Shown here: positions 1 to 64,000 of the stretch, one piece after another
Position numbering within the stretch: position 1 is the stretch's first letter
How the letters are laid out: every line of letters begins with the position of its first letter
Source of the DNA: Candidatus Poribacteria bacterium
GTDB lineage: Bacteria > Poribacteria > WGA-4E > WGA-3G
Reading direction: 5' to 3'
DNA: 64,000 nucleotides
Assembly (NCBI GenBank): GCA_965214095.1
Contig: OZ243938.1
Span: forward strand, 3,616,001-3,680,000
Notes under the pieces: generated by a model
Database searches by the model: none
Seen by the model: the letters and a program-made list of their open reading frames with translations, nothing else
What the model was told of the DNA's origin: nothing
Program-made: the position numbers and the translations under genes

Positions 1-1
1 A

Positions 2-655
2 AACCGTGATTTGAAATACCAACTTAATAGTCTGCTGTTCAATATTGCAAGTAAGTGTAGATCAGCTGGTATTATAGAGTGGAGATATGCTTGAGTCGGA
101 AGACCTACTGCGTCGTAGGCAGCCTGCATTGGACGACCAACACCAGGAACGGATGAATAAACAATTTTGGGTTGACAGAGTGTTGGTAAGAAATTCATTG
201 GCTTAAGTTCCCACCAGAATTTTCCCTTATCCTGGTGATGCTTAGTCTTTAATCTCTCCTTGTAGCGTTTTAGGTGTTTGTAGATCGCCGGATATGTCCT
301 TTGAAACACTTTCTCTGCTTCGGTTTCATCGTTTGTAAAGGACCATGGCCAATTTATCTTGTGGCTGCTCGCAATTTTAATTAGATTGACCGGATGCGTT
401 TCCCATTTATTTTGCTTGCGTAAAAGAATTCTTTCCACGATTTCTCTGCTTCTGGTATCCTCATCAATCAACTGTTGAAGTGTAGATTTTTCTATAACGA
501 ATGGACTCGGTTTGCCAATTTTGATACTACCCGTGTATACATTCCAACTTTGTTCTAAAGGTTGTCCAAGGTTTTCTATTTTATTTAAGACAGAGATGAT
601 TTTTAGATTCATTGTCAAATCCCTTTGTAAGTTGATTCATGGTTTTGTTTTTCAT
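2..655 (-). CDS. TaqI-like C-terminal specificity (TRD) domain protein, partial (runs off the window start)
   Basis: Manual translation from ATG 655 (RBS AAAAGGA upstream): ...WPWSFTNDETEAEKVFQRTYPAIYKHLKRYKERL...GKFWWEL...QPKIVYS...LLAILNSRLLSWYF, typical of the Eco57I/TaqI_C TRD region. Not in the ORF track because it has no stop in the window. Confidence 0.7.
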
Positions 656-1010
656 ATTAATCCTTTTAAAGTGATTATACCAAATTAACGAGATCTGTAT
701 TGTTTTTGATGCTGAAAACACTGGCGGGCAGGGTAACCCTGCCCCTACGATTTAGGTTAATTTGGTATTATACCTCCTGTACAATAGTTTTCTTTGGTTT
801 ATGCTGCCTATATGATACCATTTCTATAAATGTTTATCCCATTAACATTTGTTAAGAATGTCTTGTAGGATGGCACAAACTGGCAGTTTGTGCTACAAAA
901 ATGCGGTATTTTCTATTAGAAATGGTATGAAATAACGCTGCGATTAGTACCATCAATAATAGGAAAATCTACAAACAAGTTTTCATGTTGTTACTCTATG
1001 TGTATTTTAG

Positions 1011-1991
1011 TTATAGGTGATCAACATCAATAATCGCCCGTGCTAATGCCCAATCTAATCTGCGACGATAGCAGCCATCACGGCGCAGACCTTTGAAAGC
1101 AGTCAAGAATACATCGTGTGTTTTTTCTCGGATTGTTGCCAAATGTCTGTTCAACGGATTTATATCCACTCTCCATGGCACTCCAATTTTTGTAATTGAA
1201 CGACAATGACCACGCACCGTATAATCACCTAATTCTGATGGTGGACAAAAACGGATAGAAGCCGAGATTGTGTTGTCTATAGCAATGAGTCCCAAATTTC
1301 CCTTCGGTTCATTGAAGACTATATTGCGATTCCTTGAAGATGTTGGGAGATGTCTACGGAGTTCAGTGAGTTTCCCAAGCAGTTGATTATTTCTCCACAC
1401 GTTGATATCTGGTGTAATGTCTGGCGTAAATAGTGCTAAACCGACAGGGTGTTCAGTATCCTCAAACATGTTTGTTTTTTCTTTCATACTTTTTCTTTTA
1501 CTTGTTTCGTGTTGTGTTTGAGGAACTAAGGAGATAAAATCACATAACCGTTCTGAAAAGAGTCCGCTCCGAATATACGCTTCAGGGATTATAGCCGCAA
1601 CCCATTGACAATACGTCAGACATTTTTCAAGTGCAATTTTGTACATATCATTATAGCAAGTATTCTTTGGGAAAGGTAATCCCCTTCTTGTGGCGGAGTT
1701 CCGCGCTAACCATGGTGGATTGGTGATGCATACGTTGAATCCCGTGGGAAAATCTGTAAGTGTATCGCGTTGATTGATTCCTTTCTCACCAGGTTCAATA
1801 TCGTAAAATGCCCAATCTTGGCAAGTTAGATGCGTGGATTCTATTAACCGTGCTATGTCTTTAGCACCTGCGAAAGGTTCTAATACGGTCTGACGGTTTA
1901 ATTCTGAATTTTCTGCCCACTTTCTGAAAGGTTCTAATTGAAAAGGATTGCCACGGGTATAGTATTGTCCATTTGCGCGTTTATTATTCAT
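1011..1991 (-). CDS. Amino-DNA methyltransferase (N6-adenine type), orphan
   Basis: GQYYT motif X, LEPFAG motif I, ITNPPW motif IV. Confidence 0.75.
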   Translation of the reverse strand: MNNKRANGQYYTRGNPFQLEPFRKWAENSELNRQTVLEPFAGAKDIARLIESTHLTCQDWAFYDIEPGEKGINQRDTLTDFPTGFNVCITNPPWLARNSATRRGLPFPKNTCYNDMYKIALEKCLTYCQWVAAIIPEAYIRSGLFSERLCDFISLVPQTQHETSKRKSMKEKTNMFEDTEHPVGLALFTPDITPDINVWRNNQLLGKLTELRRHLPTSSRNRNIVFNEPKGNLGLIAIDNTISASIRFCPPSELGDYTVRGHCRSITKIGVPWRVDINPLNRHLATIREKTHDVFLTAFKGLRRDGCYRRRLDWALARAIIDVDHL

Positions 1992-2534
1992 TTATGTTAC
2001 TGTTTTTGTTGTTTTGAATTTATTGGATGTCTTTCAGTAATATACACATATTCGCGTAATATATCAAGTGGAATTTATTGAATGAAAGAGGCGCAATGAA
2101 TTGCGCGACTACAAACCAGACGCATTGAAGAGAATTACATTTTTGGATTGTGAAACATCACCTATTGAATGTCCGAGGTGCAATAGAGCGCGCGGGTGAA
2201 TGTGCGTTAGACATTTCACAACTGTTCATATTCTGGTTGATACTTTTAGGCAATTGGTAATTTTTTCTGTACACGGATCCTGTCTATGACTGGGTTTTTC
2301 CGACCAAAAAATTACCAATTTTACCAATTGGTAGATTTGCAGGATTATAAATTTGTTTCTGCAAAGTTCCTATTCCCAGTTTGACGTTTATTCTCTGGAT
2401 GGCACTTTGATGTTTCAGATTCTTATCCTGAAAATCTACTAATCCTGAAAATCCTGGTTCAGACAAGGAAGAACTCCACTAAATTGATGTCTATGATACC
2501 AAAAACTTTACACACCCCTCTATGACAAAAATAT

Positions 2535-2628
2535 TTGACAAACTTACCTATAACGTGTAATATATCAATCAAATTCAGTTGTTGGGTTAAACTTAAATCA
2601 AAATATGAATATGAGTCTCAATATCATA
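2535..2628 (+). promoter_or_regulatory. Sigma70 promoter plus downstream imperfect palindrome (candidate Fur-like operator)
   Basis: TTGACA(2535)-17-TAATAT(2558); TATGAATATGAGTCTCAATATCATA at 2604-2628, upstream of the iron-binding protein. Confidence 0.55.
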
Positions 2629-2646
2629 AAAAATAAGGAGATGACT

Positions 2647-3657
2647 ATGCTTAAAAATCATTTGAATTTCTTCAGATACTTTCTAATAATTGTGTTGGTG
2701 TTTACGTTGATTACTGCGACACATGCAGAGACATTAACGCTGTATTCCGGACGTAGTAAGAGTTTGGTTGATCCGATTATTCAGCAATTTGAAAAAGAAA
2801 CAGGTATTGAAGTAAAGGTAAGTTATGCAAATACAACTCAGTTGGCAGCGAAACTTCGGACTGAGGGAGATAATAGTCCTGCCGATCTATTTTGGGCGCA
2901 GGATGCGGGTGCATTGGGTGCGGTAAGTAAGAAAGGTCTGTTTGCGAAACTGCCGGAATCTGCTCTTAGTAAAGTTCCAGAAACTTTCCGACAAACCGAC
3001 GGATTGTGGATTGCGACAAGTGGTAGGGCGCGTGTGCTTGCATATTCACCTGAACGCGTAAGTGCAGAAACACTCCCAGATAGTGTGTTTGATTTGACGC
3101 TACCGAAGTGGAAAGGAAAAGTGGGGTGGGCACCGCTCAATGCTTCGTTCCAAGCGTTTGTAACTGCAATGCGGGCGCAGGTAGGTGAGGAACGTGCTGA
3201 ACAGTGGCTGCGTGATATGAAAGCAAACGGGGCAAAAACATATCCAAAGAATACACCGATTATTGAAGCACTTGCTGCTGGGGAAATTGATCTCGGTTTA
3301 CCGAACCATTACTATCTCTTTCGTTTCAAGAAAGGAAATTCAAAATATCCTGTTGAGCAGACCTTTTTTAAAGCAAATGATCCGGGTAATCTTGTTAATG
3401 TTGCTGGAATTGGTTTATTAAAAAGTAGTGAAAACCGAGAAACTGCCCTGAAGTTCATTGCATATCTTCTTTCTGTGAAGGCACAACAATACTTCGTCAG
3501 TGAAGTGTTTGAGTATCCCGTTACTGAAGGTGTGATACCGAATGCCAACTTGTTGCCTTTGGATGAATTGCTAAAGATTGTACCGACGTTCAACTTGAAT
3601 GAAATGGACGATCTTGAAGGGACACTGAAACTTTTGAGACGTGTGGAGATTATGTAG
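2647..3657 (+). CDS. Fe(III) ABC transporter substrate-binding protein (FbpA/FutA-like)
   Basis: Signal peptide, LYSGR, SPADLFWAQDAG, NHYY. Start moved to ATG 2647, 6 nt after AAGGAG. Confidence 0.9.
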   Translation: MLKNHLNFFRYFLIIVLVFTLITATHAETLTLYSGRSKSLVDPIIQQFEKETGIEVKVSYANTTQLAAKLRTEGDNSPADLFWAQDAGALGAVSKKGLFAKLPESALSKVPETFRQTDGLWIATSGRARVLAYSPERVSAETLPDSVFDLTLPKWKGKVGWAPLNASFQAFVTAMRAQVGEERAEQWLRDMKANGAKTYPKNTPIIEALAAGEIDLGLPNHYYLFRFKKGNSKYPVEQTFFKANDPGNLVNVAGIGLLKSSENRETALKFIAYLLSVKAQQYFVSEVFEYPVTEGVIPNANLLPLDELLKIVPTFNLNEMDDLEGTLKLLRRVEIM

Positions 3658-3799
3658 ATAAGGTTTGAATACTTACTTATAGTGAATTATAAATATAAGT
3701 TGACACTTTCGACCCACGGTAGGCGAGGTTTCCTAACATCGCCGATGCAGAGTGTTCAAGTAATTTCAAAATCTACTATAGTTTTTGAGGTGAGTCACC

Positions 3800-5353
3800 A
3801 TAAGACAACACACCTTTTCTTCTGTTAGTCAAAGATGGTCCTTCATTATACCAACAATACTTGTTGGTGTATGTGGTTTGGTGCCGTTACTATATCTGAT
3901 AATTGAAGCGATTAATGTCGAAGGTAGTGTCCTTGTTGGAAATCTGTTTCGCATGCTTAATGCGAAACTATTTTTCAATACATTGCTGTTGACTGTTGGC
4001 GTTCTTGTTCTTAATATTCTTTTGGTGACTCCTGCTGCATGGTTGACGGCACATTCAGACCTACGTGGCAAACGGATTTTTAGTGTCCTATGTACATTAC
4101 CGTTAGCAATCCCTGGGTATGTGATGGCATTAGCTCTCTTGGGACTCGGTGGTAATAACGGTATTTTCGCATCATTGTTTGGTAAGAGTATCCCCCGTCT
4201 TAGCGGTTACTGGGGTGCTTTAATCGCGCTCTCTTTCTACACAAGTCCATATCTTTTTCTGAACTTACGGACAGCACTTCAAGGATTGGATCCTAATCTT
4301 GAAGAGTCCGCGAGGAGTCTGGGGTATCGGCAGTGGCGTGTGTTTTTTCGTGTTATCCTACCACAACTTCGTCCGGCATTTTATGCTGCGGGGATGCTTA
4401 TTACACTTCATGTGGTCGGGGATTTCGGTGTTGTCTCGTTAATGCGATTTGAGACATTTAGTTATGCGCTTTACGTTGAGTATAGTGTTGCATTTGAATA
4501 TAACTACGCAGCGTGGCTCGGTCTAATACTTCTCAGTTTTACTGGGTGTCTGCTGTTTCTTGAAATGCGTCTTTTGAGTACTGTAACTCTTTATCGTGCT
4601 GGACATGGTGTCTCCCGGCACCGCTCTTTTATTCCATTACACAAATGGTCAGGTATCGGATATTCATATTTGGTATTACTTTTTATTGTCACTGTCGGCA
4701 TACCGACAATAACAGTATGTCTTTGGATGTATAAGGGGTTTGATACGTCAACATTAGTTGACCTGTTGGAATCGTTAATTGGTTCATTAGGCGTGGCTAT
4801 TCCGGCAGCAGTTTGTAGTGCTGTTTTAGCTGTTCCATTTGCATATATCGGTGTGCGTTATTCCGGACGTTTCTCAAACATATTGGCGCGTATCCCGTAT
4901 TTTATTTATGCCATCCCACCACTTGCTCTCGGTTTATCCATTATCTTTTCTATTGGCAGTGCTAATACCATAGTGATATTGATCTGCGCGTGTATTCTTC
5001 ACTTCCTTGCTGAAGCGACTGGTCCTGTCCGCAGTTCCATCTATCAGACCTCACCGCATTTGGAGGAAGCAGCACGGACACTCGGTTGTTCATCCTTCCA
5101 AGCATTTTGTCGGACATTATTGCCACTTATCTTACGTGGTATGTTGATTGCCATGGCACTTGTGTTTCTTGCTACAATGAAGGAATTGCCGCTTACACTC
5201 CTCCTACGTCCTGCTGGATACGAGACATTAGCAGCAAATGTGTGGGATTACACCTCTGAAGCGATGTATGCAGAAGCTGCACTCAATGCATTTGTCATAC
5301 TACTTTTTTCTGCTATATTTGTCCGTTTCCTTATCCGCAAAGATGAGGCGTGA
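3800..5353 (+). CDS. Fe(III) ABC transporter permease (FbpB-like)
   Basis: Two EAA loops (LEESARSLG, LEEAARTLG), DFG and KELP motifs. The frame is open back to ATA 3800; the track starts at TTG 3878. Confidence 0.85.
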   Translation: MRQHTFSSVSQRWSFIIPTILVGVCGLVPLLYLIIEAINVEGSVLVGNLFRMLNAKLFFNTLLLTVGVLVLNILLVTPAAWLTAHSDLRGKRIFSVLCTLPLAIPGYVMALALLGLGGNNGIFASLFGKSIPRLSGYWGALIALSFYTSPYLFLNLRTALQGLDPNLEESARSLGYRQWRVFFRVILPQLRPAFYAAGMLITLHVVGDFGVVSLMRFETFSYALYVEYSVAFEYNYAAWLGLILLSFTGCLLFLEMRLLSTVTLYRAGHGVSRHRSFIPLHKWSGIGYSYLVLLFIVTVGIPTITVCLWMYKGFDTSTLVDLLESLIGSLGVAIPAAVCSAVLAVPFAYIGVRYSGRFSNILARIPYFIYAIPPLALGLSIIFSIGSANTIVILICACILHFLAEATGPVRSSIYQTSPHLEEAARTLGCSSFQAFCRTLLPLILRGMLIAMALVFLATMKELPLTLLLRPAGYETLAANVWDYTSEAMYAEAALNAFVILLFSAIFVRFLIRKDEA

Positions 5354-5373
5354 GACAATTTGTCAACAATTCT

Positions 5374-5402
5374 TTGACATATCTGTCTATATTTGATATA
5401 AT
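5374..5402 (+). promoter_or_regulatory. Sigma70 promoter with extended -10
   Basis: TTGACA-17-TATAAT with TG at -15/-14. Confidence 0.65.
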
Positions 5403-5467
5403 GCGCGAATACCGTCTATCAGGTTTATTTAGTTTTAGGTTTTTCTTAACTCCTACTAAATGCCAAA

Positions 5468-5675
5468 GCCGGTAGGTTCGGTTTCCTAACCGAACCGGAT
5501 TTGTGCCAAATACCTTTATAGAGGTTCTCGCACAGGTTGCGTGCGGTTAGGAAACCGCACCTATCGGCCTGGGGAAAACGCCTAATTTACACTAAATTGA
5601 CGCCTATGGTTCGGTTTCCTAACCGAACCTACCAGCACGGGAATAACGCGTAATTTTCCTTAAATTGATGCCCGA
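5468..5675. repeat. REP-A cluster with partial IS4-type MITE end
   Basis: GGTAGGTTCGGTTTCCTAACCGAACC hairpins; MITE end CTAAATTGACGCCTATG ends at 5608. Confidence 0.8.
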
Positions 5676-5726
5676 CCTGTTCACCGTGAAGAAACTTGCT
5701 GTGCAATATTATATGGAATACATACA

Positions 5727-6377
5727 TTGTTAGATTTTTTTACCTTGCCCACGTATAATACACTCGGTCTGAACGCACTCAGGATATTCCTCTCTTTCGC
5801 ACTGAGTCTATTTATTGTCCTTATCTATCAGTGGACACATACCAAGGTTCCACAAAGATCTTTTACCAATACACTTATTATATTATGTATACTAATATCA
5901 GTGGTGATGGTAGTTATCGGTGATAGTATTGCGCGTGCGTTTAGTCTTGTTGGTGCTTTGTCAATAATCCGTTTTCGTACAGCGATTCAAGACCCGCGGG
6001 ACATTGCGTTTGTGTTTTATGCATTAGCTGTTGGCATGGCAGTTGGTGCTGGAAGTCCCGCAGTTGCTATACTTGCTACATTCCTCATAGGTATCATCAT
6101 CCTTTGTATGTATCATTGGCATCAACATTTTGATAAAAGGGATGAATTTACACTTGAGATCTGTTTACCATCTAACATTACTTCCGAAACGGTGTATCGT
6201 CAAATATTTGATAAGCACGTTATACAGGAACGTCTGATTGAAAAACGGATCAAAAAGACACAGGTTGTTGAGCTGAATTTTCGTGTCAAATTGGCAAAGC
6301 CGGACGACTGGCTGACGTTTTATAATGAACTCACGACGAATGAAAATATTGTAGAAGTGAAATTGGATAAGGAGTAA
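5727..6377 (+). CDS. DUF4956 membrane protein
   Basis: SIARAFSLVGALSIIRFRTAIQDPRDIAFVF signature. Confidence 0.85.
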   Translation: MLDFFTLPTYNTLGLNALRIFLSFALSLFIVLIYQWTHTKVPQRSFTNTLIILCILISVVMVVIGDSIARAFSLVGALSIIRFRTAIQDPRDIAFVFYALAVGMAVGAGSPAVAILATFLIGIIILCMYHWHQHFDKRDEFTLEICLPSNITSETVYRQIFDKHVIQERLIEKRIKKTQVVELNFRVKLAKPDDWLTFYNELTTNENIVEVKLDKE

Positions 6378-6434
6378 AAGACGAACACTTCTGTGCATCA
6401 GCTGTCTAAACCTGAAAAAATAAAGGAGCTTACA

Positions 6435-8924
6435 ATGAAACTGATAAAAATAATACTACTATTTGGCATCATATTATGTTTTGCTACTTACGTTTATGCA
6501 CAAGATAATGCGACATCAGACAAACTTACTGAAGACCAGAAACGATTTGACTTTGATGGGAATGGAACGCTTAGTCCCGATGAAAACTCGGTAATGGTTA
6601 GCGTTACAAATATAGAAGTCTTCACTGATAGTAAATTCAGCAGTGAAGAGATAGAGAAAATGCGTGGTGGTGGTGGTGGTCCTCCACAAGGTTTTGGCGG
6701 TGGTCCTCCTCAAGGTTTTGGTGGTGGAGGTCGTCCCCCACAAGGTGGTGGAGGTGGTAGACGGGGTCCCCGTCCACCGGAAAAATTGGTTGAAAAGTTT
6801 GATACAAATAAAGATGGGAAGTTGACAGGAGATGAGCGAAAAGCAGCTATTGAAGCACGAGGTGAAGTTTATATGCCTGAGCAACGCGCTGGTACACCTG
6901 TTGGCGATATTCAAGATGATGTGAAAAATAGCCTTGCTGCTGCACCAAAAGATTCACCGAATCTCTATGATGCGGGAACACTCCGTACATTATATCTCCG
7001 TTTCCACGATGAAGATTGGTACGCACAACTGAACGCATTTTATCGCACAGATGTTGAAGTGCCTGCAGATTTGGTTGTAGATGGAAAAGTATATAAGGAG
7101 ATAGGTGTTCGCGCGCGTGGCACTTCATCCTACTTTACTGTGAATTCCGCCAAGAAATCGTTTAATGTTGCCATTGACTATGGTGACGATTCCCAAAGAC
7201 TTAATGGATACAAAACGCTCAATTTGCTCAATGGACATGTTGATGCATCATTTCTTAGAGAGGTACTGTTTAATAGAATTGCGCGAGACTATTTTCCGGC
7301 AATGAAAACGAACCTTGTGAGATTGGTTATCAACGGTGAAAGTTGGGGTGTTTATATCAATCTTCAGCAGTATAACAAGGATTTTTTGGATGAGTGGTTT
7401 GGCACAAGAGATGGCGTGCGGTTTAAAGTGGGACCCGGTGGCGGTGGATTGACTTATACAGGAAACGATGTTGAAGCATATCAGGGGACGTATCAACTCA
7501 AGACTGCGAATGTTGAAAATCCTTATGATAATCTGATTGAACTGACTGAGATGCTTGACGCAAAAACACCTGATGAGAAGTTGAAAACCGACCTACCATC
7601 CATATTAAATATTGACCGTGCACTGTGGCAACTCGCTGTCTCAAACGTTTTTATGGATGATGATAGTTATATTCACAAAGGTGGAGATTTTTCTATTTAT
7701 CAGGATGTCAACGAGAGATTCCATCTCATATCGCATGACAATAATGAAACTTTCAGATTTGGTGCAGAACGGCGAGGTGGTGGTCCAGGTGGCAGAGGTC
7801 CCGGCGGTTGGTCGTGGGGAGAATTGTCAGATGGAATGGTATCACCTGTTACACATGCAGAAAATAACATGCGACCCGTTATTAGCCGTCTGATCGGCGT
7901 TCCAGAGTGGAAAGCGCGGTATATCGCACATGTCCAAACTGTCGTGGATGAGTGGCTCAATTGGGAGGTGATGGAACCTGTCATCAGAGAGTATCACACC
8001 CTTATTGCTGAGGATGTTGAGAGCGATGATAAGAAGTTATATGACTACAATAGTTTTCTGGAAAGTGTTGATAAAGAAGGTGTTCGACGCACTCCGAGTT
8101 TCAAAGTATTTGTTACACAACGACGCGACAATCTACTGAATCATCCTGAATTGAATAAACCGACACCGAAGATTCTCTCCGTTTCCACACCAGAAAATCC
8201 CGTTGCAAATCAATCTGTTGAAATAATGGCAGAATTGGATAATACTGTTGCGGCGGATTCTGTTCTGTTGTATTATGGCACTGACAGACATGTACCTTTT
8301 AGTCATGTGGCAATGTCAAGAAACGGGGACAGATATGTAGGAAGTATTCCCGGTTTTCCAGTGGAAACAGCCGTATATTACTATGTTGAAGCGAGTGCTG
8401 TGGAAACACATGGCACTACAACATTTTCACCGGCACGTGCAGAATTTGGTGCAGCACATTACCGCGTCACTGCACCGCGTGCGAAATCGATATCAGTTGT
8501 AATAAATGAACTGATGGCAGCAAATACACAGAGCATAACTGATCCGCAAGGCGAATACGAAGACTGGCTTGAACTGCACAATATTACAGATGAAGTTGTG
8601 AATTTGGCAGGGATGTATCTCACTGATAAAGCTGACAATTTGAAGAAATGGGAATTTCCTGAAGGGACTACTATTCCCGCACACGGATACTTAATTGTAT
8701 GGTTAGATGAAGATGGTAAGGCAACAGATGGACTGCATGCCAACTTTAAATTGTCACGAAACGGTGAAACTGTGATGTTGGTGGATACGGATGCACGCAA
8801 CAATCAAATTGTTGATATTATTGCTTTTGAGCAGTTGGAGAGAGATATTGCTCTTGGTAGATCGCCAAATGCCAACGGTGAATTTCAAGTTTTACCGATG
8901 ACACCTGGGAAACGAAACAGGTAG
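6435..8924 (+). CDS. Secreted CotH-family kinase with EF-hand motifs, Gly/Pro-rich linker and C-terminal lamin-tail domain
   Basis: GVRARGTSS, KKSFN, GYKTLNLLNG, D..FLRE; EF-hands DFDGNGTLS and DTNKDGKLT; INELMA..EDWLELHN. ATG 6435 follows AAGGAG. Confidence 0.85.
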   Translation: MKLIKIILLFGIILCFATYVYAQDNATSDKLTEDQKRFDFDGNGTLSPDENSVMVSVTNIEVFTDSKFSSEEIEKMRGGGGGPPQGFGGGPPQGFGGGGRPPQGGGGGRRGPRPPEKLVEKFDTNKDGKLTGDERKAAIEARGEVYMPEQRAGTPVGDIQDDVKNSLAAAPKDSPNLYDAGTLRTLYLRFHDEDWYAQLNAFYRTDVEVPADLVVDGKVYKEIGVRARGTSSYFTVNSAKKSFNVAIDYGDDSQRLNGYKTLNLLNGHVDASFLREVLFNRIARDYFPAMKTNLVRLVINGESWGVYINLQQYNKDFLDEWFGTRDGVRFKVGPGGGGLTYTGNDVEAYQGTYQLKTANVENPYDNLIELTEMLDAKTPDEKLKTDLPSILNIDRALWQLAVSNVFMDDDSYIHKGGDFSIYQDVNERFHLISHDNNETFRFGAERRGGGPGGRGPGGWSWGELSDGMVSPVTHAENNMRPVISRLIGVPEWKARYIAHVQTVVDEWLNWEVMEPVIREYHTLIAEDVESDDKKLYDYNSFLESVDKEGVRRTPSFKVFVTQRRDNLLNHPELNKPTPKILSVSTPENPVANQSVEIMAELDNTVAADSVLLYYGTDRHVPFSHVAMSRNGDRYVGSIPGFPVETAVYYYVEASAVETHGTTTFSPARAEFGAAHYRVTAPRAKSISVVINELMAANTQSITDPQGEYEDWLELHNITDEVVNLAGMYLTDKADNLKKWEFPEGTTIPAHGYLIVWLDEDGKATDGLHANFKLSRNGETVMLVDTDARNNQIVDIIAFEQLERDIALGRSPNANGEFQVLPMTPGKRNR

Positions 8925-9207
8925 TTTAAAGTGAAATCTATAATTACTTGCACACAATTGTAGCGCAAACTGCCAGTTTGCGTACACTACTGCACAAACT
9001 GGATGAAGATTAATTTATTAAACGGGTAATTCTTATTTTCCCAAACCCGGTAGGTGCGGTTTCCTAACCGCACGGAACCTGTGCGAGAACCTCTATAAAG
9101 GTATTTGGCACAAATCCGGTTCGGTTAGGAAACCGAACCTACCTTAGTGTGCATATATTTTTGTATTTCACTATATATCATAAAAAATGTATCTCCAAAA
9201 GAAATAC

Positions 9208-9235
9208 GAACCTTTTTTGTTCTTGTGATGTCTAA
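9208..9235 (+). promoter_or_regulatory. ECF (sigmaE-type) promoter, probably autoregulatory
   Basis: GAACCT-N16-GTCTAA directly upstream of the ECF sigma gene. Confidence 0.6.
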
Positions 9236-9308
9236 CGTGTTAAAAGCAAAATTTGAAACGAATAGCAAGAAAACTACGTGAGACTTACATGACTTCTGGA
9301 GGAGATAA

Positions 9309-9929
9309 ATGTCCGTTTTGACACTGACGGTTAATATGGAAACCTATTCGGAAATAGCACAAGTGGAAGATTTTGATACCGAACAGGAACGCGAACTTAT
9401 CTTGCGATGCCAAGAGCGAGATTCAGCTGCGATGGGAACGCTCATAGTGCAATACCAGCACTGGGTGTATAATATCGCTTATGGTATACTGGGTCATCAT
9501 GAAGATGCGGAGGACGCGGCGCATGACGCGTTCCTCTCTGTTTGGCAAAATATAGATAGTTTCAAATTCCGATCAAGGTTTTCTACATGGCTGTACCGAA
9601 TTGTGAAGAATAAATGCCTGAATGTAATTGATCAACGAAAACGTAGAAAAACGGATCCAATGGATATTGATGACTCTCAACCGTGGGTGCCGCTTGACAA
9701 TACGACCCCTGAACAGGAAGTACTTCGCACTGAACAGAGTGAAATTCTACATGCTGCACTTGGTAGATTGAAAGAGAGTTATCGGACGATCTTGATCTTG
9801 CGTGAATTACGTGAACTTTCTTATGAAGAGATAGCGGAAGTGCTGAACTGCACACTGGGACGCGTCAAATCCCGATTGCACGAGGCACGAAAAGCTTTGA
9901 GGGAAGAACTTGAACGAATAGAATGGTAA
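9309..9929 (+). CDS. ECF RNA polymerase sigma factor (RpoE-like)
   Basis: DAEDAAHDAF, SRFSTWLYRI, LSYEEIAEVL..TLGRVKSRLHEAR. Confidence 0.92.
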   Translation: MSVLTLTVNMETYSEIAQVEDFDTEQERELILRCQERDSAAMGTLIVQYQHWVYNIAYGILGHHEDAEDAAHDAFLSVWQNIDSFKFRSRFSTWLYRIVKNKCLNVIDQRKRRKTDPMDIDDSQPWVPLDNTTPEQEVLRTEQSEILHAALGRLKESYRTILILRELRELSYEEIAEVLNCTLGRVKSRLHEARKALREELERIEW

Positions 9930-9977
9930 GTGTGTTTTGTGATTTTGGCACACATAAACTAATATTGGTTTAGATAA

Positions 9978-10490
9978 ATGAAACATCAACGTATTCAGAA
10001 ACATTTATCAGCATATTTAGACAACGAATTAGCACCGGTCTTGCATAAGAAGGTTGAAACCCATTTGTCCACCTGTGAAGAATGTGCCGACCTGTTGGCA
10101 GATTTCAAAGTAAATCGGCAGCAGATCACTGAACTTGTGCATCCTGCTCCATCTATGAAGCATGTGGTTTTGGCAAAGATACGAGCCGCGGAAGCATCTT
10201 CGCGTAGCACATTCCTTGACATCTTTAGACGATGGGTGTTCCGACCTTTTACCGTCGGTGCGACAGCATTTTCAACACTCTGTTTCATCTTCGCGTTTTT
10301 CTACTTCTCATCTACACCTGCACCGCAGTATGATGAGCTTGTGGATTTCTATTTTGGTGTCCACACGGAAGAGGTGGCGAATAATCCGTTGAAGTCAAAT
10401 GTTGCAACACCGCTGAGTACCCCCGCAACAGATGCCGAGGAAGTTGAAGACGGGACAGATACGTTGCTGGATGTCTATTTTAGTGATTAA
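9978..10490 (+). CDS. Zinc-finger (zf-HC2) anti-sigma factor
   Basis: LSAYLDNEL...HLSTCEEC, single TM helix, follows the sigma gene. Confidence 0.85.
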   Translation: MKHQRIQKHLSAYLDNELAPVLHKKVETHLSTCEECADLLADFKVNRQQITELVHPAPSMKHVVLAKIRAAEASSRSTFLDIFRRWVFRPFTVGATAFSTLCFIFAFFYFSSTPAPQYDELVDFYFGVHTEEVANNPLKSNVATPLSTPATDAEEVEDGTDTLLDVYFSD

Positions 10491-10901
10491 CTATAGTTTG
10501 GACACTTTCTCTTGGTTACATACTGATATTGCTGGCATTTGCAATATATTGTGAGTTTTGGATAGGATAATACTTTGATGAAAAAGTGTGAAAATATCAA
10601 AATGAGCAGCCCCAGCGGGGCGGAATGTGTATAGAAAACTGTGCCCCGACCAATGCAAGCCCCAGCGGGGCGACAGGTGTATCATAAGCACAAACTTTAC
10701 TCACTAAATTAGGCGTTTTCCCCAGGCCGGTAGGTGCGGTTTCCTAACCGCACGGAACCTGTGCGAGAACCTCTATGAAGGTATTTGGCACAAAGCCGGT
10801 TCGGTTAGGAAACCGAACCTACCGGTACTTGGAAGGATGCTAAATTGATGCCAATCGTGTGGTTATGAAACCGCATCTACCGGGTCTGTGAGAGAGAACT
10901 T

Positions 10902-11942
10902 TTGGGTGATTCTATGCGAACAAAATCTATATCTGTGTTTTGCTACTGTATATTATTTGTTTTTATTCTGGCATCCAGTCGCCTTTTTGCTGATGTTGAT
11001 ACGTTGAAACGTATCGCAGAAGGGGAGAGTGATGTGGCATATATCGGATTGCGTCTCAAGACAACAAGCACATCCAGCGGCTCTCGGACGGTGGAGGAGG
11101 TCGTCATTCATAGAAATGCAGAGGATTCTTATCGTAAGTTTGTCTCCATTATCGGCGCACCGAAAGCGTTGGCAGAAGAAAATGATGCAGGTAAGAAACA
11201 GGTGGACAGAAATAGAGATACGCGTAATAGGAGAGGTAGAGAGTTCAGATGGCAACACCACCGAAGTCAATTTTCTATAAAAGAGATTGAGTTGATTGCA
11301 CAAAACTATGCGTTAGAACTCAGACATTGGGGAGAGAATATCGCTGGACATCAGACAGATCTCCTCATCATTAAGCCGAAACATGCCAACAGATCCACCA
11401 AACACATATACTTTGCACGAAAAAATGGGGTTATCTTACGGGTAGAGGATTTAGATGCTGCAGGTATTCTACGGAATATGTTCGTTTATAATCGCATTAG
11501 TTTTGAACAGAATGCTGTTGAAACCAAGTGGAAAAATCTGCAAAAGGAAATTAATCCGCAACCGCGGCATAACCGTCCAAGAATTACACTTGCTGAAGCA
11601 GAAGAAATCCTCAAGAAAAAACCTATCCAACCGACATACATACCTCAAGGTTTCCAACTCCAAGGTTTATATAAACGTCATTTTAGAGGCATTCATATTC
11701 AGTTAAAATATACAGATGGATTATTGGATATAAACTTATTTGAAACTACAGATAAAGTTAGACCCAGTGAGAGACCTGTGATAAAGATTGGTGGTACTTC
11801 GGTACGTGAATATCAACGGGTTCCTGATTACGCGTTCGGTTGGAAAAGCGATGGTGTCAATTTCTTTATTTCTGGACCAATTCCACCAGCCGAATTGCAG
11901 AAGGTCGTTGAGTCTATTATCCTCAAGAAAGATAAGAAGTAA
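10902..11942 (+). CDS. MucB/RseB-like periplasmic regulator
   Basis: Signal peptide; ENIAG..TDLL, PTYIPQGF, YTDGL..INLFE; third gene of the sigma/anti-sigma cluster. Confidence 0.7.
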   Translation: MGDSMRTKSISVFCYCILFVFILASSRLFADVDTLKRIAEGESDVAYIGLRLKTTSTSSGSRTVEEVVIHRNAEDSYRKFVSIIGAPKALAEENDAGKKQVDRNRDTRNRRGREFRWQHHRSQFSIKEIELIAQNYALELRHWGENIAGHQTDLLIIKPKHANRSTKHIYFARKNGVILRVEDLDAAGILRNMFVYNRISFEQNAVETKWKNLQKEINPQPRHNRPRITLAEAEEILKKKPIQPTYIPQGFQLQGLYKRHFRGIHIQLKYTDGLLDINLFETTDKVRPSERPVIKIGGTSVREYQRVPDYAFGWKSDGVNFFISGPIPPAELQKVVESIILKKDKK

Positions 11943-12141
11943 TTTTTGGATTACATAGATTGTGTCGTCAGTTGGGTTTAACCATTTAAATCCGACTTTT
12001 TTTGTTTGGACATTGTCTGAACCAGGATTTTCAGGATAAGAGTCTGATATTCTAAAGTTTCTATCTAATACTATTTCTGATTAATAATATATCATTTTAT
12101 CGTAGGTCGGGTAGAGGCACGAAACCCGACATGATAGACAC

Positions 12142-12286
12142 CATAAGCGTCAATTTAGCATCCTTCCAAGTACCGGTTTTGTGCCAAATACCTTCATAGA
12201 GGTTCTTGCACAGGTTCCGTGCGGTTAGGAAACCGCACCTACCGGCCTGGGGAAAACGCCTAATTTACACTAAATTGATGCCTATG
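12142..12286 (+). mobile_element. IS4-type MITE (internally deleted copy) nested in a REP-C doublet (12102-12346)
   Basis: Ends CATAAGCGTCAATTTAG / CTAAATTGATGCCTATG; flanked by GTAGGTCGGGTAGAGGCACGAAACCCGAC and its inverse. Confidence 0.8.
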
Positions 12287-12381
12287 GTTACTACATGATA
12301 GACACAATCAATATGCGTCGGGTTTCGTGCCTCTACCCGACCTACGAAGGAGATGAACTTTAACATTCAAAGGAGAAAATA

Positions 12382-13191
12382 ATGAACTATATTTTTGTTT
12401 TTATGCTAACTATTTTCACTACCGGTCTATTTTTTGCTGTTAATGCTGATGCGGATAGCATTGTGGATAAACTTGAGAATTCGCCTCGTCACGGTGAGTG
12501 GGTTACTGTTAAAGTAACGGATGACCGCGAAATCAACGCTTTCATCGTGTTTCCTGAGGTGAAAGAACCTGCGACTTCTATCATCGTCATCCACGAGATA
12601 TTTGGATTGACCGATTGGATTCGGCTTGTGGCGGATAGACTTGCTGCTGATGGATTCGTTGCTATCTGTCCAGACCTACTTTCTGGTATGGGACCGGATG
12701 GCGGTGGTACTGAGAGTTTTGAGTCGGGTGATGATGTCCGTAAGACTATCCGTAATCTGACACCGGAACGTGTGAATGCTGACCTTGATGCTGTGAGTAA
12801 ATATCTGCGGGATCTGCCTTCTACTAACGAGAAGGTGGCTGTCTCTGGTTTCTGTTGGGGTGGTGGAAAGACTTTCAGTTATGCGGTGCAATCGGATGAG
12901 ATTGTGGGTGCGTTTGTGTTTTATGGGTCTGCCCCTGATGTTGATGACGTTCCGAAGATTTCTGTGCCTGTCTACGGGTTTTATGGTGAGAACGACAATC
13001 GTATCAATGCTACGATTGATCGGACGAAGGCAGCTGCGGATGCTGCTGACGTTATGTATGAACCTGTGATTTATGAGGATGTGGGTCACGGTTTCTTGCG
13101 GCAGGGTATGAAGGATGATGCGAGTGATACGCAGAAGGCTGCTGTGAAATCTGCGTGGGAACGTTGGGTTAAGATTTTAGGTGAATTGTAA
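12382..13191 (+). CDS. Dienelactone hydrolase family protein, exported
   Basis: IHEIFGL, GFCWGG, GHGF motifs; signal peptide. Confidence 0.9.
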   Translation: MNYIFVFMLTIFTTGLFFAVNADADSIVDKLENSPRHGEWVTVKVTDDREINAFIVFPEVKEPATSIIVIHEIFGLTDWIRLVADRLAADGFVAICPDLLSGMGPDGGGTESFESGDDVRKTIRNLTPERVNADLDAVSKYLRDLPSTNEKVAVSGFCWGGGKTFSYAVQSDEIVGAFVFYGSAPDVDDVPKISVPVYGFYGENDNRINATIDRTKAAADAADVMYEPVIYEDVGHGFLRQGMKDDASDTQKAAVKSAWERWVKILGEL

Positions 13192-13258
13192 TTCTATACA
13201 CCTTTCGCACCGCTGGTGCTAAGATTGTTTACATTTCTTAAATATAAAAGGAACACCT

Positions 13259-14023
13259 ATGGCACATAGACTGGCTAACAAGATTGCAATTATTACGGGT
13301 GGTGCGCGGGGTATCGGTGCGAAGAGTGCGGAACTCTTTGCTGCGGAAGGCGCGGCTGTCGCTATCTGGGACATGAACGTTGCACGCGGTGAAGAGACGA
13401 CACAACTGATAAATGCTCAAGGTGGCACGGCTATTTTCTGTGCGTGTGATGTTACGGATACGTCGCAAATTGCGGCTGCTACACAACGCGTTTCCACTGA
13501 ACTTGGCAACCCGAATGTGCTATTCAATAATGCCGGTATCGCGGTTGTTGGCGAATTGGAAGAGATTACGGAAGCTGAATGGGATCGGCAGTATGCGGTG
13601 AATGTGAAAAGCATCTATCTGGTCTCCCGTGCGATTATCCCGTTGATGCGTGCTGCCGGTGGTGGGTCTATCATCAATATGGCGAGCGAGTCGGCTTTTG
13701 TTGGGTTTCCGATGCATCCTGCTTATACCTCCTCTAAGGCTGCGGTTGTGCATCTGTCGCGTAGCATGGCGGTTCGGTATGCTGAGGATAATATCCGTGT
13801 GAATAGTCTGTGTCCGGGAACTATCAATACCGAGCTTTATCAGGAGTTCTTATCGCAACAGGATGACCCGGATGCTGTGAACAATGAGATTGACAAAATG
13901 CATCCATTGGGTATTGGTGAACCTGTTGATATTGCGTGGGCTGCGGTTTATTTGGCTTCTGATGAGTCTCGGTATATGACAGGTGCTCCGATGCTTGTTG
14001 AGGGTGGGATTTTGTCTTTGTAA
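13259..14023 (+). CDS. SDR family oxidoreductase
   Basis: TGGARGIG, NNAG, YTSSK. Confidence 0.92.
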   Translation: MAHRLANKIAIITGGARGIGAKSAELFAAEGAAVAIWDMNVARGEETTQLINAQGGTAIFCACDVTDTSQIAAATQRVSTELGNPNVLFNNAGIAVVGELEEITEAEWDRQYAVNVKSIYLVSRAIIPLMRAAGGGSIINMASESAFVGFPMHPAYTSSKAAVVHLSRSMAVRYAEDNIRVNSLCPGTINTELYQEFLSQQDDPDAVNNEIDKMHPLGIGEPVDIAWAAVYLASDESRYMTGAPMLVEGGILSL

Positions 14024-14025
14024 TT

Positions 14026-14276
14026 TGTCTGAACCAGGATTTGCAGGATTAGTAGATTACCAAGATTATGAGTTTGGCTCACCAAAGTTCCTATTCCCAG
14101 TTTGACGTTTATTCTCTGATACGCTATAATCCCAGGCCGGTAGGTTCGGTTTCCTAACCGAACCGGATCTTCTGAGAAAACCTTTTTGAATGGCATTGGC
14201 ACAAATCCGGTTCGGTTAGGAAACCGAACCTACCGGTCTGGTGAATAACGCTCATCCTGCAAATCCTGGTTCAGAC
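14026..14276. repeat. Family-B palindromic element with a nested REP-A doublet
   Basis: TGTCTGAACCAGGATT...AATCCTGGTTCAGAC ends; REP-A pair at 14137-14235 inside. Confidence 0.8.
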
Positions 14277-14309
14277 GATCTCGGTTTTAAACCGCACCAA
14301 CCGTTTTGC

Positions 14310-15245
14310 CTACAACGCATGATCAGCAGGGGTGAGCCCTTTCTTAAAGGTACCGAAACCGAACATTGTGGGTTTGTATTCAACGACATAGTCCACATGT
14401 GATGTGTCAGGGATGTTGTCTTCAAGTCCAACACACCAATATATTCCGTTGACAAGTAACCGCCGTAATCCTTCGCTTTCCAAATCTACGGAAGCTCCCA
14501 TGGTTGTGTTGAATACGCGGCAGGTGTTGCCTGTCTCTCCCGTATAACTCTTTATCCACGCCATCGGCATTGTGGTTGTGTCGGGTTTGGGTGGATCATC
14601 GGGTTCCATGCCGGTAAGCACCTGTCCGTGAACCAATACCTGCGCATCCCCCGTCAACGATTTGATTCCGTAGACATCTGAGGGACCCCATATATCTTCC
14701 ACACCTTTTAATATAGGGTGATCTTTGTTTTCCTCGTCGATGACACCGCGCGCACTCTCTTTCCCGTGGTGTCCATGATGGTTTATCCACGTCTCTCCGA
14801 GTACTTGCCGACCATACCCGCCATCAAACTCTTGGCTGTTGAAACTATATTTCGCATAAGGACTCTCTTTGTTTTCAGTGTAGTTGAAGGCGTGTGTTGC
14901 GGTACGTAACCCCATCACGGGTCCGCCTGCGTTGGTATAGTCTATGATGTGTTTCATCTGTTCATCGGGGAGTTCTCGGAAACGGGTGAATAAGACGAGC
15001 ATATCCGCAGCTTCCAGTAGATGTAACCCCGGTATGTTATTCTGATTGTTTGGGTCAATCTCTCCTGTGTCGGGGTCGATTGCGAATAGGACGGAGCAAT
15101 TGAATCCGTGATGTGTGGATAGGATTTTACCGAGCATCGGTAGTGCCTCTTCGGAACGATATTCTTCGTCTCCGCTCACGAGTACGATGTTTTTGCCTTT
15201 GCCGGCACCTTCGTGTCCTTCGTAGTCTACCCATTGATTGTTCAT
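14310..15245 (-). CDS. ThuA-like domain protein
   Basis: SGDEEYRSEEALPML, GLRTATHAF, RVFNTTMG. Confidence 0.75.
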   Translation of the reverse strand: MNNQWVDYEGHEGAGKGKNIVLVSGDEEYRSEEALPMLGKILSTHHGFNCSVLFAIDPDTGEIDPNNQNNIPGLHLLEAADMLVLFTRFRELPDEQMKHIIDYTNAGGPVMGLRTATHAFNYTENKESPYAKYSFNSQEFDGGYGRQVLGETWINHHGHHGKESARGVIDEENKDHPILKGVEDIWGPSDVYGIKSLTGDAQVLVHGQVLTGMEPDDPPKPDTTTMPMAWIKSYTGETGNTCRVFNTTMGASVDLESEGLRRLLVNGIYWCVGLEDNIPDTSHVDYVVEYKPTMFGFGTFKKGLTPADHAL

Positions 15246-15503
15246 TATATCTGTGTATCTCCTGTCTTTAAGATTTTATGGTATTGAGTATAACATATTT
15301 TTTTTATTTCGTCATGTGGGTTTTGTTTGAATCGCGGATTTTCAGGATTTGAGTTTGATGTTTTATAGTGCCATTCTTAAGGTGACATTTTTTGTATCTT
15401 TGAGAGCCTCAATTTATAGTGGACATTTTTAGCTGAGAAGTCTTATCCTGTTAATCTACTAATCCTGTAAATCCTGGTTCAGACATTAATTGTTGAAAAA
15501 TAC

Positions 15504-15880
15504 TTGACAAACTTTGCAATTAGATGTATACTTAATATCGTGGCACAAATTCTTAACTGAATTTTTTAAGGATGCCAACATTTTTTTCAAATATACTTGA
15601 CAAATAATCATCAGTTGTGTTATAATTATATTATGTGAAGAGAGTTAATATATACATTATATTTTATATGTTTGTGTATTCCCTGATTACACACACTTTG
15701 AACTCTCCAACGCACTATATATTTTTACGAAACTCAGCGCAACACTTAATAAAGGTGAAACGCGCAGCAAATTTAATAAGTTGACATTTTTTTGTAACTT
15801 ATGTAGAATGGGGAACGTAGTTTAAAACGTAATACCGAGAAATTATATCGGTTGACATTATTTGTAACTTATGTTATAAT
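15504..15880 (+). promoter_or_regulatory. Four tandem sigma70 promoters
   Basis: TTGACA-17-TATACT (15504), TTGACA-18-TATAAT (15597), TTGACA-17-TAGAAT (15781), TTGACA-17-TATAAT (15852). The last two are near-duplicates. Confidence 0.7.
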
Positions 15881-16178
15881 TGATGACGTTATTATGAATA
15901 TATATCGGTTTGAAGATTTGGGAATGAAGGACGGGAACCTGAGTTTCCTAAAAGATATAGTTAAGAAACAAGCCGAACCCCAAATAAAACGGAGGACATG
16001 CCGCATTGGGAATGCACATGTCTGATACCAAAAGGTTAGTAGAATAGATTTAATCCCTGAATCTGTTCTTGATATTTCAAATTGTATTGTTGGGTGCGAT
16101 GACGTTTAGATAGATAATGTACGTGTCGCCCCTAAGTTAAACGTATTTTAGAAAATTTTATAAATAGGAGAACGAATA

Positions 16179-19100
16179 ATGAACCTGTCAAATCGATTGA
16201 CATTTTCTTTTATCTTTTCTGTTATACTCGTTGCCCTGTTTGCTGTTGCGCCTGCAATGGCACAGACAATCGAAGCTACATGGTCAACGGATCGGAATGA
16301 TGATAATACCGCTAACGATCCGGGTTGGAGCGTTACGATTGGCGGACTTGCTGCGAGCGATACCGTAACCGTTACATATTTAGATCCTGATGGTACCGCA
16401 GCAGCGGCGACCGGCACCCAAGCAGGTTTTGATGGCGTAGCAGCGGATGCTACATCTGATACAGGCTCAATCCTCGCTGGCATTGGTGATGTCATTGCAG
16501 TGCAAGTTGAAGCAGGTCCATCAGGAACCACAACAACGTATCAACGTGTAACTTTTCCAGCAGGTGGTCCTGGTGCTACACTTGCATCAACGACCTTGAC
16601 TAGGCTTCCAAAGTTAATGGAACTTGCCAAATCTGAATATTACGTGTCATTTGGTGGAACAGTAACCTTGACATTTGATTTTGCAGATGCGGTTGCTGAT
16701 ACGAATGGTGCCCCTGTTGCTGACTTACATATAAGTGACGTCTCAATTGCTGCTGCTACTGATTGGGTAGTTGATAGTGTTAGCGGAACGAATCAAGTAA
16801 CAATTCGTTCAACTCATGATCGTACTGATACTTCAGTTGGGACTACAGTGGATCTTAGTGCTGTTTATGCCCAACCGACTGATCCAGCCACAGATGGTCA
16901 AGCAACGCTCACTTATGATAATATGGCACCGACCGTAACTGCTGATTCTGTTAGTGTAGCTGCACCTTCTGGTTTCCCCACACCTCCTGATGGCGTATGG
17001 GATAGTGTTTTCATTCTCACTTTCTCTGTTTCAGATGACGGTACTGGTAGTGGATTACCAGATGAAAATCCTGTCAGAATTGACACAGACGAAACTAAAC
17101 TTGATGTAGGTGTTGTGGGTTTAGCTCCCGCAAGCGATGTTGTTGGTACTGAGTATCTTGTTAGAATAACACCAAAAGTTGGTCGTGCAACAACCGCTGG
17201 CGAAGAGGTTGTTATCACAATAGTACCTATTGATAAATCCGGTAACGAAGGTAGTATGGCTACTACAGTTAAGTTGGCGGAGAGTACTCCTCCTGATGCA
17301 TTGTATACGTCTGCGGCTCCAGCAAGTGGTGATGTAATGCAAGGCGACGAAATCACAGTGACCTTTGCTTCAGATCCTGGTGCTGTAACAGCTACGGGTG
17401 CCGCAATCTCTGGTACCGGTGCAACACGCACTCTTACGGTTGATGCTGCTCAGGCAGTAGGTGCACTTGAAATTGTACTTACCTGGGGAGAAAGTGGTCG
17501 ACAAGTGCTTAATTATACAGTGGTAATTCCAGCTGTGGCGTTTACTTCAGCAGCTCCAGCAAGTGGTGCGACTGTAGAACAAGGTGACACAATTACTCTG
17601 ACCTTTGCTTCAGATCCTGGTACTGTAACAGCTACGGGTGCCGCAATCTCTGGTACCGGTGAAACACGCACTCTCACGGTTGCAGATGATCAAGCAGCAG
17701 GTGCTTTGTCAATTGCACTTTCGTGGGCTAATGGTGGTTCTCAGGCACTTTCTTACACAGTTTCTGTGTTTGTTTCAGCAAATCCAACTTCACCATCAAA
17801 CATTATGATGGTTGAAATTCCTGCAGAATCTTATGTTGTTCTCGTTAGATCAATGAGTACTACTGAAGGCGCATTGCAATTTCCAGATGTTCCACCAGTC
17901 AATGGTACAGCTGTTGATGTCCAAGCGTGGAGCGATATGCCGGATCTATGGGACCTTTTCCAGAGAACCGCGCAGAATCGTGGTGGTGCAATCGTTTTGA
18001 GAAAGTCCGCCGATGCCGCTGATAACGATATGAAAAACGATGACGATGAGTATATCGGAATGTACGCCACACCGGCTGTCGGTAGTGTCGGTATCAGTGA
18101 AATTATGTGGGCACGTGATCTCGGACAGGGAACTGCAGCTCAACAGGCAGCAGGACAGTGGATTGAACTTCAGAATCTCAATGATAAACCCGTTAAGGTT
18201 TTGATCTATGCACAGAAAGGAAGTGAAGGACTTGTTAGCGGCGGACTCCTTGTTGATACAGCTGCTGGTGACTCACTTCTTGGTAACCCTGGTGGTATGG
18301 TTATTGATGCTGTCCAAAACATCAGAAACGATGGCAATCAAACGAATGATGGCTGGGATATTAAAGGTCAGGACGGTAACAGTGTAGAAGGTGTATCTTT
18401 CGCCTCAATGCACAGGATCCTGCCGGATAAACAGCCTGCATATACGCTTGCTCAGAATTATACGAAACGCAAGGGTACAAACGGTGGGCATTGGGCAAAG
18501 TCCGGCGGTGCATATCTCCGTAGCCAGACAACCCACACTTCAGGTGGCGTTACCAACGTGCCAATCCTTTTTGACTACAGAGGCACACCGGGTGATGTGA
18601 ATAACCGTACTGGTATAGATTTCCACACGAAAGCTGGAAAGACGAACCTTAGTGACGGTGCAGAATTGATCTTCAATGAAATCGCGAACCGTTCCGATGC
18701 TGATAAAGATTACGAATGGATTGAAATTCTGAACAGAACTGACTCTGTTAAGAGTTTGCGGTCGTACATTATAACCATGCTAACGAAGAAGGGGACTAAT
18801 GACAACGATCAGGATCAGGAAACAGTATTGTATCATTTCGCACATGATACAAATGCTGATGTTCCGGCAAATGGTGTGTTGCTCTTAGTTGCTTCAGACC
18901 CAGCCAAAGACGATGAGCATCCGCTTTCTGTCGGTTACAACGTTGATGAGAATGAAGAAGATCAGGTTCCTGGTTTCAAAGGTGATCATGTGCCACGGTA
19001 TAAGGTCGTTAACTTTGGAAGCAACGGTCTACCGAATGGTAACTTTGTATTAGTCTTGCGTAGACCTGATACAGTTGAAGGTCATGATGATGGCGGTAGA

Positions 19101-20651
19101 GGCAGAGCCGAAACCGGTAGGGCTGATTTTGATAAGATCGTTGATATGGCAGGATACGCTAACTTAAAAGCAACTAATTATCCGAATCCAGTATCCAACA
19201 CAAACTTGTGGCCACTGGATGATTTCCCAGCACCAGGTTATACCAACAATAACCTTGTGGAAAACACGGTCCATTCTCGAGCAGTTGTTAGAGACAATAA
19301 AGATGGCGACCGTCTTGGCACAGGTGCTACGGACAATGATAACAACAAATCTGCATATAGAGACGCAGGTTTTACCGGTATTGGGTATAGACGTGATGTC
19401 CCCAGAGATGGTAGATACGGCGGTACTCCGGGTTATCATGGTTCGGAAAAAGGTCTTGCCACAGATCTCACTGACGACGTAGTTATTAGTGAATTAATGC
19501 TCTCTACTGGTAGTTCGACCAACAGACAACTGCCACAGTGGATTGAAATCACAAATAACTCAGGTACGAAAACCGTTAATCTTTCAGCTGATTCAGGTTG
19601 GAGATTGGTGATTGAAACACCTGTTGATGCAATCAGAACCCTTAACTTTAAAGATAAGGGACAGGTTAAATACATTTACCCGAAGCAAACAATTCTAATT
19701 GTTGCTGGTAGTCCTACACGTAATGCACAAGCAGGTAGTGATCGATTATCGAACGACATCATCTTCAAGTCTGATCGGGTCTTCAATGTTCTCAGAGAAT
19801 ATGGTACAGGATTTACTGAGATTCAAGATGATCCTGAAGATCTTCGGGCACCACTGACGAAGAGTGACCGCTACCGTTTCTTGAACCAGAAACACTTCAA
19901 TATTAGGTTGATTGACGGTAAAGGGACTGTTGCGGATGAAGTTGGTAACCTTGATGGAAATCCACGCACTAACGATACGGCTGACTGGGATTACCCGAGT
20001 GGTCTTACCAAAGATGGCGACCGAACTTCGTTCATTCGTGTCTTTGATGAAGGACTGAAGGCGCGCCAAGCTGTCGGTAGTGATGCTGTTGATGTGCTCC
20101 CACTTGATGCTGTCCGTTCCGGAGCAGTTGAAGAAGGGAAACTTGATCTTAATGATTATGACAGTGTTATTCCTGCAGAATATGCATGGATACATGCTGC
20201 AGCACTTAACTTTGATTCCATTTATGTCAGACATACCTGGTATGGAAGTGAAGATGACTATGGTACCCCCGGTGCTCTTAAAGGTCAGGTGTTACCAGTT
20301 CAATTGTCATTCTTCCGTCCGACATTGGAAGACGGTCAAGTTGTTATCCGTTGGACTACCGAATCTGAACTTGACAACGCTGGATTTAATATCTATCGTA
20401 GTGAAGATCGTAACGGTGAGTTCACAAAAGTCAATGAACAGTTAATACAAGGTAAAGGTACCACCGCGGAACGTAGCACCTATAATTGGGTTGATACTTC
20501 AGCGAAACCTGGTGCAGTTTACTACTATCAAATTGAAGATGTATCTTTCGCAGGTGAGCGTAATCCGCTTACGACTACTAAGTTGAAAGGCTTGATCTCG
20601 GCCAAGAACAAGCTGACAACGACGTGGAGCGAATTGAAATCACAGAATTAA
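16179..20651 (+). CDS. Large secreted surface protein (Ig-like repeats, several lamin-tail domains, C-terminal KLTTTWSELK tail); S-layer-like candidate
   Basis: 1490 aa, signal peptide, ISEIMW/FNEIAN/ISELM..QWIE lamin-tail motifs, LPVQLS..WTTESELDNAGFNIYR module. Confidence 0.75.
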   Translation: MNLSNRLTFSFIFSVILVALFAVAPAMAQTIEATWSTDRNDDNTANDPGWSVTIGGLAASDTVTVTYLDPDGTAAAATGTQAGFDGVAADATSDTGSILAGIGDVIAVQVEAGPSGTTTTYQRVTFPAGGPGATLASTTLTRLPKLMELAKSEYYVSFGGTVTLTFDFADAVADTNGAPVADLHISDVSIAAATDWVVDSVSGTNQVTIRSTHDRTDTSVGTTVDLSAVYAQPTDPATDGQATLTYDNMAPTVTADSVSVAAPSGFPTPPDGVWDSVFILTFSVSDDGTGSGLPDENPVRIDTDETKLDVGVVGLAPASDVVGTEYLVRITPKVGRATTAGEEVVITIVPIDKSGNEGSMATTVKLAESTPPDALYTSAAPASGDVMQGDEITVTFASDPGAVTATGAAISGTGATRTLTVDAAQAVGALEIVLTWGESGRQVLNYTVVIPAVAFTSAAPASGATVEQGDTITLTFASDPGTVTATGAAISGTGETRTLTVADDQAAGALSIALSWANGGSQALSYTVSVFVSANPTSPSNIMMVEIPAESYVVLVRSMSTTEGALQFPDVPPVNGTAVDVQAWSDMPDLWDLFQRTAQNRGGAIVLRKSADAADNDMKNDDDEYIGMYATPAVGSVGISEIMWARDLGQGTAAQQAAGQWIELQNLNDKPVKVLIYAQKGSEGLVSGGLLVDTAAGDSLLGNPGGMVIDAVQNIRNDGNQTNDGWDIKGQDGNSVEGVSFASMHRILPDKQPAYTLAQNYTKRKGTNGGHWAKSGGAYLRSQTTHTSGGVTNVPILFDYRGTPGDVNNRTGIDFHTKAGKTNLSDGAELIFNEIANRSDADKDYEWIEILNRTDSVKSLRSYIITMLTKKGTNDNDQDQETVLYHFAHDTNADVPANGVLLLVASDPAKDDEHPLSVGYNVDENEEDQVPGFKGDHVPRYKVVNFGSNGLPNGNFVLVLRRPDTVEGHDDGGRGRAETGRADFDKIVDMAGYANLKATNYPNPVSNTNLWPLDDFPAPGYTNNNLVENTVHSRAVVRDNKDGDRLGTGATDNDNNKSAYRDAGFTGIGYRRDVPRDGRYGGTPGYHGSEKGLATDLTDDVVISELMLSTGSSTNRQLPQWIEITNNSGTKTVNLSADSGWRLVIETPVDAIRTLNFKDKGQVKYIYPKQTILIVAGSPTRNAQAGSDRLSNDIIFKSDRVFNVLREYGTGFTEIQDDPEDLRAPLTKSDRYRFLNQKHFNIRLIDGKGTVADEVGNLDGNPRTNDTADWDYPSGLTKDGDRTSFIRVFDEGLKARQAVGSDAVDVLPLDAVRSGAVEEGKLDLNDYDSVIPAEYAWIHAAALNFDSIYVRHTWYGSEDDYGTPGALKGQVLPVQLSFFRPTLEDGQVVIRWTTESELDNAGFNIYRSEDRNGEFTKVNEQLIQGKGTTAERSTYNWVDTSAKPGAVYYYQIEDVSFAGERNPLTTTKLKGLISAKNKLTTTWSELKSQN

Positions 20652-20681
20652 CTCAGGGATATTCTAACTAACCTACCCCCG

Positions 20682-20720
20682 AGCGGATGGCGAACTTCGG
20701 TTCGTTATCCGCTTTTTTTT
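20682..20720 (+). terminator. Rho-independent terminator
   Basis: AGCGGATGGCGAAC-TTCG-GTTCGTTATCCGCT followed by a T run. Confidence 0.9.
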
Positions 20721-20732
20721 ATAGATGCGGAA

Positions 20733-20947
20733 TGTCTGAACCAGGATTCACAGGATTTTTAGATTTCCAGGATTTTCCGTGTCAAGTTTGTTTTGAAAAG
20801 TTGACATACTGTCGAGACAAACATTAATGTACACTTGACAAAGAGACACCAATAAGGTAATCCTGTAAATCTGTAAATCCTGTGAATCCTGGTTCAGACA
20901 GTTCCCAATAAGGTAATCCTATAATCCTGCTAATCCTGGTTCAGACA
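20733..20947. repeat. Family-B element (168 bp, 20733-20900) plus an extra half-site
   Basis: Terminal IR TGTCTGAACCAGGATTCACAGGATT with ~9-bp periodic CAGGATT units. Confidence 0.85.
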
Positions 20948-20994
20948 AAAAAATATAAATACATAACAAAAATATACATAAAAAGGAAGGTCAA

Positions 20995-21372
20995 ATGAAA
21001 GAAGAGAAATTAACATACCAAATCATCGGCTGTGCTATGGAGGTACATAGGAAGCTTGGTAACGGTTTTCAAGAAGTGATCTATCAACGTGCTCTTGAGA
21101 TTGAATTGGAACGCGCAGGAATTGGTTTTGAACGTGAAGTAGAATATCCTATCTATTATGATAAGATCAATATTGGGTCAAGAAGAGCAGACTTCATTGT
21201 TGGAGAAAAGGTGGTAATAGAATTGAAGGCACTCATTGCGTTAGAAGATGTTCATATAGCACAAGCCAGAAACTATCTGGAGGCATTTGATTTGGATATC
21301 GGTCTATTGATTAATTTTGGCGGGAAGAGTTTGGAGCATAAAAGGTTGTTCAATCCGAACAGAAATGATTGA
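20995..21372 (+). CDS. GxxExxY protein (PD-(D/E)XK nuclease superfamily)
   Basis: IIGCAMEVH..LGNGFQEVIY, RADFIV...VIELK, GLLINFG. Confidence 0.93.
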   Translation: MKEEKLTYQIIGCAMEVHRKLGNGFQEVIYQRALEIELERAGIGFEREVEYPIYYDKINIGSRRADFIVGEKVVIELKALIALEDVHIAQARNYLEAFDLDIGLLINFGGKSLEHKRLFNPNRND

Positions 21373-21379
21373 AGTAGGT

Positions 21380-21662
21380 TGTCTGAACCAGGATTCACAG
21401 GATTGGTAGATTTCCAGGATTTTCCGTGTCAAGTTTGTTTTGATAAGTTGACATACTGTCGAGACAAACATTAATGTACACTTGACAAAGAAACACCAAT
21501 AAGGTAATCCTGTAAATCTGTAAATCCTGTGAATCCTGGTTCAGGCTCTTATCCTGTAAATCTGTAAATCCTGTAAATCCTGGTTCAGGCTCTAATCCTG
21601 TAAATCTACTAATCCTGCTAATCCTGGTTCAGACTATTATCCTGTGAATCCTGGTTCAGACA
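21380..21662. repeat. Family-B element (21380-21547, direct copy of 20733-20900) plus three stacked half-sites
   Basis: About 6 mismatches to the upstream copy by eye; repeated AATCCTGGTTCAG units. Confidence 0.85.
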
Positions 21663-21665
21663 AAA

Positions 21666-23153
21666 TTACCAATCTTCAATCAATTGCACTAACAACCGCA
21701 CACCATAACCGGTTGCGCCTTCAGGGATATATGTGGACCCTTTCATTCCCCAGGCAGTGCCAGCGATGTCAAGATGCACCCACGGATACCCTTCAGCGAA
21801 CTTTTTGAGGAACGCGGCACCGGCAATCGTACCGGAAGTGCCATCACCGATGTTCTGCACATCAGCCACTTTGCTTTTTACGCCTTCATCATAATCATCC
21901 CACAGCGGCAGTTGCCAGACGCGTTCGTGCGTTTTGTCAGCGGCGTTCTTGACCTTCTCCATCAGCGCATCGTCTGTACCCATCGCACCCGCTGCGATAT
22001 GTCCGAGAGCCGCTATCACAGCACCTGTGAGGGTTGCTAAATCAATCACACCGTTGGGTTCATACTGTGCTGTCCAACCGAGTGCATCTGCTAAAATTAG
22101 TCTACCTTCGGCATCTGTATTCATAATCTCAATTGTTTTACCACCATAGGATGTCACAACATCTCCCGGTTTAATTGCAGTGGAACCCGGCATATTTTCA
22201 GTTGTCGCGATAATCCCGAGCACACGCACATCCGGTTTCAACTGACCGATGACCTGCATTGCACCTAATACGGCTGCAGCCCCGGACATGTCGTGTTTCA
22301 TCTCGTCCATCCCTTTGCCAGATTTCAACGATATGCCACCCGTATCAAAAGTAATCCCTTTGCCAACGAGGACAACGGTATCGTGTCCTTCCCCTTCAGG
22401 TGTATATTCCAAGATGATGAACCGTGGTTCTTCAGCACTCCCTTGTGCAACTGCTAATAGGGTACGAAAGCCTTTTTCTTCAAGTGTTGGTTTGTCAAAA
22501 ACTGTGCAGTCTAATCCGACTGTATCCGCAACTTCTTCGGCTTTTTCAGCGAGTTGTGTTGGCGTGAGATGGTTGCCGGGTTGATTGCTCAGATCGCGGG
22601 CAAGGATAGTGCCGTTAGCGATGGTTTCTCCGCGTGTAACAATCCGTTCCATCAGCGATTTCTCTGATTCACTTCCTACGAGAAAGGTCAGCGATTCAAG
22701 CGATTTATTTTCATCTTCCTTATCATCGCTTTGCGTTTTGTGCTGCTTGAATTCATATAATGAAAGCAAGCTGGCTTCAACGGCTGCTTGTGTCCACTCG
22801 TCTTGTGTTTCGGGTGGAATAGGCACAGCAATAGATTTAAGCCCCATATCACGGACTTGTCGCGCAGTGTGTCCAGCAACTTGCCGTACCTGTTCAGCAT
22901 CAAGTTTCTCAAACAATCCGAGTCCAACGAGTATGACACGCGGTGCAGCAATCCCACCGTTTGTATAGAGTACGCTTGTAGTCTTCGGTTTTCCTTTGAA
23001 ATCACCGAGGTTCAGAAACGTTTGTATGCTACCGTCCAATGCGGAATCAGCGGCTAAGAGTAGCTCATTGTGCATGTCATCTTCAAGCACTGGGATGAGG
23101 ATAGCATCCGTTTCTAATTGACGAAAATCACCTATATTGACAGTTATGTTCAT
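21666..23153 (-). CDS. pepA: Leucyl aminopeptidase
   Basis: LVGKGITFDTGG, MKHDMSG, NTDAEGRL. Confidence 0.95.
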   Translation of the reverse strand: MNITVNIGDFRQLETDAILIPVLEDDMHNELLLAADSALDGSIQTFLNLGDFKGKPKTTSVLYTNGGIAAPRVILVGLGLFEKLDAEQVRQVAGHTARQVRDMGLKSIAVPIPPETQDEWTQAAVEASLLSLYEFKQHKTQSDDKEDENKSLESLTFLVGSESEKSLMERIVTRGETIANGTILARDLSNQPGNHLTPTQLAEKAEEVADTVGLDCTVFDKPTLEEKGFRTLLAVAQGSAEEPRFIILEYTPEGEGHDTVVLVGKGITFDTGGISLKSGKGMDEMKHDMSGAAAVLGAMQVIGQLKPDVRVLGIIATTENMPGSTAIKPGDVVTSYGGKTIEIMNTDAEGRLILADALGWTAQYEPNGVIDLATLTGAVIAALGHIAAGAMGTDDALMEKVKNAADKTHERVWQLPLWDDYDEGVKSKVADVQNIGDGTSGTIAGAAFLKKFAEGYPWVHLDIAGTAWGMKGSTYIPEGATGYGVRLLVQLIEDW

Positions 23154-23230
23154 ATTTAATCCTTTTTTTTGTGATGTTTTAATTGTAACTATAGTTTGGA
23201 CAGTTTTTTGGTGTATAGCACACGTTGAAC

Positions 23231-23487
23231 CTTATGCGTCAATTTAGCGTCCTTCCAAGTACCGGTAGGTTCGGTTTCCTAACCGAACCGGACTCACCCC
23301 CGTGTCGGTAGGTTCGGTTTCCTAACCGAACCGGCTTTGTGCCAAATACCTTCATAGAGGTTCTCGCGTAGGATCTGGTTCGGTTAGGAAACCGAACCTA
23401 CCATCACGGGGCGTAGGATCTGGTTCGGTTAGGAAACCGAACCTACCATCACGGGGCGTAGGATCCGGTTCGGTTAGGAAACCGAAC
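23231..23487. repeat. REP-A cluster with a 45-bp tandem array (about 3 units)
   Basis: CGTAGGATCTGGTTCGGTTAGGAAACCGAACCTACCATCACGGGG repeated from about 23367. Confidence 0.8.
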
Positions 23488-24974
23488 CATAAGCGTCAAT
23501 TTAGTGATTTTTTGCTGCATTTTCAAGGTGTTCTAATGTTGTGTCTCTATTAGCACGTCTCTCAATGTAGCACCCATTTTGGAAAGCGTGTTTTATTTCA
23601 TCAAAAGTTTGCCGAAAAGACATTATAGACTTGCGGAAACCTATTGCAAGTGTGCGTGCGAAGGTGCTAATAAGTTCTGCTGTTTTTGTTAGACTATGTT
23701 TTAGACATCGCCAGCCGACCCTTAACATGATCCAGTGCCGCATAATTGCGACGATGAGTTTTGCATATAACTCACATAAGATTCTATATGGCTTGTCGCT
23801 ACGGGAGGTATCAACTTTTCCAATGCTTTTGAAGCACTTGAACATCAACTCAATCTGCCATCGGATGCGTGCGACAGCACAAATCTGTTCAGCAGTCAGA
23901 TGGTCTACTTCTATATTAGTAATGTAGATATTCCATCTTGCGAGCTGAAGTCGTTTTGGTGAAGGTTTCGTCTGCTTCCGCTTCGCACGATGTTTTATCT
24001 CCTTAATACGCTGTTGGTTTTCTGTTTCTGAAAGTCTTTGAACAACTAATCGTGCTTTGAGACGCTTGTTTTTACCTATAAAGATTTGTTTGTCCTTGAA
24101 GTTATCAGAACCCTTCTTGAGCCATTTTAGCAAGCAAAAAGGGTCACCTGTTTCATCATAGAGAAAACACTGGACTTTGTAGCGTGATATCCAAAAGACG
24201 TTTGCATCGGAAAGTCTTTTGAAGGTATCAAGTGAATAATAGCCGAGGTCTGCGAGGCGCAAACTGCCGGCGGGTAGCATATCAATCTGCTTTTCAATAG
24301 TGCTATCAGCGGTGATACCATTGGTCAGTTCAAAGTGTTCAAAAGTGCCTGTGGCACTATCAAAACGCAGGTGGAGTTTCACGGCAGCTGTGTTCGGTTT
24401 GTTCTTTTTGCTTCCACCTTCCCAAGTTTCGTGGAGCACATCAGGGAGTGTAATCCAAGAACTATCTTGTAAATAGACACCAGTGAACTTTTCAAGGAGC
24501 GGAAGCGTTTGCGGGTCGGCAGAAATAACCTGGGAAGCAGTAGCATCAAGGATAACTTTCAGGGTCTCTGCTGCTTCAGATGTAAATCGTTGTTCAATGG
24601 CTTGTCGTGAGATTGAAATCCCCAGTACACCAGCAGTTTGCGCAAGTTGTGTATAGGTGGCATCCGGGTTTTCTAACCAAGTCCAAATAAGTATTTGAGC
24701 AAAACGACTACCGTTGAGTTTACAACTTCTTTTGACAAAACCTGTATTGAGAGCTGCATCATTGGCTATAGTTGTAAGAATATGTTGCATTTCTTTGGGA
24801 ACTTGTGATAATGTATTCATTGGAAACACCTCTTTGTAGACCATAATAACTCTATATCTACATTATATATGAGGTGTTTTCATTTTTACAGAAGTTTTAT
24901 TTCATAATTTATACTTTCTCTGATTAAAAGTTGACACTTATCGGTCTTAGTGCATCCTTAAATTGACGCTTATG
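23488..24974 (-). mobile_element. IS4-family insertion sequence, 1487 bp
   Basis: Perfect 16-bp TIR CATAAGCGTCAATTTA; flanked on both sides by GTTCGGTTAGGAAACCGAAC (23468-23487, 24975-24994). Confidence 0.88.
23501..24844 (-). CDS. IS4-family DDE transposase
   Basis: QDSS, LADLGY, RWQIELMFK (YREK-like; the Y position is A). The stop codon overlaps the TIR. Confidence 0.9.
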   Translation of the reverse strand: MVYKEVFPMNTLSQVPKEMQHILTTIANDAALNTGFVKRSCKLNGSRFAQILIWTWLENPDATYTQLAQTAGVLGISISRQAIEQRFTSEAAETLKVILDATASQVISADPQTLPLLEKFTGVYLQDSSWITLPDVLHETWEGGSKKNKPNTAAVKLHLRFDSATGTFEHFELTNGITADSTIEKQIDMLPAGSLRLADLGYYSLDTFKRLSDANVFWISRYKVQCFLYDETGDPFCLLKWLKKGSDNFKDKQIFIGKNKRLKARLVVQRLSETENQQRIKEIKHRAKRKQTKPSPKRLQLARWNIYITNIEVDHLTAEQICAVARIRWQIELMFKCFKSIGKVDTSRSDKPYRILCELYAKLIVAIMRHWIMLRVGWRCLKHSLTKTAELISTFARTLAIGFRKSIMSFRQTFDEIKHAFQNGCYIERRANRDTTLEHLENAAKNH

Positions 24975-25036
24975 GTTCGGTTAGGAAACCGAACCTACCG
25001 TCTTGGGAAAACGCCTAATTTACACTACATACTAAG

Positions 25037-25345
25037 TTATTTAGATTTACGCATGCCCGTCATAATGACGAGGGGTTCATCACTTGTTACCGTTAATGAA
25101 TGGTAAGTATTAGCAGGCACATCAATTCGGTCACCTTTTTCGACGGTGCCTTCCGCATCGGCGACTTTTGCTTCTGCCGTGCCAGATAACACACAAACGA
25201 CTTCATCCTGCGTGTGAATATAATCAAGATACGCACCACCCGGACGACCAGACCACTGATATGCGTCAAAACCTTCTGATTGTAATTGTGCTTTCAATAC
25301 GTCTACATCGTCATTTTCTTCTAACCAACGTGTTTTCCATTTCAT
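25037..25345 (-). CDS. Cupin domain protein
   Basis: H.HTQDE-like motif and DRIDVPANTYH. Start set at ATG 25345 after AAGGAG. Confidence 0.8.
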   Translation of the reverse strand: MKWKTRWLEENDDVDVLKAQLQSEGFDAYQWSGRPGGAYLDYIHTQDEVVCVLSGTAEAKVADAEGTVEKGDRIDVPANTYHSLTVTSDEPLVIMTGMRKSK

Positions 25346-25356
25346 TGCTATTCTCC

Positions 25357-28068
25357 TTATAGCGGTTCTAATTTTACTGGACACACCTTCAACTCAGCAG
25401 TATGTGTAATCGGATCATATCCAGAACCTGTTAGCAGATTTACAGGTACATCTGCAAAACTGAAACTGGCAAATACTGTGCCGCGTGGTGAACGATTTGT
25501 TGCCTTGACTTTTATATTTATACTCCCACGCGCACTACTCATTTTGCACCATTCCCCATCTGACAACTGCCATTTGTCGAGGTCTGCGGGGTTCACTTCA
25601 AGCGATTCTTCGGGTAAAAGATAGTCTATACCTTGAGACCTTCCCGTTTGTGTGCGGGTATGATAGGATTGCAAACGTCTACCAGTCGTCAACCAAACAG
25701 GAAAATCATCGCTGATTGTCTCCGCTGGGTCACGGTAATGCACTTTAGAAAAAATACCTTTTCCGTTAACAAAAGTATCCTCGTGCAATAGCGGTGTGCC
25801 GGGGTGATCTTTATGCGGAACAGGCCACTGGTTGTTTAAGATGTCCGTAACGCCATTCTCAATACGTTCCCAATCTAATCCGGCATAAATCGGTGAGAGA
25901 CTGCAGAGTTCATTGAATATCGGTTCAGGTGAGTCATACTCGAATCCGTTGAATTCCAGTCGTTTTGCCAGTTCAGAAATAATCCACCAATCAGGTTTTG
26001 CTTTACCGGGAGGTGGTACTGCTGCACGTAACCGTTGCACACGTCGTTCAGTATTTGTGCATATACCATCGGTTTCACCCCATGCTGTTGCTGGCAGCAC
26101 AACATCGGCAAGTTCCGCTGTTTCGGTCAGAAATATGTCAATGACAACGAGGTGGTCTAAGGCTCGGAGGGCATGTTCACAATGTTCTCGGTCAGGGTCA
26201 GACAACAACGTGTTCTCACCATCAATAAGCATCGCGTGAATGCTATCCCCGCAAAGGTCTAAAGCCGTAACTTTCGTAATTCCTTTCTCAAGGTCAACTT
26301 CCTTGCCATAAGCCGCTTTGAACTTTGCTTGATACTCAGGATCCGTGACCGATTGAAACCCCGGATAGTTGTTTGGTAAAGCACCACTGTCGCCTGCGCC
26401 TTGGATATTATTTTGTCCACGCATTGGGTTAATGCCCGTTCCTTCGCGTCCGACATTCCCTGTCATCAGCACAAGGTTACATAAACTTTGGACGTTTTCT
26501 ACGCCGCAGATATGTTCTGTAATTCCAAGTGTGTAGTAGATAGCAGCTGCATCCGATGCACCATACCACATCGCAGCGGTTTCTATGTTTTGTGCGGGGA
26601 CACCTGTGATTGTTTCTGCCCATTCAGGTGTCCACTGACTGATATGTTCAAAGAAGTCGTCAAAGCCGGTTGTCCGATTTTTAATGAATTCTTCATCAAT
26701 CAATCCTTCACGAGCGATGACGTGTGCCATTCCGAGGAGCAGTGCTGTGTCTGAACCCACACGGAGGGGCAGATATAGATGAGACAACTCTGCCAAGCCG
26801 ATACGTCTCGGATCTGCGACAATAAGTTTTGCACCGCGAGCAATCGCCTTTTTCAATCCGGTCGCTGCAACAGGATGGCATTCAGTCATGTTTGTACCGA
26901 TACAGAAGATGACATCAGGTTTCTGCATATCGACGAGTGGGTTAGACATCGCGCCTCGTCCGATTGTCGCTGCCAGACCGGCAACGGTCGGTGCATGTCA
27001 GGCACGGCTGCAATTGTCAATATAGTTTGTCCCAAAGCCTACGCGTATGAACTTCTGCATCAGATACGCCGCTTCACTCGGTGCACGTCCAGAAGCGATA
27101 CCGTAGATACCATGTCTACCGTGTTCAGCATTGGCTTTTCTGAATCCTTCAGCAGCGACATCAAGTGCATCTTCCCAACTCGCTTCATGCAGTTCACCAT
27201 CATCACCACGGATTAGCGGTGTCTTTAGTCTATCAGAATGATGTACAAAATCGTAAGCGAACTGTCCCTTGACGCAGAGCGCGCCTTCATTCGCAGGACC
27301 GTCCATTGCAGGGTGGATACCAATTATTTTTTCGTCTTTTGAAAGCACATCAATAGAACAGCCAACGCCACAATATGGACAGATAGTTCGTGTCTTGTCA
27401 AACGTCCCGTCTGTAACCTCATCAACCGCACGGAGTGCCTTTTTGTCGGCAAGTGCACCCGTGGGACAAGTCTGGATACACTGTCCACAGAACGTGCAAG
27501 CAGAGTCCTTTAGAAGTCCATCAAACTCTGTGGTAATCTGTGTCTGAAAACCGCGGTTCATCACATTGATGGCGTGGTCACCTTCCTGCTCAGCACAGAC
27601 ACGAACACACCGATAGCACGAAATGCATAGTTCATAATCCCGAAGAATAAAGGGATTGTCATCAGTTTTGTTCGTGCCAGATATAGTGCCCTCAATATCG
27701 GTTGTCTTAATCTGGTATTCATCACAGAGATTGGCAAATTCACGGGAAGCGTATCCACGCAACGGATGCACATCTACCTCACGGTTCTCACTCATCACCA
27801 TTTCAAGCAGTGTTTTCCGATATGTCTCAATTGTATCAGTTGATGTGCGGATGACCATACCAGCGGCAGCTTTCGTTGTGCAAGAGGCTACCGGGTTTCG
27901 CGCACCTTCCATCTCTACGATACACAAGCGGCAGCCACCAAAAGGGTCTAACCGTGGATCATAACACAACGTAGGAATATCTTTCTCATGACGTTGTGCC
28001 ACTTCAAGCACAGTCTCACCTTCAATAAAGTCGACTTCAATTCCGTCAATCTGCATTTTATCTGCCAT
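25357..28068 (-). CDS. fdhF: Selenocysteine-containing formate dehydrogenase alpha subunit (FdhF-like with N-terminal Fe-S domains), 903 aa
   Basis: Two track ORFs are in frame across TGA 26998-27000: DNCSRA-U-HAPTVAGL. 2Fe-2S/4Fe-4S motifs, CPYCGVGC, RGQNNIQG. Confidence 0.92.
26962..26997 (-). promoter_or_regulatory. Bacterial SECIS element
   Basis: GUUGCC-GGUCU-GGCAGC hairpin starting 12 nt after the UGA; resembles the E. coli fdhF SECIS (GUUGCAGGUCUGCAC). Confidence 0.8.
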
Positions 28069-28116
28069 AATCCACGTTTTTATCCTGTCAAATGTGAACA
28101 GATCAATATAACACCT

Positions 28117-28190
28117 GTAGGTCGGGTAGAGGCACGAAACCCGACAAGCATTGAACGTGTCGGGTTTCGCGTTGCTCTACCCGACCTACG
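28117..28190. repeat. REP-C doublet
   Basis: GTAGGTCGGGTAGAGGCACGAAACCCGAC...GTCGGGTTTCGCGTTGCTCTACCCGACCTAC; also at 12102, 38894 and 60740. Confidence 0.85.
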
Positions 28191-28243
28191 ATATAAACTC
28201 TTAGTAACGTTCATCAATTGAAAATTATTAAAACTAAACGCAA

Positions 28244-29284
28244 TTAGTTTTCTTCTGTAAAATCGATCTGCGGCACCTCAAACTCACCCGATAAAATCCT
28301 GGCTTTTTCCGCTTCAACTTTATCAAGCACATTTTGAGGTATCTTCTCTTTCATTTTGGGATTGTAGGTGAGTGTGATTGCCTGGTCCTTCAACATATTA
28401 AAGGTATAAATCTGCGGTTTAAACTTACCATCCTTAACCTCTTTCGCTATCTGAACAAATACATCAGGAGTAATTACGGCATTGGCAAGTACTGTTTCTG
28501 GTGATATGTCACTCTTATCCAGATTGGCACCAAAGGTATATACTGTCTTACCTTCTTCCAAGGCATTCTCTGCCGCTTCATAAGCACCGAGTCCAGCAGC
28601 ATCTGCATTGGGAAACAGAAAGTCAACACCTTGATTAATCAGTGCTTCTGAGTATCTTTTCCCTGTAACAGCATCTGTCCAGTCCCCAACCCACATTTCG
28701 ATAACTTTTACTTCAGGATTAACACTCTTCGCACCTGCTTCAAAAGCGATGAAAGTACTCTTGACAGATGGAATCTCCTGTCCACCGATACACCCCAGTT
28801 TGTTCCCTTGTGTCATCATACCCGCCATTATACCTAACAGGTACGCGGGTTGTTCAACACGGAAGTTTGCGGGAGAGATGTTGTCAGTGATCGTGCCACC
28901 TGATGAGGTGATAAAAATCGTATCCGGAAAATCAGGTGCGACTGCCTTTGCCGGTTCTTGATATTCATAACCGTGTCCAAAGATCAAGTCAAATCCCTTA
29001 TCTGCATAATAACGGAAGTGTTGCTCTTGCTCAGGCATAGTCTTACTCTCAACGTCCATTATTTTTGCCCCAAGTTCTTTTTCTATCTGAAGAAGTCCAG
29101 TGTATGCCAATGCGTTCCATCCTGCATCCGATTTAGAAGCGGGAAGAAGCATGGCAACTTTGAATTCCTCCTCTGTGTTCTTATCTGAACATTCAATTAT
29201 CACGGCTGACATGGTTAAAAGAAGCATCAAACATATCGTAAATTTTGCGCTAAACTTAAGTGACCGACGAACTCGTATCATCAT
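28244..29284 (-). CDS. BMP/PnrA family ABC substrate-binding lipoprotein
   Basis: SDAGWN, GFDLIFGHGYEY, AFEAGAKSVNP. Confidence 0.88.
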   Translation of the reverse strand: MMIRVRRSLKFSAKFTICLMLLLTMSAVIIECSDKNTEEEFKVAMLLPASKSDAGWNALAYTGLLQIEKELGAKIMDVESKTMPEQEQHFRYYADKGFDLIFGHGYEYQEPAKAVAPDFPDTIFITSSGGTITDNISPANFRVEQPAYLLGIMAGMMTQGNKLGCIGGQEIPSVKSTFIAFEAGAKSVNPEVKVIEMWVGDWTDAVTGKRYSEALINQGVDFLFPNADAAGLGAYEAAENALEEGKTVYTFGANLDKSDISPETVLANAVITPDVFVQIAKEVKDGKFKPQIYTFNMLKDQAITLTYNPKMKEKIPQNVLDKVEAEKARILSGEFEVPQIDFTEEN

Positions 29285-29420
29285 CTTGTTCTCCTATCTA
29301 TTGTTGAATCTTACACAATTATAGCAGAATTGTTTGTGCGGTGCAAATTGTAAGTTGATTGGCGGGGTCATTTAGTTTTCGGTTTTTCTTGTGTTTTTTC
29401 ACATACGCTAAATACCTCAA

Positions 29421-29853
29421 GCCGGTAGGTTCGGTTTCCTAACCGAACCATAGGCGTCAATTTAGTGTATATTAGGCGTTTTCCCCAGGCCGGTAGGTGC
29501 GGTTTCCTAACCGCACGGAACCTATGCGAGAACCTCTATAAAGGTATTTGGCACAAAGCCGGTTCGGTTAGGAAACCGAACCATGGGCGTCAATTTAGTG
29601 TATATTAGGCGTTTTCCCCAGGCCGGTAGGTTCGGTTTCCTAACCGAACCGGATCCTCCGTGAGAACCTCTATGAAGGTATTTGGCTCAAAGCCGGCTGG
29701 GTTTCCTAATTGAACCTTATGTGTCAATTTAAGGGAATTACACTATAATCCCAAGCCGGTAGGTTCGGTTTCCTAACCGAACCGGATCCTCCGTGAGAAC
29801 CTCTATGAAGGTATTTGGCTCAAAGCCGGTTCGGTTAGGAAACCGAACCTACC
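29421..29853. repeat. Nested REP-A/MITE cluster
   Basis: Multiple REP-A hairpins; MITE ends at 29449 and 29582, each directly after a REP hairpin; a degenerate end near 29716. Confidence 0.8.
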
Positions 29854-29918
29854 TTCTTGAGATTAACTTTCAGTAAATCCTAATGTTGATAATTTTTTAG
29901 AATGAGATTTTGGTCAGT

Positions 29919-31205
29919 TCACAACAACGGCTCAGAAATTTTTCCAAGCACACGCGGCAGCCAGAGACTCAAATCCGGAATATAAGTCACAAGGATCAAG
30001 GCGATCAGCAACAAACCGATAAACAGTATCACAGACCGATAGAGGAGCACAACCGACCTGTCAAACTTCATACTTGAAATAAACAGATTCATTCCAACAG
30101 GAGGTGTGAGATAACCGATCTCAAGGTTGGTTAGGACAATGATACCGAGATGAACCTTGTCAATACCAAATTGGTCGGCGATGGGTAGCAGTAACGGAAC
30201 GACGATGATAATCGCTGAAAAAATGTCCATCATACACCCAACGATCAGCAGAAAAATATTGAGTCCGATCAATGTTACGACACGACTATCTGTCATTGAC
30301 TCTATCCAATCAAGCACGATTGTTGGCACATCAAGCGTAATGAGATAGTTTGTCAACGCCAAAGCAATACCGAGAATAATTAGAATTGCCCCAACAAGAA
30401 CCATACTATCTTTGACTATACGTGGTAGGGTTTTTATAGATATGGATCGGTGGATACATATTTCAACGACACAGACATATATGACTGTCAATGCAGCAAT
30501 TTCATCAAGGGTAACGTAACCTGTAAGGATTCCACCTAACACGAGGAATGGTAATATCAGTTCCCATTTAGCATCCCAAAAGGTTCGTAGGAAAACAGAA
30601 AAGTCAAATGGGGTAGTTTCTGTCTTCTTAAGAACACTCCATCCGCTACAGTAGAAACTTAGGATGGCAAGAATGATTATTCCCGGTATGATCCCCGCAA
30701 AGAACATACTATCAATCGGCACTTGTGCGATAATCGCATAGAGAATAAGAGGAATACTTGGCGGGAATAGCAGACCGATACTACCGGAGGCAGTAATCAA
30801 CCCAAGCGAAAACCTTTCATTATAGGTTTGTCGCAGAATAGGATAGACCAATCCACCGAGGGCAATAATGGTTACACCAGAGGCACCGGTAAATGTGGTA
30901 AAGAAAGCACAGGTGATAAGAACAACAACCGCTATGCCACCCGGCAACCAACCGACACTGGCACGGGCAAATGCAACTAATCTTTGCGGTGCTTTCCCCT
31001 CGGCAATAATGTAACCAGCGAATGTAAATAGCGGAATAATCAGTATTGTGGAATTCTTTGTCAGTCTATTGATATCAATTAGGATGGTAGAAATCGGTTC
31101 ACCAGCCATAGCATAACCGACAATCGCAGCACCCCCAAGTAGAACAAAGAGCGCACCACCCAACAGAGCAAAACCGACTAATCCGATGCCGATAATATAT
31201 CCCAT
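29919..31205 (-). CDS. dctM: TRAP transporter large permease
   Basis: IPLFTFAG, GSIGLLFPPSIP, EIGYLTPPVGMNLF. Confidence 0.92.
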   Translation of the reverse strand: MGYIIGIGLVGFALLGGALFVLLGGAAIVGYAMAGEPISTILIDINRLTKNSTILIIPLFTFAGYIIAEGKAPQRLVAFARASVGWLPGGIAVVVLITCAFFTTFTGASGVTIIALGGLVYPILRQTYNERFSLGLITASGSIGLLFPPSIPLILYAIIAQVPIDSMFFAGIIPGIIILAILSFYCSGWSVLKKTETTPFDFSVFLRTFWDAKWELILPFLVLGGILTGYVTLDEIAALTVIYVCVVEICIHRSISIKTLPRIVKDSMVLVGAILIILGIALALTNYLITLDVPTIVLDWIESMTDSRVVTLIGLNIFLLIVGCMMDIFSAIIIVVPLLLPIADQFGIDKVHLGIIVLTNLEIGYLTPPVGMNLFISSMKFDRSVVLLYRSVILFIGLLLIALILVTYIPDLSLWLPRVLGKISEPLL

Positions 31206-31729
31206 TACTCTTGTTCTCCTTCGACATCTTCCGTCAACTGTTCTTTATCCGTTAAATTGATGATTATCTGTAGTATCAGGTGAATTCCGATGAGGACAAA
31301 ACCAAACGGTATAATAGTCTTTGCCCACCACATCGGTATAATGCCTATAGTCGCAGGACTCTTTTGTTGTTCCATCAGAAAGTCAAATCCGAAATAAGCC
31401 AAAATGCCCACAACAATCAGACTCAGCACATCAATAATATAGCCAGTATATCGGGTAACGTTGGCGGGTAAAATTCTGTTCAGCGCATCAATGCTAATGT
31501 GTCGTCTTTCAGAGGAAGCGAGGGCAGCACCAAGAAAGCACATCCAAAGAGTTAAGTTTTGAAGCAGATGGTGTTTCCACAACAAATTCGTTTTAAAACC
31601 GTATCGCAACACAATTTCAAGGACTGCAAGGCCAATCATCGTCGCAATAATCACGCACAATAAACCGTTTTCAATTTTGCCGAGCAGGGCATTAATTCGT
31701 TGGAAGGAGTTCTTATGAGAAGATTCCAT
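31205..31729 (-). CDS. dctQ: TRAP transporter small permease
   Basis: FLGAALAS..RHISID, four TM helices, coupled to dctM. Confidence 0.88.
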   Translation of the reverse strand: MESSHKNSFQRINALLGKIENGLLCVIIATMIGLAVLEIVLRYGFKTNLLWKHHLLQNLTLWMCFLGAALASSERRHISIDALNRILPANVTRYTGYIIDVLSLIVVGILAYFGFDFLMEQQKSPATIGIIPMWWAKTIIPFGFVLIGIHLILQIIINLTDKEQLTEDVEGEQE

Positions 31730-31740
31730 TGATTTATGTT

Positions 31741-31854
31741 ATACCATTTCTAATAGAAAACGCCGCATTTTTGTAGCATAAACTGCCAGTTTGTGCCGTC
31801 CTTCAAGACATTCTTAACAAATGTTAATGGGATAAACATTTATAGAAATGGTAT
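31741..31854. mobile_element. MITE with ATACCATTTCTA TIRs carrying a REP-E hairpin
   Basis: ATACCATTTCTA...TAGAAATGGTAT; inverse copy at about 815-928 and a partial copy at 37556-37641. Confidence 0.7.
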
Positions 31855-33113
31855 TATTTATTCTCCGCTAACACCTGAATACCTGCCGAGGGGAAAACAG
31901 CAACTTTCGCATTATCAGGTAGTTCTTCAGCAAACAGTTGAATTAGTTGTTCAAGGTTACGAAAGAGTATCCCGTTGGCATGCTTTTTATGGAAATCGTC
32001 AACCAAAAAGTACTCAGACCACACGTGCAGTTGGTCTCGGTTTCCAAGTTTTGGTTCGGGCAGTTCAGGCGGAATATTTTCCATCCGCTGCCTCAAATAT
32101 CGCGCATAATCAATTTGATCAAATAGACCGTGATAGCAGACACCATCGCTTGCAGGATTGAGGAGCATCTTATATGCCTTCTCAAAGTATCCTGCTGCCC
32201 ATAATGCTTTTCCTGTTTGGATAGGATCGCTATCAAGTGGGTAGCAATTCAGCACAATAAGGTCCGTCTCTTTTCGGGATTGCATCGGTATTTCTGTTCC
32301 ATAAGTATCTAACGCGAAATGTGCACCAGCACGATGTGCCTGTACATAATCCCCAACAAACAAACCGCAAATCTCTCTACGTGAATTAAGCACAACATTC
32401 GCAATTACATCAAGACCGATAACATTTGCAACTTCCTCAGCAAAATCACGATGGTCTGGCGTATCGCTTTTTCTCTCTATCACTGCATGTCCACGTCCCG
32501 GTGAAAAGGTATGGAAATAGAACATCGTTGCAAACCCAGCAATACCGGGAACAACCAACTTCGCGCCACCTCCGAATCCAACCGCACCGTGTGGATAAAT
32601 ACCACCCAAGCAGATTTTGAAATCCGCATCTGCGACAACACTGTTGATATAGATCGGCATCCCATTTTGTAGACTGCCATATCCACGCAAGTCACCACTC
32701 ATAAAGTCATGACATGTAACCTCATATTCAGCAGCTATATCGGCACCGACTTTTTTCTCAATCTCTTCTTCTAATAGGGGACGGTGAGACCCACCACCCA
32801 CTACAAATCGGATTTCAGATTTTGGAACACCAGCAATGGTAAGTTCGCGCAATAGGAAAGGGATTACTTCTGCTGCAGGCGTAGGACGACTCAGGTCATC
32901 TACAACAATAGCAGCACTCTTTTTACCCTTCGCGAGTTCTGATATACGTTGTGTGCCGATAGGTTCTGCAAATGCTTGTTCAATCTGTGTATTAGTTAGT
33001 GCGGGGACATCCTTTGGACCCAAAATTTCCACTTCCCATCCAGAAGGGAAATCCAGAGTAAGTTCAATATCACCATACCAAGCATGTGAGTGGACTGTGG
33101 CTGTGTTGTTCAT
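31854..33113 (-). CDS. Lactate racemase (LarA) domain protein, paralog 2
   Basis: VDDLSRPT, GSHR, IYPH, GGGAK..PG, YFH. Confidence 0.85.
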   Translation of the reverse strand: MNNTATVHSHAWYGDIELTLDFPSGWEVEILGPKDVPALTNTQIEQAFAEPIGTQRISELAKGKKSAAIVVDDLSRPTPAAEVIPFLLRELTIAGVPKSEIRFVVGGGSHRPLLEEEIEKKVGADIAAEYEVTCHDFMSGDLRGYGSLQNGMPIYINSVVADADFKICLGGIYPHGAVGFGGGAKLVVPGIAGFATMFYFHTFSPGRGHAVIERKSDTPDHRDFAEEVANVIGLDVIANVVLNSRREICGLFVGDYVQAHRAGAHFALDTYGTEIPMQSRKETDLIVLNCYPLDSDPIQTGKALWAAGYFEKAYKMLLNPASDGVCYHGLFDQIDYARYLRQRMENIPPELPEPKLGNRDQLHVWSEYFLVDDFHKKHANGILFRNLEQLIQLFAEELPDNAKVAVFPSAGIQVLAENK

Positions 33114-33294
33114 ATCTGTTTTCCTTTGTGGGTTTTTTAGTGAAATTTGAAATTAACAATACACTGGACATTTAGAAAAACGCGTTTGTAGTCGCGCAAT
33201 TCATTGCGCCTCGGACATTATATAAATAAGTAATTGGGACAATATGTCTCATTAATTGTCCGTTTTACCATAGTTTTAGGATTTTGTTCAATTC

Positions 33295-33455
33295 TGTCTG
33301 AACCAGGATTTGCAGGATTTACAGATTTACAGGATAAGAATCTGAAACATCAAAGTGCCATCCAGAGAATAAACGTCAAACTCGGAATAGAAACTTGGCA
33401 GAGCCAAACTCATAATCCTGAAAATCTACTAATCCTGAAAATCCTGGTTCAGACA
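33295..33455. repeat. Family-B element (161 bp)
   Basis: TGTCTGAACCAGGATT...AATCCTGGTTCAGACA; shares its spacer with 37381-37541. Confidence 0.85.
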
Positions 33456-33505
33456 TGCAATTCCTAACATCGTTTGCATGACGTGTGGAAGTAGCAAATA
33501 CAACG

Positions 33506-34774
33506 TTATTGAAGTGAGTTCGGTGTTAATATTTGAGTGCCAGCAACAGGTAAAATTGCAACTTTAGCACGTGCAGGAAGTTTCTCTGTCATGAGCTCAA
33601 TCAGTTGGTCTAAGTCACGGTAAAGGAGAGATGACGGATACTCTTTGTAGAAATCATCTCTATCAAAATGCTCAGACCACACATGAAGTTGGGTCGGTTT
33701 CCCAATTTTGGGTTCAGGAGTTGGGACCGTAGGCAAACGTTCAATTTTCTGTCGCATATAACGTTTGTAATCCAGTCGGTCAAACAACCCGTGGAAACAG
33801 GAGCCGTCAGTTGCAGGATAAAGTGCAATCGTATAGGCGTTTTCAAAGTAGGAAAACGCTGCGAGTGCTTTATCAAGTTGAATCGCATCAGCATCAAGTG
33901 GATAACAGTTAATCACAACAAGATCGCTTTCTGTCCGAGTTTCCTTCGATATTTCCGTTGTGTAGGTTTCCAACGCAAAATGTGCCCCTTTACGATGTGC
34001 TTTAACGAAGTCTCCGAAAAACAATCCGCAGATTTTACGTTGACTATTGAGCACAACATTGGCAATAGCATCAAGTCCAAGTAACCCCGCTGCCATCTCA
34101 ATAGTATCGCGCCGATCAGGTTCCTCACTATCACCTTCAATCACTGCCGGACCGCGTCCTTGTGGAAAGGAATGGAAATAGTACATCGTAGCAAAACCTG
34201 CGGTACCTGGCACAATCAGTTTCGCACCCCCAGTAAAGCCAACTGAACTATGCGGATATATACCACCAATAGTCATTTTGAAGTCCGAATCTGCAACCGT
34301 CCGATTGATATACACAGGTGTGCCATTTTCAAGTTTGCCCAACGCACGTAAATCATTGCTTAAAAAATCATGATTGGTTACTTCATATTCTGCTGCGATG
34401 TCCGTCCCAACTTTCTTTCGCATCTCTTCCTCGAAAATTGGACGGTGTCCACCAACACCCACAACAAATCGTATCTCAGATTTAGGAACGCCAGCAGCGG
34501 AAAGTTCACGTAATATAAAAGGGATAACTTGATATGCTGGAGTCGGACGACTTAGATCATCGACAATGATGACAGCACTCTTTTTATCTTTAGCAAGTTC
34601 TGATATACGTTTTGTGCCAATAGGTTCTGCAAATGCCTGTTCAATTTCTGCATCAGATAGTGCGGGAGCATCCTTCTGGTTCAGCATCTCCACTTCCCAA
34701 TCCGTTGGGAAATGCAGTGTAATCTCTCTATCTCCGTACCAAGCACCTGAGCGGACCGTAGCAGTGTTAGGCAT
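33506..34774 (-). CDS. Lactate racemase (LarA) domain protein, paralog 1
   Basis: Same motifs as 31854-33113; overlaps the pyrG stop. Confidence 0.85.
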   Translation of the reverse strand: MPNTATVRSGAWYGDREITLHFPTDWEVEMLNQKDAPALSDAEIEQAFAEPIGTKRISELAKDKKSAVIIVDDLSRPTPAYQVIPFILRELSAAGVPKSEIRFVVGVGGHRPIFEEEMRKKVGTDIAAEYEVTNHDFLSNDLRALGKLENGTPVYINRTVADSDFKMTIGGIYPHSSVGFTGGAKLIVPGTAGFATMYYFHSFPQGRGPAVIEGDSEEPDRRDTIEMAAGLLGLDAIANVVLNSQRKICGLFFGDFVKAHRKGAHFALETYTTEISKETRTESDLVVINCYPLDADAIQLDKALAAFSYFENAYTIALYPATDGSCFHGLFDRLDYKRYMRQKIERLPTVPTPEPKIGKPTQLHVWSEHFDRDDFYKEYPSSLLYRDLDQLIELMTEKLPARAKVAILPVAGTQILTPNSLQ

Positions 34775-36399
34775 TAGTCATCTCCCAATTCAGTTCTTTC
34801 CTGTTGATAACACAGGACAGATGCAATAAAGTCGCGGAATAGTGGGTGTGGTGTCAGTGGTTTTGATTGGAACTCCGGATGGAATTGCGAACCGACCATC
34901 CATGGATGATCCGGCACCTCAGCAATTTCCACCAGGCTTTCATCGGGAGATACACCACTAAAACATAAGCCGGCATCTTCCAATCTTGAACGGAAGTCAT
35001 TATTTAACTCATAACGATGCCGATGCCGTTCTAATATAATTGGTTGTTGAAACGCTTCGTAACTTTTCGTGTTTTCCTTGAGAACACACGGATAATGTCC
35101 GAGACGCATCGTTGCCCCTTTGTCTGCAATTGCACGTTGTTCCAACATCAAATCAATTACAGGATACGGTGTTTTCTCATCAACTTCAGTGGTGTTGGCA
35201 TCTTTCATGTTCGCAACGTTCCGAGCATATTCTATGACAAGGCATTGCATACCGAGACATAATCCGAAATATGGTACGCGCTGCTCGCGAGCGTATTTAA
35301 CTGCCGTGATCATACCTTCAATGCCACGATCCCCAAATCCACCGGGCACCAAAATACCGTCTATATTTTCAAACAAGCTGTCAAAATCCGTATTCTCTGT
35401 CAACGATTCAGCCTCTATCCATTCAATATGAACTTCGGCTTCATTAGCAATACCGCCATGTTTGATCGCTTCCTGAACACTAATATATGCATCGCTGCCT
35501 GTAGTATATTTCCCGACAATAGCAATTCTCGTGGAATGCTTAGGGTTCTTTAGTTTATCCACCATGGCAACCCATTCGGCATCCCGTGTCGCGCGTCTCT
35601 CAAGTCCAAGCTTCTTTGATACGAGATGTCCCATACCCTGTTGTTCAAAATTTAGCGGAATTTCGTCTACGCATTTCGTATCTAATCCTTCAATAATAAA
35701 ATCTTCACTGATGCCACAAAGGAGTGCAATTTTTCTACGGATACTATCATCAAGATGTTGACTCGTCCGACATAACAACAGGTCAGGTTGAATTCCAAAT
35801 TCTTGGAGTTTCCGGATGCTATGTTGTGTAGGTTTACTCTTGCTCTCTCCGTTAGGTAACGTGTAAATGAGTGAAACATGGAGGAACAAAGTGTTTTCGC
35901 GACCCACCTCCACGGCTAATTCTCGTATAGCTTCAACAAACGGAGGCATCTCAAAATCACCTATTGTGCCACCTATTTCCGTGATGACCACATCAATATC
36001 ACTGTCTTTACCAATCTGATAGATACGTCGTTTGATTTCATCTGTAATATGTGGAATCAACTGCACCGTTTGACCGAGATAATCGCCGCGTCTTTCTTTT
36101 TCAATCACTTCCTTATAGACAGAACCTGTTGTAAAGTTTGAATGCTTATTTAAGTCAACACCGAGAAAACGTTCATAGTTTCCTAAGTCTAAGTCAGTTT
36201 CAGCACCGTCATGCGTCACAAATACCTCGCCGTGTTGAAATGGGTTCATGACACCCGCATCAACATTTATATATGGGTCTATTTTTACGAGGTTGACATT
36301 AAATCCACGATTTATGAGCAATCTTCCTAACGATGCTGTTGTTATCCCTTTGCCAATACCAGAAATAACGCCGCCTGTTACAAAGATATATTTTGTCAT
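34774..36399 (-). CDS. pyrG: CTP synthase
   Basis: TKYIFVTGGVISGIGKG, GLCLGMQ, QFHPEF. Confidence 0.97.
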   Translation of the reverse strand: MTKYIFVTGGVISGIGKGITTASLGRLLINRGFNVNLVKIDPYINVDAGVMNPFQHGEVFVTHDGAETDLDLGNYERFLGVDLNKHSNFTTGSVYKEVIEKERRGDYLGQTVQLIPHITDEIKRRIYQIGKDSDIDVVITEIGGTIGDFEMPPFVEAIRELAVEVGRENTLFLHVSLIYTLPNGESKSKPTQHSIRKLQEFGIQPDLLLCRTSQHLDDSIRRKIALLCGISEDFIIEGLDTKCVDEIPLNFEQQGMGHLVSKKLGLERRATRDAEWVAMVDKLKNPKHSTRIAIVGKYTTGSDAYISVQEAIKHGGIANEAEVHIEWIEAESLTENTDFDSLFENIDGILVPGGFGDRGIEGMITAVKYAREQRVPYFGLCLGMQCLVIEYARNVANMKDANTTEVDEKTPYPVIDLMLEQRAIADKGATMRLGHYPCVLKENTKSYEAFQQPIILERHRHRYELNNDFRSRLEDAGLCFSGVSPDESLVEIAEVPDHPWMVGSQFHPEFQSKPLTPHPLFRDFIASVLCYQQERTELGDD

Positions 36400-37151
36400 T
36401 TGCTTACAATGCCTCTCTTTTCAAATATCTGTTTTACCTTTTCCAAGTCTTCAGGAACATCTACGCCAATTAGGGTCGTGTCGGTTTCAACGACGTGGAT
36501 GGGGATGCCGTGTTCCAAAAAACGCAGCTGTTCCAAACCTTCAGTAATCTCATACGGGGTGCGTTTCCAAGATGTGAAGGTAAGAAGCTGCTCCTTTCGG
36601 AACGCATATAATCCGATATGCCTGTAGACCAATGTCCTTTCATCAAAAGTGTGTGCTTTGTTGATCGGAGTACTAGGAATAGGTCCCCGTGAAAAGTACA
36701 ACGCATCCCCCTGATTATTTGTAACAACTTTAACAACGTTCCTATCAAGATAATCCTCAACAGTGTGAATACGTTCTTTCAACGTGCACACTTGGACTGA
36801 TGGTCTATCCACAAAAGGTTGAAGCATAAGATCTATCTGTTTCGGTTCAATCAATGGTTCATCCCCTTGAATGTCAACTACAACATCACAATTTATCTGT
36901 TCAGCGACGACTGCCACTCGGTCAGTCCCAGTTGCACATTCACCTGTCATCTGGACGTTCCCACCAAAACCTCTAACAGCATCATATATCCGTTTATCAT
37001 CTGTTGCAACGATAACTTGATTGAGCATCTTAGCGCAACTGGCACGTTCATATACATGTTGCACCATCGGTTTTCCCAGAATGTCTGCTAACACCTTACC
37101 TTCAAAACGACTTGAGGCATACCGTGCTGGAATAATTCCTATATTTATCAA
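36396..37151 (-). CDS. kdsB: 3-deoxy-manno-octulosonate cytidylyltransferase
   Basis: IIPARYASSRFEGK, QGDEP, LEQLR. Confidence 0.95.
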   Translation of the reverse strand: MINIGIIPARYASSRFEGKVLADILGKPMVQHVYERASCAKMLNQVIVATDDKRIYDAVRGFGGNVQMTGECATGTDRVAVVAEQINCDVVVDIQGDEPLIEPKQIDLMLQPFVDRPSVQVCTLKERIHTVEDYLDRNVVKVVTNNQGDALYFSRGPIPSTPINKAHTFDERTLVYRHIGLYAFRKEQLLTFTSWKRTPYEITEGLEQLRFLEHGIPIHVVETDTTLIGVDVPEDLEKVKQIFEKRGIVSK

Positions 37152-37302
37152 AGGCAGTTTCTCTCTTTACGCTGAATATTTGAATACACAAAAACTCCAA
37201 TCTGAATTATATTTCTGTGGGTTAAAATCCTATAGTTTTTTGAATTGTGTTCAATCTAATTTATCTTAATTTATCATAATAATCAAGAAAAAACAGTAAT
37301 GA

Positions 37303-37672
37303 CTGGGTTATTTAGTTTTAGGGATTTTCGTTCAATATTATACACAAACGTTAAATTCAGTATGGGTTTGGATTCCTATTTGTCTGAACCAGGATTTTCA
37401 GGATTTTTAGATTTCCGGGATAAGAGTCTGAAACATCAAAGTGCCATCCAGATAATAAACGTCAAACTAAGAATAGGAACTTTGAAGAACCAAACTCATA
37501 ATCCTGAAAATCTACTAATCCTGAAAATCCTGGTTCAGACAAGAATCAATAAGTCCAACAAATGTTAAGAATGTCTTGAAGGAGTGCACAAACTGGCAGT
37601 TTGTGCTACAAAAATGCGGCGTTTTCTATTAGAAATGGTATAATTACGAAACCTTAGAACTAAATAACCCTG
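37303..37672. mobile_element. CAGGGTTATTTAG-type MITE with a nested family-B element (37381-37541) and a REP-E MITE fragment
   Basis: CTGGGTTATTTAG...CTAAATAACCCTG; CAGTAATGA is repeated near both ends. Confidence 0.65.
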
Positions 37673-37783
37673 ACCAGTAATGAATTAAATTGATGAGAAA
37701 AGAAAAAAGTGGTATACTTTATATTACTTAAATGAATGAGAGGAGACAAATACAATATAAATTAAAAATAAGGAGCCATCAAA

Positions 37784-38581
37784 ATGAAACGCAATATAGT
37801 CGTTCTTGTATGTCTATTATTGACATCTCAAATAGGTAGTTACGCAGCTGATGTGATAGATCCGGATTTAGTCCTTTATTTCGATTTTGAAGAGTTCACG
37901 GCTACACATGTTATTGAAAAATCCGGACATGGATACGATGGTGAAATTGTTCAAAAAGTAACACAATCTAATGATGGTAAATTTGGTAAAGCAGCACAGT
38001 TTACATCGGGTAGTTATCTCGATTTGGATGGACAGAATGTTGATCCTGAGCATATTCCGACTGAAGGGATGAGTGTTGTTGCGTGGATCAACGTTGAATC
38101 AATCGCAGATATGGCAATTTTCAATGCCCGCGCAGGAGATGGTACCTGGGTCGTGCACCCAGAGGCACGTGGGGATGGTAATTATCGGTGGCTCAATAGA
38201 GGACATAATCCAGGGAAAACGCTCTTCGATATTAAGGCAGGTGTAAACAAAGCAGAGGAATGGGTGCATTATGCAGGCACATTCAGTCATGATGAAGGTA
38301 TGGCTTACCTATATATCAATGGCAAGAAGGTAGGTGAGGAGAAAGCCCGATTGCCAGACAAGATCGCAGGTGATTGGGGACAAGGCGCACGAGTCGGTTA
38401 CAACATTGACAATAATCGACCCTTCACCGGTCTAATGGACGAACTCAATGTTTGGAAACGTGGGTTAACAGAAGAAGAAGTCATTTCCATCATGAACGAT
38501 GGTGTAAGTGAACTCTTAGATGTTGAAGCACGCGGAAAATTGGCTACCACATGGGGCAAACTGAAATCTGCAAAGCAGTAG
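37784..38581 (+). CDS. Secreted LamG-like jellyroll protein with KLATTWGKLK tail
   Basis: LVLYFDFEE, GKFGKA, WVHYAGTF, FTGLMDE. Confidence 0.85.
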   Translation: MKRNIVVLVCLLLTSQIGSYAADVIDPDLVLYFDFEEFTATHVIEKSGHGYDGEIVQKVTQSNDGKFGKAAQFTSGSYLDLDGQNVDPEHIPTEGMSVVAWINVESIADMAIFNARAGDGTWVVHPEARGDGNYRWLNRGHNPGKTLFDIKAGVNKAEEWVHYAGTFSHDEGMAYLYINGKKVGEEKARLPDKIAGDWGQGARVGYNIDNNRPFTGLMDELNVWKRGLTEEEVISIMNDGVSELLDVEARGKLATTWGKLKSAKQ

Positions 38582-38704
38582 TTTTATTGTCAAATGTATG
38601 TCTGAACCAGGATTTTCAGGATTAGTAGATTTCCAGGATAAGAGTCTGAAACATCCGCTTTGATGAAAAAGGGTTCTCTAAATACCACAAACTCGGACTT
38701 TATT

Positions 38705-39029
38705 CAGGGTTATTTATAGTAAAACGGACAATTAATGAAACATATTGTCCCAATTGTCTATTTATAAATGTAAGAGGCGCAATGAATTGCGCGACTACAA
38801 ACGCGTTTTTCTAAATGTAAATGTATTGTTAATTTCAAATTTCACTATAGTTTTAATAATTTTCAATCGATGAACGTTACTAATAGTTTATATCGTAGGT
38901 CGGGTAGAGCGTTAGCGAAACCCGACACGTTCAATGCTTGTCGGGTTTCGCTAACGCTCTACCCGACCTACAGGTGTTATATTGAAATGTGAAAAATATA
39001 GCAGAAAAACCGAAAACTAAATAACCCTG
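38705..39029. mobile_element. MITE (TIR CAGGGTTATTTA, 9-bp TSD GACTTTATT) containing a TA-flanked MITE (38717-38847) and REPs
   Basis: GACTTTATT at 38696-38704 and 39030-39038; inner element TAGTAAAA...TTTCACTA flanked by TA. Confidence 0.8.
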
Positions 39030-39090
39030 GACTTTATTTCCGAACTCACGTTACTATACTATATGATATAAACTTCAATTAAGGTGAACA

Positions 39091-40152
39091 ATGCGTATTC
39101 GGAAACCTATAGTTTTTTGTCTTCTGTTCATACTTTTCTCAACTGTAGCAAATGCTAAAATCGTTTTCCTATCAAAACGTGGCAACCATTTTGGGGCAGA
39201 TGGTTTTTTTGTTTTTGATGCTTTCATAGATATATACACGATGGATGATGATGGCAGCAATTTGAGATCAATCACATCAACTCGTGAAGCTGGACATCCA
39301 CGCTGGTCGTCTGATCGAAAACAAATTGTATATCGTGATCACTCCGCAATACACATAATAAATTCAGACGGAACGGATATCCAACACATCACCCACCCAC
39401 AAGAAAAGACAATATTTGATGACAACCCAGTTTTCTCACCTGATGGACAAAAGATTCTATATGTTCGGTCAGAGATAATAGGTAAGAATACGATACATAG
39501 CGGTATCGTGCTGAATATTAAAAATGGTAATCAGGAAAAAATATCCGACCAATTCATCATATCTCCGGATTGGTCACCGAATGGAAAACAAATTGTATAC
39601 CTAATACATGATGTGCCTTTTATCGGTACAGGTGGAAATCTTTATGTCATGGATTCCGATGGAGGTAATAAACGTAGATTGGTCCCAGAAGCCCCACAAG
39701 GTGAATTGGCTATAGAACGGCACAATCCACGATGGTCCCCGAACGGTAAACAGATACTCTATACACAAAGGGAGTTTACTTTGGAGAAAAGAGATGCGAA
39801 GCCTACAACGCGTATTCCAAAGGCATTTCGGTATTTTATATGTAATCTGAATGGTGAAACCGTCAATCAGTTGGATATACCGATCCACTGGGAGCCTGGA
39901 AGCATTGACTGGATAGAGAATGGTAAATCGGTTGTTTTCAGTGCACGACAGGTAAAGTTAAATGAGCAACCACCAAAGGATGCATTTTTGAGCAACATAT
40001 ATAGGTATCATATTGATACCAAGGTAATTACACCCTTGTTGGATCGTCCCGTGCCTGATTACGCTGTGGACTGGGTGCCGGATAGTCCTTATCTTGTATC
40101 GCCTAAGGAGAAACTCACGCTTCAGTGGGGATTACTGAAGCAAACAGATTAA
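39091..40152 (+). CDS. TolB-like/PD40 beta-propeller secreted protein with KLTLQWGLLK tail
   Basis: Repeated P.WSP.GKQI.Y motifs. Confidence 0.85.
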   Translation: MRIRKPIVFCLLFILFSTVANAKIVFLSKRGNHFGADGFFVFDAFIDIYTMDDDGSNLRSITSTREAGHPRWSSDRKQIVYRDHSAIHIINSDGTDIQHITHPQEKTIFDDNPVFSPDGQKILYVRSEIIGKNTIHSGIVLNIKNGNQEKISDQFIISPDWSPNGKQIVYLIHDVPFIGTGGNLYVMDSDGGNKRRLVPEAPQGELAIERHNPRWSPNGKQILYTQREFTLEKRDAKPTTRIPKAFRYFICNLNGETVNQLDIPIHWEPGSIDWIENGKSVVFSARQVKLNEQPPKDAFLSNIYRYHIDTKVITPLLDRPVPDYAVDWVPDSPYLVSPKEKLTLQWGLLKQTD

Positions 40153-41009
40153 TCTGTTAAACGCGCGTGTCCCGTCACATGCAACGGTAGGAAGAACGGT
40201 CTTTTTGATAATAGCACCTCTGCACGAAGTCTTTCTGCTAATGTTTCTACACCTACCTCTTCCGGTGTGGCAATCTCATATTTCTCAATGAGTGGCAGCA
40301 GACTCTGAAAGATAGTTGCCATATATCGGTACCCGCTCCATTTTTCTTCCGCCCCAATCGGAGCCTGGAGATGCATCTGCGGTGGCGGCAGTCCCGCATC
40401 TATAAATGTTCGATACAAACCCATACCTTGGTCAAGATGTGCTCCTGAATGTTCAAATACCTCCACAATCCACTGATAAAGTTGATTCATAAGGGGTGTA
40501 TCTGGATGCTGATACGCAGGATAGAGTGTATATTCTGGCTCTTGAAACGCGACGATTCCACCGGGTTTTATATGGGGAATAAGTTTCGTCAACGCTGCTA
40601 CTGGGTCAGCCATATACATCAACACAAAGCGACCAACAAGCACGTCAAATTTCTCATCAAAATCAAAGGTGCGTGCATCACCCGCGATGAATTCCACATT
40701 TGATTGACCCGCATCAGCAGCTCTGTGACGTGCCGTTTCAAGTATTGCAGGATTGACATCAACACCAACTACATGCCCCGATTTACCGACCAGTTCTGCT
40801 ACTGTGAGCGCAACATCTCCAGCACCACTGCCGATATCAAGTACACGCATACCTGTCGTAATGCCAGCACGAATGCAGAGTTGGCGGGTTGAATCACCAT
40901 AAATCTTTGACTGCTCAATGAGGCGAGTTGTTTCGTGAGAGGTGCGTCCCAAAGTATAGTTCGCATCGCTATTTAAGGGACGCATGTTATCTGAGCTATT
41001 ATTTGTCAT
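40149..41009 (-). CDS. Class I SAM-dependent methyltransferase (paralog 2)
   Basis: VLDIGSGAGDV. The track's N-terminal extension to 41087 reads through a REP, so the start is set at 41009. Confidence 0.88.
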   Translation of the reverse strand: MTNNSSDNMRPLNSDANYTLGRTSHETTRLIEQSKIYGDSTRQLCIRAGITTGMRVLDIGSGAGDVALTVAELVGKSGHVVGVDVNPAILETARHRAADAGQSNVEFIAGDARTFDFDEKFDVLVGRFVLMYMADPVAALTKLIPHIKPGGIVAFQEPEYTLYPAYQHPDTPLMNQLYQWIVEVFEHSGAHLDQGMGLYRTFIDAGLPPPQMHLQAPIGAEEKWSGYRYMATIFQSLLPLIEKYEIATPEEVGVETLAERLRAEVLLSKRPFFLPLHVTGHARLTD

Positions 41010-41241
41010 GCCTAAATGTATTAACTTGGAAGGGTTGCATGTCCCTTGGTAGGCGAGGTTTCCTAACCTCGCCGATGCCGTGTTCAATCATAGTTAAAAC
41101 CATAATTATTTACACACTACGGTAGGTTCGGTTTCCTAACCGAACCGGTCTTTGTTCAGTCTCATAGATGCGGTTAGGAAACCGCATCTACCGCGGAGTG
41201 TGCACGTATTTTTACATTTCACTATAATTTCAAAATCTACT

Positions 41242-42078
41242 TCAACTTGGAAGGGTTGCATGTGCTGTGATATGCGGCGGTAACATGATGGGACGTTTTG
41301 CTGCAGCGACCTCTGCTTGTATTCGGGATGCTAAAGTGTCCACGTCTACTTCCTCAGCAGTAGCGAGCTCGTAAGCCTCTATTAATGGCAACATACTTCG
41401 GAAACTGTTCGCAAGGTATTCAAAACCAGGCCAATCCTCAGGACCACCCATAGGTGCTTCAAAATGCAAAGAAGGTTCTGGTAAACCACCATCAACAAAG
41501 GCTTTATAAAGTTCCATCCCCATTTCAACATGTGCACCTGAACGTTCAAAGGCAGTCCGTCCCCATTCAATCAAGTTATTTATCAAAGGTGTATCTGGAT
41601 GGATAGCAACACTATAAGGTGAGAAATCTACCTCCTGAAACGCCGCAATTCCACCGGGGCGTAAATGAGTTGCTAAATGTTTGAGCGCATCTGCCGGGTC
41701 TGCCATATACATCAGGACGAGTCTACCGACAACCGCATCAAAATCGTTCGGAAGTTCAAGAGTTCGCGTATCGCCTGCAATGAATTCAATGTTTGTGCAT
41801 CCTGCTGCGTCGGCACGGGCTTTCGCCGTTTCAAGAATCTCTGCGTTGACATCCACACCTACCACAGTGCCATCAGCACCAACAAACTCAGCAAGTGTGA
41901 GGGCGACATCGCCAGCACCACTACCGACATCAAGCACTTTCATCCCTTTTGATATACCACTTCTTAAGAAAAATCGGCGGGTAACATCATCGTAGAGTTG
42001 TGATTGCTCAATCAATCGATCCGTTTCTGACTTGCTCCTACCCATTGTATATTCAGCATCTCTGCTTTGATTGCTCAT
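41242..42078 (-). CDS. Class I SAM-dependent methyltransferase (paralog 1)
   Basis: VLDVGSGAGDV, PGGIAAFQE; RBS GGGAGA before ATG 42078. Confidence 0.88.
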   Translation of the reverse strand: MSNQSRDAEYTMGRSKSETDRLIEQSQLYDDVTRRFFLRSGISKGMKVLDVGSGAGDVALTLAEFVGADGTVVGVDVNAEILETAKARADAAGCTNIEFIAGDTRTLELPNDFDAVVGRLVLMYMADPADALKHLATHLRPGGIAAFQEVDFSPYSVAIHPDTPLINNLIEWGRTAFERSGAHVEMGMELYKAFVDGGLPEPSLHFEAPMGGPEDWPGFEYLANSFRSMLPLIEAYELATAEEVDVDTLASRIQAEVAAAKRPIMLPPHITAHATLPS

Positions 42079-42514
42079 GTTAATCTTCTCCCCTTTCAAA
42101 ATATGCAAGGTACAAAGACCTCGCGTGCTAATATGATACTAAGTTTATTGTAAAAACCTTGATTATTTACACACTACGGTAGGTTCGGTTTCCTAACCGA
42201 ACCGGCTTTTTGCCAAATACCTTCATAGAGTTTCTCGCGTAGGATCCGGTTCGGTTAGGAAACCGAACCTACCGGCCTGGGGAAAACGCCTAATTTACAC
42301 TAAATTGACGCCTATGGTTCGGTTAGGAAACCGCACCTACCGGTCTGGGGCAAAAACAACACGTCTACCTGATTTATAGTGAATTATAAAATATGTTGAC
42401 ACTTGTTCTATAGGGGCGAACTCCGATTCGCGAATTATTATTATCGAGAATCGGAGTTCGTTCCTACAGATCAAATGCCAAGTTAATTCTAAAATCCACT
42501 CTTAGGATACATGT

Positions 42515-45217
42515 TTAGAAACTATAGCCAACTTTGGCATACCAGTATGCGCCATCAAAACCGAAGGGACTAAACTGACCGTACGTGTTCCCAATATCGG
42601 GAGGATTATAAGCATCACCCCTAGTCGCTGGCGTGTCATCTGAATACGCTGGGTTTTCATCTGGATAGGTGTCTAATATATTATTTCCACCTATTGTAAA
42701 TACTATGCCACTATCAGCTGTATAACTTACTTCAAGGTCAACAATAAGCTTACCGGTATAGGTTGCATTATCTTCAGAATCGAACCAATCACCCCAGTAT
42801 CCACCACGAGCGAGGACACCAAAATTATCCATTAATGGTTGGATGACTGTCAGACTTGCACGATGTTTCGGTAAGTTTTCTTCCAATTCCTTAATACGAA
42901 GGTCATCAAGCGTAACCGGATTGTGGTCTGTAACAGTGGTCTGCGTATAATTATACACAGCGATGACATTTCCATCCAAGACTGGAATACTAACAACCGC
43001 ATCAATACCTTGGGTTGTTGTATCAAAGTCATTGGTAAAGAAACGGAATTCTTGTAAATTAGCTGCGCTGGTCACACCCTCAGCAATCAGGTCTTGCTTC
43101 TGTTCTTCTGTGAGTGCGAAATCTTGTGACAGTGCTAAACGGTCTTTCATCCGTATATCAAAAAAGTCCATGGTGAAGTTTACGTCTAAAATATTGACAG
43201 TAAATCCACCAGTAAAGTTTTGTGATGTTTCCGGATCAAGAGCGTTGTCTTCTTCCTCTGTTACAACAGCAACAGCTGGATTGGTTGACGGAATTGTACC
43301 ATTGTTAACCAAATCATTCTTTTCAAAATTGAATTCAGTGGTAACATTGAACGTATTTTGCTGTCCGGGTGTTGGCGCGCGGAAACCACTACTAAAACTA
43401 CCACGAAGTTTCATGGTCTCAGTAATTCCGTAGTTCGTAGCGACTTTATAATTGACTGTAGACCCGAAATCTTCAAAGTTTTCACCACGCACGGCAAGTG
43501 CGACAAGCCAATTGTCAAGCGGTGTGATTTCACTCTCTAAATATGCAGCAACATTTGCGCGATTCCAGGCTCCTGCTGCGATAGGACTGAAACCGGAAAA
43601 ACCGTTGGAAGCAGCAGTGTACCCTTGTGCAGCTAAAGGACCGATCTGATAAGATTCTCTTTGTCCTTCAACGACCTCAAATCCTTCGTTACGATATTCT
43701 AATCCGGCTGCAACATCTACCATTTCGTGAACGGGATATGTCACATCAAAGTTGATGTTATAGTCGGTTTGAACGTAATCACCGGGATTGAAGAATGTTG
43801 GGGTATCTGGGCCAAGTGATGCGTTGACAGTGTTAAAGATAAAGAAATCTGCATAGTGCCGTCCAAAGTACGCACTCAAATCCCAAGTAAGAGGATTTCC
43901 TAACGATTCTTCAAAAGCAGCACCTTTGATACCTATAAGAATTGAGCTATCAGCAGTATCTGCGCCGAATCGAGGTGTGAAACCACCAGGAAACATCTCT
44001 TGGTATGAGAATAAGTTCGGATCATCAAGTACGGCTTGCATTTTGGCAGGATCCGCAGGTACTCCGTTGGCGATTGCTAACCGGCTGGCAGCATCTGTAG
44101 CCACTGTTTCACCAGTTTCAGGATGTGCTAATTGAATATCATCATCATCCTTATTTTCACCTTCACCTAACCCTTGCAAATTTCCAACCAGAAGATAGAA
44201 TTCGTCAGGATTATCGTCATCATCTAAATCTACATTACGTCCAAACACACCACTACGGGTATTGGGATTTCTGAAGTAGAAACCACCTTCAACACGTTTG
44301 CTGGCATAATTGGCATGTCCATAGAATTCCATAGAATCAGTTAACTGACTGCCGTAGTTAGCAAAGAATTTGAAATCACCGTCTACAATCGGTTGTCCCC
44401 AAATTTGTGCGGGGTCTCTGACATCAAAATTCCCAGCATTCGTTAAAGCGGTTGCGTCATATCGTTGAACAGATCTGATAGTAGGATCCGCACCACCGTA
44501 TTCTACACTTAGGTTTGTCCAGGTCTCTGGCGTACCCAAACCAATATTACCTGCGATAGCATACTGACGACCATCACCATATTGATAGATACCCGGCTTA
44601 AATTCAAAACTTCCACCTTGATAATCGTCTTTCAATTGGAAGTTCATCACACCAGCAATTGCATCTGAACCGTATTGAGCTGATGCACCATCACGTAGCA
44701 CTTCAACTTGTTTCAATGCGATGGATGGAATAGGTGACAAGTCGGGTCCCTGAGCCCCGTCAGCTAATCCATTTCCGAGCCAGTGAATCACAGCGGCACG
44801 GTGCCGTCTTTTGTTGTTCACCAACACAAGCGTGTGGTCAGGTGCTAATCCACGTAGGTTCGCAGGACGCACGATGGTGCCTGCATCACTAATCGGTTGT
44901 GTGTTGACGTTGTAAGATGGCACTAACGTTCTTAACAGATTCGGTAAATCTGCACCACCCTGTTTCGCGAAATCCTCTTGTGAAACTATATCAATAGGCA
45001 CCGCGGATTCAAGTACTGAACGCGGTTTCAAACGGTTACCTACCACCACGACACTTTTAAGTTCTGCTACATCTGCTTCAGCGGTCGTATCAGTTGATTC
45101 AGCTTCCTCTGAACTTTCTTCTTCCTGAGCTATAGAGATAGGAATTAAAACCATTCCTACAGCAAAGGCAATAAGTAGCATAATCAGAATTGGCCTACTA
45201 ATCAATGTGACATTCAT
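42515..45217 (-). CDS. TonB-dependent receptor
   Basis: TonB-box-like VVVVGNR, plug NLRGL..DHTLVLVN, VEVLRDGASAQYGSDAIAGV, terminal GYSF. Confidence 0.93.
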   Translation of the reverse strand: MNVTLISRPILIMLLIAFAVGMVLIPISIAQEEESSEEAESTDTTAEADVAELKSVVVVGNRLKPRSVLESAVPIDIVSQEDFAKQGGADLPNLLRTLVPSYNVNTQPISDAGTIVRPANLRGLAPDHTLVLVNNKRRHRAAVIHWLGNGLADGAQGPDLSPIPSIALKQVEVLRDGASAQYGSDAIAGVMNFQLKDDYQGGSFEFKPGIYQYGDGRQYAIAGNIGLGTPETWTNLSVEYGGADPTIRSVQRYDATALTNAGNFDVRDPAQIWGQPIVDGDFKFFANYGSQLTDSMEFYGHANYASKRVEGGFYFRNPNTRSGVFGRNVDLDDDDNPDEFYLLVGNLQGLGEGENKDDDDIQLAHPETGETVATDAASRLAIANGVPADPAKMQAVLDDPNLFSYQEMFPGGFTPRFGADTADSSILIGIKGAAFEESLGNPLTWDLSAYFGRHYADFFIFNTVNASLGPDTPTFFNPGDYVQTDYNINFDVTYPVHEMVDVAAGLEYRNEGFEVVEGQRESYQIGPLAAQGYTAASNGFSGFSPIAAGAWNRANVAAYLESEITPLDNWLVALAVRGENFEDFGSTVNYKVATNYGITETMKLRGSFSSGFRAPTPGQQNTFNVTTEFNFEKNDLVNNGTIPSTNPAVAVVTEEEDNALDPETSQNFTGGFTVNILDVNFTMDFFDIRMKDRLALSQDFALTEEQKQDLIAEGVTSAANLQEFRFFTNDFDTTTQGIDAVVSIPVLDGNVIAVYNYTQTTVTDHNPVTLDDLRIKELEENLPKHRASLTVIQPLMDNFGVLARGGYWGDWFDSEDNATYTGKLIVDLEVSYTADSGIVFTIGGNNILDTYPDENPAYSDDTPATRGDAYNPPDIGNTYGQFSPFGFDGAYWYAKVGYSF

Positions 45218-45413
45218 AAAAATATTAACTCCTTAGGTGTTCTTGTTTAGAAGTACTTATCTGTTCAAAAACGGATAATACTTCAGGTTAAGACTCAATA
45301 TTGGTAAGAAAGGTTTAACGAAAGACCAATATGTGAAATACATAGTAATGTATGCATGTAGTATAATACAATATTCACTTGAATTCAAAAGAAATTATTG
45401 TTATAGTTATTTT

Positions 45414-46163
45414 ATGCTAATATTATATTTAGTGATTGCATTGGTAACAGTGGTATTCGGTGCTGGAATTGCTATCATTTTTGAGGACAAACAGGTTGAA
45501 TTCCGTATTATATTCGGTTTTACTGCCGGTGCTGTCCTCGGTTTCGTGTTATATTTGATGGTCCATCTCTTCACTGACGTAGGCTATCCCATAGTTTTAG
45601 TGATGTGGGGTGGTTTTCTTTTTATATGGTTGTTAGAGTATCTTACACATCGGATACGGAAGCAGATAAATACGAATGCAGAGACACACAAGCAAAATAT
45701 CTGGGGAGTCAACATCACTCTGATCGGCTTATCCATCCACTCAATTGCAGATGGATTCAACCTCAGTATAGCTGCGGAGGAAGGAACATTCGGTATTGCA
45801 CTTGCACTCGGCGTTCTACTTCACCGATTGCCAGTCGCAACAGTTTTAACAACAGCCTTGCACCGAGTTTATGGCGTTGGACGCACAGCATTATGGCTTG
45901 CTCCGTTTATAATCGCGCCATTCATTGGTGCATTTATGGGAGAACAGTTACTGCATGGAGTCTTTGAAGAGTTCGTTGACTATTTATTGCCATTTGCAGC
46001 AGGGACATTATTGCACGTTGTGATGGATGGTATGAAGGGTGGTTGTGTGGCATCGGAAGAAAAGATGAGTAGGACAACGAAAATAGCATTCGTTATTGGA
46101 TTGATTATAACGCTATGTGCATTTTATTTTATTCCGGGTTTAGAGCATGACCATGCACACTAA
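45414..46163 (+). CDS. ZIP-family metal transporter
   Basis: IHSIADG, LLHRLP, AAGTLLHV, C-terminal HDHAH. Start set at ATG 45414. Confidence 0.8.
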   Translation: MLILYLVIALVTVVFGAGIAIIFEDKQVEFRIIFGFTAGAVLGFVLYLMVHLFTDVGYPIVLVMWGGFLFIWLLEYLTHRIRKQINTNAETHKQNIWGVNITLIGLSIHSIADGFNLSIAAEEGTFGIALALGVLLHRLPVATVLTTALHRVYGVGRTALWLAPFIIAPFIGAFMGEQLLHGVFEEFVDYLLPFAAGTLLHVVMDGMKGGCVASEEKMSRTTKIAFVIGLIITLCAFYFIPGLEHDHAH

Positions 46164-46569
46164 AGGTATTTTGCACAAATCCGGTTCGGTTAGGAAACCG
46201 AACCTACCGAACCATAGGCGTTTTCTCCAGGCTGGTAGGTGCGGTTTCCTAACCGCACGGAACTTGTGCGAGAACCTCCATGAAGGTATTTTGCACAAAT
46301 CCGGTTCGGTTAGGAAACCGAACCTACCGAACCATAGGCGTTTTCTCCAGGCTGGTAGGTGCGGTTTCCTAACCGCACGGAACTTGTGCGAGAACCTCCA
46401 TGAAGGTATTTTGCACAAATCCGGTTCGGTTAGGAAACCGAACCTACCGAACCATAGGCGTTTTCTCCAGGCTGGTAGGTTCGGTTTCCTAACCGCACGG
46501 AACCTGTGCGAGAACCTCTATGAAGGTATTTTGCACAAATCCGGTTCGGTTAGGAAACCGAATCTACCG
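46163..46569. repeat. 120-bp tandem repeat (about 3.4 units) derived from the REP-A/MITE interior
   Basis: The sequence recurs exactly every two 60-nt lines. Confidence 0.9.
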
Positions 46570-46662
46570 CTGATAGAAAGTGTAGATATAATTCTATGCT
46601 TCTCCATAATACCAATTAATAAATAAATCTTCATACGGGCTAAAGAGCATTTTAAGAAAAAA

Positions 46663-49200
46663 ATGTGGACAAAATTACCTGAATTTGTAAAGAAATACTT
46701 AATATGTAGGTATTTAGCACAAGTCGTTATACTGATAACAGTGTGCTGTCTATATATTAATGTAACACATGTATTCGCCGCAGATATTCCGATTGTTATA
46801 TCAGGTGTACCTCGAGCGACTATTCAGATCGGTGCAAACGCGTCAATCCAAGAACGATTTGCCGCAGAAGAAATCCAGACATTCATTGAGAAATTGACAA
46901 GTGCGAAACTTGAACTACTTACCAACCAACAACCGACCACAACCCGTACAGTTATCGTCTTAGGCACACTCACCTCCAACCCGACAATCCGTTCACTACA
47001 AACAGAGACAGGATTAGATTTACCCGAAAATATTGGCGATGAAGGGTATCAGATAAAATCCGCTGATCTCGGTTCTGAAATCGTCATTATTATAAGTGCA
47101 CATACACCACGCGGTGTGATTTATGGGGTTTACGGTTTCATTGAAGCATGTATTACGGCATTGACAGGTCTCAATCCTGTCCATCCCGATATTGCGGTAG
47201 AACGCACACCAACGTTGCGAATACCCTCACTTGACGAAACTTCACGTCCATTTTATCCTGTTCGTGCTGTCCTTGAAATAGATGACCCCGATTGGCTCGC
47301 AAGGCAACGCGTCAATATGAGTGGGGGTGAAGGTATATGGACAGGTACCGGTATTGAAGATGGATTCGGAACTGCTTTCAAGTATGTAGACTCCCCTGCA
47401 TTCGCTTCCTTCCAAGATGAACCCCGCACACAACGTTTAAAAAGAATTGAAACACTCCAAAGCCGTTTCTCCGCACTAAATAAACGTGGCATTGACGCAT
47501 ATCTATTTATGTATCTGACAGGTGAACCGACTGAGGCACTCATAAAAGCACGACCAGACCTATTAGGTCCAGAGGTGTTGTATGGGGCATCACGGAACGA
47601 AGTATCCTATAGACCTTTCTGTTGGACAAATCCTGAATTCCACACGCTTGCACGCCAATTAACGCAGGAGATAGTCAAGACATATCCTGCACTTGCTGGA
47701 TTTCATCTACGTTCTTGGGGACATGAAACGCGGGCATGCAACTGTCCCGATTGCGGTGACCGATCTCCGCAGGGACAAGCAAAACTCTGGGATGTCTACT
47801 TCACCATTATCAAGGCTGCACAAGATATAAGACCCGATTTCAAATTCTATCTATCGGGATATAATAGAAGTTGGCTACAGGATCCAGATGGCACCTATGC
47901 ACGTCAATTGCCAAAAGGCACTATTTTTTCACAAAAATGGGGTGCTGATGGTGAACCAGTCGTTGATCCGAATATATCTTTTGCACAGATGAACACTCTT
48001 GGAGAGATGGGACACCGATTTATTGTCCTCTCACATGACGTTGAGGAGGTGATGCCGTTTTGGATGATTGAAAGCGATATCTTTGTACAAGGTGTGCGTC
48101 AACTTGCAAACTCCCGTGAAGCAGTCGGATTGAGCGGGTTCACTGTACAAGGTGCATCAGAAGGTTTGGGATACCTTGACCGACTCGTGAGTGCTCGCAT
48201 AAATTGGGATACTAAAATAGACCACCACCAATTAATACGTAATGAATTGATGGCAAAATACAGAGACAAACAGGCGGTTGAGTTGATCGTCAGCGCGTTG
48301 CGTATCAACGGTTTCACCTTAGCAAGTTATTTCTCCGATTATGCAAGTTCCATATCCATCGGTGGCAGTTACGGTACAGGTTCTGCGGGTTTGGCAACAC
48401 GGTTTTGGAACTTGATCGGTAGCAAAGCAGTTGAGAACACCTTGTTAATACCAGAACTAAAAATAGCCCAAACATCAGTCAACCGATTCACAGCACTTTT
48501 GCCACCACAACTCCGCGCTGCCAATGAGATGTGGCAGGCACGCGAACTCGCTGAACCGATAGACCCCGAAGCATCACAAGACCTAACCGATGCCGTGCAT
48601 CTGATGCAGCTATGGATGTTGCTCTTTCAAAGCAGAGAAAAACTGGTGGAAGCGATCGCACTCGGCTATGAAAGAAACACTGGGAGTGCTATCAATGCAA
48701 AACTTGCAAGTGCCACAGAGTTCTCAAAAGCAATGCAACCGTTGATGAAGGAATTTCACGAATTTGGTCCGCTTTTCGGATATTCACACCAGACGAATGA
48801 GGTCGAACTGACGAGGACATTAATAGATGAGGCAGCATGGCTTTCCCGATTCGACTATCGCTCGCTCCAAAAACATGATGAAACTTTCACACCAGAGGAA
48901 ACTGAATTCCGTATCTCCGATGTGCATAACTTTCCTAATCCTCTCAAACGTAAAACCACATTTACTTATATCTTGACCCTTGATGCGGATGCGGTGCAAA
49001 TAACGATTTATACCTCCGCAGGCCGACGTATTCAAACGTTGAAAGATGTTTCCGCGAAAGAGGGGTACAACGAAACCACATGGAACGCGCATGATGCTGA
49101 TGGTAGACCGCTTGCCAATGGTGTTTATTTCTACAAAATACGTGCTGTTCACGATGATAAGAAGGTTGAAAGTATCCACCGTTTGGCTGTGATTAGGTAA
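46663..49200 (+). CDS. Secreted glycoside-hydrolase-like protein with C-terminal FlgD-Ig domain
   Basis: GH20b/GH67-N-like start (AAEEIQ..GDEGYQI..RGVIYGVY), CNCPDC, NFPNP...W...D..G..LANGVYFYKI. Confidence 0.6.
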   Translation: MWTKLPEFVKKYLICRYLAQVVILITVCCLYINVTHVFAADIPIVISGVPRATIQIGANASIQERFAAEEIQTFIEKLTSAKLELLTNQQPTTTRTVIVLGTLTSNPTIRSLQTETGLDLPENIGDEGYQIKSADLGSEIVIIISAHTPRGVIYGVYGFIEACITALTGLNPVHPDIAVERTPTLRIPSLDETSRPFYPVRAVLEIDDPDWLARQRVNMSGGEGIWTGTGIEDGFGTAFKYVDSPAFASFQDEPRTQRLKRIETLQSRFSALNKRGIDAYLFMYLTGEPTEALIKARPDLLGPEVLYGASRNEVSYRPFCWTNPEFHTLARQLTQEIVKTYPALAGFHLRSWGHETRACNCPDCGDRSPQGQAKLWDVYFTIIKAAQDIRPDFKFYLSGYNRSWLQDPDGTYARQLPKGTIFSQKWGADGEPVVDPNISFAQMNTLGEMGHRFIVLSHDVEEVMPFWMIESDIFVQGVRQLANSREAVGLSGFTVQGASEGLGYLDRLVSARINWDTKIDHHQLIRNELMAKYRDKQAVELIVSALRINGFTLASYFSDYASSISIGGSYGTGSAGLATRFWNLIGSKAVENTLLIPELKIAQTSVNRFTALLPPQLRAANEMWQARELAEPIDPEASQDLTDAVHLMQLWMLLFQSREKLVEAIALGYERNTGSAINAKLASATEFSKAMQPLMKEFHEFGPLFGYSHQTNEVELTRTLIDEAAWLSRFDYRSLQKHDETFTPEETEFRISDVHNFPNPLKRKTTFTYILTLDADAVQITIYTSAGRRIQTLKDVSAKEGYNETTWNAHDADGRPLANGVYFYKIRAVHDDKKVESIHRLAVIR

Positions 49201-49224
49201 TCCGGTTCGGTTAGGAAACCGAAC

Positions 49225-52200
49225 CTACCGTGTCTGGTGATTATCCTGCGGAAGGGAATAAACCCCACGCCGCACGCGAACAATCTTCCCCTCATCCAAA
49301 AGACGTTTCAACTCATTGCCTATTGCCTGAGGACTACTGTCAATCGCTGCAACCAACGATGCCGTTGTTTTCTCGGGTCCAGAAGATAACAAAAACAGGA
49401 TCTGCTCTCGATAACTCACACGAGGGATGTTGCCGCCACGCAGTTTGTTCAACACACGATTCGCTTGCCTTGAGGAACATCCTAAAACCCGTTCCACCTC
49501 TTTTCGCGGGGTGTCAGCATTGAGGTTCTCACGTTCTGCCTCAAAACGTTCGCGTGTGCGTATCGTCTCCTCAAGTTTATCTAAACGACCAGCAACCTCA
49601 AAGTCTTCCCAGTCAAAAAGCAACGTTTCCGGTCTATCGCTGATGTCCGGTAGGTAAAAGTTGTTCAACATTACAACCGTTTTACCACTACATCTATTCA
49701 TACCTACGCGTCCAACAATCAGTGTCAGTAAGCCTGAGATATTTTGATGATAGACCTCTTGTATCCGTTCATCTGCATTGTCGTGATCCACCCACACTTC
49801 TTCATCGTATTTAAGGGGTTTCTCGTCGTTCCCGAACAACATCTGAGCTTGTTGCCAAATGTCGCGTTGTCTCCATTTCGGCGTGCCAACTATCCATAAC
49901 ACCTGGACTGCATCAAGATCTATATCCTCATAGAATAACGATTTGAAACTCTGAATAAAACGGACATGTGGCATTTCTGTCATATCCGATAACTTTTTGA
50001 CAATTTGGTAATTTGCAAAAATCGCATGTCTTCTGCTGACATCTCTTTCAATTTCTGCACGGATACCCCGAATATAACGTTCTCCTATTTTAGACAATTC
50101 CACTCTGCTTGTGGGACTATTGTTGTTTAGTACTTCATTGAGAGTGCTGCTACTTGAACGGATTTGAAAGACTCTGTTTTCAGGCATCCACGTTGTCGGT
50201 TCAACACGAACAACATCCATATCTTCGGATGGGAAAGCACGGCGAAGTTGTTCCTTGCTAAGGAATGGTGAGATTATCAGCAGACGTTTGATGTTCGGAT
50301 GGAGTCTCGGTGGCAGCCAAAACGACAGCAATCTATCAGACAACTGCATCGGGGCATCAGTATCGCGTGGGTAATGTTCAAAAAAGTGTGTCAACTGATG
50401 CCAATACGTCCACTCAGGATCCGAACAGACGGTGGGGAATAGTTCAATGTTTTCTAAAGTTCGGACATCAAGCACACCTAATCTGACCGCCTCCGTCATC
50501 TGCATCGGTATAGAAATATCTTCGTTAGTGGTATGGGCTGGTGGTGATATAGTAGGCAGACCGATGTCGTGCAGTCTATCCTTTGCATCTGCATCCAACG
50601 GGATGTAGGCGGTTGCCCTCTTTTGTGCATCAATATTGTCAAAGACAATGGCGAAGTTTGACAATACCTTGCCAGATTCCGTGTCAACAGTTTTACGCGC
50701 CAACACGCTACCGCGTACATTAATGTAACACATCTGTTCAATTATCTGATCTTCGTATTGTTTGAAAGTTTCAACGGCAACTCGAACCTGTCTGATAGGA
50801 TTACTTAAGGGTGCCACTTGTGTTTCAAGGGCATTTAAAATTGCGACTGCAAAGTTACCCAAGGCACATCCCTTCCAGTTAGCAATCCATTCCTCTAAAA
50901 CTGTTTTGGTTAATACACATTGAAAAAATAGGTCTTTTATCGTTGATCTATGTTCATCAATGATACAGATACGTTCTTCATCTACATCTTCGAATAAGTG
51001 TTGTATCAAGTGGACATGTCTCGGCTGAAAAAACAGTTTATTAACTGGTGATATCTGTGCGTAGGCACTTTGCATTGCTTGCGGTTGTGATAAATATCCG
51101 CGTTCTTGGCATGCAGTATAAACGGGACAGTTTGGACAGATATTTTCACTTGCATTGCCGCCCTTGTCCATAAATGTTTTGATTCGCTCAGGGTCCTCAC
51201 ACACATTACCGTGTTGGAAGGGGTTTGCCATGCGGTCTTCTATCGGTATATCTTTAATCTGATTCCAACGGTAAAATATGGATCGCCAACGCACGACGGA
51301 GGCCAGATTTTTTGTTGCATATCGTTCAGCTGCCGCATCTGCATATTCACGACTGGCTATATTCAAAAATGTGGCATGGTTATTTAACAAATACGTTTCT
51401 GCTTCAGTGTTCCTGAAGATTCCATCTTCGGTAGTAGTGAGTGCAAGTATGCGCGTATCGCGCTTCAAAATCTGTTTCAACCCCGATGTCTGTTCCTGAA
51501 TTGATTTATAGTGCTTAGCGACTGCCTTTTGTTTGTACAGTTTTGGTGTTGGTCGTTTTATTGTCAACGGACTTAAATCACCTTCACGAATTGACACTAC
51601 TTTTTTACTCACAAGATTTGAGGGTGAAATGCCTGTGTCGTCCCATATCTGTTATGGCAACAGCACGCGTAGGTATATCTGTATGTGGTGGTGTTGCGCG
51701 TACCCATACAATCCCTTGGTCCTCCCATAACGATACGTACTTAACAGCACCGTTTTCGTCATGAAGTTCCCAATGATGACACCCATCTTCTACACGCAGA
51801 TAAGAATAACCGCGCTTCAAGAACGCTACTTTGGCAAGATCAAGATTTGGTGAACTAAAAGAGGAGAGAGACACATCTTCAGTGTCTGAAATCTCCTCTT
51901 GTGGTAGTTCAGTTTCATGAAATGCCTCGCGGAGTTGATATATAGGGACAAATAGTACTTCTTTGGAAATAACAGGCGGGTCCAACAGATTACCCATTAG
52001 AATCTCATACCGCAAATCCCATTGACTATAACCTTCGTTCCCAAGAACTTCCAAGTAGACAACACGACGGTTCGGATCATCTTCCGTTGGTTGATCCTTA
52101 TAGATATAAAATCGCTTTTCATCAGTATTGGCATGTAAATATTCCTGAATTCGACAAGAGAAGCGAAGTCCGCCTGATTTTGTCAACGTCAACAAGGGGG

Positions 52201-52642
52201 TTGCATGAGCGTTCAGAAGCGTTTCTAAACAGGAAGAAACAGCATCAGGGGCATCACAGATAGACTCATATTTAAACTCAAAGTCGTGCCAATGCGCACC
52301 ATCACGTGCTGATGGCATGCCTGTATATATTTGAATACCCCAAGAGTTGTACCACTGCCTAATTTGCCAACTTCTTGTGCTTTGTCGTGTCAAGAACCGT
52401 TCGCCACCACAATCGGGTGGCACTTGATCATTTGCAGATGCGTGACCTATCGGCATAAATGAAATATCCGCATTCTCAAGTTCTTCAAGCATCAACGGAT
52501 TGCCACGTGCACAATGCACCTTGATGTGAAACGGCGGACGTTTGTATAACGCAGGGGTCACCACCGTTTTCCGTTGACGCAACGACTCTCTTTCCGCATG
52601 CCGTTCGTGACAAAGTTGAATAATTTCTTCTAATAAATGCAT
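49225..52642 (-). pseudogene. Large nucleic-acid-acting hypothetical protein split by a frameshift near 51646
   Basis: ORFs 51605-52642 and 49225-51612 join if AITD continues as WDDTGISPSNLVSKK in the downstream frame. CxxC motif and C-terminal HTH/winged helix. Confidence 0.6.
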
Positions 52643-52731
52643 AGTTATACACCCAAAATTGTTGATACAGATATATGGTAGATTATGGAATTATTTATAC
52701 AGTCTACAACGGTGCGATTAGGAAATTGTAC

Positions 52732-53129
52732 CATAAGCGTCAATTTAGCATCCTTCCAAGTACTGGTAGGTTCGGTTTCCTAACCGAACCGGCTTTGTGC
52801 CAAATACCTTTATAGAGGTTCTCGCACAGGTTCCGTGCGGTTAGGAAACCGCACCTACCGGCCTGGAGAAAACGCCTAATTTACACTAAATTGACGCCTA
52901 TGGTGCGATTAGGAAATTGTACCATAAGCGTCAATTTAGCATCCTTCCAAGTACTGGTAGGTTCGGTTTCCTAACCGAACCGGCTTTGTGCCAAATGAGG
53001 TTCTCGCACAGGTTCCGTGCGGTTAGGAAACCGCACCTACCGAGGTTCTCGCACAGGTTCCGTGCGGTTAGGAAACCGCACCTACCGGCCTGGGGAAAAC
53101 GCCTAATTTACACTAAATTGACGCCTATG
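52732..53129 (+). mobile_element. Two tandem IS4-type MITEs (52732-52902, 52923-53129)
   Basis: Same TIRs as the IS at 23488; separated and flanked by 20-bp GTGCGATTAGGAAATYGYAC. Confidence 0.85.
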
Positions 53130-53637
53130 GTGCGATTAGGAAATCGCACCTACCGGGGTACGGAAGTGTATAATTATTTTTTAACCATAATATGTTCAAT
53201 AAACGTGTCGTATCTACACGGTATGGATATGGAATCACACCGTGTGCATCACGATGGACGCAACCCGATTCACGGCAATCAGCAGGGAATTCCTAATCAT
53301 CCCTTCACCGTTAATTGTGCAAAAGTGCAAAATTAACACTGATCCCCTAATTAATTAAAAATGTAATAAAATATTGGATTCCCGATTGTTCCAATAACCT
53401 ATCCCTGTTGATCAGTACGATTAGATATGTGCACCAACCAACTTAGACATTAATATATTAGCACAGTACAGAATTTTCTTCAAGGAGTGTGTAAAGTTAA
53501 TACTCAAAGCGGTAGGTTCGGTTTCCTAACCAATGCAGAATACCACACGCGTATTCTGGCGAAACCGTCAATTTAGCATCCTTCCAAGTACCGGTAGGTT
53601 CGGTTTCCTAACCGAACCGGGTTTGCGCCAATTCATC

Positions 53638-53835
53638 ACAACCCCTTACAACATCGGAGCAGCTTATCTTAACAATGGCACTTAGAAACGTCAAACTCAC
53701 AATCCTGGAAATCTACTAATCCTGAAAATCCTGGTTCAGACAATACAACCCCTTACAACATCGGAGCAGCTTATCTTAACAATGGCACTTAGAAACGCCA
53801 AACTCACAATCCTGCAAATCCTGGTTCAGACAATA
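53638..53835. repeat. Tandem duplication of a family-B half element
   Basis: ACAACCCCTTACAACATCGGAGCAG...AATCCTGGTTCAGACAAT occurs twice. Confidence 0.8.
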
Positions 53836-53906
53836 CCAAAAATCCGCAATTCTCACAAAAAATCACACAATTCCACAAAAAAATGCATTTTTCTTGTAAT
53901 TTTTTC

Positions 53907-54211
53907 TTGACTTATAACGTATATTTATATATAATATGTCATATACTTCATATTAAGACATAGAAAATGTAAAATATATATAAAAATTAACTTGCTTAAG
54001 TTTATATTTTATATTATCATTATTATGTGTTGAATATATGATTTCAATTTTCGTAAAACAAACCGATACCTTACAAACAGAATATAAAGGTATTGGCAAG
54101 TGAGGACACCAGAGAAAAAGATATAAGTTCCATAACGGAGTCCCATTTTTATAACTTAATAATAAGACAATAACATTTTAATTTGACATTATATTAATTT
54201 TATCTTATAAT
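53907..54211 (+). promoter_or_regulatory. Two sigma70 promoters
   Basis: TTGACT-17-TATAAT (53907) and TTGACA-17-TATAAT (54183). Confidence 0.7.
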
Positions 54212-54499
54212 TAATATACTAAACTTTGAAAACCTTGCAAACTGGCGCGAATTATTGGGATAGATAGAAAACATATTCGCAAATGCCACACGCAAGGAAA
54301 AGCATCAATAACCCCGATGTAGGTAAAAATAGATGGATAGATTAGGTGAGTTATTGATTGAGATAGGTAAACAGGAAACCCCTGTTTAAACACAATATTA
54401 ATAAAAATTATTAATATTTACGATTGGAAGATTAGATTAACAGGAATTAATCCCTGAATCTTAACTTGAATTTAATATTCCTAAAAGGAGAAATAAGTA

Positions 54500-57400
54500 A
54501 TGCGATTGTCAAATAAATCGACATTTTCCTTAGTATGTTTTATTTTTCTACTGGCATTCGTCGCGCTGCCTGTGATGGCACACGGACCAGATGCTACGGA
54601 TGTAGGTCCACATACTCATCCAGTAACGGAGGCAGTTGCGGCAAACAACCAGGCCGATCCTCCTGTATTAGAAGTGCCTATACATAATGCTCACCCTGTA
54701 GTCACATCAATTGTTCTAAAGGGTGATAATACGCGTGGCACAATGGCTGCAGTTATAACAGATGACGATGTCAATGAAAATCAATTCACCTTAGTTGTGA
54801 CTTTTGATAGAGATATTGTGGGTACAGCTGCAACTACTGTTGTTCCTGATTTTGTTGCTGGTACTCGTACGGACGGTGCAGCTTTAGAAGGTGCTGATCT
54901 CACTACTACCATCCTGCAAGTTGACAACACACCAGCTTATATAGCTACATCTGATTTTGTTATCAATCGTGTAATGGGTAATGATGCTCAGTATGAAATA
55001 GTCGTTACACCTGGGACAGTTCCGAATGCCGACACCGCAGACACAGCTACGAACGATGATACCTTGACATACAGAATACAAGTAAATGCTAATGTCGTGT
55101 TTAGTTTGCGAACAACAGAGATTGTAGAAACGAGTGTTACTCCAGTGACTGTTGATGGTGGTGGAAATCTGGCATCAGATGTCTACGTGTTCACATTGGT
55201 CAGTGAGTTGCCACCCGCACCCACGCCTCCAGACACCACAAAACCCAGTTTTACGGTTGCCATGTCACCAGCCAATATGAGCGAACTTGAAGCAGGTAGC
55301 ACGGTTCAGTTTACACTTACTGCTTCTGAGGCTTTGGGAACTGGAAATAATGAGCTTCTGGCGACTGATGTTGTAGGCACAACGAATGTTGCATCACAAT
55401 CATTTGTTAAAGTTACAAACACCCAATACGTCGTGATTGTAACACCTACGGATCTTACGCAGCCAATAGTTCTTACAATTCCAGCGGATTCTGTGTTTGA
55501 TACAGCTGATACCCCTAATGGCAATGCAGAGCAGGTGATTACGTTTACGCCCGAAGATACTGAAGCTCCAACAGTCACTATTGAATCTGCTCTAGTGGAA
55601 ACAGGTGCTGATGCGGGTAAGATTCGTTTCACATTCACATTTAGTGAAGCAGTACAAGGCTTTGATGAAGATGATCTTATAAGAGGTAGTGGTGTTACGT
55701 TAGCAGGAAATCTTGTTCCTAATGACGACAATACAGTGTTTACAGTGCTTGTAAACCCAGCCCCAGCGGGTTCTCCGACATCACTGACACTTCGAGCTGG
55801 AGCGGTTAAGGACGGTGCTAATGAATTAGTAGGGGATCAACTGCATACTTATGTACCAGTTGTTCCGCCAGATCCCCCAGGTCCAGATCCGACAAATCCG
55901 ACCACACCAGCGAACATCTTTAGTTTCTCTGTTCCTGCAAATTCTTTCGTTATACTTGTGCGGAATGCGAATGCTCTGGTAGGAGGTTCTCCTCCGACAT
56001 CACTGAAAAGCCGTTTTGCTGGAATTGTGGATATAAACAATGCACGTGTTATATCAGATGCCAAAATCATAGAATGGTCAGCTATGCCAGACTTAGCCGA
56101 ACTCTTTGATAGAGGTGCTCCTGGCGGTGGCGGTGCACTGGTCTTGAGAAAGTCTGTTGGTGATACTGCTGCACCTGCCGTTGGTACAGTCGGTATCAGC
56201 GAAATCATGTGGGCTATGGATGCTGGATACATTGGTCAAACAAAGGCAAGAGATACACAGTGGATTGAAATTGAAAATCTCAATGCTACTGCTAAGACCG
56301 TTTTGATATATGCCCAAACAGGTGCTCAGATTACTGATTCCAATAAAGTAGTTACGAAAACACAAGCCGACGACACAATCCACGGGAACCCCAGTGGTAT
56401 GGTTGTTGATGTGATGACAAACTACTTTAACGGTAGTAGCCGTGGCTCTGCTGGTTGGGATGTTGTAGGCAGTAACGGTAGTAGCAAAACAGGTATTGAT
56501 TTTGTGTCAATGGCACGAAAAGGTACCTTTGATCTGGCCAGCAAAGATGGCGATCAATACAACAAGCGATATGTCAAAACAGCCGGAAGCACAAAAAGTT
56601 CAGATGGTCGTTCTTCAGGTTCTTGGGAAGCTTCTACAGTCCGTTATGATAGAGATACAACGGATAAACCGGCAAGTGTAACAACTGCTGTGCCAGCAAC
56701 TTTTGATTACTTGGGCACACCCGGACGCGCAAATACATTCTCAGTCTCAACACATCTTACAACAGCAGGGAGAACTAATCTGAATGATACACCTCCCGTG
56801 CTCTTTAATGAGATTGGTAACCGTTCTGACTCTGATAAGGCTTATGAATGGATTGAAATTCGTAATACTACGGGTTCACCTGTGAGTCTAAAGTCATATC
56901 GTATTACCACGATAACAGCAGTGGATACAGAAAATGTTCTGTATACCTTCCCACATGATAAGGCAGCAGATGTTCCTGCAAACGGTGTGTTGTTATTATT
57001 AGCATCAGACCCCGCAGATGATACTGATCATCCTATAGCTGTCGGTTACAATGTTGATAAAGTTCCAGAAGATCAACCATTAGGTTCAATAGGTGACCAT
57101 ATACCACGTTATAAGGTTACACCATTTGCTGGTAATGGTATTCCCAATGGTAACTTTGTTTTAGTGTTGCGTAGACCAGATACAGTTGAGAATAAAAATG
57201 AAGGTGGAAAAGGACCTTCTGAAACCGGTAACAATGATCTTGATAAGATTGTTGATATTGCAGGACACCATTCAAATTTGAGTAAAGCAAATTATCCTAA
57301 CGCAGTATCCAGTACCAGTTTCTGGCCGCTACACAATTTCCCCGCACCTCAATTTGGCAACAACAACCTGACGGAAAACAAGGTCCATTATCGGAGAAAC

Positions 57401-58723
57401 GTTAAATCCAATAAGGACGACCGTCTTGGTACAGGTGCTTGGGACAACGATAACGGCAAATCTGCATATACAACCGTAGGGTATACAGGTATCGGATATA
57501 AACGATGGGTGCCCCGTGATAACAACAGATATGGTGGTGATCCCGGTTATCATAGTCCTTTAGTTAATCTAACCACTGATGTGGCTGATGATGTAACTAT
57601 TAGTGAGATTATGTTGTCTACGGGTGATAATGGAAGACTACCGCAGTGGATAGAACTTACTAACAACTCTAAGACCAAAACGATTAACCTAAAATCTGAA
57701 GGTGGATGGAGATTAGTAATTGAAACACCTGGCGATGCTATCAGGACCCTCAACTTTAAAGATTGGGATAATGGCAATTACATTTATCCAAATCAAACTG
57801 TTCTAATCGTAGCAGGAAGTGTTGGTCGTGGTGCACAAGCAGGTAGTGATCTACTTCGGAGCTCTATTGTCTTCAAGGCTGACCGTGTTTTCAACGTCCT
57901 ACGTGAATATGCAAGTAATTTCAGTGAAATCGAAGTAGACGGTGAAATGGTCAAGAATGACCGATATCGTTTTATCCATCCACAAGCATTCAACATCAAG
58001 TTAATTGATGGAAAGAATAATGTAGCGGATGAAATCGGTAACCTTGATGGCCGTGGACGTACAAACGATACACCTGCTTGGGAATACCCAGATGGTCTAA
58101 CGAAAGATGGCTACAGAACATCCTTTATCCGTGTATACGATGAAGGTGTTGCACGTGCAGCCGTTGGTAGTGATGCCGTTGATGTACTCCCAGTGAATAC
58201 AGGCGATACCAGACTTGAACTCAATGATACTGATAGTGTTATACCTGATGAATATGCTTGGATCCGAGCTGAAGTATTGAACTTTGATTCCATTTATGTG
58301 AGACATACGTGGTATGGAAGTGAATCAGACTTCGGAACACCCGGTGTACGTAAAGGTCAACCACTACCCGTTTCATTGTCATTCTTCCGTCCAACATTGG
58401 AAGACGGTAAAGTTGTTATCCGTTGGACTACCGAATCTGAACTTGACAACGCTGGATTTAATATCCTTCGTAGTGAAAGCCGTAATGGTGAGTTCACAAA
58501 GGTCAACAACCAGTTGATTCAAGGTAATGGTACCACAGCGGAACGTAGTACATATAAATGGGTAGATACTTCAGCCAAACCAGGTGCAGTATACTACTAT
58601 CAAATTGAAGACGTATCCTTCGCTGGTGAGCATAATACGCTTACGACTACTAAGTTGAAAGGCTTAATTTCTGCACAGAACAAGCTGACAACACAGTGGG
58701 GCGAATTGAAAGAGGTACAATAA
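54500..58723 (+). CDS. Large secreted surface protein, paralog of 16179-20651 (Ig-like plus lamin-tail domains, KLTTQWGELK tail)
   Basis: 1407 aa; the C-terminal two thirds align by eye with the first paralog. Confidence 0.75.
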   Translation: MRLSNKSTFSLVCFIFLLAFVALPVMAHGPDATDVGPHTHPVTEAVAANNQADPPVLEVPIHNAHPVVTSIVLKGDNTRGTMAAVITDDDVNENQFTLVVTFDRDIVGTAATTVVPDFVAGTRTDGAALEGADLTTTILQVDNTPAYIATSDFVINRVMGNDAQYEIVVTPGTVPNADTADTATNDDTLTYRIQVNANVVFSLRTTEIVETSVTPVTVDGGGNLASDVYVFTLVSELPPAPTPPDTTKPSFTVAMSPANMSELEAGSTVQFTLTASEALGTGNNELLATDVVGTTNVASQSFVKVTNTQYVVIVTPTDLTQPIVLTIPADSVFDTADTPNGNAEQVITFTPEDTEAPTVTIESALVETGADAGKIRFTFTFSEAVQGFDEDDLIRGSGVTLAGNLVPNDDNTVFTVLVNPAPAGSPTSLTLRAGAVKDGANELVGDQLHTYVPVVPPDPPGPDPTNPTTPANIFSFSVPANSFVILVRNANALVGGSPPTSLKSRFAGIVDINNARVISDAKIIEWSAMPDLAELFDRGAPGGGGALVLRKSVGDTAAPAVGTVGISEIMWAMDAGYIGQTKARDTQWIEIENLNATAKTVLIYAQTGAQITDSNKVVTKTQADDTIHGNPSGMVVDVMTNYFNGSSRGSAGWDVVGSNGSSKTGIDFVSMARKGTFDLASKDGDQYNKRYVKTAGSTKSSDGRSSGSWEASTVRYDRDTTDKPASVTTAVPATFDYLGTPGRANTFSVSTHLTTAGRTNLNDTPPVLFNEIGNRSDSDKAYEWIEIRNTTGSPVSLKSYRITTITAVDTENVLYTFPHDKAADVPANGVLLLLASDPADDTDHPIAVGYNVDKVPEDQPLGSIGDHIPRYKVTPFAGNGIPNGNFVLVLRRPDTVENKNEGGKGPSETGNNDLDKIVDIAGHHSNLSKANYPNAVSSTSFWPLHNFPAPQFGNNNLTENKVHYRRNVKSNKDDRLGTGAWDNDNGKSAYTTVGYTGIGYKRWVPRDNNRYGGDPGYHSPLVNLTTDVADDVTISEIMLSTGDNGRLPQWIELTNNSKTKTINLKSEGGWRLVIETPGDAIRTLNFKDWDNGNYIYPNQTVLIVAGSVGRGAQAGSDLLRSSIVFKADRVFNVLREYASNFSEIEVDGEMVKNDRYRFIHPQAFNIKLIDGKNNVADEIGNLDGRGRTNDTPAWEYPDGLTKDGYRTSFIRVYDEGVARAAVGSDAVDVLPVNTGDTRLELNDTDSVIPDEYAWIRAEVLNFDSIYVRHTWYGSESDFGTPGVRKGQPLPVSLSFFRPTLEDGKVVIRWTTESELDNAGFNILRSESRNGEFTKVNNQLIQGNGTTAERSTYKWVDTSAKPGAVYYYQIEDVSFAGEHNTLTTTKLKGLISAQNKLTTQWGELKEVQ

Positions 58724-58897
58724 GGTTAAATTCAGGGATATTTAACCAGTTCTCCTAACAATAAGGAAACTGCAGAATCCTTGTTGGAGAGAATTTTCTA
58801 AAATACACCCATTGTAGGAAACTATTGTTACTTCCCGATGCAATAGTTTCCTAATTGGGCTAAGTTTAACTAACCTAACCTATCCAACTAACCTATC

Positions 58898-58935
58898 AAA
58901 ATAGAGACTTGCTCCCCCTGCAAGTCTCTATTTTT
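58898..58935 (+). terminator. Rho-independent terminator
   Basis: AAAATAGAGACTTGC...GCAAGTCTCTATTTTT. Confidence 0.88.
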
Positions 58936-59016
58936 GTTTTAATCCTTTGTCCCACACACCGGTAGGTGCGATTTAGCGTGCTTCTAGGTCCGGTAGGTTC
59001 GGTTAGGAAACCGCAC

Positions 59017-59187
59017 CATAAGCGTCAATTTAGCATCCTTCCAAGTACCGGTAGGTTCGGTTTCCTAACCGAACCGGCTTTGTGCCAAATACCTTTATAG
59101 AGGTTCTCGCACAGGTTCCGTGCGGTTAGGAAACCGCACCTACCGGTCTGGGGAAAACGCCTAATTTACACTAAATTGACGCCTATG
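59017..59187 (+). mobile_element. Full-length 171-bp IS4-type MITE
   Basis: TIRs as in the IS at 23488; GTTCGGTTAGGAAACCGCAC on both flanks. Confidence 0.88.
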
Positions 59188-59264
59188 GTTCGGTTAGGAA
59201 ACCGCACCTACCAGCCTGGCGTCGGCACAAAGCCGGTTCGGTTAGGAAACCGAACCTACCGGCA

Positions 59265-60362
59265 CTACTTCAATCCGCTACCCGTAAGAATGGAAACTGT
59301 GACATCATCCTTTTGGATAATACCTTGCTGTTGAAACTTATCATAACCGCTAATAACAACAGCAGAGGTCGGTTCTACATAGATACCTTGCTCAGCAAGT
59401 GTATTCATACCAGTAAGGATGTCAGCATCATCCACAGTGGTAAACGCTCCATCTGAGAAACGGATAGCATCCATAAGCATCTCACTACGGACAGGAAGTT
59501 CAGCGGTAATGCCTTCCGCAAGTGTCTGAGTGGTTTGTGGCATTCTTGAGATTGTAGGTGTCTTATCTCGGAAGGCGTTGTAGATAGGGCAGCAGGTAGC
59601 AGGTTGAACCCCAAGCAAGCGAGGAACACGATCAATCACACCCGCCTCATAAAGTTCAGAAAAACCGAGGTATAAACCAAGATAGATGCTACCAAATCCC
59701 ACAGGACAGATAATATGCTGTGGCAAAGAGTCACCAAATTGTTCAGTGATTTCAAAAGCGAGTGTTTTCGTGCCTTCTAAGAAGAAAGGATTCCAATTGT
59801 GAGAAGCATAACAGGTGTTTTGAGCGGCGTGTTGAACGGCTTCCGTAGTTGCCATCCGATTTCCCGGCACCAGTTTTAACGAAGCACCGTAAGCAGAAAT
59901 CTGTTTCAACTTGCCTTCTGAAGTGGAGTCAGGACAGTAGATCGTGCAGTGGATGCCTGCCCGCGCACTATACGCAGCGATGGCAGCACCCGCATTACCA
60001 GAGGAGTCCTCTACCACTGCATCAACTCCCAATGCTTTCAGATGTGTCAACAGCACAGAGGCACCACGGTCTTTATATGACCCAGTTGGACAGAGGTAGT
60101 CTAATTTTACGAAGTGTTTTGGGTTATCTGTAGGAGGATATAAAGGAACAATAGGTGTTATCCCTTCCCCGAGCGTAACGATGTCTGCGTCTGCGGGAAT
60201 AGGTAATGCATCACGATAACGCCAGAGGGATGGCGTTGAATTGTCCCATTGATATGAATAGGAGGTGTCTTTTTTGACCGTTAGCGGGGAACCGCAATCA
60301 CATTTGTATCGTAAAGGAGAGATGATGTAAGCAATGTTACATTTACTGCATAGGTATTGCAT
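59265..60362 (-). CDS. Threonine synthase-like PLP enzyme
   Basis: LGEGITP, PTGSYKDRG, DSSGNAG, VEPTSA, LTGSGLK. Confidence 0.88.
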   Translation of the reverse strand: MQYLCSKCNIAYIISPLRYKCDCGSPLTVKKDTSYSYQWDNSTPSLWRYRDALPIPADADIVTLGEGITPIVPLYPPTDNPKHFVKLDYLCPTGSYKDRGASVLLTHLKALGVDAVVEDSSGNAGAAIAAYSARAGIHCTIYCPDSTSEGKLKQISAYGASLKLVPGNRMATTEAVQHAAQNTCYASHNWNPFFLEGTKTLAFEITEQFGDSLPQHIICPVGFGSIYLGLYLGFSELYEAGVIDRVPRLLGVQPATCCPIYNAFRDKTPTISRMPQTTQTLAEGITAELPVRSEMLMDAIRFSDGAFTTVDDADILTGMNTLAEQGIYVEPTSAVVISGYDKFQQQGIIQKDDVTVSILTGSGLK

Positions 60363-60450
60363 AAAATGTCTGAACCAGGATTTTCAGGATTGGTAGATTT
60401 CCAGGATTATCTCTATCAGTGGTATCTGTCAATATTATACCAATTCTAAT

Positions 60451-60876
60451 CAGGGTTATTTATAGTAAAATCTGAAATTAACGATGCACTTTACATTTAG
60501 AATAACGCGTTTGTAGTCGCGCAATTCATTGCGTCTCTTATATTGTATGAATATGCAATTGGGACAATATGTTTCATTAATTGTCCGTTTTACTATAGAA
60601 TAACGCGTTTGTAGTCGCGCAATTCATTGCGCCTCTTACATTCTATAAATATGCAATTGGGACAATATGTTTCATTAATTGTAAGTCTTACTATAGTTTT
60701 AATAATTTTCAATTGATGAATGTTACTAAGAGTTTATATAGTAGGTCGGGTAGAGCGTTAGCGAAACCCGACACGTTCAATGCTTGTCGGGTTTCGCTAA
60801 CGCTCTACCCGACCTACAGATGGTTGTATTGAAATGTGAAAAATATAGCAGAAATACCGAAAATTAAATAACCCTG
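60451..60876. mobile_element. Nested MITE composite similar to 38705-39029
   Basis: CAGGGTTATTTA end, TA-flanked MITE inserted at the same position, REP-D and REP-C inside. Confidence 0.75.
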
Positions 60877-61127
60877 ATTGTAGCGCAAACTGCCAGTTTG
60901 CGTACACTACTGCACAAACTGGCAGTTTGTGCTACGGCACAGTCCAGATAGTAAAATGTAAAAATATGTACACACTTCTCGGTAGATGCGGTTTCCTAAC
61001 CGCATCTATGAGACTGAACAAACGAACAAACACCGGTTCGGTTAGGAAACCGAACCTACCGGCACGGGAGTCGGCACAACACCGGTTCGGTTAGGAAACC
61101 GAACCTACCGACTGTGTTGATTACAAT

Positions 61128-62999
61128 CTACTTTAAGATAACAAGCTGCCGTATTTGCTGGAAGGATGACGTTTCCAATCGGTAGAAATACACACCACTT
61201 GCAACCCGTTCACCTAATGCATTTCTACCATCCCAATACGCAGCACGTCCTTGGTTGTGATAGAAACCTTCGGACTGATACCCCATAGTAAGCGTCCGAA
61301 CAAGTCCACCTGTCGCATCATATATTGATATGGATACAGGGGACGCAACTGACAACTGATACGGAATCCACGTCTCTGGATTGAACGGATTCGGATAGTT
61401 CTGCAACAACCGATCTTTGTTCGGTTGACCGATACTATCAAGTGTGACAGGAAGCAAAGCATTCGCTAAGTTATCAGGTGTTACCGTAAAGATGTATTTT
61501 TCAGAGGCAACGTTTCCGTTGGTATCAGTGACGGTAACTTCCAGTGTATCACCAACTTGCACAACATTCCGATAGGTCAGGTCTGCTGTAGCAGCAGCGA
61601 AGTAGTTATCATTCACTTGTGCTGTCATGAGGGTGTTTGTCCGTGTATTTCTGACAGTGATAAGATAGCCGTCATATTGTTGTGTGCCATCTAATTGTCC
61701 ACTCACAACGAATGCCCATGTTTCGGGTGCTGTTATATTTGGCGTTGCAGTTGGTGCTGCCGCACTGTCTTGTTGTGGGTTTGCCCAACCTGCACCGACG
61801 AATGCGAAGTCGCGTGCTTGTGGTACATTGACGATATAGCCTTTTCCGCCTTCAATAGCGAATCCATCGTTAGGTGCGTTCGGTGTCCACCCGACGAAAC
61901 TCTGTTTCTCGGTATCCAGTGCTATAACAACCGTTGCACCAGTCAATCCAGCAAATGATTTTGCGTTCATTGGTGTTCGGGAAGCTAAAGGCACAGAAAG
62001 CATGTTCAAACCTTCAGTAAGGTGTGTTTGGAAAACGTTACTATGTCTTTCTGCTTCTTCTTGTGTAGTAGGAATGGCAACACATCCGTGTCTACGTCCA
62101 TCTGGTGTATCATAGTATCCTGTTATCCAGCCGTTGTTGTCAATATCACGCAGCACAGTTACAACACTGCCGGGATAACGGAGTTCAAGGGGTTCACTGC
62201 CGAGGTGGATAACATAAGAACGTTCAATATCGTCTACGGCTTTCGCTCGGAATACAATGGACCCTACATCATTGATTGCATTCACAAAGAGGTATTCAGG
62301 GTTCGGGATGTTGGGAACATCAATATCGTGAACACTACCGTCAGGAAGGCGGGAAAACCCGTGATAGATACCATCACTATTGACATAACTCCCAACGACG
62401 ACACCCGCAGTATTAATATCATCAATGTATGTTGTTATTGCCGAAGGCACATTATATTGTCCTTCTCCAATAAAACCATTAACAACTTCTTCAACGTCAA
62501 TAGTGTCTCCGAGCAATTGTCCATCTTCTGCGATACCGAAGATTTGTGTGTTTAATGCACCAGGGAAGTTCCACACATTTATCTCACCATCCTGCAAAAT
62601 AATGCCGTGAGAAATCTCGTTTTGATCTATGTAAAATCCTGCTGCTTGTCCACTGTTATTGAGTCCATAGAAGGTAGTCTGTTTGGAATCAGGGACATCA
62701 TAAGTGATAAATTCTCCATCAATCAAGGTGAATCCAATAAGTTTATCATCAACGTTCTTAGTATTACCCGCGTAATGTCCGTGATCGTTGCTGGCAGTCA
62801 CTTCAAGGAAGTCAACACCGGGAACATTTATCGTTTCAAAGATATAGTACGAAGGTAATGGTGATACGGGTTCGGCAGAAATTAGGACAGGAACTGGCGG
62901 ACCGGGAGGTGTAGTATCAGATTGTGCTGTGGTGTGCCCTCCCAAACAGACAATAAGAGTTATAATCAGGAGAATATTAGTTTTTATAAGGTATTTCAA
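61128..62999 (-). CDS. Secreted HAF-like repeat protein with C-terminal FlgD-Ig/T9SS-A-like domain
   Basis: Repeats IN..G...G.Y....HGF; LLQNYPNPFNPETWIPYQL. The track N-terminus (MTPIGRHTECAYYY) is REP-derived, so TTG 62999 is preferred. Confidence 0.75.
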   Translation of the reverse strand: MKYLIKTNILLIITLIVCLGGHTTAQSDTTPPGPPVPVLISAEPVSPLPSYYIFETINVPGVDFLEVTASNDHGHYAGNTKNVDDKLIGFTLIDGEFITYDVPDSKQTTFYGLNNSGQAAGFYIDQNEISHGIILQDGEINVWNFPGALNTQIFGIAEDGQLLGDTIDVEEVVNGFIGEGQYNVPSAITTYIDDINTAGVVVGSYVNSDGIYHGFSRLPDGSVHDIDVPNIPNPEYLFVNAINDVGSIVFRAKAVDDIERSYVIHLGSEPLELRYPGSVVTVLRDIDNNGWITGYYDTPDGRRHGCVAIPTTQEEAERHSNVFQTHLTEGLNMLSVPLASRTPMNAKSFAGLTGATVVIALDTEKQSFVGWTPNAPNDGFAIEGGKGYIVNVPQARDFAFVGAGWANPQQDSAAAPTATPNITAPETWAFVVSGQLDGTQQYDGYLITVRNTRTNTLMTAQVNDNYFAAATADLTYRNVVQVGDTLEVTVTDTNGNVASEKYIFTVTPDNLANALLPVTLDSIGQPNKDRLLQNYPNPFNPETWIPYQLSVASPVSISIYDATGGLVRTLTMGYQSEGFYHNQGRAAYWDGRNALGERVASGVYFYRLETSSFQQIRQLVILK

Positions 63000-63200
63000 A
63001 TCTCTATCCCTTTTAGTTGCATAGTAGTAGGCACACTCCGTGTGCCGTCCTATAGGTGTCAATTTCGGTTAGGAAACCCTGAGCATCAATTTCACCAAGG
63101 CTGGTAGGCTCGGTTTCCTAACCGAGCCGGATCCTACGCGAGAGCCTATAAAAAGACCGGTAGATGCGGTTTCCTAACCGCATCTATGAGACTAAACACA

Positions 63201-63526
63201 CACCAGTTCGGTTAGGAAACCGAACCTACCAGCACGGGTATCGGCACAACACCGGTTCGGTTAGGAAACCGAACCTACCAGCACGGGTATCGCCACTACA
63301 CTGGTTCGGTTAGGAAACCGAACCTACCGGCACGGGTATCGGCACAACACCAGTTCGGTTAGGAAACCGAACCTACCGGCACGGGTATCGGCACAACACC
63401 AGTTCGGTTAGGAAACCGAACCTACCAGCACGGGTATCGCCACTACACTGGTTCGGTTAGGAAACCGAACCTACCGGCACGGGTATCGGCACAACACCAG
63501 TTCGGTTAGGAAACCGAACCTACCGG
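63201..63526. repeat. 49-bp tandem REP-A array, 7 hairpin copies
   Basis: GTTCGGTTAGGAAACCGAACCTACC at 63206, 63255, 63304, 63353, 63402, 63451 and 63500. Confidence 0.9.
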
Positions 63527-63542
63527 CTGTGTTGATTACAAT

Positions 63543-64000
63543 CTATTTTAATATAACAAGCTGCCGTATTTGCTGGAAAGATGACGTTTCCAATCGGTAG
63601 AAATAGACACCACTTGCAACCCGTTCACCTAAAGCATTTCTACCATCCCAATACGCAGCACGTCCTTGGTTGTGATAGAAACCTTCGGACTGATACCCTA
63701 TAGTAAGCGTCCGAACAAGTCCACCTGTTGAATCATATATTGATATGGATACAGGGGACGCAACTGACAACTGATACGGAATCCACGTCTCAGGATTGAA
63801 CGGATTCGGATAGTTCTGCAACAACTTATCTTTGTTCGGTTGACCGATACTATCCAGTGTGACAGGAAGCAAAGCATTCGCTAAGTTATCAGGTGTTACC
63901 GTAAAGATGTATCTCTCAGAGGCAACGTTTCCGTTGGTATCAGTGACGGTAACTTCCAGTGTATCACCAACTTGCACAACGCTTCGATAGCTCAGGTCTG
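63543..64000 (-). CDS. 3' end of a paralog of 61128-62999 (partial)
   Basis: The visible 144 aa are nearly identical to the neighbour's C-terminus. Confidence 0.85.
   Translation of the reverse strand, partial: DLSYRSVVQVGDTLEVTVTDTNGNVASERYIFTVTPDNLANALLPVTLDSIGQPNKDKLLQNYPNPFNPETWIPYQLSVASPVSISIYDSTGGLVRTLTIGYQSEGFYHNQGRAAYWDGRNALGERVASGVYFYRLETSSFQQIRQLVILK

Follow-up and report, generated by a model that had tools for sequence, protein, structure and literature searches.

A candidate long-range helix joining leader and 3' end in surface-protein messages of Candidatus Poribacteria

Could the two ends of a giant bacterial message pair with each other and loop out everything between them? 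The question is raised by a stretch of 64 kb (here called the window) from a MAG of Candidatus Poribacteria, a sponge symbiont (genome G000, 94% complete), in which two paralogous genes for very large surface proteins are flanked by complementary sequences (Table 1). A first, sequence-only reading proposed that the leader and trailer of gene 1 act as a long-range closing stem, or as inverted recombination sites. Based on the analysis completed here, the message ends probably pair, judging from a complementarity of about 40 bases and from the same design in many related genes. The full model, in which a single mRNA pairs its leader with its 3' end in an RNA helix that loops out the whole ORF, has in our judgement an even chance of being right; helix formation in cells, action in cis and a role are what we infer from it.

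Table 1. Features of the two paralogous loci, in window positions
Feature	Position	Strand	Description
Predicted promoters of gene 1	15504..15880	+	four tandem sigma-70-like sites 5' of gene 1 (consensus scan)
Gene 1 leader arm	16033..16085	+	from RNAduplex and ortholog comparison
Gene 1	16179..20651	+	predicted secreted protein of 1490 aa; signal-peptide-like N-terminus, lamin-tail domain
Gene 1 trailer arm	20629..20674	+	stop codon (20649-20651) with the 7 codons before it and 23 nt of 3' UTR after it
Predicted intrinsic terminator of gene 1	20681..20722	+	15-bp stem and T run
Predicted promoter-like site of gene 2	54183..54211	+	12/12 consensus positions
Gene 2 leader arm, helix 2	54335..54353	+	GGAUAGAUUAGGUGAGUUA; z = -4.6, 0/30 shuffles; wider duplex region 54320-54383
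Gene 2 leader arm, helix 1	54443..54470	+	core AUCCCUGAAU (54450-54459), then c-UUAACUU
Gene 2	54500..58723	+	paralog of 1407 aa; lamin-tail domain, Big_12
Gene 2 trailer hairpin H1	58724..58747	+	stem GGUUAAAU/AUUUAACC, loop UCAGGGAU; directly 3' of stop codon
Gene 2 3' UTR, structured middle	58748..58864	+	two further hairpins, one with compensatory changes
Gene 2 trailer arm, helix 2	58865..58897	+	C/A-rich UUUAACUAACCUAACCUAUCCAACUAACCUAUC, immediately 5' of terminator
Predicted intrinsic terminator of gene 2	58898..58934	+	

The two arms of gene 1 (16033-16085 and 20629-20674) are predicted by RNAduplex to form an interrupted helix of 39 bp at -38.5 kcal/mol, as against -14.3 and -5.2 kcal/mol for the local folds of the arms. 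The paired blocks are 16033-16046, 16054-16060 (core UCCCUGA), 16065-16073, 16076-16080 and 16082-16085 in the leader, and 20629-20632, 20634-20642, 20644-20648, 20653-20666 (core UCAGGGA) and 20668-20674 in the trailer, with A20667 bulged. Folded alone, the leader gives a local hairpin with AUCCC in its loop, and the leader arm is near-identical in four orthologs (L003, L036, L040 and L110). The sequence-only reading had placed the leader pieces exactly (AGGTTAGTAGAATA at 16033-16046 and ATCCCTGA at 16053-16060), and its trailer pieces TCAGGGAT (20653-20660) and TATTCTAACTAACCT (20660-20674) are found where it put them, except that T20660 was used in both, so that one of the pairs it claimed cannot form. 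The nested order of the pairings holds, and the helix reaches further inward than had been described. At the level of consensus predictions, the arms do lie between the promoters and the terminator: the promoter-like sites (15504-15532, 15597-15626, 15781-15809 and 15852-15880) match 11-12 of 12 consensus positions, and the last -10 hexamer ends at 15880. The gene 1 product has no match in NCBIfam, and its C-terminal ~140 aa are conserved.

Such pairing is well beyond that of shuffled flanks. The duplex of the gene 1 leader (15885-16178) with the trailer (20652-20682) has an energy of -27.7 kcal/mol, compared with -17.4 ± 3.0 kcal/mol after shuffling, and none of 200 mononucleotide shuffles reached it. 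The 8-mer ATCCCTGA occurs seven times in the 64-kb window (1.68 expected; no shuffle of 100 reaches seven), and four of the seven copies flank the two paralogs. Genome-wide it shows no enrichment (66 + 74 copies in 5.2 Mb), and the signal is therefore positional. Among 47 two-motif loci, which were chosen by motif, the median energy of the 70 x 75-nt duplexes is -27.6 kcal/mol, and shuffled sequences average -15.8; the duplex was reached by none of 50 shuffles in 32 of these loci, and by at most two of 50 in 44.

The cores of gene 1 were said to recur around the paralog, and so they do, with ATCCCTGAAT at 54450-54459 and ATTCAGGGAT at 58730-58739. In gene 2 too, the arms lie between a predicted promoter and a predicted terminator, and the leader arm of helix 1 lies about 48 nt, and ends about 29 nt, before the start codon. 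A second nested helix (helix 2, -29.6 kcal/mol) is predicted outside the first, and is seen at z < -2 in 14 of 34 loci. The stem of the trailer hairpin H1 survives a paired U/A insertion (L002, L027 and L028) as well as an A-to-G change that gives G.U (L011 and L013), and in the alignment of the whole gene 2 3' UTR, 17 of the 36 predicted pairs have changed on both sides. Because the 3' UTR has compensatory pairs and its trailer hairpin tolerates G.U replacements, a function at the RNA level is suggested.

Homologs were surveyed across the genus, in which 40 genomes yielded 77 clean homologous loci. Both motifs are recognized in 44 of them, the trailer motif alone in 15, the leader motif alone in two and neither in 16. 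Orthologs and paralogs throughout the genus keep the complementarity, and the design persists while the proteins of the family diverge to 36-64% identity. Predicted leader-trailer duplexes attain -42.4 kcal/mol in one locus (L055), and -49.3 kcal/mol in a metagenome locus (L206), where shuffling gives -33.5 ± 4.5 and none of 100 shuffles reaches the observed value. The flanks of the core differ between gene classes, for example GUUCU (leader) with AGAAU (trailer) in the gene 1 type and UUAAC with GUUAA in the gene 2 type, with L055 and L206 standing for two further classes. All four retain complementarity, as would be expected if a long-range closing helix were functional.

The same survey bears on whether the leader arm is a functionless remnant, left when the 3' end of the gene was once duplicated in inverted orientation, and kept similar by gene conversion that homogenises the 5' and 3' modules of the paralogs. 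Over about 55 nt the leader does resemble a diverged, inverted copy of the 3' end of its gene, coding sequence included, and modules shuffled among paralogs would give trailer-only and leader-only genes. However, at protein identities down to 36-40% neutral decay would be expected, and the arms are instead among the best-conserved non-coding positions; the decay of one arm is mostly accompanied by decay of the other (jointly in L033, L048 and L035, with L069 keeping its leader arm beside a decayed trailer), and complementarity is kept in the four classes despite their different flanks. We therefore regard such a relic as very improbable. The sequence-only reading had proposed a test of leader-trailer covariation. 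Within a class, covariation is not significant, which counts against the helix model and lends the relic some support: when trailers of the short class were re-dealt among its leaders, 46 of 500 re-deals paired at least as high a percentage as observed and 59 of 500 had at least as many double-change pairs, and the core, being invariant, is uninformative on pairing. Individual compensatory changes were nevertheless found. In L051 the leader has changed from GUUCU to AUCUU and the trailer from AGAAU to GAGAU with five of five pairs retained, and in L033 and L048 one G-C pair has become U-A.

Two features were missed by the sequence-only reading: in most paralogs the trailer motif is located in the loop of a local hairpin, and it occurs without a leader partner in the 15 trailer-only loci and in G056, a more distant genome in which about 13 paralog trailers contain AUUCAGGGAUA and leader complementarity is absent (z of 0.1 to -1.5 in five pairs). 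The trailer motif thus has a role independent of a leader in cis. It may be that the primary element is UUCAGGGAU(A), the motif that follows the stop codon and mostly sits in a hairpin loop, and that partners in trans read it, with the anti-motif carried by some paralog leaders and by at least one separate small-RNA-like element; pairing would then occur mainly between molecules (a 3' UTR with another paralog's leader or with a small RNA), and would coordinate the surface-protein family. A paralog with the leader motif is present in every genome that has trailer-only genes, neither side of the core varies, as would be expected of a shared recognition module, and in wide windows a leader and its own trailer show no advantage over foreign combinations, the own pair ranking first in only two of 17 rows. 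In addition, a structured element of 131 nt (G000:C1:72168-72298), with UAUCCCUGAAU in an unpaired stretch, a terminator at its end and compensatory changes, matches the gene 2 type trailer hairpin at 19 of 20 positions. However, this element exists in only six of the 40 genomes; within a gene, the sequences flanking the core in leader and trailer change together from class to class, something that a module acting purely in trans would not need; and kinetics would favour intramolecular pairing. Windows of 90 nt give a modest gain for own pairs (-38.2 kcal/mol, against -36.5 within the class and -32.1 between classes). Searches of Rfam gave no match at gathering score in the 64-kb window and only sub-threshold matches for the small-RNA-like element. 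All in all, we hold such a network to be unlikely, at roughly one chance in a handful.

In a variant of this network an RNA-binding protein could read the loop. The loop UCAGGGAU of the hairpin at 58724-58747 presents GGA, in a form that we take to resemble the CsrA/RsmE SELEX consensus. As a CsrA/RsmE-bound hairpin it is not supported, for PF02599 has no match in the 94% complete G000, and that neither a CsrA nor an Hfq gene was found speaks against a network in trans. A different precedent is provided by CopA/CopT and RNA I/RNA II, antisense kissing-loop pairs formed by two molecules from opposite strands of one locus. As in these, mirrored hairpins with complementary loops can nucleate a pairing that then extends into the stems, and the gene 2 leader matches the loop and 5' arm of the trailer hairpin. 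However, the elements studied here are 4.5 kb apart on one strand, in one predicted transcript.

The arms might also act as DNA, as sites or substrates for inversion, deletion or cassette exchange that would switch the surface protein on and off or change its variant. In fimS, hin and the Bacteroides invertible promoters, a surface structure is controlled by a DNA segment lying between short inverted repeats, and here such repeats flank a segment encoding a surface protein: as DNA, leader and trailer elements are reverse complements, their palindromic arms enclosing an asymmetric core, and the 5' and 3' modules are conserved around gene bodies that vary greatly. A contig that joins 16078 to 20629, and omits the 4550 nt inside the helix, was found in two DNA-like runs, of three covering the region, at a depth of 43.4 (main contigs about 122-145) in one and 19.8 (about 80-94) in the other. 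This joint may equally belong to another strain's or a paralog's contig that matches the conserved ends only, and inverted repeats are expected to yield inversions rather than deletions. Unlike in the known switches, the segment would be a whole 4.5-kb gene and not a promoter, and no serine or tyrosine recombinase adjoins gene 1 or gene 2 in Pfam scans of the neighbours (hydrolase, SDR, ThuA, PD-(D/E)XK nuclease, peptidase M17 and IS4-type transposase), among which the IS4-type transposase (23501-24844) is the only mobile gene. An inverted state was recognized in none of 50 loci, with a downstream opposite-strand promoter in 0/50 and an upstream opposite-strand terminator in 1/50, and an assembled leader-trailer junction in none of the 40 genomes. 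The longest perfect block is probably too short for homologous recombination, and the arms are placed exactly in the UTRs, overlapping the stop codon. The invertible or exchangeable cassette offered by the sequence-only reading is thus weakened, and recombination is in our estimate quite improbable.

If the arms pair as RNA within one message, what would the helix do? Leader and trailer helices around 16S and 23S rRNA, the stems of rRNA operons, enclose non-coding RNA and are substrates of RNase III, and RNase III-type processing is the usual fate of such stems. The helix of gene 1 is similarly long (39 bp, interrupted, where at least about 20 bp would make a flank helix rRNA-like), is formed from the flanks of a multi-kilobase RNA and would loop out the functional part. 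However, what would be looped out here is an ORF that is translated, and PF14622 revealed no RNase III in any of the 40 genomes, nor did PF14622, PF00636 or TIGR02191 in G000 (controls positive in 8-9 of 14 reference genomes). Since RNase III would be needed, the proposed analogy is weakened, and processing of the helix would be without an obvious enzyme. The other suggestion was translation that depends on a full-length message; folding does not predict this to work by exposing the ribosome-binding site: freeing the arms leaves the predicted accessibility of the site unchanged (0.46 vs 0.46; 0.43 vs 0.47), so a simple translational switch is not supported. What stands of the closing stem is thus a conserved, non-chance complementarity inside a predicted transcript, in classes with different flanks, without these two readings of its role.

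Closer parallels are known among bacterial mRNAs. One is icaR of Staphylococcus aureus (Ruiz de los Mozos et al. 2013, PMC3868564), in which, as a review describes it (PMC7821165, section 7), leader and 3' UTR of the same mRNA interact in cis: UCCCC in the 3' UTR masks the Shine-Dalgarno sequence, RNase III cuts the duplex, and the motif is absent from S. epidermidis. The design found here would likewise pair leader and 3' UTR in cis through a C-rich/G-rich core of about 7 nt (UCCCUGA with UCAGGGA). It differs from icaR, as reviewed there, in that the leader carries the C-rich strand, at 30-120 nt upstream of a ribosome-binding site whose predicted access is unchanged, in that the 40 genomes gave no RNase III gene, and in that a helix of about 40 bp, not a short motif, is kept across a genus and a paralog family. 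An icaR-type anti-Shine-Dalgarno mechanism is not supported, because the leader arms end upstream of the start codon (by 93 nt in gene 1 and about 29 nt in gene 2) and predicted Shine-Dalgarno access does not change. In hbs of Bacillus subtilis, according to Braun et al. 2017 (PMC5737220), a 14-bp helix of the 5' and 3' UTRs protects an RNase Y site in a short, highly expressed mRNA, modulating ribonuclease access with a stabilising effect. The predicted Poribacteria helix is also a long-range 5'/3' UTR helix but, unlike hbs as described there, it has about 39 bp, spans ORFs of 3-6 kb and takes in the last codons and the stop codon.

In our best reading, leader and 3' end pair within one message, in an interaction of the icaR/hbs type between 5' and 3' UTR that is larger and better conserved than those examples. 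Once a full-length message of about 4.8 kb was made, the arms could come together in a helix of about 40 bp with interruptions, nucleated by the invariant core (leader AUCCCUGA(AU) with (AU)UCAGGGAU just 3' of the stop codon). Gene 1 would represent a compact form with a single continuous helix, and gene 2 a split form, in which helix 1 pairs with the loop of the post-stop hairpin and helix 2 with the C/A-rich stretch just 5' of the terminator. The last codons and the stop codon are part of the trailer arm, so that each terminating ribosome would have to open the helix, which would couple its state to translation. By analogy with hbs, stabilisation through modulated ribonuclease access is the mechanism we judge most likely. 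The design, as far as the genomes reveal, is hosted by a family of genes for secreted lamin-tail/Ig-like surface proteins in one genus of Candidatus Poribacteria, and there it may serve post-transcriptional control of mRNA fate, via message protection or a closed-loop state.

At the two ends of gene 1 (ORF 16179-20651, 1490 aa), the arm pieces named in the sequence-only reading were recovered at exactly the same positions (see the table), T20660 being counted in both trailer pieces. The complementarity extends farther inward than had been noted there: 39 bp, in blocks of 14, 7, 9, 5 and 4, form between 16033-16085 and 20629-20674, with a predicted energy of -38.5 kcal/mol (RNAduplex), while the segments folded singly reach -14.3 (leader) and -5.2 kcal/mol (trailer). 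Because the predicted duplex reaches 20629, the trailer arm takes in the final seven codons together with the stop. The duplex of 15885-16178 with 20652-20682 has an energy of -27.7 kcal/mol versus -17.4 +/- 3.0 kcal/mol for shuffled sequences, none of 200 shuffles being as strong, and the leader-trailer complementarity of gene 1 is thus borne out. The core 8-mer occurs seven times in the window against 1.68 expected, and four of the seven copies lie beside the two paralogs, genes 1 and 2. It is not enriched genome-wide, and therefore the signal is its position.

Positions of the leader and trailer pieces, of the predicted transcription signals and of a small-RNA-like element
Feature	Coordinates	Strand	Remarks
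Gene 1, four sigma-70-like promoters	15504-15880		upstream of gene 1; consensus-grade; consensus prediction
Gene 1, leader piece AGGTTAGTAGAATA	16033-16046		
Gene 1, leader piece ATCCCTGA	16053-16060		
Gene 1, trailer piece TCAGGGAT	20653-20660		immediately 3' of stop codon 20649-20651
Gene 1, trailer piece TATTCTAACTAACCT	20660-20674		
Gene 1, intrinsic terminator	20681-20714		15-bp stem; consensus prediction
Gene 2, promoter	54183-54211		12-of-12 consensus; consensus prediction
Gene 2, terminator	58898-58934		consensus prediction
131-nt small-RNA-like element	G000:C1:72168-72298	minus	outside the window; loci L191-L197; directly after a DUF1028 gene

Between 15881 and the gene 1 start codon, a consensus scan of the coding strand detected nothing promoter-like. 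Two of the four tandem near-consensus promoters upstream of this gene lie within a repeated unit of ~30 nt, GTTGACATT(T/A)TTTGTAACTTATGT..., and the tandem arrangement suggests, judging by sequence, very strong transcription. Inverted copies of a CAGGATT/AATCCTG-rich repeat (GTCTGAACCAGGATT...) are found at 20726-20947 on both sides of a promoter-like stretch, which is upstream of a small PD-(D/E)XK (PF13366) gene at 20995-21372; the same repeat is also located 3' of the terminators in several homologs (L032, L036 and L040). Downstream of gene 2, a cluster of REP-like hairpins (GGTTCGGTTAGGAAACCGAACCTACCGG and variants) occupies 58950-59260. Contig C2 of this genome, G000, (32 kb) has a G+C content of 64% versus 41% for the main chromosome; it is perhaps a contaminant of the assembly or a foreign element.

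In the proteins of gene 1 and gene 2 (ORF 54500-58723), a lamin-tail domain and Ig-like or CopC-like parts accompany an N-terminus that resembles a signal peptide, and neither protein has an NCBIfam name. Three paralogs, gene 3 being upstream of the window, are located inside 66 kb of the genome. A C-terminal domain of ~120-140 aa (ending ...LTTTWSELK...) is common to 17 ORFs of G000 that are otherwise of different architecture; in genes 1 and 2, neither Pfam nor NCBIfam assigned a family to this region, and the domain may be an undescribed sorting or anchoring domain. Among the 17 ORFs, the trailer motif is confined to members of the lamin-tail family. Homologs exist in 21 of 24 and, in a wider set, in 36 of 39 other genomes of the genus, and although protein identity across the family falls to 36-64%, the arms rank among the best-conserved non-coding positions.

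For comparison of the gene ends, 80 homologous loci were taken from 40 genomes and, together with the three paralogs of G000 itself, gave 83 loci, of which the 77 with a complete upstream region were counted (six were left out because they lay at a contig end or their 5' end was open). With the leader motif taken as CCCTGAA no more than 400 nt upstream and the trailer motif as CAGGGA no more than 60 nt past the stop codon, both motifs were found in 44 loci, the trailer motif alone in 15, the leader motif alone in two and neither in 16, the loci being related and not independent. In the compact form, that of gene 1 (W_g1, L003, L036, L040, L042, L051, L057, L060, L071 and L110), the leader motif lies ~113-146 nt 5' of the start codon and the trailer reads UAA-C-UCAGGGAUAUUCUAACUAACCUAC, with the terminator next. 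In the split form, that of gene 2, the leader motif lies ~43-73 nt 5' of the start codon and the trailer opens with a hairpin, GGUUAAAU-UCAGGGAU-AUUUAACC. Between this hairpin and the terminator come ~200 nt of structured 3' UTR and then a C/A-rich stretch, CUAACCUAACCUAUCC. Evidence for the hairpin stem comes from an insertion of paired U/A in L002, L027 and L028 and from an A-to-G change yielding G.U in L011 and L013, and 17 of the 36 pairs predicted in the 3' UTR alignment are changed on both sides. The core of an integron attC site has the reverse order of the trailer hairpin arms GTTAAAT...ATTTAAC; given this order and a length of only 24 nt, attC was rejected on inspection. A UCCCUGAA-loop hairpin at G000:C1:2409822 lies inside a 311-aa ORF and was set aside as chance.

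The leader core of gene 2, AUCCCUGAAU-c-UUAACUU, complements the loop and 5' arm of the trailer hairpin (-24.2 kcal/mol), and a second predicted helix (helix 2), in nested order, would join 54335-54353 to the C/A-rich 58867-58885, with 17 of 19 positions matching (-29.6 kcal/mol). The z score of helix 2 was below -2 in 14 of 34 loci; in this set were a few loci of the compact form, to which the test does not meaningfully apply. A metagenome search with a single protein gave no match; one with an alignment of 14 proteins gave 25 loci, four of them (L199, L202, L204 and L206) with both gene ends and both motifs, L199 and L202 being alike at both ends.

Besides the conservation of the arms, several observations speak for selection on the complementarity. 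Across 47 both-motif loci, the median energy of the restricted duplex is -27.6 kcal/mol versus a shuffle mean of -15.8 kcal/mol, and 32 of the 47 are matched by none of 50 shuffles, values that mostly measure the flanks, since the loci were selected by motif. Both arms are degenerate in L033, L048 and L035. Changes that preserve the pairing were recognized in L051, in which the leader changed from GUUCU to AUCUU and the trailer from AGAAU to GAGAU, keeping all five pairs and altering two codons by the trailer change, and in L033 and L048, in which one G-C pair became U-A. Classes with different flanks still pair (L055, -42.4 kcal/mol), and the metagenomic locus L206, with unlike flanks and the stem CGGUUAU/AUAACCG, reaches -49.3 versus -33.5 +/- 4.5 kcal/mol, a strength seen in none of 100 shuffles. 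Other observations speak against selection. In the compact class (13 sequences and 43 pairs), 86.7% of the cells pair, with a double change at six pairs; slid controls were 29-46% paired, a comparison biased toward the structure, which came from one of the sequences. Covariation within this class was not significant, re-dealt trailers equalling the observed figures in 46 and 59 of 500 trials. Duplex energies in wide windows, a 17 x 17 matrix dominated by noise, showed no own-pair advantage (own partner first in two of 17 rows), and a 14 x 14 matrix of 90-nt windows gave -38.2 kcal/mol for own pairs, -36.5 within the same class and -32.1 for other classes, a modest class effect. The core is invariant and speaks neither for nor against pairing. 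In L069, which lost its stop codon, the trailer subsequently decayed and the leader arm is kept.

Read as DNA, the leader and trailer elements are reverse complements of each other, and the arms might alternatively act at that level, as in the invertible cassette that the sequence-only reading had also proposed. This proposal looks improbable: no recombinase was found beside gene 1 or gene 2, no opposite-strand promoter was found downstream in any of 50 loci (by detectors that are strict and insensitive), and a two-motif gapped pattern revealed no assembled leader-trailer junction in 40 genomes. In the contig record from two of the three covering DNA-like sequencing runs, both of the same study, 16078 is joined directly or indirectly to 20629. 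In one run this contig has a depth of 43.4 and the main contigs ~122-145; in the other, the depths are 19.8 and ~80-94. The contig thus has roughly one-quarter to one-third of the main depth, and it is absent from the third, low-depth run. The joint skips the gene 1 ORF, the 4550 nt left out being those enclosed by the predicted helix. The joint may reflect a deletion allele, some other strain's or paralog's contig whose match is limited to the conserved ends, or an artefact. An IS4-type DDE transposase gene (PF01609; 23501-24844, minus strand) is located 3 kb downstream of gene 1.

The 15 loci that have the trailer motif but no leader motif carry UUCAGGGA(U/A) past the stop codon; the majority fall in a subfamily of ~1010-1070 aa whose N-terminus differs and whose leader is short. 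In the more distant Poribacteria genome G056, the trailers of ~13 paralogs keep AUUCAGGGAUA and then UAACCUAC, and in five pairs from this genome the leaders showed no complementarity to their own trailers beyond that of shuffles (z = 0.1 to -1.5). The 131-nt element has an intrinsic terminator and a conserved structure, in which a long outer stem is combined with an inner hairpin that shows compensatory changes, and carries unpaired UAUCCCUGAAU / GUUAAUAUCCCUGAAUUU, the anti-motif of the trailer loop. It belongs to no Rfam family, and a covariance model found it in only six of 40 genomes of the genus. Because the trailer motif can stand alone and the 131-nt element bears its anti-motif, the core pair behaves as a recognition module, which may act between molecules too, the trailer being read by the leaders of other paralogs, a small RNA or an RNA-binding protein. 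The trailer loop presumably resembles the CsrA/RsmE consensus; a CsrA site was dropped as the main reading, as no CsrA gene was found in G000.

At a shared position ~330-400 nt upstream of the start codon, each of the five G056 paralogs examined (L180-L184) has a poly-C tract of differing length (~13 to 26 C), a candidate for slipped-strand phase variation. A long (CT)n tract is present upstream of L078 in G009, another genome.

The best reading is, in our estimate with an even chance of being right, a conserved long-range RNA helix between the leader and the 3' end. The observation first made on the arms is confirmed and its interpretation partly supported, the analogy with an rRNA processing stem being weakened. 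Processing of rRNA stems involves RNase III, of which no domain was found in G000 with three models (PF14622, PF00636 and TIGR02191) or, with PF14622, in any of 40 genomes of the genus, and cleavage of the helix by this enzyme was rejected for that reason. Neither Hfq (PF17209) nor CsrA (PF02599) was found in G000; for all three proteins, the controls were positive in reference genomes. If real, the absence of RNase III, Hfq and CsrA represents an unusual RNA-processing repertoire. A ribosome-binding-site switch was also rejected, as folding predicted the same accessibility with the arms free or blocked (0.46/0.46 for gene 1 and 0.43/0.47 for gene 2).

The long-range helix would hold the leader of a very long and probably very highly transcribed message against the stop-codon region of that message, and its role may be mRNA protection or a closed-loop state, as in hbs (PMC5737220). 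Because the helix overlaps the stop codon, every terminating ribosome would have to melt it on each pass. A bolder and rather improbable version is a closed-loop bacterial mRNA, in which a genus-conserved helix of ~40 bp joins the leader to the stop-codon region of mRNAs of 3-6 kb for abundant surface proteins, in an organism apparently devoid of RNase III. Opening of the helix would then report completion of the giant ORF, so that ribosomes might be handed back to the nearby start site, or only messages translated in full might be protected, and the shared core would let the 3' ends of paralogs and the small RNA contact the leaders of other paralogs. If true, this could allow a sponge symbiont to express its surface variants in a coordinated or mutually exclusive way.

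According to the excerpted text of a review (PMC7821165), the known interactions between bacterial 5' and 3' UTRs are few (RNAIII/hld, icaR and hbs) and involve 7-14 paired bases: 7 nt in RNAIII/hld; the UCCCC anti-RBS motif of icaR, which S. epidermidis lacks and at which RNase III cuts; and 14 bp in hbs, which protect against RNase Y in a 3' UTR not conserved in close relatives. As there described, these cis interactions are of the same kind as the one predicted here, but the present pairing is about three times longer, encloses ORFs of 3-6 kb and overlaps the stop codon, and, in contrast to icaR and hbs, it is conserved family-wide and genus-wide. RNase III, moreover, is apparently absent. 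A limited literature search found no description of this leader-trailer design, nor, among the matches listed for Poribacteria, a paper containing 'lamin tail'.

The proteins encoded by these genes are likely major surface proteins of Poribacteria, and contact with the host is probably mediated by them. Dozens of such genes in 40 genomes of an uncultured sponge-symbiont genus provide natural variants for studying communication between the two ends of a bacterial mRNA. Because RNase III, Hfq and CsrA are seemingly missing from this genus, the rules of its RNA regulation may be unfamiliar ones.

Follow-up and report, generated by a model that had tools for sequence, protein, structure and literature searches.

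We analysed a window of 64,000 nucleotides from the 5.2-Mb genome of a Candidatus Poribacteria bacterium (G000), in which a small gene of the GxxExxY family lies between two copies of a long inverted repeat. The genes and repeats at the locus are the following.

16179-20651, plus strand: surface gene, 1490 aa, with a lamin-tail domain, whose 3′ side is conserved and anchors the site
20681-20722, plus strand: terminator-like hairpin belonging to the surface gene upstream, with a T run past which the element of relatives starts directly
20733-20900, no strand: left doublet, a spacer between inverted arms of ~42 nt made up of TGTCTGAACC and CAGGATT units of ~9 bp
20901-20947, no strand: extra right-hand arm of 47 nt, which repeats the end of the left doublet in tandem
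20995-21372, plus strand: GxxExxY / PDDEXK_3 gene, 125 aa (TIGR04256 137.9 bits, cut-off 35)
21380-21547, no strand: right doublet, a direct copy of the left one with exactly 6 mismatches in 168
21548-21662, no strand: three stacked right-hand arms with spacing 44, 44 and 27, reaching to 3 nt from the stop codon of pepA
21666-23153, minus strand: leucyl aminopeptidase gene pepA, without linkage to the site in the relatives examined

The preliminary description of this DNA had proposed two direct 168-bp copies with about 6 mismatches, each forming a long hairpin, and extra half-sites stacked on both sides of the gene; all of this was confirmed. Folding of the left doublet as DNA gave one long hairpin of −46.2 kcal/mol (z −9.9), a stability that none of 200 shuffled sequences equaled. 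The spacer of the gene-flanking doublets was present in these two doublets only. The gene is single-copy in the genome and convergent with pepA, and its product scored 130.1 bits against PF13366 (cut-off 22) in a profile search. A 538-nt piece (20871-21408) was found without differences in contigs of two public runs, which may be the source sample, and the identity supports the assembly. No convincing promoter for the GxxExxY gene was found in the window; in two relatives, G030 (L005) and G020 (L007), a promoter-like TTGACA-17-TATAAT pair lies ahead of the gene, between arm and gene.

Structure modeling (pLDDT 95) predicted that the 125-aa protein is a PD-(D/E)XK core with a minimal Cas4/RecB-type fold. 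Its key residues are E37, D66, E76, K78, Q90 and Y94, the last five of which are conserved in 136/136 loci; we take its motif to be of the QxxxY type, the residues themselves coming from the alignment. With the model as the query, the top Foldseek match was the Cas4 protein SSO0001 (E 8e-5, TM 0.6). By VIA-align, BpuSI (Z 8.1, rmsd 2.9, 95 aligned) tied with SSO0001 (Z 7.9, rmsd 4.2, 103 aligned), the Cas4 and Hjc structural matches reached Z 6.5-7.9, and lambda exonuclease was found as well; no solved structure related by sequence was found. The Fe-S cysteine set is absent, with a single conserved Cys in the alignment, and a Cas4b profile matched weakly (42 residues covered, E 4e-4). There were no cas neighbors among 90 flanking frames scanned, and no CRISPR array, Cas1 or TnsB/TnsC partner was seen beside the gene. 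Neither Y1_Tnp nor NF047646 matched at the gene, profile comparison of GxxExxY with RAYT gave a probability of 0.3%, and profile and structure searches found no DDE domain. The protein is neither a RAYT nor a DDE transposase. A PHROGs search yielded one weak match to a family of unknown function, and a protein atlas search returned GxxExxY clusters only. Among five orthologues, dN/dS was 0.02-0.09 (8 of 10 pairs computable), and the gene is under strong purifying selection, with its predicted catalytic residues intact.

The PDDEXK_3 family is described as having no known function and as having undergone multiple transfers (PMC3424549, accessible part). It is large, with 15,705 clusters at 50% identity matching at E ≤0.001. 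Tandem-fused GxxExxY proteins of 250-295 aa include P0129, P0136, P0141, P0158, P0164 and P0165, among others. The best 150 representatives contained 22 homologues of 240-300 aa, mostly two-domain tandem forms, with exactly one ExK motif in 19, none in 3 and two in 0 of the 22. A single ExK per tandem fusion suggests that GxxExxY may work as an asymmetric dimer with one active site.

A GTDB scan, from which the best 80 of 594 confirmed matches were retained, provided 79 loci with 60-72% identity, those of Mucilaginibacter flavus and Pontibacter fetidus among them, and one viral locus was added. The closest named relative of the protein among these best 80 of 594 matches came from Candidatus Poribacteria. 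The relaxed arm pattern was drawn up after inspecting the flanks of the GTDB loci. With it, 73 of 76 related loci with full flanks, from many phyla, showed an arm at most 300 nt from the gene, versus 9 of 277 control windows taken 0.9-1.8 kb away from the gene, which upholds the proposed tie between the repeats and GxxExxY. Arms were present on both sides of the gene at 57 of the 76 loci. The gene was enclosed by an inward-facing arm pair in 27/80 loci and lay between outward-facing inner arms in 16/80, the window locus having the latter layout. Gene and arms form a unit, either as a ~0.5-kb cassette within one inverted pair or as a gene between two doublets.

More distant clades were collected from 61 Poribacteria-order genomes and 151 Mucilaginibacter genomes (the 30 best loci of the latter). 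They carry other arms than the window clade: one further protein clade has ACCACAGAG arms, and Mucilaginibacter has four arm types, each with its own protein clade. The arm type of the window, for its part, was found in at least eight phyla. On a tree of 136 rows and 124 columns, made by a quick method with 61 of 132 branches open and leaving out L026-L028 (fragments or weak) and L278, the eight arm labels changed 17 times versus a shuffled mean of 55.8, and 0 of 200 shuffles were as low; because the labels were set by eye, some being misassigned, and kinship among the rows inflates the shuffle test, it shows clustering, not coevolution. On this tree, the arm type appears to follow the protein clade, not the host, and the expected co-phylogeny of protein clade and flanking repeat was found in the sense that the two covary across hosts. 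No literature linking GxxExxY, PDDEXK_3, PF13366 or TIGR04256 to flanking repeats was found in a search of mostly open-access literature. The pairing of this nuclease family with cognate repeats is real and general, and apparently undescribed.

The reading that we favor, and hold to be probable, is that gene and arms are a co-inherited unit in which the nuclease maintains and spreads the arms, a RAYT-like role based on unrelated chemistry. Covariation of gene and arm would also be expected from plain linkage, which tempers this reading. Gene neighborhoods temper it too. Restriction-modification genes adjoin 19 of 49 loci (90 of 141 frames scanned), which fits a function in defense as well. One may suppose a host-beneficial nuclease, such as an accessory of defense or DNA repair, that recognizes the arms as DNA or RNA hairpins for regulation or self-marking, with arm spread as a by-product. 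Such a role is in keeping with neighbors on the same strand as the gene (127 of 141), with strong purifying selection at a fixed site, with the weak Cas4b match, and with the rarity of the gene on mobile replicons (8 of 72,556 plasmid records, 0 of 50,697 phages and 1 viral locus). We nevertheless find it quite unlikely: the remaining 30 of 49 loci had no restriction-modification match and many housekeeping neighbors, the gene is patchy across genomes and often broken or lost, defense models matched the protein over no useful length, and RAYTs show a similar housekeeping pattern according to the accessible part of PMC5581495.

At the scale of the genome, a filtered scan of the main contig of G000 detected 155 arm half-sites at 110 sites, and a reversed control pattern gave 0 matches across all 61 genomes. 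The arm pairs are symmetric, inverted and dispersed over both strands, with 72 of the 155 half-sites making up 36 inverted doublets. Only 2 of the 155 carry GTAG or GTGG at the arm end, in agreement with the original statement that these repeats lack the GTAG tag of RAYT REPs. That account had also listed nine gene-less relatives in the window. All nine places hold arms and lie outside long ORFs, but several are not doublets:

2318-2465, no strand: gene-less doublet that has the common spacer and has lost its left tip
12014-12037, plus strand: lone left arm
14026-14276, no strand: gene-less doublet with a GTAG REP pair inside, starting 3 nt past a stop codon
15324-15485, no strand: hybrid doublet, left arm CGCG-type and right arm CAGG-type
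33295-33455, no strand: gene-less doublet with the common spacer
37381-37541, no strand: gene-less doublet with the common spacer, nested in a MITE with CAGGG ends
38599-38640, plus strand: lone left arm, 17 nt past a stop codon
53698-53832, minus strand: two right arms in tandem with a 90-nt period
60367-60408, plus strand: lone left arm, 4 nt from the start of the gene at 59265-60362

The gene-less copies had been described as having other spacers; instead of one spacer each, most gene-less doublets of G000 share a common one of ~85 nt. The hybrid doublet at 15324-15485 joins arms of two GxxExxY clades, in a genome without a CGCG-clade gene; the exact CGCG arm occurs in 1 copy in G000. Arms were denser close to the GxxExxY gene, but unrelated GTAG REPs were equally enriched there, and local hopping near the gene was rejected for this reason. 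For three unrelated repeat families, few stretches of the chromosome are as densely occupied as the window.

Long stable hairpins on both sides of a gene that follows a terminator, with no convincing promoter found in the window, are also what one might expect of RNA elements. The arms would then be terminators, mRNA stabilizers or antitoxin RNAs that control a toxic nuclease, and would have no role at the DNA level. We give this very little credence, as the arms form symmetric inverted pairs on both strands and the filled/empty polymorphism and spacer turnover reported below are DNA events. In addition, Rfam returned no family at the gathering score, its three weak miRNA-type hairpin matches lying far below the cut-off.

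Other mobile elements are interleaved with the arms in G000. A MITE family with CAGGGTTATTTAG ends is found genome-wide, with examples in the window at 37303-37672 and 38705-39029, and its cargo differs by copy, consisting of several kinds of GTAG REP pair or of a GxxExxY-type doublet. Of the 155 half-sites, 63 (~40%) share the outer flanks of an ordinary CAGGG MITE, and 23 lie at most 160 nt from an inward-facing CAGGG MITE end; nesting was similar in 60 loci of G005 and G019. DDE_Tnp_1 gave 25 matches in G000, and at orthologous intergenic sites many repeat families are combined in mosaics. An IS4-family transposase gene at 23501-24844 is flanked by REP hairpins, with 12 more full-length related matches in the genome.

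Those observations raise the possibility that the arms are passive cargo, moved by DDE MITEs, RAYT-like enzymes or host recombination and slippage, and that GxxExxY was captured long ago, is linked to them by descent and has another function. The DDE-type MITE flanks count against the reading that we favor, as does the abundance of arms without the gene. Five relatives (G005, which is a single contig, G016, G019, G029 and G035) hold 119-294 exact arm copies each, and no GxxExxY protein was matched in them even at E 1, an outcome that the first account had itself named as counting against it. In the host genus, 12 of 36 relatives had a gene match over the cut-off and 33 of 36 had an arm. The prediction that copy number tracks gene presence failed there, with median arm copies of 33 with any GxxExxY versus 18.5 without (p 0.59). 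For the cognate clade (n = 5), the medians were 61 versus 20.5 (p 0.09), the best copy alone having been classed in most genomes, and 12 of 32 genomes without the cognate clade had arms as numerous as genomes with it. The prediction did hold in Mucilaginibacter, where the medians were 13 arms in 118 genomes with the gene versus 3 in 32 without it (p 1e-5, a value that overstates the effect because the genomes are kin and differ in size); at least 20 arms were found in 43 of the 118 versus 2 of the 32, G072 being left out of the count.

Several results nevertheless make passive cargo an unlikely account. MITE flanks are lacking at 92 of the 155 half-sites, and arms and cassettes of Bacteroidota and other phyla have no MITE ends and no duplications. 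A passenger would not hold clade-specific arms flush at both of its ends across 35-100% protein identity. A missing partner enzyme is, moreover, normal in G000, which contains ~300 exact GTAG REP copies (e.g., 5470-5640, 23263-23500, 46163-46580 and 63090-63590) and in which no intact RAYT was found, only a 5′-truncated Y1 fragment at G000:C1:2666075 and four IS200/IS605 TnpA genes. As REPs persist in this genome without an intact RAYT, the absence of GxxExxY does not refute the link between gene and arms.

Presence and absence of elements between relatives, which had been anticipated, was seen in Mucilaginibacter and in loci anchored on the surface gene. In G066 and G202 two genes are separated by a 491-bp cassette. 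G211 lacks it, the flanks being joined there, and no duplication was visible at this junction, at 82% flank identity. A second Mucilaginibacter junction holds a gene cassette with one arm type in 4 of 6 genomes and gene-less elements with other arm types in 2 of 6. A doublet in G066 versus G202 was discarded as a filled/empty pair, the site holding another repeat. In L241 and L244, part of a neighbor gene is replaced relative to L242. Among 23 gene-bearing and 52 gene-less elements, no target duplication of at least 3 nt was found beyond shuffled pairs, except for an 8-nt signal from one tandem array; a 2-nt duplication in the gene-less set had p 0.014. As a positive control for the test, the neighboring MITE family of G000, that with CAGGGTTATTTAG ends, showed exact 9-bp target duplications in 15 of 37 pairs. 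The lack of duplication supports the view that the arms are not termini of an element moved by a DDE transposase, and insertion appears to occur without target duplication and often by replacement. An AATT target duplication suggested by the flank consensus found no support in the same test. In L223, L231 and L169, the 3′ end of the upstream gene (~20-45 nt) is repeated past the element, over ~45 nt in L223 and in shorter or diverged form in the other two; these repeats differ from a fixed target duplication, and two of the upstream ends belong to methylase genes (motif or Pfam). Right ends lay at most 6 nt from an ATG in 25 of 60 cases versus 12% at random positions, and this proximity, like the co-orientation, could be explained by selection for harmless sites. 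A preference for terminator T runs was dropped as a rule: two sites had suggested it, but it held for just 2 of 60 left ends of gene-bearing elements and for 0 of 92 half-sites of this genome.

An empty site between the surface gene and pepA, which had been expected in relatives, was not found: 30 of 41 pepA matches were fetched, and in the loci of 29 relatives the neighbors of pepA differ. The 3′ end of the upstream surface gene was therefore used as the anchor, yielding 30 loci, some of them paralogous. At this site, G000, G021, G020 and G030 have gene and arms, G006 has doublets with the gene ~5 kb off, G005 and G063 have a lone arm past the terminator, and several other relatives have no arm. 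In G032 the site is occupied by a RAYT gene (NF047646, 120.9 bits) with its own REPs (L129:1690-2641). Two unrelated gene-plus-repeat systems, GxxExxY and RAYT, hence alternate at one terminator, G032 being a close relative. Comparison of the spacers on the two sides of the gene gave, for 4 of 5 orthologues, scores of 95-100 of 100 within a genome and 10-19 between genomes, indicating that both flanks are renewed together while the gene stays. At a Pontibacter site inspected by eye, an arm or remnant was present at the terminator in ~18 of 30 loci and the gene was kept in 2. Nearly all relatives read (L036-L064) differ from one another in the DNA that lies downstream of pepA, and gene order between G000 and G021 breaks at the pepA 3′ end (21666), where the arm stack may mark a rearrangement point. 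No clean base-exact junction was found in Poribacteria in 60 loci of G032 and G021 compared with G000, the sites showing replacement by other repeats or no colinear pair. No empty copies were found within G000, and no excision joint across the gene was listed in the assembled contigs of four runs (contigs only).

The window copy is resident at one fixed site. The locus had been put forward as the autonomous unit of a mobile-repeat system. That picture stands in its main lines, but as an account of the copies in this genome the claim is too strong for a single resident gene. In this lineage the gene sits at one site and is often lost, and other transposons add copies. Within the reading that we favor, the enzyme on balance probably acts on its arms to propagate them. 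We propose more tentatively, and with some doubt, a particular nick-and-copy route. The nuclease would recognize the arms, binding their 9-bp units as a dimer in which one active site works; an arm that has formed a hairpin or cruciform would be nicked; and the element would be copied in through host repair or template switching. Insertions free of duplications, replaced neighbor DNA, stacks of arms and agreement between left and right spacers would follow from such a route. On the other side, we know of no strand-joining chemistry for a 125-aa nuclease. A broader proposition, which seems to us nearly but not quite as likely to be right as wrong, is that GxxExxY proteins mobilize a very large and so far unrecognized class of selfish DNA. 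Its ~0.5-kb elements would need no recombinase of the DDE, HUH, serine or tyrosine kind; by means of a stand-alone Cas4/RecB-type nickase they would copy themselves and their gene-less hairpins into terminator ends and stop/start junctions. Enzyme and arms would coevolve as lock and key, and some lineages, this one included, would have domesticated the gene as happens with RAYTs, to the point of competing with a RAYT for one site.

The arrangement by which RAYT-REPIN systems are recognized was found here: a cognate repeat borders the gene, and further copies of it are dispersed as inverted doublets. RAYT (TnpA-REP)/REPIN systems, REPtrons and TIRtrons likewise consist of a small gene flanked by its own repeat family, and GxxExxY resembles RAYT/REPIN in that each protein type has one type of repeat, that inverted doublets and singlets without the gene occur in intergenic DNA, and that the gene is a single resident copy, patchy and rare on plasmids and phages (accessible parts of PMC3116915, PMC5581495, PMC6006769 and PMC3733652). 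A RAYT even occupies the very site of GxxExxY in G032. Unlike RAYTs, GxxExxY has a predicted PD-(D/E)XK fold without an HUH or catalytic-Tyr transposase core, and its gene is often inside one inverted pair and exchanged between phyla; unlike REPs, its arms lack the GTAG tag and are not self-palindromic, being ~42-nt runs of 8-10-bp units. The gene within terminal inverted repeats and the gene-less derivatives recall IS elements and their DDE MITEs, as do the TG...CA-like ends of the window clade, although other GxxExxY clades have no such ends. IS1272, for which the accessible part of PMC5678879 reports insertion that replaces inverted repeats, similarly shows no target duplication, replaced hairpins and tandem end duplications. 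GxxExxY differs from IS elements in that its protein, of 125 aa only, has no DDE domain, there is no fixed duplication, and one to few diverged copies are present per genome. It shares the PD-(D/E)XK core and the QxxxY motif with Cas4/RecB nucleases (SSO0001, PDB 4ic1) and Hjc, but not the Fe-S cysteine set, CRISPR array or Cas1 neighbor of Cas4. Tn7 TnsA is also a PD-(D/E)XK enzyme serving in transposition (accessible part of PMC3424549), whereas the GxxExxY gene has no TnsB/TnsC partner beside it. The window gene is a clear member of PDDEXK_3 / TIGR04256, and a link to repeats is absent from the published descriptions found, as far as the accessible parts of PMC3424549, 10.1101/2021.01.26.428298, PMC5581495, PMC3116915, PMC6006769, PMC3733652 and PMC5678879 go. 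GxxExxY and its arms work like RAYT-REPIN and in part like IS elements with their MITEs, but lack the defining characters of both, and the pairing of enzyme and repeat matches no known system.

For a huge family listed as having no known function, a cognate DNA site for each clade offers a direct and cheap test. If the enzyme moves the arms, bacterial repeats would have a third way of spreading besides those of DDE MITEs and HUH REPINs, and this would account for one common class of intergenic repeat found in Bacteroidota, Poribacteria, Cyanobacteria and Chloroflexota. In that case, a 125-aa protein with naturally varied sequence specificity could also serve as a compact nickase.

Follow-up and report, generated by a model that had tools for sequence, protein, structure and literature searches.

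How did an insertion sequence come to lie between two identical and complete copies of a palindromic repeat? The question was raised by a 1487-bp IS4-family element at positions 23488-24974, on the minus strand of the window, a 64,000-nucleotide stretch of the genome of a Candidatus Poribacteria sponge symbiont. The element, one of 13 full-length copies in this genome and one of two identical copies of the 1487-bp variant, was bounded on the plus strand by the 20-mer GTTCGGTTAGGAAACCGAAC at 23468-23487 and by an identical direct copy at 24975-24994. The 20-mer is a complete REP hairpin with an 8-bp stem and an AGGA loop, and the second copy was followed by CTACC, which is the GTAG tag on the other strand. 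The ends of the element were perfect 16-bp inverted repeats, CATAAGCGTCAATTTA and its complement. The right inverted repeat (IRR; 23488-23503, plus strand) carried TAG at positions 15-17, and the left (IRL; 24959-24974, minus strand), the end nearest the transposase start, read CATAAGCGTCAATTTAAG from the outside inward. The end motif was found 21 times in the window with up to three mismatches (0.83 expected), and the REP hairpin 56 times (0.00 expected).

The sole open reading frame of the element (23501-24844, minus strand) was identified from the ORF list and by profile and alignment comparison as a DDE transposase of 447 aa; the database form has 439 aa and starts at the ATG at 24820. It matched Pfam DDE_Tnp_1 (E=6.9e-23) and NCBIfam transpos_IS4_1 (198 bits, cut-off 115), in agreement with the family given in the first-pass annotation, and a PDB sequence search returned no match at E<=1. 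The catalytic residues D127, D199 and E332 (447-aa numbering) had spacings of 72 and 133, within the IS4-type D(60-110)D(100-150)E, and the triad was conserved in all 48 aligned rows tallied after exclusion of two frame-shifted rows. The combination of a single reading frame with short inverted repeats starting 5'-CA, here 16-bp perfect repeats starting CATA, is likewise that of the IS4 family. Of the Y(2)R(3)E(6)K motif, R, E and K were present, and the Y position was occupied by A in the window copy (ARIRWQIELMFKCFK). This position was A, V or I across the Poribacteria rows, and Y was retained in the Planctomycetota, Methylobacter and outgroup rows, which looks like a secondary loss inside the long-repeat clade described below. 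The reading frame was intact in all 13 genome copies.

A second, degenerate copy of IRL was present at 24928-24942 (plus strand), 32 bp inward of the outer end, with which it was identical at 12 of 15 positions; it was also recovered as a 14-nt match with two mismatches. Sister elements were found that lack the outer 32 bp, and their real terminus aligned with this inner sequence. The inner end noted in the first-pass annotation is real, and the accompanying suggestion that the outer end was acquired later fits these sister elements, within the lineage of the window element.

Exact 20-bp direct repeats flanked all 13 full-length copies in the whole genome, in the form of seven different 20-mers. 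The same variant lay on both sides of each copy, and unlike flanks, which had been named at first reading as telling against duplication, occurred at none of them. Ten of the 13 copies were inserted in GTAG-type REP hairpins in exact register, and three in non-palindromic DNA. The initial proposal that the element prefers REPs and duplicates the whole 20-bp hairpin was thus borne out, so that each insertion adds a hairpin. Duplications in the IS4 family are given as 7-13 bp, about one helical turn, in Table 1 of De Palmenaer et al. 2008 (PMC2266710); here the length was 20 bp, and 19-21 bp across the clade. At the REP sites the repeat could also be read as 22 bp, because the C...G termini of the element look like the bases on either side of the hairpin; the non-REP sites settle the length as 20 bp and the element ends as CAT...ATG.

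Empty sites gave the same length. For two of the three non-REP insertions, the 20-mer was present in single copy in the orthologous empty sites of same-genus relatives, at one site in all four relatives matching both flanks (five searched) and at the other in five of five. The flank of the third, C1:4400707, had no match in five relatives and no empty site was readable. By blastn, reconstructed REP empty sites occurred without interruption at up to 98 places in the genome. The eight unique non-REP targets had interiors that were not palindromic, with the outermost pair complementary in seven of the eight and a mean of 3.5 complementary pairs against a background of 2.5. When these targets were symmetrised, position 1 was G in 13 of 16 cases and position 3 was G or T in 16 of 16. 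The GTAG tag lay on the IRL side in nine of the 10 REP insertions of this genome, a bias that was absent in relatives and that a purely symmetric site leaves unexplained.

The boundaries of related elements were obtained by searches anchored on CAT...ATG termini. Among 36 loci with both ends in Poribacteria relatives, exact repeats of 19 bp were present at 11 and of 20 bp at nine, with near matches at two. The 19-bp repeats occurred in 19-nt hairpins and the 20-bp repeats in 20-nt hairpins, the length following that of the loop. At non-REP sites the repeat was 20 bp in L012 and 19 bp in L017, the latter being the sole non-REP data point for length against host REP, as the genomes with 19-nt REPs held only 1-5 copies each. 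The remaining 14 loci lacked a matching repeat; one was cut by a contig end and 10 had REP-like hairpins of an unlike variant or with an inverted loop. In one Poribacteria genome none of eight copies had matching repeats, and in another, G021, no end motifs were found beyond its three IS copies. Mismatched flanks are tentatively attributed to recombination between copies, which would parallel the explanation given for the mismatched repeats at some copies of ISRm22 in the account of that element (PMC1525189).

Long repeats extended beyond the Poribacteria. In Planctomycetota, repeats of 21 bp (L044), 20 bp (L073) and about 20 bp (L078) were found, and one Planctomycetaceae genome had exact 20-bp repeats at five of seven elements, where the REP stem is longer and the cut falls 3 bp within it. 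A Chlorohelix plasmid (Chloroflexota) carried an exact 20-bp repeat, and Herpetosiphon pHAU01 a repeat of 18-20 bp with an ambiguous end; neither target was a hairpin. Outgroups at 24-30% identity, examined by the same method, had 9-12-bp repeats. A single clade held all long-repeat rows and no short-repeat row, with an SH-aLRT of 100 in a quick tree of 50 rows. A careful 45-row tree with IS231B as the root gave it a support of 95/88, or 93/85 after removal of two unreliable rows. Rows L163 and L165, with end branches of 3.1 and 2.3, were disregarded, as the wrong reading frame had probably been extracted. Given the fixed 19-21 bp in the clade, its persistence at non-REP sites and the 9-12-bp repeats of the outgroups, we assign the stagger of about 20 bp to the transposase clade itself, whose preferred targets have symmetric ends (5'-G-N-K...M-N-C-3').

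The locus is most probably explained by an active element of an IS231-related branch of the IS4 family, in which the enzyme sets a stagger of 19-21 bp at symmetric half-sites and REP hairpins are duplicated whole. The two target phosphates to which the transposase joins the element ends would be separated by 19-21 bp, or some two helical turns, where 7-13 bp is typical of the family, and gap repair would then duplicate about 20 bp. The preferred target would be two-fold symmetric, each strand having G-N-K at its 5' end, the half-sites being 5'-GTK...MAC-3' in Poribacteria and GGG...CCC in Planctomycetota and Chlorohelix. IS231A prefers the symmetric target GGG(N)5CCC and makes 10-12-bp repeats. 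The resident GTAG-type REP hairpins would offer both half-sites at a suitable spacing and, because of this, would be struck in exact register and duplicated as a whole; the spacing would flex by one base with the half-sites, so that a 19-nt hairpin yields 19 bp and a 20-nt hairpin 20 bp. Cut-and-paste DDE chemistry is expected from family membership, as is a symmetric transposase dimer that would recognise the half-sites.

The length of the duplication could instead be set by the palindrome, if insertion were structure-dependent and the REP were extruded as a cruciform or hairpin and cut at the base of its stem. This reading, which had been advanced in the first-pass annotation, would account for the match between repeat and hairpin length even where the transposases are identical or nearly so (L002/L003, L029/L030), and for the presence of 10 of 13 IS copies in the roughly 0.16% of the genome that is REP sequence. 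A REP-A hairpin adjoined 63 of 146 element ends, and in all 63 the offset was 0, the insertion point coinciding with the base of the 8-bp stem; most IS copies thus lay in REPs at a fixed position, as in known REP-targeting elements. However, the same 20 (or 19) bp was duplicated at non-palindromic targets, with single-copy orthologous empty sites, the Planctomycetaceae stem runs 3 bp past the duplication on each side, and neither the Chlorohelix nor the Herpetosiphon target is a hairpin. There is no need to invoke an extruded cruciform, because the 20-bp repeat also arose at three non-palindromic sites of this genome, two of them with single-copy empty sites, and inside a longer stem, and we regard it as unlikely.

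A stagger set by the enzyme was also preferred to the absence of any duplication, in which the element landed between neighbouring hairpins that were already there or recombination placed hairpins on its two sides. REPs are abundant (412 REP-A hairpins in the genome) and often occur in arrays, and in many relatives the two sides carry unlike hairpins. Nevertheless, no tandem REP-A hairpins without an element between them were found genome-wide, the closest pair of the 412 being 16 nt apart, so that the pre-existing tandem hairpins considered at the outset as an objection did not materialise. In addition, the loop had the same orientation on both sides of all 18 elements with census hairpins at both ends (nine IS, nine MITEs), rare variants (GTGAGG...; GTTCGG...CCGCAC) were common to both flanks, and uninterrupted paralogous sites contained one hairpin. 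These observations make an origin without duplication highly improbable. Least credible of all is that the hairpins are part of a longer element that ends in hairpins, in the manner of IS200/IS605-like or REP-associated (RAYT) systems. Every REP-site copy does have a hairpin at each end, and some relatives (L028, L033, L041, L045) have inverted-repeat flanks, but the 13 copies carry seven different 20-mers in direct rather than inverted orientation, and three of the copies lack hairpins. The transposase is, moreover, a DDE and not an HUH Y1 enzyme, and no REP-A hairpin lies within 1.5 kb of the Y1 genes of this genome.

The REPs themselves are of the RAYT type, because in one same-genus relative (locus L145) a Y1 gene is flanked by REP-A-like hairpins in inverted orientation. 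A REPtron consists of an HUH Y1 transposase flanked by the REPs that it moves, but the window element encodes a DDE enzyme and lies outside the REP/RAYT system.

The ends of the element are also those of MITEs, which the same enzyme would presumably move in trans. The MITEs of about 170 bp had only the 16-17-bp ends in common with the IS and contained two REP hairpins; in all, 54 of the 412 REP-A hairpins were located inside MITEs. Matches to the end motif and the hairpin identified a MITE of 171 bp at 59017-59187 (plus strand), which has these ends, contains two REP hairpins and is flanked by the identical asymmetric variant GTTCGGTTAGGAAACCGCAC at 58997-59016 and 59188-59207. Two further MITEs, recognised by end-motif matches at 52732-52902 and 52923-53129 (together 52732-53129, plus strand), were separated by one 20-mer, with three target copies, GTGCGATTAGGAAAT(T/C)G(T/C)AC, at 52712, 52903 and 53130. 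By comparison of its flanks, a 145-bp MITE at 12142-12286 (plus strand) was placed in a larger palindromic repeat of another kind, whose loop it interrupts; its two sides have no more in common than a 13-nt repeat with a displacement of 6 nt. Among 30 MITEs, 18 had 20-bp repeats with at most two mismatches and five more, read by eye from the same table, fitted 19-21 bp or a 1-nt indel. Six had unlike flanks and one more only a displaced 13-nt repeat.

Motif matches and comparison with the other MITEs of the window indicated that the window element sits in the last hairpin of a short REP array within a degenerate REP-bearing MITE (23231-23467, plus strand), which comprised an end-like motif at 23231-23246, hairpins at 23269, 23312, 23378 and 23423, and a right part that resumes at 24995-25030. 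The pepA-cupin spacer was short in 12 same-genus relatives, about 76 nt in the closest, and in 11 of the 12 it contained neither a REP nor the end motif; the remaining one has its own REP array. On this comparison, the whole MITE/REP/IS complex is specific to this genome, and an allele lacking the IS alone was not found among the 12. No record spanning the IS stretch was present in the public short-read contigs, which are broken at repeats, and 'skip' joints in them (from 23290 or 23333 to 24978) had sides of fewer than 30 letters within repeated hairpins, which makes them uninformative on the empty allele.

IS231, an IS4-family element of the Bacillus cereus group, likewise encodes a DDE transposase in a single reading frame. 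The window IRL fits the end consensus CAT-------AA--TAA that Table 1 of PMC2266710 gives for the IS231 subgroup, and the end of an IS231B copy, CATGCCCATCAACTTAAGAA, is of the same type. In a tblastn search of plasmids, 697 of 785 matching records were from Bacillus, one being annotated as IS231B. However, Bacillus IS231-type transposases had only about 28% identity to that of the window, their repeats are listed as 10-12 bp (PMC2266710) as opposed to 19-21 bp, the hosts differ, the Poribacteria lineage no longer has the Y of YREK, and IS231B falls outside the long-repeat clade. The window element thus departs from the coherent transposases (many pairs >50% identity) and 10-12-bp repeats that define the IS231 subgroup. 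The IS231B copy was rejected as a positive control for 10-12-bp repeats, as it was flanked by an inverted and not a direct repeat, and the 9-12-bp outgroups were used instead.

The first-pass annotation had assigned the well-known REP-targeting elements to the IS3 and IS110 families. This holds for IS1397/ISKpn1 (IS3) and for IS621, ISPpu9/10 and ISPa11 (IS110), which are REP-specific with a fixed position, but is incomplete, as five IS families are reported in PMC1525189, including IS4 with ISRm22. The IS3 and IS110 elements differ from the window element in transposase class, in their 0-3-bp repeats and in splitting the REP rather than duplicating it, according to the same report (PMC1525189). 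All copies of ISRm22 (Sinorhizobium meliloti, IS4Sa subgroup) are described as lying in REPs at a fixed point on the palindrome axis (PMC1525189, PMC2266710); its repeats are given as 6 bp and the REP is split (PMC1525189), whereas the window element duplicates it whole. A precedent for fixed long duplications that are clade-specific is the IS1202 family, with 27-28, 15-17 and 5-6 bp, where the proposed cause is indels specific to each subgroup (bioRxiv 10.1101/2022.12.17.520857). It is a separate transposase family, no IS1202 model was among the four NCBIfam matches of the window transposase, and its site-targeted subgroup (xrs sites) is, in that description, the short-repeat one (bioRxiv 10.1101/2022.12.17.520857). 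IS1634 and IS1549 of the IS1634 family, once grouped with IS4, are known for long direct repeats, but these are listed as variable, from 8 to 514 bp (PMC2266710), and those of the clade are fixed at 19-21 bp. Membership of the IS1634 family was rejected, with an HMM score of 30.9 bits against a cut-off of 100 and a repeat length here fixed to within 1 bp.

No published description of an IS4 clade duplicating about 20 bp was found in the literature searched; ISfinder may already list such elements, for example from Herpetosiphon aurantiacus DSM 785. Because the geometry of the strand-transfer complex is reflected in the length of the duplication, that length is treated as a signature of DDE families. 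The 19-21-bp branch in Poribacteria, Planctomycetota and Chloroflexota provides, with its relatives, a natural pair in which to ask what sets the stagger, and the 10-bp and 20-bp elements have the same end sequences. The L058 type is one such relative, with 10-11 bp. Candidate determinants of the stagger in the enzyme are the D2-E segment, of 133 residues against a median of 137, and the C-terminal part, of 116 residues against a median of 127. Tools for IS annotation that expect IS4 repeats of at most 13 bp would overlook these duplications or misplace the ends. A transposon can also exploit REPs without destroying them, since two intact hairpins are left, and the number of REPs rises with each insertion for that reason. 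It is conceivable, although we would not yet favour it, that this branch became a copier of REP hairpins by widening the distance between its strand-transfer sites from one helical turn to two, and that the IS and its MITEs multiply REPs independently of RAYTs; this distance may be adjusted to the length of the REPs in the host, 19 or 20 nt. If so, every insertion into a REP would yield a second complete REP, with the MITEs carrying two more inside, and the new flanking hairpins would serve as fresh targets, giving rise to self-extending arrays of elements separated by single hairpins.

The insertion sequence (IS) extends over 1487 bp (23488-24974) between perfect 16-bp inverted ends, CATAAGCGTCAATTTA and its complement. 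Its sole ORF, on the minus strand (23501-24844), encodes a transposase of 447 aa that matched Pfam DDE_Tnp_1 (E=6.9e-23). This match, together with a score of 198 bits against the NCBIfam model transpos_IS4_1 (cut-off 115), bore out the IS4-family membership proposed in the first-pass annotation; the NCBIfam IS1634 model gave only 30.9 bits (cut-off 100). The catalytic triad of the transposase consists of D127, D199 and E332 (spacings 72 and 133). The window contains 21 matches to the IS end motif (0.83 expected) and 56 to the REP hairpin motif (0 expected). The source genome carries 13 full-length IS copies of 98.3-100% identity, all with the ORF intact.

As read from the sequence, GTTCGGTTAGGAAACCGAAC stands in identical copies on either side of the IS (23468-23487 and 24975-24994). 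Tabulation of the flanks of all IS copies gave an exact 20-bp direct repeat at 13/13. In ten, the repeat was a REP hairpin, of four variants, so that the predicted duplication of the whole hairpin was observed; a rare variant, GTGAGG..., flanks one copy on left and right alike. The other three repeats are unrelated, non-palindromic 20-mers, and these sites fix both the IS boundaries (CAT...ATG) and the repeat length of 20 bp. Taken alone, REP sites would also allow a 22-bp reading, since the outermost bases of the IS (C and G) mimic those adjoining the hairpin. Loop orientation was the same at left and right in all 18 elements (9 IS and 9 MITEs, short elements with the same ends) that have a census hairpin at both flanks.

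Tandem hairpins already present at the empty sites could have produced the same flanks. A census of REP-A, the GTAG-type REP with a 20-nt hairpin and 8-bp stem, returned 412 hairpins with at most 2 substitutions, the closest two of them 16 nt apart, and the empty sites therefore do not already hold tandem hairpins. At the non-REP sites C1:4200153 and C1:4265783 of the chromosome, same-genus relatives hold the 20-mer in single copy (4/4 relatives matching both flanks, of 5 searched, and 5/5, respectively), and at both the left- and right-flank alignments overlap by ~20 nt (18-20). The third non-REP site had no match in the 5 relatives searched. Empty REP sites were reconstructed by placing a single hairpin between 20 nt each of left and right flank; uninterrupted matches to them occur at up to 98 other places in the source genome, several of them 100% identical. 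The empty sites thus confirm that the 20-bp duplication by the IS is real.

The duplication had been ascribed to cutting of an extruded cruciform. This was not upheld, since non-REP targets of 20 bp lack internal complementarity but share common ends. Eight unique targets of this kind averaged 3.5 complementary pairs against a background of 2.5; when symmetrised, position 1 was G in 13/16 and position 3 was G or T in 16/16, and the outermost base pair was complementary in 7/8. These common ends define a preferred site, 5'-G-N-K...M-N-C-3', with a spacing of 20 bp, and the REP stem (GTK...MAC) supplies it. REP-A hairpins make up ~0.16% of the chromosome, yet host 10/13 IS copies. A hairpin adjoins 63 of the 146 element ends in the genome (ends at up to 2 mismatches), and all hairpin edges within 30 nt of an element end lie at offset 0. 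GGTAG stands on one side of 365/412 hairpins, which are therefore classical GTAG-tagged REPs. An intrinsic transposase stagger spanning about two turns of the helix, combined with a preference for symmetric half-sites, would explain the mechanism better than cruciform cutting. The GTAG tag faces the transposase-start side in 9/10 REP insertions of the IS (23468-24994 and nine others in the source genome); no such bias was seen among relatives.

The MITEs of the source genome comprise 30 end pairs, spaced by 61-287 bp and in most cases by 169-173 bp, which have only the terminal 16-17 bp in common with the IS and contain REP hairpins. Repeats of 20 bp were exact in 9/30 and present at up to 2 mismatches in 18/30; by eye, five further MITEs were compatible with a repeat of 19 or 21 bp or with a 1-nt indel, and the flanks were unlike in 6/30. 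One 145-bp MITE (12142-12286), in the loop of a larger GTAG-tagged palindromic repeat, has flanks that share just a 13-nt repeat, offset by 6 nt. This second, larger palindrome type (12100-12345) has arms GTAGGTCGGGTAGAGGCACGAAACCCGAC and complement. The MITE at 59017-59187 is flanked at left and right by the asymmetric variant GTTCGGTTAGGAAACCGCAC, and two MITEs at 52732-53129 have one 20-mer between them. Immediately inward of the shared end, the left end of the IS reads AAGGATGC (24943-24958), and that of a MITE reads its reverse complement, GCATCCTT (52748-52760). A degenerate MITE and a short REP array, whose last hairpin holds the IS, occupy 23231-23467 and 24995-25030. The pepA-cupin intergenic spacer containing them is 1883 bp (23154-25036); it is ~76 nt in the closest relative, and a different relative has acquired five REP hairpins there independently. 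REP arrays take two forms: at 63206-63519 seven hairpins share one orientation with a 49-nt period, and at 46184-46563, in a BIME-like array, seven hairpins alternate in orientation with spacings of 55 and 65 nt; no IS ends lie near either.

A degenerate inner end motif (24928-24942) had suggested that the outer IS end was acquired later. The motif also occurs in locus L009 (90% relative) and has no counterpart in L008 (84%) or the other relatives examined. In the left-end alignment it lies opposite the real termini of L008, L001 and L005, with 32 extra outer bases in the window's lineage, which supports the view that the present outer end is probably the newer one.

Four near-identical 141-aa Y1 (IS200-like) transposase genes (C1:81623, 2170036, 2385609 and 4230081) and a partial match at C1:2666075 (open frame 115 aa) were found in the source genome, with no REP-A hairpin within 1.5 kb of its Y1 genes. 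In one same-genus relative (L145) a Y1 gene lies between REP-A-like hairpins in inverted orientation. The second contig (32,066 bp) lacks REP-A hairpins, and its GC content is 64%, compared with 41% in the 5.2-Mb chromosome; a foreign origin or contamination during binning may account for it.

Among Poribacteria, 43 related loci were collected (49-90% identity), 36 with both ends. These 36 gave exact repeats of 19 bp (11) and 20 bp (9) and near matches (2). Repeat length tracks the hairpin, a 3-nt loop giving 19 bp and a 4-nt loop 20 bp, even where the transposases are the same or almost the same (L002/L003, L029/L030). At non-REP sites the repeats were 20 bp (L012) and 19 bp (L017). No matching repeat was found at 14/36 loci (1 cut by a contig end); at 10 of these the two flanking hairpins differ in variant or in loop orientation. 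We attribute mismatched flanks to probable recombination between copies in REPs of opposite orientation, as was argued for ISRm22 (PMC1525189). In one genome (L028-L033, L038, L042) 0/8 copies had matching flanks, suggesting either that copies recombine often or that insertion has a second outcome. The hairpin flanks of several of these copies are exact inverted repeats, of up to 33 nt in L033.

Beyond Poribacteria, direct repeats were 21, 20 and ~20 bp in Planctomycetota (L044, L073, L078), 20 bp and exact on a Candidatus Chlorohelix plasmid, and 18-20 bp on Herpetosiphon pHAU01 (one end ambiguous). In one Planctomycetaceae genome (G028), exact 20-bp repeats at 5/7 elements start within a longer, GTAG-tagged stem, 3 bp in from its base (GGT/GGGT...ACCC/ACC). 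This genome also has two tandem IS copies (L157/L161, G028:C19:17333-20124) with one 20-mer between them, whose outer flanks are inverted repeats of each other over 30 nt (1 mismatch). The same method gave 9-12 bp for elements of 1530-1770 bp (24-30% identity) from Bacteroidota, Clostridia and a deltaproteobacterium. In both trees a single clade took in all long-repeat rows and no short-repeat row, with SH-aLRT 100 in a quick tree (50 rows) and 95/88 in a careful tree (45 rows, rooted on IS231B), or 93/85 without the unreliable rows L163 and L165. The careful tree omitted 11 near-duplicate or frame-shifted rows (L073, L078, L010, L012, L013, L030, L059, L064, L036, L041, L003).

Of 785 plasmid records matching the transposase, 697 were from Bacillus (~28% identity), one annotated IS231B. 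The target consensus of IS231A is reportedly GGG(N)5CCC. The left end of the IS fits the IS231-type consensus CAT-------AA--TAA given in the IS4 review (PMC2266710), which assigns all seven IS4 subgroups duplications of 7-13 bp, about one helical turn, and names only IS1549 and IS1634, with long, variable repeats (8-514 bp), as exceptions. REP targeting is recorded in five IS families, IS4 among them (PMC1525189); its IS4-family example, ISRm22, has 6-bp repeats, in contrast to 20 bp here. Long fixed duplications differing by subgroup (27-28, 15-17 and 5-6 bp) are described for the IS1202 family (bioRxiv 10.1101/2022.12.17.520857). In full-text literature searched for 19-, 20- or 21-bp IS duplications and for Poribacteria IS or REP, no account of the long-repeat clade was found. 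The IS likely represents a new subgroup of the IS4 family.
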